The notes beneath the pieces are model-generated. The model was given only the letters and a program-made list of their open reading frames with translations. It had not been told where the DNA came from and did not search any database. Shown here piece by piece: positions 1-33,120 of a DNA stretch of 33,120 bases. The first letter of the stretch is position 1. The number at the start of each line of letters is the position of its first letter. Made by a program: the position numbers and the translations under genes. Source of the stretch: Chiloscyllium plagiosum (Eukaryota); contig NC_057718.1 of the NCBI RefSeq assembly GCF_004010195.1, positions 55,047,086 through 55,080,205 on the forward strand, given 5' to 3'.

Positions 1-138
1 TAAAGACAGCCGTTTCTTTCCCTAAAGGACATCAGCGAACCAGATGCGTTTTTGTAACCATTGATTCATTGTCATCATTAGACTCCTAATTCCAGATATT
101 TATTTAATTCAAATGCCACAACTGCCATGGCAGGATTC
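1..138 (-). mobile_element. Fragment of a shark tRNA-derived SINE (cut by window edge)
   Basis: Resembles a recalled abundant elasmobranch SINE (…tttccctaaaggacatcagcgaaccagatg…ttcaaatgccac…ggattc). Its first bases overlap the end of the related fragment at 17488-17600 (atttccatccctgagg). Confidence 0.5.
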
Positions 139-1466
139 AGGATTTCCACCTGCAGTCAGAATGTCTGAAATAATTGCCTGACATGATTTTTGAAGGAATG
201 CAGGAGTGTGTAATGAGGTTTCGTTAAGAGTTTAGCATCCATTAGACAGTTTCAACAGCTGTGCTCTCGGGAAAACATTGCTTGATTGACACCTCTTGCT
301 CTGTGATCTATTCAGTCAATTGCAGTACACTTATTTACAAAAGATAGAAGTTTAAAGTACTTGTACTTTCTGTAATTGATAATTGATGGATGACAATTTT
401 ATAGTGCTGTAATGAAAGGAGAATATTTTTTATGCCAGTGGAAAGTTATGACTGTTTCTCCACACATTCTACAATTAATATAGGATTTACTGGCTGTTTA
501 TAGAATTTAGAGTGAGTGAATTGACATTGAGGTGGCTTAATGTGCTGTGGAGGCATATGAGGGTCCATGAAGATAGATGGGGTGAGGAGGAGAGGAGACA
601 TCAGCTGGCATGGATGGGACATGGAGATGAGGGCCAGAGAAATGCTTTGTTTTTCTGTTATTACTACACCTGTGACAACTTTTCAGAGTACAGTGGCTTT
701 TAACATAACCTGTCCTAGGTTTCAACTGCTTCTCTGTCTGCCCCTGAATTCTTTCCAGGGGTGGTGGGCCTAACCTTGTTATCACCCACGTCCCCGCGAA
801 GGAAAATCCTGCATTTAATGACTGTTTACCCTGAAGTGGGCGCAAGGAAATTTCCCAACTTGCATTACCCCCTTTAAGATGAAAATCCAACCAATTGTCT
901 CCACATTCAGCATTGATGCAAATATGGAATAATTTTGTATTGATGATAAACTTGTAGGATTAATACACTGTAACAGTTTTCTCCAAAATGATGTACTGCA
1001 GATGTAGGTGTCTTTCAAGTTTCAGCCCTTTCATTTTGTTCTTGTAATAGGATGTAGGTCACATCCAGAATACTTAATCGTTGACTGTTTTATTGTTGAC
1101 TCCCCTGTGATGCTCGTACAGTCATAGTCAGCCAAAAGATAATGGTACTAATGGTATAACTGGAATTGTGACTACAAAGTTGAACATTTTATATACATAA
1201 ACATTTCCGTTTCCAAACCACACAACATTTGATCTATTGTTTCAGGAAGGCCCTGTATGGTTTCCAAATAAATTTATGTAGTATTATTTCAAGACAACAT
1301 GCTTTCAGGTTCAGCGCCAGAAACAGTCCAAATATCACCTAGATGTTAAGTTCTATACTTTTTAACTCTTTCTACTCTAAGGCTGGGATTTTCAGTTCTA
1401 GTTCAGTAACCCAGTCATCAAACCAGTTCTGTGTCCTGACCGCATGACATGTCACACTCTTTCCAA

Positions 1467-1643
1467 ATAGATATGAGCTAATTGATCCTACAGATGGCAG
1501 ATTTTCTTCCCAGGCTCATTTCAGGAGATCAGAAGTGCCTGGCTGGAAGTGGAGGAGGAGGTGAATATTTCCAAAGTAACCAGGAGAACATGGGTCCATC
1601 CTCCAAGCACTTAAATCATCCCATAAGATCCAAGATGGTGAGT
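1467..1643 (+). pseudogene. Probable decayed Myb/SANT-like gene exon of a PIF/Harbinger DNA transposon
   Basis: Frameshifted translation RYELIDPTDGR…EIRSAWLEVEEEVNISKVTRRTWVH resembles the Harbinger-associated Myb/SANT pattern (W.EVA..V…RTW.Q). It ends in a strong donor, ATG|gtgagt, at 1637/1638. Confidence 0.4.
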
Positions 1644-1974
1644 GTCATGGGGCATGACACACATTGTCACAAATGTGTAGTTATATATATTTTGAAAAGA
1701 AAGCTTACCTGTCTTTAAAATGGAAGCACAGAACCTTACAAAGTGGCTCCAAGAAATTACGTGACGACCCTGCCAATTCAGTTGGTATTGGGTCCAAATT
1801 GTAATTATCCCATAAAGACATTATAAGAGACCTTCTGAAATTCAATTAATATTTCCAAAAGTAAGCAAGAACTCCTTGACAATGGTTCCAGTTCCTGTTT
1901 TATCAACAAACTGACAAGTTGAGAACTAATCAGTTAATTACCTTAAATAAATAAAAGACAATTGATGGCCCTTT

Positions 1975-2082
1975 TGTGGCACACTGGTGGTGTCTCTACC
2001 CCTAGACCGGGAGGCCAGGGTTCAAATCTCACCTGCTGTAGTTGTCTGTAATAGACTCTGAACAGTCTGATTAGAAAAATAG
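1975..2082 (+). mobile_element. Short tRNA-derived SINE
   Basis: A-box-like tggcacactgg and B-box ggttcaaatc. The body (cacctgc…tgaacag..tgattagaaaaata) recurs at 29826-29899. Confidence 0.6.
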
Positions 2083-2128
2083 GTTAAATAGAAAGAAGAC
2101 AATTCATTGACCTAAACCCTAGATCTAG

Positions 2129-2872
2129 ATTAGAGTGGTGCTGGAAAAGCACAGCAGTTCAGGCAGCATCCGAGGAGCAATAAAATCAACGTTTCGGGCA
2201 AAAGCTCTCCATCAGGAATACAGACAGAATGCCTGAAGGGTGGAGAGATAAATGAGAGGAGGGTGGGTGTGGGGAGAAAGTAGCATAGAGTACAATAGGT
2301 GAGTGGGGGAGAGGATGAAGGTGATAGGTCAGGGGGAAGGGTGGAGTGGATAGGTGGGAAGGAAGATAGGCAGGTAGGACAGGTCATGAGGACGGTGCTG
2401 GGCTGGAAGGTTGGAACTGGGGTAAGGTGGGGGCAGGGAAAATGAGGAAACTGGTGAAGTCCACATTGATGCCATGGGGTTGGAGGATTCCGAGGCGGAA
2501 GATGAGGCATTCTTCCTCAGGTATCGGGTGGTAAGGGAGTGCTGATGGAGGAGGCCCAGAATCTGCATGTCCTCAGCAGAGTGGGAGGGGAAGTTGAAGT
2601 GTTCAGTCAGGGGGCAGTGGGGTTGGTTGGTGTGGGTGTCCAGGAGATGTTCTCGCGTGGACCTGACCAGGTAGTCACGGAGAAGGCAGAAAGGGATGGG
2701 GAGGGAAATATACCAGGTAGTCACGGAGGTGGCGGAAATGTCGACGGATGATTTGGTTTATGCGAAGGTTGGCAGGGTGGAAGGTGAGCACCCTTCCTTG
2801 TTACGGTTGGAGGGGTGGGGTCTGAGGGTAGAGGTTCATGATGTGGACGAGATGCGTTGGAGGGCATCTTTT
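2129..2872 (-). mobile_element. Penelope-like element 3' fragment, internally deleted, with 19-bp TSD
   Basis: Minus-strand peptide REHLLDTHTNQPHCPLTEHFNFPSHSAEDMQILGLLH matches the C-terminal part of PLE GIY-YIG endonucleases. Homologous to 30745-31330. Flanked by acctaaaccctagatctag (2110-2128) and acctaagccctagatctag (2873-2891). Confidence 0.88.
2186..2217 (-). ncRNA. Degenerate minimal hammerhead ribozyme motif (family 1)
   Basis: Minus strand reads tc-CTGATGG-agagc-tttt-gccc-GAAA-CGTT-ga. Core A9 is mutated to G and stem II has a mismatch. Confidence 0.6.
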
Positions 2873-2956
2873 ACCTAAGCCCTAGATCTAGGCTAACCAA
2901 ATATCTACATGGAAGCATGATTTGACAGTTTTGTCAAATACCAGTCTATAATGTTT

Positions 2957-4022
2957 AGAGACAAAAAAATCTGCAGATGCTAGAATCCAAAGTAGACAAA
3001 CAGGAGGCTGGAAGAACGTAGTAAACCAGGCAGCATCAGGATTTGGAGAAGTCAACCTTTTTTGGGTATAACCCTTCTTCAGGACTAGGTGTGCAGGTAA
3101 GGGGAGCTACAGTTAAAGAGAGAGAGATGGTCATGGGATGGGGAAAGTAGCAGAATGGTGGGGTAGTGATGAACACAGGTAATGGGTATGATCGGGTTGG
3201 TCGATGGGAGGGATGAATCTGGTTGGTAGCTGGAAGGAAGGGTCGGTAGGTGGAATGGAAGGGAGGTAGTGGGGCTGGAAAGGGAGCCCGGGATGAGTGG
3301 GAAGGTTACTTGAAATTCAAGAATTCAGTGTTAAGTCCTTTGGGCTGTAAGCTGCCCAGGCGGAAGATGAGGTGTTGTTCCTCCAATTTACAGTCTTATT
3401 CACTGCGGCAATGGAGGAGGCCGAGAATGGACATGTGGGAGGGGGAATTGAAATGGGTGGTAACCAGGAGGTCAGGCTGGGTGTTTCAGGCCCGGTGAAG
3501 ATGCACAGTGAAATGATCATGTAGTCTACATTGGGTCTCACCAATGTAGAGAAGACCACATTAGAGCACTGGATGCAGTAGACTGGGTTGGAGGAGATAT
3601 AGGGTGAACCTCTGTCTCACCTGGAAGACTGTACAGGACCCTGGATAGAGGTGAGGGAGGTAGTTATGGGCAGGTATTGCATCTTGTTTGCTTACAGGGG
3701 AAGGTACCATTAGGCTGCAGAGGTTGGTGAGGTGTGTGGAACAAACTAGGGAGTGGTGAAGAGAACAGTCCTTGCAGAAGTCAGAGGAGGGTGGGGAGGG
3801 GAAGATGTTCTTGGTGGTGGGGTCTAATTGGAGTTGGTCGAAGTGTTTGAGAACATTACGTTGGATGTGGAGGCTGGTGGAGAGTGGAAAGTGAGGACAA
3901 GGGGGATCCTATCTTTATTATATTTGAAATGGGGATGGGATTTAGAGGAGTGGAGTGGAGAATAGAGTAGGTACAGTGGAGAGCTGGATGACAGAAGGAG
4001 GATAAAGACGTTGTTTGAAATA
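2957..4022 (-). mobile_element. Older Penelope-like element 3' fragment (different subfamily)
   Basis: Collinear with 2129-2872 (ggcggaagatgaggtgttgttcctcc, ggaggaggccgagaatggacatgt) and has a similar terminus (ctgcagatgct…aggcagcatc). Many stops. Confidence 0.8.
3051..3084 (-). ncRNA. Inactivated hammerhead-like motif
   Basis: Minus strand reads CTGAAGA-agggt-tat-accc-AAAAAA-ggttgac. The GAAA box is lost, but the motif sits at the same position as in the other PLE termini. Confidence 0.45.
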
Positions 4023-4957
4023 GATTGTAAGTTTCAAAACAAATCTCTCTGCCACCTATCCAAAAGTAGATTGTTATTTATTTTTTCCCCCTCTTTTAAG
4101 CAGTTTGGATATACTTCCCTTACTCCTGCTGCTTATGAGTTCTGATTTTGCAAGGACTACAGGAACACTGCAGTAAAGTTAAGCCACACACGCTTAGATG
4201 GAGGGGAAATCTCCCGACACAAGCACAATATAAACATACAATGAAATGTAAAAATCAGAACAGATAAAGAGAGTAAACAATTAGTAACAATTTAAATACT
4301 GTAAAACTGAGGGGTACCAAGTTATCAATGTTTTTACTTTTAGGATGCAGTCCACAGGTCCAAAGTTGTAATTCCTTTAAAGTGGTGAATTGATTGGTTA
4401 GCTAGCACTTGAGGAGTACAGAATCTTCTCTTTAACATTTCTTCAAAAGACTTTATAACAAGTTTTGTTGAAATATGACTTCCATTTTACTGTTTTGGCA
4501 AAGGGAGGTTTTTACTTCCAGGTTGCACAAATACAGATTAGTGGCTAATTTTTACAGGCCAGAGGCTTTTTATTCCCTTTACAGCCTGAAGCTAAGGATG
4601 TTGACTTTTTCAGTAAATGTTTTATGGAACAGCACTAACTGCTAAATTGCCTGCTATTTCAAAATTCTAGTTAAAAGGCTGTTGGGTTTAATACTGTGGA
4701 AGTCATATGAGCAAATACCTGGGGAAGGATTAGCAGATAACCAACTGTCTATGACCCATTCTAGTGGTTGTGGAAAGACATTAACACATTTTGTTGTAGG
4801 ATAACTGTAACCTGCCAATTCTGTTATGTGAGGTGCTTTTCCATAGGACATTACAACACATTTATTAGCATTCCAGACCTATCAGGCAGTACACAATGTT
4901 GATTGTCTGGCTGACATTGACTTTGGAGAAGCTTCTAGAAGGTTGCTTTTCAAATTG

Positions 4958-5420
4958 ATTCATTCGTCGGGCTTGGGCATTGCTAGCTGGCCTGCATTTA
5001 TTGCCCATCCCTAGTTGCAATTGGAAAGATGATGGTGAGCTGTCTTCTTGAACTGATGCAGTCCCTGTGCTGTGGGTTGGATGCCATTATGGAAGGAATG
5101 CCATTATGGAAGGAATTCCAAGATTTTGACCCAGTGACAGTGAAGGAATGACAATATATTTCCAAGTCAGGATGGTGAATGGCTTGCAGGGGGATTTGTA
5201 GATGGTAGTGTTCCCAGGTATTTACTGCCCTTGTCCTACTAGGTGGAAGCGTTTGTAGATTTGGAAGGTGCTGTCCACCTTGTAGATAGTACACAATGCT
5301 ATTACTGAATCTTAGAGGTGGAGACTGATGGATGCTTATAGGTAAAATGGTAATCAAACTGGTTACTTTATCGTGGATTGCATCAAGCTTCTTGAGTGTT
5401 ATTGGAGGCAAGTGGAGAAT
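4958..5420 (-). mobile_element. 3' end of a CR1/L2-group LINE (family B)
   Basis: Peptide TLKKLDAIHDK…HHPDLEIYCHSFTVTGSKSWNSF plus tail ctagggatgggcaataaatgc. Homologous to 10580-11258. Confidence 0.8.
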
Positions 5421-5518
5421 TTCAAGTCAGAGCACTGGCTATGTTAAATCAGAGATTGTGAATTCAAATCTTACGGGCCCCCATTCTGCTTTACCATGGA
5501 ACACATAGAGTGTAGCCT

Positions 5519-5550
5519 TCCTGAAGAAGGGCTTATGCCCGAAATGTCGA
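5519..5550 (+). ncRNA. Minimal hammerhead ribozyme motif (family 1)
   Basis: tc-CTGAAGA-a-gggc-ttat-gccc-GAAA-TGTC-ga. The CUGANGA and GAAA boxes, a 4-bp stem II and the GUC cleavage triplet are intact. Stem III AACGT has become AATGT, consistent with CpG decay. Confidence 0.7.
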
Positions 5551-5643
5551 TTCTCCTGTTCCCTGGTTGCTGCCTGACCTGCTGCGCTTTTCCAGCAACA
5601 CATTTTCAGCTCTGATCTCCAGCATCTGCAGACCTCACTTTCT
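5520..5643 (+). mobile_element. 124-bp Penelope-derived mini-insertion (hammerhead + terminus) with 19-bp TSD
   Basis: Matches the PLE termini at 2130-2217 and 30755-30838. Flanked by acacatagagtgtagcctt (5501-5519) and acacatagagtatagcctt (5644-5662). Confidence 0.85.
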
Positions 5644-5689
5644 ACACATAGAGTATAGCCTTGTTGAGAGGGAAATGGAGAAGATAACT

Positions 5690-6960
5690 GAACACTTGGA
5701 AAAACAAAGCTCAACTCATTAGTGTCAGCATGGTTTTATGAAGGACAAGCCATACTTGACAAACCTGCTAGAGTTCTTTGAGGATGGAACCAGCAGGGTG
5801 GATAATGGGCATCCGGTGGATGTGGTATATCAGGATTTCCAAAAGGCATGTGAGAGGGTGCCAAATAAAAAAATCTGATCCAGAATGTTAGATCCTAGGC
5901 AATTAGGGGTAAAGTATTGGCTTGAGTAAAGGATTGTCTGACTGAAAGAAAGCAGAGGTTCGGATTAAATGGATCCTTCTGTGGATGACGACCTGTAACT
6001 AGTAGGTTGCTACAGGTTTCAGTTCTTTGACCTCAACTATTACAATCTATATAAATGATCTGCAAACAGGGACAGCGTGTAACATAACAAAATTTGCAGA
6101 TGATACTGAAATAGTTTGGAAAGTAGGCTGTGATGTGGATATAAAGAGTTTACAGATGGATATTGATAGGCTAGGAGAATGGTCTAATATCTGGCAGATG
6201 GACTTTAATGTGGATAACTGTGAGGTTATCCATTTTGACCAAAAAAATGGGCAAATTATTATTCAATTGGAAAGCAGATTCAAAGTGTGTCAGTGCAGAG
6301 AGATCTGGGTGTCATTATGCATGAATTGCAGAAAGTGGGTATGCAGGTGTAGCCTATAATAAGAAAGGCAAATTGAAACTTGGCATTTATTGCAAAAGGA
6401 CTGGATTATAACAGTAAAGGAGTGCTATAATTATATACGGCATTGGCGAGACCACATCTGGAGTAATGTGTCCAGTTTTCATCTCCTTGCTTGAGGAACA
6501 GTGTGGTGGTACTGGAGGCAGTTCAGAGGACATTCATCAGGTTGATTCCAGGAATGCTATATGAAGAGTGGTTAAATACCTCGGGCTTGTACTCACTGGA
6601 GCACAGAAGAATAAGGGACCATCTGATTAAGGTATGTAAAATACTAAAGGGGATTTATCAGGTGGATGTTGAATAGATGTTCCACTTGTGGGACAGTCTA
6701 GAACAAGAGATCATAGAGAGGACATAGGTTCAAAATTGAGATGAGGAGAAACTACTCTTCTCAAAAGTTTGTGAATCTGTAGAACTCACTGCTCCAGAGT
6801 GCAGTGGAGGCATAATCAAGAAATAAATTGATATGTTTCTGACGAAAAGTGGGATAAAGGGCTGTGGGGAGCAGTCAGGAAAGTAGAGTTGAGATCAGGA
6901 TAAGATCAGCCATAATTGGCAGACCAGGCTCAAAGGGCCGAATTACCGACTCCCAGTCCT
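5690..6960 (+). mobile_element. CR1 LINE, RT domain to 3' tail, decayed
   Basis: Motifs QHGFMK, IYINDL, ITKFADDTEI, RPHLE, LEAVQR, and a 3' tail gatcagccat…gggccgaattaccgactcc. Confidence 0.9.
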
Positions 6961-7049
6961 GAAACTTGATGGCGAAGAACTGTTTCTACTTGTTAGATTC
7001 AAACTTAGGTATTCCAAAGAAGATTCAACAGGTCGACAATGTGTATGAA

Positions 7050-7608
7050 GGGATTTTCTTATAAGGACAAGCTGGGGGCTGATTCTGTTGAAATTTAGAG
7101 GATTGAGATGAGACTTTATTGATGCAATTAAGATTCTTGTGGAGCTTTGATGTGGAGGTGCTGGTGTTGGGACTGGGGTGGACAAAGTTAAAAGTCACAC
7201 AACACCAGGTAACAGTACAACAGGTTTATTTGGCAGTACTAGTTTTCAGAGCACTGCTCCTTTCATCAGGTAATTTGGGGAGCTTGACATGGTAGTTTTG
7301 GAGAATTTGTTTACTCTTGTGGGTGAGTCTAGCACCAAACAGCGCAATCTTAGAATGAGGGGTTACCCATCTAAGCTAGAGATGACGGGAGTGAAACTGT
7401 GAAATTCTTTACTGCAGAGGGATGTCAAAGCTGTTTGTTAAGTATATTCAAGGCTAAGATAGATAGATTTCTAATCAATAACGGAATCAAGATATGGAGT
7501 TAAGACAGGAAAGTGAAGTTGAAGACTATTAGATAAGCCATGATCTCAAAGAATGCCAGAGTAGACTTAACAGGTTGAATGACCTACTTCTGCTCCTCCA
7601 TCTTATGG
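7050..7608 (+). mobile_element. CR1 LINE 3' fragment, interrupted at 7148-7272
   Basis: Collinear with other CR1 ends in the window (tttagaggattgagatgagac…agataagccatgatctc…gaatgacctacttctgctcc). Confidence 0.8.
7148..7272 (-). mobile_element. ~125-bp hammerhead-containing mini-element (family 2) nested in CR1
   Basis: Reverse complement of 27324-27446. Contains tac-CTGATGA-aa-ggagc-agt-gctct-GAAA-acta-gta at 7237-7272. Possible TSD ttgtggagctt (7137-7147) / ttggggagctt (7275-7285). Confidence 0.8.
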
Positions 7609-10098
7609 AATAGTGGAACTGATCACAGCACTGTGGTCCAGAGTGCATTTCTAGTTAAATGGAGGCACAGTTAGGGGAGTGGATACATTTTGCTGCAGCA
7701 GAGACAGAGGGTCACAAAGGCTGCATTGTCTACCTGGTATTCCGATTTAAGAGATCTCTTCTGAACCTAGACTAGGAAGGTAACGATCCAGTTGTTGTGC
7801 TCCTTTAGGTACCAACAACATAGATAGGACTAGGGAGGCAGTTCTACTGAGAGACCATGAGTTACTTGAGATTAAGTTAAAAAGCAGAAGTAGAAAGGTA
7901 AAAATCTCTGCATTACTACCTCAACTACATGCAAATTGACACAGGGTAAATAAGATTAGAGAGGTTAATGCATGGCTGAAATCTCAGCATGGGAGAAATG
8001 GGTTTTGATTCACAAACAACGAGCATTAGTGTTGGGGAAAGAGAGAACTGTTCCATTAGGATGAATTTCAATAGAATAATGTTGGTCCCAGTATCTTGGC
8101 AAATTATACAATTAGGTTTGTAGATAGTGCTTTAAACTAATTAGGTAGTGGAACTATTTGTCTAAATATTCCAGAACTCACGAGATTCCCAAAGGGTTCT
8201 AGCCAATTGGAAATCTCCCTGTTCAAGAAGGGAGAGGGCTGGAATACTAGGCCAGTTAGCCAGTCATCTGTTGATGGGAAAATGCTAGTATGGGTAGAGT
8301 TCAATTGAAGGAAAGTTTAAAAACATCAAAACAAAACAAGAGAGCAGAGGTGAAGATGTGAATGGGAATCCAAGTATGACGGGAAGGGATAGAAAATATA
8401 TGCTGCAGCAGAAATTAGTACCCAAGAAAGTAAAAATGGTAAAAAGACAAAGCATAAATCTCTTTATCTGAATGTACACAATTTTTGAGATGGGTGAGTT
8501 GATGTCACAAATAGAAGTAACAAATGAATTGCTGGCTATTTTGGAGATGTCAGAAGGTGATCAATACTGAACATTAAAGGTATTCAGTATTCTGTAAGAA
8601 TAGGCATAAAGGAAAAGGAGGTATGGTAGGTTTGCATAAAGGATTGCATCAATGTATTGAAGAGTAGCAAAGTAAATGCAATAGATCATGAGGTAGAGTG
8701 AGTTTGGGTGGAATCAGAATAGCAAGGGAAATTGGTAGTGCGTGGGAGTTGTCCATAGGCCTCCAAAGCATTGCCTCTCAGCCGGACAAAGTATAAATAA
8801 CTTAAAAATAATAGAGGTGTGTAAGGAGGACTGTACAATTTTCATAGGTGATTTTAATCTGCATATTCACTGGATAAGTCAAATGGGCCAGAATAACATG
8901 GAAGACGAATATCTACAGTGCATCAGGGATTGTTTCTTAGAGCAGTATGTTACATATAAAATAGTATATACAGCAGTATACTGACCCGGTAACAGGCTAT
9001 TTTAGATGTTGTAATGCATAATAAGTTCGGAATCATGAAATCTCATAGTTAAGGATCATGTAGGTGTTAGCCATTACAACATGATAGAGTTTCATATTCT
9101 GTGTGAGGGAGAGGAACTTGGGTCTCAAACTAGTGTCCTCAGCTTAAATAAGGGCAATTATAAGGTATGAAGAAACAGTTGGCTAAATGGGCTGAGGAAG
9201 TAGACTAAGGGAAAGTTAGTTAATGATCACCAGCAGATGTTGAATCAGCGTAAAAGTTTATCTCTGTCAAAAAGGACTATATGAGAAGAATGAACCAACC
9301 ACCCGTGATCAACAAAGGCAATCAAGGTGAGTATCCAGTCAAAAACCTAAGAGATTCCAAGTGGCAAAAACTAGTGGTAGGTCAGAGGTTTGGACATTTT
9401 TAGGAACTAACAGCAGATAACTAAAAGGCTAACAAAGAGGGAGAAAATTGAATTTGAAGAAAAAAAACAGATAATGGGAGGAAAGCTCTTGTAACAATCC
9501 ATCACAAGGGACAAAATATTTGACAAACTAATGGAACTAAAGGCAGACAGATGTCCAGGACCTCATGACCCGCACCGAAAGGTTTTAAGGAAGTGGATGA
9601 AGAGATGGTGGAACTATTTGTCTAAATACTCCAGAACTCACGAGATTCCCGAAGGGTTCTAGCCAATTGGAAATCTGCTGATGTATCCCCTGTTCAAGAA
9701 GGGAGAGGGACTGGAAGCAGTAAACGATAGGCTAGTTAGCCAGTCATCTGTTGATGGGAAAGTGCTAGTCAATTATGAGGGAAGAAATAGAAGGAAATTT
9801 AGAAATGCTTAACACTGTCAAACAGAGTCAATATGGTTTTATGAAAGGAAAATCATGTTTATCAAATTAGCTTGAGTTGTTTGAGAATATAAAAAACATA
9901 ACTGGTAAAGGGTAACTGATAAATGTTGTATATTAGGATTTTCAGAAGGCATTTGATAATGTGTGATATAGAAGGTTGCTGCACAAGATAGGAGCTCACT
10001 GTACTGGGGGTGACATATTAACATGGCTTGAGAATTTGTTAACACACAGTAGACAAACATTTGGGATTATTGGGTCATTTTCAAGTTGTAAAGATATA

Positions 10099-10317
10099 CA
10101 TAGTCCTCCTGTACCTGCGGGGGATATGTTACAAGACCTACGTGGAAACATGAAATCGAAGATAGTAACAAACCCATTCATTTAAATGGGAAATTTACCT
10201 TCCCAGCAGCCCTCGGTCCGTGGTTCTGGAATGTTCCCTGTAATATGTTTGGGCTGCAGTAAACCATGGATAACTGAAACAGCGGAAACCGATTCCACAG
10301 ATACAGTGGTCACCATG
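10099..10317. mobile_element. Tigger/pogo-like (Tc1-mariner) MITE, 219 bp
   Basis: TA on both sides (10097-98, 10318-19). Imperfect TIRs catagtcctcctgtacctgcgg / ccacagatacagtggtcaccatg. It interrupts the CR1 just before the GVPQGS motif. Confidence 0.75.
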
Positions 10318-10579
10318 TAATTATTGGAGTGCCACAAGGATCAGACCTAAGGTCTCAATTATTTATTATCTAAAGTTATAAACTGGAGCAGGAGACAGAC
10401 TGGAATGAATGCAGATTTGCTGATAATACATAAATAGGTCAAAGGATGTTGTGACATTAGGAATCTACAAGGGGATATAGATAGGTTGATTGAGTGAGTG
10501 AATGGAGTTTAGCATAGGAAGTTGGAAGGTCATGTAGTTTGGTGGGAGTAATCAAAAGTCAGACTATTATTTAAATGGA

Positions 10580-11258
10580 ATCCCCCACTATCAACATCCT
10601 GCGGGATACCATTAACCAGAAACTCAACTAGACTTGCCACATAAACACAGTGGCTACAAGAACAGGTCAGAGATTATGAATACTGAGGCAAGTAACTCAC
10701 CTCCTGACTCCCCAAAGTTTGTCCATCATCTACAAGGTACAAGTCAGGAGTGTGATGGAATATACCCACTTGCCTGGATGGATGCAGCTCCAACAGCACT
10801 CAAGAAGCTGGACACCTTCCGGGACAAAGCAGCCTTCTTAATTAGTACTATATCCACAAGTATGCACTGCCTCCATCACTAAAGCTCAGTAGCAGCAGTG
10901 CATATTAGCTACAAGATACACGGCAGAAATTCACAAAGGTCCTTAGACAGCACCATCAAAGCCATAACCACTTCTATCTGGAAGGGCAAACACAGCAGAT
11001 ACATGGGAACACAGCCACCTTCAAGTTTCCATCCAAGTCGTTCACCATCCTGTCTTGAAAATATATTGCCATTCCTTCACTGTCGCTGGGTCAAAATCCT
11101 GGAATTCCCAAAATCCTGTAATTGTAGGTCAACCCACAATAGGTGGATCACGATGATCAAGAAGGCAGCTCACCATCACCTTCTCAATGACAGCTAGGGA
11201 TGGGCAACAAATGCTGGCCAGCTAATAACACCCCCATCCCACAAATGAATTAAGAAAA
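10580..11258 (+). mobile_element. Family B LINE 3' fragment nested in CR1
   Basis: Peptide PLAWMDAAPTALKKLDTFRDKAAFLI…LHH and tail ctagggatgggcaacaaatgctggcc…A-rich end. The host CR1 resumes on both sides (tatttaaatgga | agattccaaac). Confidence 0.85.
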
Positions 11259-12764
11259 AGAGATTCCAAACATGTGCAGCATTGAGGGACTTGGTGTTCT
11301 TATGCTTGAAACGCAAAAAGACAATAGGTTGCTGAAACAAATAATGACCTTTGGCATTTATTGCTTGTCAGTTGGTGTTTAAAATAGAGAAGTCCTCTTA
11401 CTGTCCAAGGCACTGGTGAGGCTGTACCTGTGGTACTGTGTACAGTTTTGGTCCCCATATTTAGGAAATGATACACCGGCATTGCAGGTGTATCATTCAA
11501 AGCTGAAGTTCACTAGACTAAATAAGAGATGAAGGGGATGACTTATAAAGATGGCTAAACACATTAAGCCCTTATTCAGTGGAGTTTAGAAGAATGAGAG
11601 CTATTTTATTGATTCTATAAAACATATAGGATTCCAAGGAGTCTTGTTGAGGTAGATGTTGAGAAGGTATTTCCATTAGAGGGGAAATTTCAAACAAGAG
11701 TGTATAGTTACAGAATAAGAGGACACGCAGATCGCATTGAACAAGGGGCAGGCTCGAGGGGCTGAATGGCGTATTCCTGTTTCTATTTCCACTCGTTTAA
11801 AACTGAGATGTGAAGGAATTTCTTCTTCCAGAGGATAGTGAATGTCTGGAATTCTCGATCACAGAAAACTGTAGAGGTTAGAATATTACAAGAATTTAAG
11901 GAGAGAGATTTTTGAAATTTCAAGGAGTTGACAGCAATGATAATGTTGTGGGGAGGGATGTTGTTGGCAGTTTGACAGGTTACTGGCTGCCAGCTAACGT
12001 AAGGTCTTTGTTTAAATCAGGGCCCAGTGCTGGTGGCTCTGCATCAGGAGACAATGTGGCTGCCCACCTCCAGAAGCTGAGTTATCGACAGTTCCAGTAA
12101 CTGGTTGTTAATATGCCAGCTAATGTGAGACTACACCATGACAGGTCAGAGTAAGAGGGCCTTGGCCCCAGCTTGTAGTTCTGCCTCTGCATTCCTGCTA
12201 GATTCCAAAAATCTCAATCAATATTTCTTCTCTTCTCCACTCATTTTGTTTTCTTTTTATTCAGTCTGTTGTGGTTGTCTTATATACATTAGTTTTAATG
12301 GTTTATGTAAGAAAGATTAATCTGTCTTTTAAAAATGCAGCCTGCTTTGTATTTCTAACATTTTATTTCCTTTGTTTCACAATGGCTCTATCTTAAATCA
12401 GTTTAAAGTGATTCTTAACTCCCAAAGGTTTGTTCCTGTGCCTTTCTTTTCTCAGAAAGCTAACATTTAAGCACAGAACTGTGTCTCAGTGAGAGTTTTC
12501 CCTGGAGATTCTACTGCAAGTTAGATGAATCTTCTGACCCCGTTTCAAATTGAATTTGGTCATTACAGTCTGAGTGCAGGCTATTACCTGCATTCATGTA
12601 CAATGAGCTATTGAGACTGGCTTTTCTCACTCTCCAATACTGGCAGTCTAATTTGTCTTTCAATTTCAGAAGTATCTTTTCTAGAGCCTGTGGCCCAATC
12701 CAACATATAGATCTATATGGACTTTGCCCTTCTCAAAGACCATCACAGTATGCATTTTAAAAAC

Positions 12765-14715
12765 ATATTCATTCATGGGATGTTAATATCTCTAAGACAA
12801 CACTTATTACCCACCCCTAATTACCCTCAAGAAGAAGATGGTGAGTTGCTGCCTTGAACTGTTCCAAGATTATGACCCAGCAGCACTGAAGGAATGGTGA
12901 TATTGTTTCAAGTCAGAATGGTTTGTGACTTGAAGGGAACTTGCAGGTGATAGTATTCCACCGCATCTGTTGTTCTTGACTTACTCGCTGGTACACATTG
13001 CTACCATTGCTTTGGTGGTGGAGTGAATATGGAAGATGGTCAGTAAGATACCAATCAAGCCGGCTGCTTTATTTTGGGTGGTGTTAAGCTTCTTGAGTGT
13101 ATTTGGTGTGGATCTATTACTGTCTGACCTGTTCTTGTAGCCATAACATTTATGTGGCCTGTCTAGTTCAGCTTCTGTTTAATCCACAGGGCTCAGTGTT
13201 GGGGCCGCAGCTGTTCACGTTACATATTAATGATCTGGATGAAGGGACTGGGGGCATTCTAACGAAGTTTGCCGATGATACGAAGATAGGTGGACAGGCA
13301 GGTAGTACTGAGGAAGTGGGGAGGCTGCAGAAGGATCTAGACAAATTAGGAGAGTGGTCCAGGAAATGGCTGATGAAGTTCAATGTGAGCAATTGCGAGG
13401 TCTTGCACTTTGGAAAAAAGAATACAAGCATGGACTACTTTCTAAACGGTGAGAAAATTCATAAAGCCAAAGTACAAAGGGATCTGGGAGTGCTAGTTGA
13501 GGATTCTCTAAAGGTAAACATGCAGGTTGAATCCGTGATTAAGAAAGCAAATGCAATGTTGTCATTTATCTCAAGAGGATTGGAATATAAAAGCAGGGAT
13601 GTGCTACTGAGACTTTATAAGGCTCTGGTTAGGCCCCATTTGGAGTACTGTGTCCAGTTTTGGGCCCCACACCTCAGGAGGGACATACTGGCACTGGAGC
13701 GTGTCCAGCGGAGATTCACACGGATGATACCTGAAATGGTAGGTCCAACATATGAGGAACGGCTGAGGATCCTGGGATTGTACTCATTGGCGTTTAGAAG
13801 GTTAAGGGGAGATCTGATAGAAACTTACAAGATAATACATGGCTTGGGAATGGGTGGACGCTAAGAAATTGTTTCCGTTAGGTGGGGAGACTAGGACCCG
13901 TGGGCACAGCCTTAAAATTAGAGGGGGTCAATTCAGAACAGAAATGCGGAGACATTTCTTCAGAGTCTCCGCATTAGGAGAGTGGTGGGCCTGTGGAATT
14001 CATTGCCGCGGAGTGCAGTGGAGGCCGGGACGCTAAATGTCTTCAAGGCAGAGATTGATAAATTCTTGATGTCACAAGGAATTAAGGGCTACGGGGAGAA
14101 TGTGGATAAGTGGAGTTCAAATGCCCATCAGCCATGATTAAATGGCGGAGTGGACTCGATGGGCCGAATGGCCTTACTTCCACTCCTATGTCTTATGGTC
14201 TTATGGTCTAATGCAGCCAGGATGTTGATAGGAGGAAACAGCATTGACTGTCAAGAGGACATGGTTAGATTCTCTCTTGTTTGAGATGGTCATTGTCTGG
14301 CACTTCTGTGGTACGAATGCTAATTGTCACTTGTCAGCCTGAACTGAATGTTCTATGCATCTTGCTGCATGATAAACTCAAGCTTCAGTATCTGAGGAGT
14401 CGTGAATAGTGCTGAACATTGTGCAATCATCAGTGAACATCCCAGTTCTGACCTTATGATGGAGGGAAAGTCATTGATGAAGCAGTTGAAGAAGATTAGG
14501 CCTAGCACAGTCCTCAAAGGAATTCTGGCAGAGATGTCCTGGAGCAGAGATGATTGACATCCAACAACCTTCTTTTGTGTTATGTATGACTCCAACCAGC
14601 AGACAGATTTCCTACTGATTCCTGTTGACTCCAGTTTTCCTTGGGCTCCTTGATGTCATACTTGTTCAGATACTACTTTGTTACCAAGGATAGTGAGTTT
14701 CATCTTACCTCACGT
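12765..14715 (-). mobile_element. Family B LINE fragment split by a younger CR1 (pieces 12765-13183 and 14209-14715)
   Basis: Tail matches 4958-5060. The RT motif TVLGLIFFNCFINDFPSIIRSE is in the minus ORF 14353-14595. The two pieces join across the insertion. Confidence 0.8.
13184..14208 (+). mobile_element. Young 5'-truncated CR1 LINE
   Basis: About 220 open codons PQGSVLGP…KFADDTK…RPHLEYCVQFW…LRGDLIETYK, one frameshift near 13850, and a terminal (ttatggtc)2 octamer repeat typical of CR1. Confidence 0.95.
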
Positions 14716-14974
14716 CTTTTATTTACTGCCAGTCACAACTGGATGTGGCAGGATAGGAAAGCTTAGATGTGACTTGCTGCTTGTGAGATCACTTAACTCT
14801 GACCATTGCTTGCTATTTCCACTTTTTGGCCTGCAATTAGTTCAGGAGGCAGGACCTCCTTTTTTTTATCTACGTAGAAATGCTAAATCGCTACCCTTTA
14901 GACTCTGAACTTCATTCTATATTCAAACAAAACAGACTATTAAAGTACTGTTTAAAGACCCTGACATTTTTCAA

Positions 14975-15977
14975 ACTGGAAGCCTGTGACTAGCAGTATG
15001 CCACAGCGATCAGTACTGGGTCCACTGTTATTCCTCATTTATATAAATGATTTGGATGAGAATTTAGGAGTTATGGTTTGTAACTTTGTGAATGGTGCCT
15101 GGATTGGTAGTATAGTGGACAGTGAAGAAGTTTATTTGGAAATACAGCAAGATTTTGATCAACTGGGCCAGTGGGCTGAGGATGGCAGATGGAGTTTAAT
15201 TTTGCCTTTTGATAGGTCAAACCATGGCAGGACTTACACTGTCAATAGTGAGTTCCTGGGGTATTATAGAACAAAGACATTTAGGGGTACAGGTTCATAG
15301 CTCCTTGAAAGTGGAGTCATGGTTAAACAGGGTGGTGAAGAAGGCTTTGGGCATGCTAACTTTCATTGGTCTGAGCATTGAGCATAAAAGTTGAGACATC
15401 TTGTTGCAGCTGTACAAGATGTTGGTAAGACCACATTTGGATTACTGTATGAGTTCTGGTCACCCTACTGTGGAAAGAAAGAATATTATTAAATTAGAAA
15501 ATGTGCAGAAAATATTTACTAGGATGCTACCTCAACTGGAAGGTTTGTGTTATTAGGAGTGGCTTGATAGACTAGAACTTTTTTTCCCTGGTGCAGAGGA
15601 GATTGAGGGTTGACCTTATTGATGTCTGTAAAATAATGAGAGGCATAGAGAAGGTAGGAAGCCAACAGCTTTTCCCCATGGTAGGGGAGTCTAAAATGAG
15701 AGGGTTTCAGGTGGGAGGGGAGACATACAAAAGATCCGGGGGCAATTTTTTCACGCAGAGGATAGTTAGTGTCTGGAATGGACTGCTAGAGGTAGTGGTG
15801 GAAGTTAGTACAATTTGGTCATTTAAGAAACATTGGGACAGGAACATAGATGGGATAGGTATGGAGGGATATGGACCAAACAGAGGCATATGGAACTAGA
15901 TTAATTGTGAAAACTGGGCAGCGTGGACAAGTTGGGCAAAGTGCCTGTTCTCATGCTGTAAACTGCTATGACTCTCC
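14975..15977 (+). mobile_element. CR1 (HER1-like) 3' fragment, decayed
   Basis: PQRSVLGPLLFLIYINDLD, RRLRVDLIDVCKIMRG, FFTQRIVSVWN, and tail atgctgtaaactgctatgactct. Confidence 0.9.
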
Positions 15978-15984
15978 ATGGGCT

Positions 15985-16099
15985 GAGGTTTATGAAAAAG
16001 TAGCTGAGACCTGCGGCAGATCAGCCATGATCTTGTAGAATGGTAAGGCATAACTCAGAGACCAAATGGCCTATTCTCCCAGTCCCATTTCTTATGTTC
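15985..16099 (+). mobile_element. Isolated CR1 3' tail
   Basis: cagatcagccatgatcttgtagaatgg…ccaaatggcctattc…cttatgttc, as in the other CR1 tails here. Confidence 0.65.
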
Positions 16100-16415
16100 A
16101 AGGGATTGAGTGTAAAATCAAGACTATACACCAGTACAGTACGGGGCAGTGCTACACTGCTGAACATACTGTTTCTTAGATAAGACATTAAACCAAGGCC
16201 CCATATACCTGCTTGGGTAAATGTAAAAGAATCTATGGCTCTATTTCAATAAGAGCAGGGTGTCCTAGCAAAAATTTATCTCTCAGTCAACATCACATAA
16301 AGAAAATTGTCAGTTTCACATTGGTGCTTATGGGAGATGTGTTTACATTGGCCACCATATTTGCTACATTTCAAGAGTGACTACACTTGAAAGTACTTCA
16401 TTGGCTGTTTAGCAT
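16100..16415 (+). mobile_element. Deu-domain SINE (SacSINE1/AmnSINE1-like)
   Basis: Recognisable Deu core (agacattaaaccaaggcccc…gtaaaagaatctatggctctatttc…aagagcaggg…gtgtcctagc…atttatctctcagtcaacatcac) and 3' part gtgactacacttgaaagtacttcattggctgt. Confidence 0.75.
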
Positions 16416-16424
16416 ACACTCCTG

Positions 16425-17120
16425 TCTTGCAGCTTTATTAGGTTGTCATCTCATTTTTAAATATGCCAGCACTACTTCTGCCATGCTGTCCTGCACACCT
16501 CATTGAAAAAATTTAGTTTCCTGATTGGATGGCAACGTTAGAATGAGAGATATGCTGGGCCAAAAGTTAAAGATCATGGTTGAGTATAATTCTGCTGCAT
16601 GTCATAGGGGCCTAATTTTGAACTGATAGATCTGTTCTGAATCAATTCCATATGGAATGCAGTGGAGCTTCATACGAGGACACATAGTGTCCTCAGTATG
16701 AAAATGGGAATTTACCTTCACAAGGACTGTGCAATTGGACACTGCTACCAATGCTGTCATGGACAGATGCATCTATCACACGTAAAATGTTAAGGGCAAG
16801 CTTTTTTCTCTTGTTGGTTTTCTCACTGCCTGCTGGAAATTCGGGATTTAGTCACATCTCTCAGTACGGGTTCTACAAAGCCAATCTTAATGATGAACAT
16901 TAAAGTCCTGCAATCAGAGTATGTGCTATGCCCTTCCCATTCTTGGTGTTCAACATGTAGGAGTACTGATTGTTCAGATGAAGAAAGCAGTGGATGGTAA
17001 TCGCCAGAAATATTACTTGTCCATGTTTCACCTGATGGCCTGAGAACATATGGAGACTGGAGTCAATGTTAATGACTCTCATGACTACTACTCTCGAGTG
17101 AATATCACAGTTGTCACCAT
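16425..17120 (-). mobile_element. Internal (endonuclease-region) fragment, probably LINE family B, heavily decayed
   Basis: Minus ORF VINIDSSLHMFSGHQVKHGQV.FLAITIHC resembles an APE endonuclease segment, and a decayed GDFNVHH-like stretch lies near 16890-16910. Confidence 0.6.
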
Positions 17121-17487
17121 TTGCTTATCTAAGTGATATCTAGTGTGCACCTTTTCACAGTGTGTGACTCCAGTGTTTTCTCATCTGCAGTTTCCTGGAA
17201 GTTCACATATACAGTCAGCCATTCTTGCTGTTCAAAAATCACTGTGACGTTTTCTTGGAAAGCACCCCCTTTGAAAACTGGGACTTTACTATAGTTAGGC
17301 AGTTACTTAATCAACCTGTGGGACAGCTATTCCAATTATGGGACAAGTTGCCAGATGTTTAGTGAGAAGACTTTGCAGGGTAATCAGGTATAGGTTGTGG
17401 CTTTTTCATTTCGATTATTGAGACTGATGCAGAGTAGACAATCCAATTTTATTCTTGTTAAATTTTTATGTAGAGATTTAGTAGATG

Positions 17488-17600
17488 TGGGTGGCTTGCT
17501 AGGCCATTTCAGAGGGCAGTTAAAAATCAACATGTTGCTATGGGTTTGAAATCACATGTATGCTGAGTTGGGCAAGGATGACATATTTCCATCCCTGAGG
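17488..17600 (-). mobile_element. SINE fragment (same family as 1-138), truncated by CR1
   Basis: gtggcttgctaggccatttcagagggcagttaa…tcacatgta…atttccatccctgagg, recalled as a shark SINE body. Confidence 0.55.
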
Positions 17601-17601
17601 C

Positions 17602-20600
17602 ATATAGGAGCAGAAAAAGGCCATTTGACCTTTCAAGCCTGCTCCACCATTCAATATGATTCTGGTTATTCATTGAGCTCAATATCCTAATCCTGCACCC
17701 CCCTCACCATCGTTTCTCGCACCCCCGCCCCCAACATATCCCTTAATCCCTTTAGCCACAAGAGCTCCATCCACCTCCTTCTTGAAAACACGATGTTTTG
17801 GCCTCAACCACTTTCTGTGCTAGTGACTTCTACAAGCTCACCACTCTGTGTGAAGACATTTCTCATCTTGTAAAAGGTTTATCCCATTTCCTTATATAAT
17901 GGTTCTAGACTCCCCCTCTAATTGGAAACACCCTTCCTGCTTTTAACCTGTGTAATCCTGTTAGAATTTCATAGATTTGTATGAGATCCCCCTCATTCTT
18001 GTAAACTCCAGTGAATATAATCCTAACTGATTCAATCTCTCCTCGTACATCTGCCCAGCCACCTCTATAGCAAGAACGTCTTCCCTCAAATAAGGAGATC
18101 AAAATGGCATACACGACTTCAAGTGTGGCCTCACTAGTATCCTGTATAATTGCAACAAGACATCCTTGTTCCTGTGCTCATCTTGAAGGCCAAGATACAG
18201 TTTGCATTTTTTATGGCCTGCTGCACCTGTGTGCTTTTGGAACTGGTGCACGAGGACACTCAGGTTTCATTGAACATTTCCCTCTCTTAATCTGCAGCCA
18301 TTCAAATAATAATCTGCTTTCCTATTTTTGCTACCAAAGTGAATAACCTCGCATTTATCCACATTAAACTGGATTTGTCATGTATTTCCCCATTCTCTCA
18401 GCCTGTCCAAATCACATTGCAACATCTCTGCATCTTCATTACAGCTCTCCCTTCCACCCAACTTGGTGTCATCTCTAAATTCTGACATATTACATTCAGT
18501 TCCCTCATCTAAATCATTAACATATATTGCCAAAGCTGCGGTCCTCGTACCACTCCTTATCGTATCCCATTAGATGTTGCTTGCCTTTCAGAAAAAAATC
18601 CCATTTTCCTATTCTTTGTTTCCTGCCTACTAACCAATTTTCTCTCCCTCTCAATACACGAACTGATCCCATGCACTTTAATTTTACACACTAATCTCTT
18701 ATGTGGGAGTCTGTTGAAAGTAAATGAAAGTTCAAACAAGCCACATCCACTAGCTCTTCCTGATAAACTGTTCAAGTTATGCCCTCAAATAATTCCAGTA
18801 GATTTCTCAAGCATGATTTCCCTTTTGTAAATCCATGCTGACTGTTTACCACAGTTGTTAATGTGCTCTGCAATAACATCCTTGATTAAAGGACTCTGGT
18901 GACTTTCCCATTACTGATGTCAGACTTACTAATCTGAAGTTTCCTGTTTTTTCTCTACCTCTCTTTTCAAATAGTGGGGTAACCTGAGCTACCCTCCAAT
19001 CTGTAGGAATTGTTTCAGTGTCTAAAGGATCTTGGAAAATGACCATCAGGTCATCCACTATTTCTAGGGCCACTTTCTTAAGTACTCCACAATGTAGATA
19101 ATTAAGCCCTAGTAATTTACCAGCCTTCAATGCCATCAATTTATCCAACACCATTTCTCTACTAATACTGATTTGCCATGGTTTGGCCACTGTGGTCTTT
19201 GCACTCTTGTGCCAGACAGGAATAAATAATTTTTGTAGTTCACACCTTTACTCTTTGAATATTTGTCTTTGCTTATCCACTGTCATTCCTTTCAGAAACA
19301 TTTCCCAATCACTCATAGCCAACTCATGCCTCATATCATCATGGTTTCCCTTATTAAGATCTTCTGACCCTAGTCTCATTATCAACTACCTCACTCTCCA
19401 CCTTGATAAAGAATCCTATCATATCATGATTGCTTATCCCCAAGTGGTCTCTCACAACTACTTATGCCTTTCTCATTACTTAGTACCCAGACTAAGATGG
19501 CCTATTCTGGAGATGGTTCCTCAACATATTGATCCAGGAAGCCATCCTGTATACACTCTTAGAATTCCTCCTTGATGGTATTGTGACTAATTTAGTTTGC
19601 CCAATCAATATACAGACTAAAGTCACCCCTACAATGGCATGGTGGCTCCGTGGTTAGGTCAGTGCTGTTTTATAGTGCCAGAGACTAGGGTTCGATTCTA
19701 CCCTCAGGAGACTGTGTGGAGTTTGCACATTCTCTCCTTGTCTGTTTGGGTTTTCTCTGGCTGTTCTTGTTTCTTCCCACAGCCCAAAGATGTGCACGTT
19801 ATATGGATTAGCCATGGGAAATGCAAGGTTACAGGGATGGGGATAGAATGCTCTTCGGAGGGTCACTGTGGACTTGATGAGCCAAATGACCTGCTTCCAC
19901 ACTGTAGGAATTCTGTCATTCTAAATTACAAATGTTCCTCTATGCATGCTTCTCTAATTTCCTGTTGAATGCCATTCTCAGCATCTTGGTATTTCTCAGT
20001 TCTACCCACATAAATTCTACAATATCAGAGGTAATATCTTTCCTCAATATTATGTTTATACCTCTTTAACCAGTATGACAACCCCACTGCCTTTTCCTTT
20101 TTGTTCATCCTTCCTAAATACAGAATACCTCTGGATGTTCCACCCCTCCCTCCCCCGTCACTCCACAAGCCTAACTATGTCGTACCTGTTTCCACCTATT
20201 TGTGCAATTTATTCATCCACTTTATTTTGATGCTCTGTGCATTCAGGCACAAAGCCTTAAAGCTTGTCTTTTTAATGTTCCTTACCAATTAATATTCAGA
20301 TACCAATTTCTTTTTTTTTACTATGAACTTGTTTGAGTCCAGCCGTTGATTCCACTCCCTATCACTTCTCTTATTTCTATTTCTGTTTTTTGCTCTTGTC
20401 TTTGATTTCCCTTCTTCTGACTCCTTGTATAGATTCTCATCTTCCTGCTAATTTAGTTTGAACCCTCCCCAATCACCCTAGCAAATACTCTGTCGAAGGA
20501 ATCAGTCCTGGTCTGCCCAGGTGTAACGTGTCCAGTTTGTACTGGCCCCACCATCCCAGAACTGGTCTCAATGCCTCAGGGATCTAAAACCCTCCTCTTC

Positions 20601-20740
20601 ACTCCATCTCTTTAACCAGTGTTCATCTGATATATTCTGCTGTTTTTACTTTGATTAATACTGGTGTAATCCTGAGGTCTAGAAGTGTACCAGATTAGCT
20701 CAATGGCTTCTGGTCAAGCAATAGCTTTACTTTTAAAACT
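17602..20740 (-). mobile_element. Near-full-length decayed CR1 LINE
   Basis: Tail at 17602 (cataggagcagaa..aggccatt-like). RT peptide IPTDWRVAQVTPLFEKRGREKTGNFRLVSLTSVMGK (18858-19190). GDFSL endonuclease remnant near 19620. ORF1 remnant at ~20460-20740. Confidence 0.88.
19636..19925 (+). mobile_element. HE1-type V-SINE nested in CR1
   Basis: tRNA head with A box (tggctccgtggttag) and B box (ggttcgattc), V-domain (tgtgtggagtttgcacattctc…ttcccacagcccaaagatgtgc) and a LINE-derived tail (gccaaatgacctgcttccacactgtaggaattct). Confidence 0.88.
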
Positions 20741-21143
20741 TCTCATACCTATTTTCAAATCCCTCATTGGTCTCCTCCGTTCCCAAATTGGAATACTTTT
20801 CCAACTCTACTCCTTTTTTGATTAGATCTTTGGGCATCCCCACCATGTGTTCTTCATTTGATTTTCACAAAGGCACTGGATGATTATTTAAGTAGTAACA
20901 ATTTGCTGGGCTAAGGAGTTAAGGGAGGAGATTAGCACCAGGTTAAAATGCTCAGAGACCGGGGATCTAAGATGGCGGCGATCTGAGAAGATCACACTGC
21001 AGAGCTTCGCATCGCAGCAGGAGCAGGACGGTCCTTTAACCCACCCAACCCAGGTCATCAGGATTTCTTGGGGTGTTGGAAAGATTGTGGAGCCCCAAGA
21101 ACCATTTAAAAATTGACTTACCTGTATTTTCAGCTGTCCAGAA

Positions 21144-21959
21144 ATGCCTAAAAAGAGAGGAGGAGCAACTGAGGCCGGGTCTGCAGCTCAGCCTGCAGCA
21201 GCCTCGGAGCCGATTACTCTCCAGGACCTGGTGAACCAGCTCTCGAAATCTCACGAGATTTTGGGGAAACAGATTGACGAGAAGCTGGCTCCAGTCTCTC
21301 TCATGCTGCAGAAGCATGAGCAGCAGCTGGGAGACCTAGAGAAGAGGACGGATGAGGTGGAGTACAGGGTCATAGTGGTGGAAGCTGATGCCAGTTCATT
21401 CAAGGAAGAGATCCAAGCCCTGAAGACGCAGGTTCGTAATTTGCGTGACCAAGTGGATGATCTTGAAAACAGGGGCAGGAGAAAAAACATTCGGATCATC
21501 GGTCTGCCTGAGAGTAAGGAAAGTGAGCAGCCTGCGGAATTTGTTGAAGATTGGCTTCCGAAATTCCTTGACTTGGAGACTGGCATGAGAGGATTGAAGA
21601 TAGAGAGGGCTCACCGGGTCGCAGCACGGTGGTCGGGTCTGGGTCAACGCCCTCGTCCTTTCCTGGTGCGGTTCCATCGTTACCAGGATAAGGAGAGAGT
21701 CATGGAGGTTTCCAGACTCCAGGGGAAGGATCCAAAGGCCCTAATTTACGAGGGGTCTAAGATTATGTTTTTTCAGGAATTTTCAGTGGCGGTGATCCAG
21801 AAACGAAAATTGTCTGATCGTGTCAAGAGAAGATTGAAGGAACTTGGGATTCAGTACTCCCTGAGATATCCGGCAGTGCTTCGGATCACCTTAGATGGAT
21901 CCATGCATCTCTTTGACACATTGGAGAAGGCAAGAGACTTTGTGGACAAACTAACCTAA
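21144..21959 (+). CDS. L1 ORF1p (coiled coil, RRM, CTD), intact 271 aa
   Basis: Heptad region, then DDLENRGRRKNIRIIGLPE, IERAHRV, RPRPFLVRF and YSLRYPAVLRI, all L1 ORF1p hallmarks. Confidence 0.93.
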   Translation: MPKKRGGATEAGSAAQPAAASEPITLQDLVNQLSKSHEILGKQIDEKLAPVSLMLQKHEQQLGDLEKRTDEVEYRVIVVEADASSFKEEIQALKTQVRNLRDQVDDLENRGRRKNIRIIGLPESKESEQPAEFVEDWLPKFLDLETGMRGLKIERAHRVAARWSGLGQRPRPFLVRFHRYQDKERVMEVSRLQGKDPKALIYEGSKIMFFQEFSVAVIQKRKLSDRVKRRLKELGIQYSLRYPAVLRITLDGSMHLFDTLEKARDFVDKLT

Positions 21960-22521
21960 TTTAAACAATTGTAGTATGTATAAATATTGTTGCTTGGGTA
22001 TGCGTTTATCATTCTGTTAAAGAAATGGAGGAAATCCGGTTGGAGCTTTGTTTTTCCCCTTTTTTTTTCCTCTATTGATAATAATTTGGTTCAAACTATG
22101 TCTGGCGGTGGTTAAGGTGTACATTTTAAATTTCTAAGTTAGGACATACCAAAGGATGGGTGGGGTATTTATTCCCCTTTTTTAATGAAAGAATTTTTTT
22201 TATTCATATTGATATTCTATGGGGTGTTTATTCTTTTTAGCTTGTGCTTGCGATGCGGCTCTAGCTGGGAGAAGTGAAGGTGGTTGAGATAGTTAGATGT
22301 CTATTTATGGGCAGTTCGGGATGGGTAGTTGCCCCCTCCGGGCAGGGGGTGAGTTCCCCTACTCAGCGCTATTGGCGCTTTATATGTTGGTTTGTTTTCT
22401 GGTTTTTGTTGTTTTTTATTTTTAATAATTTTGTATGTTTGTTAAATGTAGTGGTTTTAGTTTATGTAATTTTTATATTTGGTGGACCATGCGACACTAA
22501 GGCTCAGCAATTTGTGGTTCG

Positions 22522-22686
22522 NNNNNNNNNNNNNNNNNNNNNNNNNNNNNNNNNNNNNNNNNNNNNNNNNNNNNNNNNNNNNNNNNNNNNNNNNNNNNNN
22601 NNNNNNNNNNNNNNNNNNNNNNNNNNNNNNNNNNNNNNNNNNNNNNNNNNNNNNNNNNNNNNNNNNNNNNNNNNNNNNNNNNNNNN
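22522..22686. other. Assembly gap (165 N)
   Basis: Run of N. Confidence 0.99.
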
Positions 22687-25600
22687 TTTTTCTAAACTGG
22701 TAAGTCTCAAGTCTCGGCAAATCATTATAGGGGGAGATGGACCCCATAGTAGACAGGTTGCCTAAAGGTCCCTTGATACCCTGTGCACAAACTAAACAGT
22801 TATTGGGTCTGTGTGGGGAATTAGGATTGGTGGACGTCTGGAGGTGTCTCCACCCTACAGGTAGGGATTTCATGTTTTTCTCCAATCCGCATAGATGTCA
22901 CACGAGGATTGATTTTTTTTCTGACCCCTGTGGTAACCCTGGATCTGGTGGCATCCTGTACGATTGGTAATATTGCCATCTCTGATCATGCTCCAGGGTA
23001 CCTCATGGTTAAAATTAAGGATGTTACAGTGGATTCAAGGTACTGGCAAATGGACCCCTTTATTCTCATGTACAGCAAGTTTGTGGAGTATTTCTTTAGG
23101 GAATTTCGGGCATTCCTAGACATCAACATAGGCTCGGTTGATAGCTCATCTGTTCTCTGGAAAACTGCCAAAGCTTATGCCAGAGGGTTAGTTATTTCAT
23201 ATTCCACCAGTAGGAAGCGGCAGAAGGGTGAGCAGCAATGTCTCCTTGAAGCACGGTTGAAGCACAGCAGCCGAGAAGGCCTATTTTGACAGACCCTCAT
23301 TAGTCAAACTACAAAGGATTACGGCACTGCGGTCTACACTAAATTCCGTGTTCACGCAGACGGCAAAGAAGGAGCTGGCTTTTGCAAAGCAAAGATTATA
23401 CGAGCATGGTGACAAGCCAGACAAATATTTAGCATACCTTGCCAGAAAGAGAAGTGCCCCACAAACCATTACAGCGATTAGGGAAGGGTCTGGGAACCTA
23501 ACATGTGATTCTAAAAAGATTAATGTGGCGTTCCAGAGATTCTACTCTAAGTTATATCAGTCTGAGAATTGTGAGGAGGGGCAGGTCAAAATGGAATCCT
23601 TTTTTAGAGATCTGAAGCTCCCGGGTGTAACTCTCGAACAACAGTCCCTTCTCAATGCCCCATTATCAGAGCAAGAAGTGCAGGAAGCTGTGAGGCAGCT
23701 TCAGAGCGGAAAGGCGCCCGGTCCTGATGGACCTCCCAGTGATTTCTATAAGGAATTTATAAGTATACTGTCAGGCCCGATGCTGAATATGTTTAATGAT
23801 TCATACAGTCATGTTTGTCTCCCACTATCTCTGAGAGAGGCCAATATTTCACTTATCCTTAAAAAAGGGAAGGATCCAGAAGACAGTGCTTCATACAGGC
23901 CCATCTCGCTCTTAAATGGGCTCTTGCGTTAAGGCTGGAGACTGTGTTACCCTCTATTATTAAAGAGGATCAGACGGGCGTCTTAAAGGGTCGCAGATCC
24001 TCCAATAACGTTAGGAGGCTGCTTAACTCAGGCATGCCAACAGCAGTCAATACAGGGATTGGTGATTTCTTTAGATGCAGAGAAGGCATTTGACTGAGTT
24101 GAGTGGCCGTACCTTTTATATACTTTAGACCGGTTTGGTCTGGACGAAGTTTTCATAAGATGGATAAAGGTTCTCTACAGTGTACCTCTCGCTGCGGTCA
24201 TTACCAACGGGGTACGATCAAGCAATTTTAATATTTCTAGGGGCAGCTGGCAGGGCTGTCCCCTTTCATCATTACTTTTTACGTTGGTGATTGAACCGTT
24301 GGCAGAGGCCATTCGTGGGGATCTCAAAATATCAGCTCCAGAAGTGGGGTCAAAATTACATAAGATCTCGCTGTATGCAGATGATGTTCTAATTTTCTTG
24401 ACAAATCCAGCAGTCTCAGTGCCTTGCCTGATACAATGCATTCACGCGTTTGGCGCTTTTTCAGGGTATAAGATTAATTTTGCTAAATCAGAGGCTATGC
24501 CTCTGGGTGGTCTTACGAAAGAGTTGGCTCTTGAGAGTGACTATAGATTCCCATTTAGGTGGTCACAGGGAGGCTTTGTGTATTTGGGCACATTCATTAC
24601 TCCAATTCTGGTTTGGCTGTTCAAAGCCAATTTTACTCAATTATTTGAAAAAATTAAACAAGATCTCCAAAGATGGGAGGCACTTCCAGTCTCATGGTTG
24701 GGTCGGATAGCGTTTATTAAGATGAATATTCTCCTTCGTTTGCTAAACCCTATACAGATGCTCCCTCTGATTTTCAATAAACAAATACTCAGGAGACTGA
24801 ACAGTTGGTTCAGCTCCTTTATCTGGCACCGTAAACGGCCCCTCATTAAATTAGCCAAACTGCAGTTGCCTCACAGATTGGGGGGAGTAGACCTTCCGGA
24901 CATTAAAAATTAGCAATTAAGCTTGCTTTTGACCTATGTAAGTGATTGGGTTTGTGGGGACCCTCTTTCAATATGGCTAGGTATCGAAGTCTCCCAGGCA
25001 GGGTGCCCCATTACCAGTTTGTGTTTTTGGACAAAGTGAGGACAGTTAGGGAATATTGCCATAACCCAATAGTCATCAATACTGTTAAAGCATGGAGGGC
25101 ACTTCGGCAGAGGGAAGGTAATATTGGCAAAGCATCGTTGTTTACACCTTTACTGGGTATGCTGAGTTTTCAACCAGGTATGATAGATTCAGGATTTAAA
25201 CGTTGGGCATCTAGGGGTATATCTTGCACGGGTGATTTATTTGAGGGAGATGTAATGATGTCCTTCGATCAGTTAGTACGGAAGTACGAGTTACCTAATA
25301 GAGACCTCTTTTGTTTTTTTCAAGTTAGGGATTTTATTAAAAAAAAGACCACACTTTTGACCGACATAAAAAGAGGGGTACTAAGGGCTAAGAGTACACT
25401 CTCTGTCAGTACTCTATATCACCAATTGGGGGGTGCCACCTCAGATGAGTCTGATCGACTCTGCAAGATGTGAAAAAGAGAGCTGGGTGTTGAAGTTTCT
25501 TCAGAAGCATGGGAGAATGCAAGGAAGATATCAATTTGCAATAGGACCCATGCTTTACAGTTGAAGATTCTCCACAGGGTCCACTTAGCCCCAGACCGTT

Positions 25601-26042
25601 TGTCAAAATTTAAGCCAGGGGTATCTTCAGCATTTCCCAAGTGCAAGGTCTGTACGGGTACTCTTACCCATTGTCTTTGGTCTTGTGACAGGCTTCAAAC
25701 ATATTGGAGAGCTGTAGTGGGTGCAATGGAGAGGATTTTAGGTGTAGGTGTGAAGAAGGACCCTATTTTGCTCCTTTTGTGCCTACCCTTGCAATTCCTG
25801 CACACTCGCATAAGGAAAAACTTTTCAATATTCTTGCATTCTGTGCAAGGAAGAATATCTTGTTAGGTTGGATATCAGAAACCTTCCCAGGCCTGTCAGG
25901 TTGGCGGAAGATTGTTATGGAGCATATTCCCCTGGATTTTCTCACAAATATGGTACACCACAAAACTGAGAATTTTTACAAGACATGGCAACCCAACCTG
26001 GACACAGATTTATCTGCCACACTAACAAGGGCTTTTATATAG
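22687..26042 (+). pseudogene. L1 ORF2p (APE endonuclease, RT, Cys-rich end), frameshifted; start hidden in gap
   Basis: IIIGGD, LVDVWR, TRIDF, ISDHAP, GKAPGPDG, SYRPISLLN, QGCPLS, LYADDV, and (F)PKC…HCLWSC, spread over several frames. Confidence 0.93.
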
Positions 26043-26326
26043 CCGTAACAATTGTGTTTCATGAGTCCAATATCCAGGGAGGAGGAACTGTGAATGTATG
26101 AGTGTTTTGTTTGGCTGGGCTGAGTTATTCTATTTATTTGTTTGTTGTTAGGTATTTATTTAGTTAGTTAAATAGTTAGTTTAGTTTTTTTTTAAATTTT
26201 ATATTTCTCTATATATGTTTATACATTCGTATAGGAGGGTGGGTTGGGGAATTGTTTTTTATTATTTGCGTTTAGTTTTGTACTATTTTTGTACTGTTTT
26301 GAATTGCATAGTTTTGTATTTGTTGT

Positions 26327-26418
26327 AATATTTAAAAATCTATTTTTTCTTAATAAAAATATATTATAAAAAAATATTTAAAAATCTATTTTTTCTTAAT
26401 AAAAATATATTATAAAAA
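26327..26418 (+). repeat. Perfect 46-bp tandem duplication of the L1 3' end
   Basis: aatatttaaaaatctattttttcttaataaaaatatattataaaaa occurs twice, each copy with AATAAA. Confidence 0.92.
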
Positions 26419-27004
26419 AATGCTCAGAGACCAAGTACAGACATGATGGATCAAATGGTTCCCTTCTGTGGTTCAATGATTCTACACAAATGTAAATTAT
26501 TTGCTGTCATTTTAAGAATCAGTTTACATTTCAGAAATGACGTGATATTATTCTAAGGATTAGCCACAGAGCTAGCAACTACTGGCTATCCAGTATGAAC
26601 TGAATGTGTAATTCTGGACTGAAAGTATCATAGAAACTATAGGCTTACGCCAGTGTTAGGTGTGTAACTGGAATTATCCACTCTAGTTTTATTTTCTTGC
26701 CCTTTTCACATATCCTCTTCTCGGACATGGCTTCCAGCTGGTGAATAGTAACACCATTTACTTGAATTAATTCTCCAACATTTTTTCTAATGCAGTATTT
26801 GTAAGTGTTTGTATTTGTAAAACATCCCTTGCCTAATTAAGATAGTTCTTTGGAAAGCTGAACAATTGCATTGCTTATGGGCTGACTCCCCATTACAATG
26901 ATCAACCATAAATTGCACACACTACAAAAGTAATCGGTACCTGTAATGTTAATTTTTAATTTTCAAAAAATTTCTAAAGATTTGCATGACCTCTAAAAAC
27001 TGCA

Positions 27005-27447
27005 TGAATCCATGTAAGATTCTGTAAATCCATTTTTTAGATTAGAATCAGTCTGACCATTGTGGCACAGAATTTCTCACAGGGTAGCTCACACCTTAAA
27101 TGCACTATCTGGGCTGACATGACACCAATTGTTAAAGTTCACTTAAGAATGTAACTTTTAAATGTTCTGCGATTTACATATGAAAGAACTGAAACCAACA
27201 TGCTCATTCTAAAAGATGAGAGGCTTAACAAACAATCCAGCTCTTTTTCAATATATAATTTCAGTTACATCACGCTAAACTTTTGCTATAAATTCTGTGT
27301 CTTACAATCTTATACTCCACAACCACCTGATGAAGGAGCAGTGCTCTGAAAGCTAGTGCTTCCAAATAAACCTGTTGGACTATAAGCTGGTGTTGTGTGA
27401 TTTTTAACTTTGTCCACCCCAGTCCAACACCGGCATCTCCAAATCAT
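27005..27447 (+). mobile_element. Non-coding Penelope-type element end carrying a hammerhead (family 2)
   Basis: The last ~123 bp match 7148-7272. Flanked by an imperfect direct repeat ctctaaaaactgca (26991-27004) / ctctaaaaaatgta (27448-27461). Confidence 0.72.
27324..27358 (+). ncRNA. Minimal type I hammerhead ribozyme motif, best-preserved copy
   Basis: CAC-CTGATGA-a-GGAGC-agt-GCTCT-GAAA-GCTA-GTG: stem I CAC/GTG, 5-bp stem II with one G-U pair, palindromic AGCT stem III, predicted cleavage after CUA (27355). Confidence 0.78.
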
Positions 27448-27814
27448 CTCTAAAAAATGTACTGATTATTTACAGATGTCTTGACTGGCAGGATTTTAGA
27501 ATAAATTTCAATAAATTCACATAATTTTAAGACTAGGACAGCAATGGCAGAAAGTTCATACTCCATGGACAAGGCTGTAATTATATCTAAGAACAGAACT
27601 GTCAATTGATTTCACCATGCAATGTAATCTAGGCAGATAGTCAGTCATGGTAGTAACTGTACTGAAATAAACAAAAGGAAATCTCAGGGAAATTCTGGAA
27701 CAAGCAAAATGACAAGCACCAAAAAAAAATCTGATAAGATCGCTGTTGAAGTCTTTTAAAATATGCAAACTTTGTTTCCTTTAAGTGGCCTTGTTAAAAT
27801 ATAGAAATATTCTC

Positions 27815-27875
27815 CAAGGTAAGTAGAGATAGGCAATAAATGCAGGCCTTGCCAGTGATATGCATATCCTACAAA
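27815..27875 (+). mobile_element. Isolated family B 3' tail
   Basis: tagagataggcaataaatgcaggccttgccagtgat, matching the tails at 11195-11240 and 4980-5015. Confidence 0.6.
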
Positions 27876-28285
27876 TTAAGTTTTAAATTACAAGTAATAT
27901 AGAAGTTATTTTTGTACATTTTGATCTCTAATATTCTCTGTTCTTCACTGGAAGCCACTAAATCCTGCTTGAAGTGATGCACAAAAACTCTAAGGTACTT
28001 TGTCATAAAAGACATTCTCCATGGCATGACTTACACAAGGAATGTTTACAGGCTATTGGCAGTAGAGGAAATTATAGCTAATCCCAACCTTTGCAGCATC
28101 GAGGAACTAATAATATGCACCTTCCAGAAGGCGTCACTGGACAGGGAACCACAATCTCTTTTGCCAGCCAAAGATCAGAATTGCAATGTTGCTGTTTAAG
28201 TGGTAGATTTTATTTGAATGGTCACAGAAGCCACCCAAATAGTACAGTGTGCAACGAATGGTCATCCAAATTTGGCTTTTCCATT

Positions 28286-29105
28286 GGGCAGAATCTTACA
28301 GATTTTTGGCTGTCCAAGTGAACACTATGTTGTGTGGAATGATTCCTGCCATGAAAACAAGCAAGCTTTCTCACCATAACTTACCAAACATCGCACATTA
28401 ATTGTTGTTTGAGCCTTTGCAGCAAGAATCATGTCTAATCTTTGCCCCCATCTTAGTACACATTGTTCCCAGAACATCTCATCAGTCATTGAATATCCTA
28501 AAATTCACTGCGCCCATGCCATCTTTAAAAAGCCATTATGTTATCAGATGAGCACTGTCGGTCAGAGTCACCCTGTACAGTTCCTGACATTTGCCCAGAC
28601 AGGAGAGAATATGGAAAATTGAGTCCTGGAGGTCCTACTAGATGGGATGGTGCATAGGTGGCATGTCCTCTTCCCCAAGATGAGCGATGGAGGCCATGAC
28701 AAAGATTGACACCCGGGTTAAAACATTCTCAGCTATTTGGATACCTGACACTCATTTAATTATTGCTACTGTATCTACCTTCCACCAAGGGTTATGCTCT
28801 ACCAACTCTCATCATTGCCGACAACATTCTGCCAACTTGCCCTTATCTATCATCAACCCTGCAATACTCTATGCTGCCTACTCATTTATTCAGGAAACCT
28901 CCCACCTGCTGTGTTACCACTTTTGGTTTTATGTAATATCTGTGCCTCTGTCTCTCATTTCATAAGGAAAACAGCCCACAATAGGGCAGAAATACACCAG
29001 TGGGTGGTGTGCTATCCATCATTCATCTCCTTAGCTCTTATAAGAAAAGGATCCTGATTTGGACTACACCGCACAGACCCTGGATTGCGAGGTTGTCCTT
29101 GATTT
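28286..29105 (+). mobile_element. Probable decayed PIF/Harbinger element with a two-exon Myb/SANT-like gene remnant
   Basis: Possible terminus gggcagaatcttac (28286). Peptide VLEVLLDGMVHRWHVLFP (~28622-28677) and downstream KTAHNRAE…IIHLLSSYKKRIL (~28968-29056) resemble Harbinger Myb-like proteins. The right end is not defined. Confidence 0.5.
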
Positions 29106-29825
29106 ACTATGCTGGGATCCCGTAAGCAAGGGCTATCCCTCTTGAAGACCGAGGTCTGTTGACAATCATGACATGTTTCCTCCCATTTCATCTATGTTAA
29201 ATGGCATGGAAAGACAGTAATAATACTGACCTGGATTGCCTGGCTGAAGGGTCAAAATGCAAAAAGGCAAGGAGATGTAACATAAGGATGTTGTGACCAT
29301 CCAGGTCGGATCAGAGTGAGTGAGCACTATGACAGCAAGCGCAGAGCCTATAGATATGGCTGATACAGTCCAGGAGCTGGATGTGTTCCCTTGAGCACAC
29401 AGTGTCCTTGCAGTGGCATTAAAATGAATTGCAGGTGCAGTTCAAGGTGCAGCACTGAAGTTCAGAAACATCCTGAAAGTTATTTGGAAATTATCCTTGC
29501 AGATTCTTGGAGGCTGGCATATGTTGGATGCCAAATTCCATTGTTTTAGATTCAGTGCCTTTGGACTGGGTCTTGAGATGTTGCCCTTGGTGTCCAACAT
29601 GGCGGTCATTTGGAGCAAGCGGCACTTGAACCTGCCAAGAACTCACTCTAGTTTTCATGCTTACTTTTTGCTGATGGACAGTTTGTGAGGTGAGTTTAGT
29701 AAAATCACCACCAGTGGCAAGCTAGAGAGTTAACAAAACATTTAACAAGTGATAATGATTGTTGGTTGAGAACTTATTCCTGCCTAGTTAAAATCTCACT
29801 TGAGGAAAGTGCATAAAATGAGATG

Positions 29826-29899
29826 GAAGGCCTGGTTCAAATCCCACCTGCATTTGAGGTATTAATAAGACATTGAATAAGTTGATTAAAAATATCTAC
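29826..29899 (+). mobile_element. Truncated short tRNA-derived SINE
   Basis: ggcctggttcaaatcccacctgc…tgaataagttgattaaaaata, homologous to 2014-2082. Confidence 0.55.
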
Positions 29900-30744
29900 A
29901 AGATTATTCGACATTAAGTTGGGCTTGCGGAACTTCTCTCTCCCAATTCAGCCACACATCTCTCCGTAATCCATGTTACTCAAAGCCTGGTTGGATTATC
30001 CCTACTGAGTCCAAAAATTGGGATTGACCCAGTATGAAAAACAGCTCACAACAGAATTTTGAGGTTGGACTCCAAGATCTCTCAAAACCACGACTGAATA
30101 ATATTTGAATGTAGTAATGACTGAAGGTAAGTGTGATTTCTACAACATTAACGGGGAGACAGGTTGCAACATACTGAACTGACTTGTTGGTGATGTGAAG
30201 GTTGTGGTCAGAATTATGCACTTTTGTCCAATATTTAACTTGATATGAGTTTCCTTAATTTTGTTATTTTACATAAGTACTTAAAAGTCATCTTCACTCA
30301 CAGGAGAATAATCCAATTCACTTTTGAATTTAATATATGGTTATTTAATTCTATTTGGTCTTGATCTGAAGTTAATCGTCTTTTTTTCTTGAAAGGCTGT
30401 CTGGGGTCTTTGAAGAGAGTCAGAGGTCAAATGGCTTCCATTTATAGTGAGCAAAAGAGCTAGTAGATTAGAAGAATGACATATCATAAATCGGCAAAAC
30501 AGTTTCTAATAAAAGCAGTTTGCCTAACTGAATTACTGCATGGTAAATATTGTTCGCAACTGTAAACTAAGGCAAGGTCTATCGTAGTGTTATTCTATTA
30601 TTTATGAATGCAAGGACCATCCCTTGGAGATATGAGTTAGAAGCAGTAGTTATCAATCTTAATAGGAGTTATTTTGTTTTGACTTGAGCACACTATTGAT
30701 TTTACATACTCTGGAAAGTGGCTAATTAATATTGAGATTGTTAT

Positions 30745-31755
30745 GGATCAAGGGTATGGTGCTGGAAAAGCACAGCAGGTCAGGCAGCATCTGAGGAGCA
30801 GGAGAATCGACATTTCGGGAGTAAGCCCTTCATCAGGAATAGGACTTGTGGGCCAGGGGCTGAGAGATAAATGGGAGGGAGGTGGTGCTGGAGGGAAGGT
30901 AGCTGGGAATGTGATAGGTAGATGAAAGTGCGGATGGAAGTGATAGGTCAGATGGGTGGGAAGAAAGGAAGATGTACAGGTTGGATTGGTCAAGGGGGTG
31001 GTGCCGAGTTGGAGGCTTGGGACTGGGATAAGGTTGGGGGAAGGTAAATGAGGAAACTGGGGAAATCCACGTTGATCCCATGTGGTTGCAGGCTCCCAAG
31101 GCGGAAGATGAATCATTCTTCCCCCAGACTTCAGGTAGTATGGGTTTGGTGATGGAGGAGGCCCAGGACTTGCATGCCCTTGGTGAAGGAGGGGGAGTTA
31201 AAGTGTTCAGCCAAGGGGCAGTGGGGTTGGTTGGTGCAGGTGTCCCAGACATGTTCTCTGAAATGATCTGCAAGTTGGTCTCCTGTTTTCACGATGTAGA
31301 GGAGACCACGTCAGGTGCAACCAATATAGTCATGGTAGCTGAGGAAAAGGTGGGGAATGGTGCTGATGTAGCTGCGGAAGATGGATTGTTCCATGTATCC
31401 GATAAAGAAGCACGCATAGCTGGGGCGCATGTGGATGCCCATGGCTACCTCTTTGGTTTGGAGGATTGGAAGGAGAAGTTGTGGAAGGTGAGGACCAGAT
31501 CAACCAGGTGAATGAGAGTGTCAGTGGAAGGGTACTGGTTGTGTTGGGAAAAGAGGAAGAAACAGAGGGCTTGGAGGCAAGGACTGGATACCTATGGTGA
31601 AGATAAGATGTTAGGGGTCAGGGAAATGAAAGTCTTGGAGGAGGTAAAGGGCGTGGGTGGTATCCTGAACATAGATGGGGAGTTCCAGGACTAAGGGGGA
31701 CAGGATGGTGTCAAGGTATGCAGAGATGAGTTTGGTGGGACAGGAGCAGGCTGAG
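30745..31755 (-). mobile_element. Penelope-like element, internally deleted (RT pieces, GIY-YIG end, hammerhead terminus)
   Basis: Homologous to 2129-2655. 31440-31755 is the reverse complement of the RT region at 32739-33120. Hammerhead motif CTGATGA-aggg-cttact-ccc-GAAA-TGTC at 30807-30838. Confidence 0.88.
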
Positions 31756-33120
31756 GTCTGCATCACACATGACATCACTTCCGCCCCTCACATCATCGCT
31801 GATGTCACATGCTCAGTGACTTCCGCCACCCCTACTGTCGTATCTGCCACCACTTCCGCCCCCACCAACGCCACTCACCTGCATTCTGCTGACACGCCCC
31901 CCACAGATCCCACTGTCACCATTCCCAGCCCCCAGAACCCTGAGGGGAACACTACCCCTGCTCATGACTCCACCCCCATTCACCCCACCATCACACCCAC
32001 TCCAGTTACTGGCTCCGCCCCCACTCCCAGCTCCACACCCACACCAGATCCCAGCTCCCAGCCCTGCCGAGTTTTCACCATCCCTCCAGACCTTCTCCTC
32101 ACTGAGGACGAACGATCAGTCCTCAGCAAAGAACTCACCTTCATCCCCGTCCGTCCACGCATCAATGAATTTAATACACGCCGTGACGTCGAACACTTCT
32201 TCCACCACCTCCGCCTCCGAGCTTACTTTCATAATCAAGGCTCCCACCCACCTTCCGAGGACCCCTTCGCCCACCTCCAACACACTGCATCCACCTGGAC
32301 ACCCCATGCTGGCCTATTACCTGCCCTCGACCTCTTCATTTCCAACTGCCGTCGGGACATTAACCGCCTCAACCTGCCTACCCCCCTCCCCCACTCCAAC
32401 CTCTCACCCTCACAACACGCAGCCCTCCAATCCCTCTGCTCCAATCCCAACCTCACCCTCAAGCCAGCAGATAAAGGGGGCGCAGTGGTAGTCTGGTGCA
32501 CTGACCTCTACACCGCTGAAGCCAAACGCCAACTCGAGGACACCTCTTCCTACCGCCCCCTTAACCATGACCCCACCCCATCACCAAACCATCATCTCCC
32601 AGACCATACAGAATCTCATCACGTCAGGAGATCTCCCACTCACAGCTTCCAACCTCATAGTCCAGGAACCCCGCACTGCCCGGTTCTACCTCCTTCCCAA
32701 GATCCACAAGCCTGACCACCCTGGCCGACCCATTGTTTCAGCATGCTCCAGCCCCACTGAACTCATCTCTACCTACCTCGACACTGTCCTATCCCCCCTA
32801 GTCCAGGAACTCCCCACATATGTTCGAGACACCACCCACGCCCTCCACCTCCTCTAAGACTTCCGTTTCCCCGGCCCCCAACGCCTCATCTTCACCATGG
32901 ATATCCAATCCCTCTACACCTCTATCCGCCATGACCAGGGCCTCCAAGCCATCCGTTTTTTCCTCTTCCAACGTCCCCAACAGTACCCTTCCACCGACAC
33001 TCTCATTCGTTTGGCTGAACTGGTCCTCACCCTTAACAACTTCTCCTTCGAATCCTCCCACTTCCTCCAGACCAAAGGGTAGCCATGGGCACATGTATGG
33101 GCCCCAGCTATGCCTGTCTC
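31756..33120 (+). mobile_element. Penelope-like element ORF (N-terminal region and RT), lightly disrupted, runs off the window
   Basis: [63 protein letters not shown]…QTKG-AMG. Frameshift at ~32575, stop at 32855-32857, further frameshift near 33080. Confidence 0.93.

Follow-up and report, generated by a model that had tools for sequence, protein, structure and literature searches.

Minimal hammerhead motifs of Penelope-like element ends, and a used poly(A) signal in one element family, at a locus of Chiloscyllium plagiosum

Contents of the locus

The window, by which the whole analysed stretch of 33,120 nucleotides of Chiloscyllium plagiosum DNA is meant, is repeat-rich vertebrate DNA with a Pfam reverse transcriptase (RT) match (RVT_1) at 13097 and no tRNA gene. 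Some of the other RT fragments in the window are of a type that we take to be CR1-like. An L1-like element (20955-26420) is nearly full-length, with an open ORF1 (21117-21959) and a broken ORF2; it includes an assembly gap of Ns at approximately 22522-22686 and a 46-bp perfect tandem duplication (26327-26421) in its A-rich end. Three copies of a dispersed repeat family (4955-5407, 10600-11253 and 12800-13183) are 69-84% alike, and two of them interrupt CR1-like fragments. Within a CR1-like fragment there is also a local duplication (8143-8289 and 9603-9769, approximately 1.46 kb apart, 95% identical over 74 nt). A weak Rfam match to Mu-gpT-DE at 28571-28613 (28 bits, gathering threshold 49, E 0.013) is probably due to chance.

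Six hammerhead motifs in two families had been placed in the window by a first-pass annotation, and over the whole window the coordinates and strands of all six proved correct. They are designated here by their first coordinates and listed with the insertions of Penelope-like elements (PLEs) that carry them in Table 1.

Table 1. Hammerhead-bearing insertions and associated features of the window (TSD, target-site duplication)
Feature	Coordinates	Strand	Evidence or remarks
Truncated family-1 PLE, no tail	2129..2872	-	19-bp TSD; endonuclease remnant 2536-2667; core-broken hammerhead 2186-2217
Truncated PLE of a diverged family-1 subfamily	2960..4031 (left end approximate)	-	Remnants; core-broken hammerhead 3051-3084
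Solo family-1 end, 124-126 bp, with hammerhead 5519-5550	5520..5643	+	19-bp TSD, 1 mismatch; starts at stem I
Solo family-2 end, 127 bp, in a CR1-like fragment, with hammerhead 7237-7272	7148..7274	-	11-bp TSD, 1 mismatch
5'-truncated non-coding family-2 insertion, ~450 bp	27000..27447	+	TSDs; depth steps at ~26989 and 27447; no PLE coding match
Family-2 minimal type I hammerhead, best copy	27324..27358	+	Sequence; published minimal hammerhead consensus (PMC4209133, Fig. S3)
Poly(A) signal AAUAAA, 10 nt past the cut; common variant AUUAAA	27365..27370	+	Sequence
Poly(A) addition site of family-2 RNAs (family level, not copy 27324)	27382..27385	+	A-tailed reads
GU/U-rich stretch, candidate downstream cleavage element	27388..27405	+	Sequence
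Optional PLE tail, 36 nt, A+C 72%	27412..27447	+	DNA loose ends, inverted joints
Inverted 5'-truncated family-1 PLE, no tail, with hammerhead 30807-30838	30757..31754	-	RT (31329-31754) and endonuclease (31068-31325) remnants
Frameshifted PLE ORF (N-terminal region and RT), runs off the window	31755..33120	+	Head to head with the inverted copy

State of the six motifs

Although all six motifs had been described as minimal hammerheads, only four (5519, 7237, 27324 and 30807) retain both core boxes, matching CUGANGA, a stem II of at least 3 bp and GAAA; the copies at 2186 and 3051 are core-broken. Copy 2186 has CUGAUGG (A9>G) and an A-C mismatch within stem II, and copy 3051 has lost G12 (G12>A), with AAAA replacing GAAA. 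The core is intact in copies 30807, where only 3 bp are left in stem II, and 5519, whose stem I has 2 bp and whose tetramer, AUGU, is not a perfect palindrome. In copy 7237 an additional A leaves two bases between A9 and 10.1, and the palindrome is destroyed by G15.2>A (GAAAACUA), so that the statement that family 2 uses GAAAGCUA is true for one of the two window copies. The stem III tetramer is AGCU at 27351-27354, ACGU in copy 2186, AUGU in copies 5519 and 30807, and lost from copies 7237 and 3051. The palindromic 15.1-16.1 segment of these minimal copies has no stem III loop, and both families keep a palindromic tetramer there with the middle letters swapped.

The copy at 27324 reads CAC-CUGAUGA-A-GGAGC/AGU/GCUCU-GAA-AGCU-A-GUG, with CAC/GUG as stem I, C3 at 27327, an inserted A at 27334 as the one base between A9 and 10.1, stem II at 27335-39/27343-47, the palindromic AGCU at 27351-54, CUA as NUH, and a predicted cut after A27355. 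This copy had been thought to look intact, and its core boxes are indeed kept, but the conserved 10.1-11.1 pair is G-U, which is its sole departure from the consensus given in Fig. S3 of PMC4209133. The pair is G-U in both family-2 copies of the window, G-C in two marine contigs described below (L001 and L002), and likewise G-U in several of the published representatives (PMC4209133). Most of the depth at 27347 is C (53-66% in four of four shark runs aligned to the window), and the U of copy 27324 may therefore most simply be read as CpG decay.

Folded as monomers, five of the six window copies were no better than shuffled sequences. The low z-score of copy 7237 (-2.85) was rejected as a sign of a hammerhead fold, the structure being a non-hammerhead hairpin. 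The change of stem I from CAC/GTG to TAC/GTA at 7.2 kb, which had been proposed to be compensatory, is a real double change, but it is confined to one copy and not significant: among four sequences, one of eight stem pairs has a double change, and 124 of 500 shuffles reach that. A post-hoc simulation, made after the change had been seen, gave p of about 0.014-0.029, and copy 7237 has two disruptive changes besides the stem I change among its 14 differences. In the four family-1 copies, core columns are 0.90 identical compared to 0.68 downstream, as would be expected from selection on active masters, though single copies carry lethal changes. Of the 40 variant rows listed, five are in the module and none of these falls on a core base. 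Judged by sequence, the six motifs are minimal hammerheads of the PLE type, a known kind, present mostly as decayed copies.

Family 1 as the end of an endonuclease-bearing PLE

A profile built from 13 PLE proteins was searched against the window. Three matches (2536-2667, 3324-4031 and 31068-31754) are on the motif's strand, 230-320 nt upstream of three of the four family-1 motifs, and a fourth (31966-33120) is on the opposite strand, head to head. RT together with a GIY-YIG endonuclease at the C terminus precedes the hammerhead-bearing end in three of four family-1 copies. The closest proteins, some of them Chiloscyllium entries, have RT and GIY-YIG domains, and an RT-domain protein of Chiloscyllium punctatum (P0006) shares 88-96% identity with the frame at 31.9-33.1 kb. 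At 3324-4031, the 3.0 kb copy possesses remnants of the RT thumb, a CX4CxxC linker (CKQTRCNTC, with YIGET) and GIY-YIG. A CX2-5CxxC linker from RT to endonuclease is found in this copy, in L002 and in all 15 relatives that have the GIY-YIG motif, and is missing from the other window copies; because it is kept in the 3.0 kb copy, that sequence points to the Neptune/Nematis clade. Short PLE fragments escaped Pfam, which assigned no family to nine of 12 proteins in one set and, in another set of five, recognised only the RT of L001; the fragments were identified instead by tblastn and the purpose-built profile.

At the junction 31754/31755, the arms of the head-to-head PLE pair are 72-82% complementary, and the inverted copy jumps from RT to endonuclease. 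Such inverted arrangements are typical of PLEs (PMC8557442).

Family 2 and coding PLEs

The first-pass annotation had found family 2 to be without a coding partner, and the profile search of the window confirms this, with no PLE coding sequence next to family-2 ends. The 27 kb insertion has perfect 9-bp TSDs (26991-26999 and 27448-27456), and one contig of shark run X4 bridges its 3' junction at 27447, so the insertion is common to the window genome and the X4 organism. In both families together, TSDs flank four of the five insertions examined. Among the loose ends listed from related shark DNA, positions 27411 and 27441-27447 have the best support as family-2 3' ends, and inverted joints connect 27408-11 with 27447. 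The distances from cut to 3' end are 56 and 92 nt in family 2 and 59 and 95 nt in family 1, the ends being 36 nt apart in both; the optional tail of PLEs is 30-40 bp (PMC8557442, PMC11167929). Taken together, the two families exhibit 5' truncation, TSDs, an optional 30-40 bp tail and inverted junctions. By this end geometry, which is that of family 1, family 2 appears as a PLE end and not an orphan class.

A metagenome scan with the family-2 pattern gave two matches, in the marine contigs L001 and L002, whose motif equals that of the window over 32 of 35 nt, including six matching letters outside the search pattern; there is no further significant match to the window apart from one 28-nt RT stretch (E 0.1). 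Within 1 kb of the motif, L001 encodes a PLE RT (E 1.9e-50), and L002 a CX4CxxC linker and GIY-YIG domain (E 1.8e-36). The two contigs, which share 99.6% identity over 677 nt, represent a single element family from another organism and are pattern-selected and rearranged, and because of the rearrangement the link that they provide between family 2 and a coding PLE is indirect. Pattern scans of collections of viral contigs and genome contigs came up empty, and none of 62 candidates from a search of viral contigs with the PLE profile was confirmed as a relative. A PDB search with the L002 endonuclease gave two matches to Ika proteins over a short stretch. In L002, the non-coding unit and a truncated linker-endonuclease copy are joined by an inverted 109-bp repeat (1-109 and 983-1091); the L002 hammerhead has a stem I that reaches 5 bp, and what follows AATAAA loosely resembles the shark family-2 end.

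The family-2 module is extremely repetitive in related shark DNA, with 119,078 and 90,067 contigs of two runs aligned to 801 bases; the summed depth of such contigs gives no copy number. The genome had been called densely seeded with such ribozymes; what it contains is motif-bearing fragments of PLE ends rather than ribozymes of demonstrated activity.

A poly(A) site downstream of the family-2 ribozyme

An AAUAAA hexamer is located 10-11 nt past the cut in both family-2 copies of the window and 19 nt past it in L001 and L002; no poly(A) signal follows the cut in any of the four family-1 copies. A substitution at 27366 (A>T, 27-51% of depth in four runs) converts the hexamer to AUUAAA, the second most used poly(A) signal. 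Use of the site was evident from run X21, raw single-cell poly(A) RNA of which approximately 2% was read and 5,272 reads were aligned. An A-tail follows 27382 in 746 reads and 27385 in 977, for a total of 1,723 on the ribozyme strand only, and the two positions are probably one poly(A) site in two sequence variants. The site is 12-15 nt past the hexamer and ahead of the GU/U-rich stretch, which is presumably the downstream element expected at poly(A) sites. Across the site, minus-mate depth drops to 19%, with plus-mate depth remaining at 101%; upstream of the cut, minus-mate depth is still 88% of the value downstream, at the signal. Sense family-2 RNAs are therefore polyadenylated at 27382-27385 and mostly uncut. 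No pile of RNA ends was found at 27356 in X21, which counts for little, a cut product of 28 nt being hard to recover.

Only 55 of the 5,272 aligned reads are at least 99% alike to the window, and the species of X21 may not be that of the window, so the evidence of poly(A) use concerns family 2 and not copy 27324 itself. The skew among upstream variants suggests that most of the X21 poly(A) reads come from few loci. Genomic A-runs at a small number of loci may also have served as priming sites, though 27382-27385 is not among the DNA loose ends listed. A 2-nt GT insertion right after 27355, found in 440 of 3,307 RNA reads of X21 but in less than 0.1% of DNA depth (runs X1 and X4), is probably a variant of one highly expressed locus or of the species.

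Visual inspection of Fig. S3 of PMC4209133 shows AAUAAA or AUUAAA in the approximately 15 nt past the cut for 11 of its 56 representatives. No report of hammerhead-poly(A) coupling in PLEs was found in the literature searched, a scope that left aside subscription papers and Repbase entries. A poly(A) signal inside a pseudo-LTR (pLTR) is not unexpected.

Where short copies begin

Of the two TSD-flanked solo inserts, which are 124-127 bp long, 5520-5643 starts at stem I and 7148-7274 starts 2 nt ahead of it. In both DNA runs, the 5' loose ends with the best support among those listed fall at 27324 and 27325, a pile to which different upstream subfamilies contribute. Ribozyme-cut RNA as a template would give copies beginning at 27356. 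The short inserts of both families support uncut RNA as the template, because they start at the 5' edge of the ribozyme and not at the cut. This is in line with an element of the anole in which the main template is uncut RNA, cleavage by the ribozyme requires protein, and the tail is set by internal start sites of reverse transcription (PMC11167929).

In runs X1 and X4, the consensus of one subfamily upstream of 27325 has CACTAGCT at its end, exactly complementary to 27351-27358, a segment that comprises the palindrome, the cut site and the 3' strand of stem I. Agreement on this ending is only 0.43, yet it is identical in both runs (448 and 351 contigs). Such an ending could lock the ribozyme off.

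Origin and activity of the motifs

With high confidence, all six motifs are attributed to the minimal type I hammerheads in the pLTRs of endonuclease-bearing PLEs, remnants of 5'-truncated insertions from at least two families and most likely inert, to which the pLTR of family 2 adds a used poly(A) signal. In an active element, the motif would not close stem III by itself, and weak cutting after NUH17 would occur upon pairing of two copies via the 4-nt palindrome (ACGU or AGCU) or with an element protein aiding the fold; dimer- or protein-aided cleavage has been published for other PLEs (PMC6765202, PMC11167929). Starting about 56-59 or 92-95 nt past the cut, reverse transcription would copy uncut RNA, which would be why the shortest inserts keep the whole ribozyme. 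The geometry of the inserts is observed, and the mechanism is modelled on that of the anole element. After insertion, copies would decay without a partner, largely at CpGs. The family-2 mRNA would end at the poly(A) site of the pLTR, and read-through RNA would serve as the template, because element ends lie 26-64 nt past that site. As seen for the family as a whole in one run, the poly(A) signal ends and polyadenylates RNAs that cross the module in the sense direction.

The copies in the window are probably inert as ribozymes, because each of them lacks an intact copy with which to cleave as a dimer: the two of family 2, separated by 20 kb, lie on opposite strands, and the sole close pair on the same strand (2186 and 3051) is doubly broken. 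In a nearest-neighbour model that ignores the non-canonical contacts of the core, the active dimer was not the preferred structure, at -11.1 kcal/mol versus -26.0 kcal/mol for the best alternative.

Alternative explanations

It is unlikely that family 2, instead of being the truncated end of a coding PLE, is mainly a non-autonomous SINE-like or retrozyme-like element of approximately 125 bp that has a short transcript of its own and is moved in trans by a PLE protein. The module (27324-27447) is approximately ten times deeper than the sequence upstream in DNA runs, the top 5' loose ends and both solo inserts begin at the ribozyme edge, and animal retrozymes have been proposed to be pLTR-derived (bioRxiv 10.64898/2026.07.22.740005). 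However, several upstream subfamilies with one common end would likewise give loose ends at 27324; family 1, which is clearly a PLE, yields an equally short solo insert; and the 27 kb copy has 325 bp of further repeated sequence upstream, with no fall in depth towards its left end. The window has no tandem arrays of the module, hence no array with a hammerhead in at least two consecutive units as in a retrozyme. Still less can be said for the motifs being chance matches in repeat-rich DNA, a reading with almost no probability left to it. In 200 dinucleotide shuffles of the window, a lax rule that found four real motifs had a shuffle mean of 0.685 and a maximum of 4, reached in at least one shuffle, and the covariance-model check that had been proposed gave no support: the Rfam scan of the window returned three unrelated weak matches and no hammerhead family at E up to 5. 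A strict rule (stem II of at least 4 bp, one inserted base, at most 30 nt) found two motifs versus a shuffle mean of 0.03 and a maximum of 1. A chance origin is contradicted by the fixed place of the motifs in PLE ends, by the family-2 35-mer in unrelated marine contigs, and by the palindromic tetramer shared with swapped middle letters.

Two readings that assign a regulatory role to family 2 are both improbable. Some sense copies might be regulated 3' ends that supply a poly(A) site, with a paired or protein-aided ribozyme whose cut, 28-30 nt upstream, takes off both signal and tail, as in Clec2. The strand-specific A-tailed reads, the variation of the signal between AAUAAA and AUUAAA, the suggestion of few loci as the main source, the similar geometry of Clec2 (PMC6765202) and the anole hammerhead that cuts only with protein (PMC11167929) agree with this. 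Against it, the polyadenylated RNAs are mostly uncut, with no 5' ends piled at 27356 (weak evidence); the reads come from one run, perhaps of another species, are rarely close to the window, and could include priming on genomic A-runs; and family 1 has no such signal. More broadly, and with as little likelihood, the family-2 pLTR might be a mobile ribozyme and poly(A)-site cassette in very many shark copies, giving 3' ends to host and element RNAs, with the hammerhead as a de-tailing switch that fires upon RNA pairing or with a PLE protein, and to which one subfamily may add an 8-nt antisense lock. If this were true, the role of PLE hammerheads would be to control RNA 3' ends and sense transposons, and not to make the transposition template.

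Comparison with known hammerheads

Minimal hammerheads in the pLTRs of metazoan PLEs were described by Cervera and de la Pena in 2014 (PMC4209133). The motifs of the window resemble those in being type I, with CUGANGA plus one inserted base, a G10.1 stem II, GAAA, a palindromic 15.2-16.2 segment, NUH, a short stem I and no stem III loop, and in being mostly single motifs of truncated PLEs with several families per genome. Neither the 56 motifs of Fig. S3 nor Table S1 of that study include a cartilaginous fish, and the 3' flank is described there just as AU-rich, with no mention of a used poly(A) site such as that of family 2. The Poseidon element PAc of Anolis carolinensis (Frangieh et al. 2024, PMC11167929) likewise has its hammerhead in the pLTR, two 3' ends that produce an AC-rich tail, uncut RNA as its main template, and no RNA-seq ends at the cut site. 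In contrast to Poseidon, the 3.0 kb copy, L002 and the closest full-length proteins have the CX2-5CxxC linker that marks Neptune/Nematis. The AUG in the family-2 core opens a frame of only eight codons.

Like the animal non-LTR retrozymes of Li et al. (2026, bioRxiv 10.64898/2026.07.22.740005), family 2 is non-coding and pLTR-related, with a type I hammerhead; whereas retrozymes form tandem arrays, the copies of the window are dispersed monomers with TSDs and PLE tails. The supplements of that study cover one chondrichthyan genome and may list these families. In the hammerhead of mammalian Clec2 3' untranslated regions (PMC6765202), as in family 2, the cut is upstream of the poly(A) signal and so would remove it. 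The Clec2 ribozyme is discontinuous, located in a gene, and cleaves and lowers expression, whereas the family-2 motif is minimal and transposon-borne, and its cleavage is predicted.

Significance

As a ribozyme, the hammerhead described here is ordinary, PLE minimal hammerheads having been known since 2014; it is the starts of the inserts and the poly(A) site that bear on what PLE hammerheads are for. The family-2 poly(A) site is 28-30 nt past the cut, where cutting would remove the tail, and 26-64 nt ahead of the 3' ends of the element. Because those ends lie beyond it, an RNA that ended at 27382-27385 cannot template a complete insertion. The use of this site suggests that family-2 repeats donate poly(A) sites to shark transcripts.
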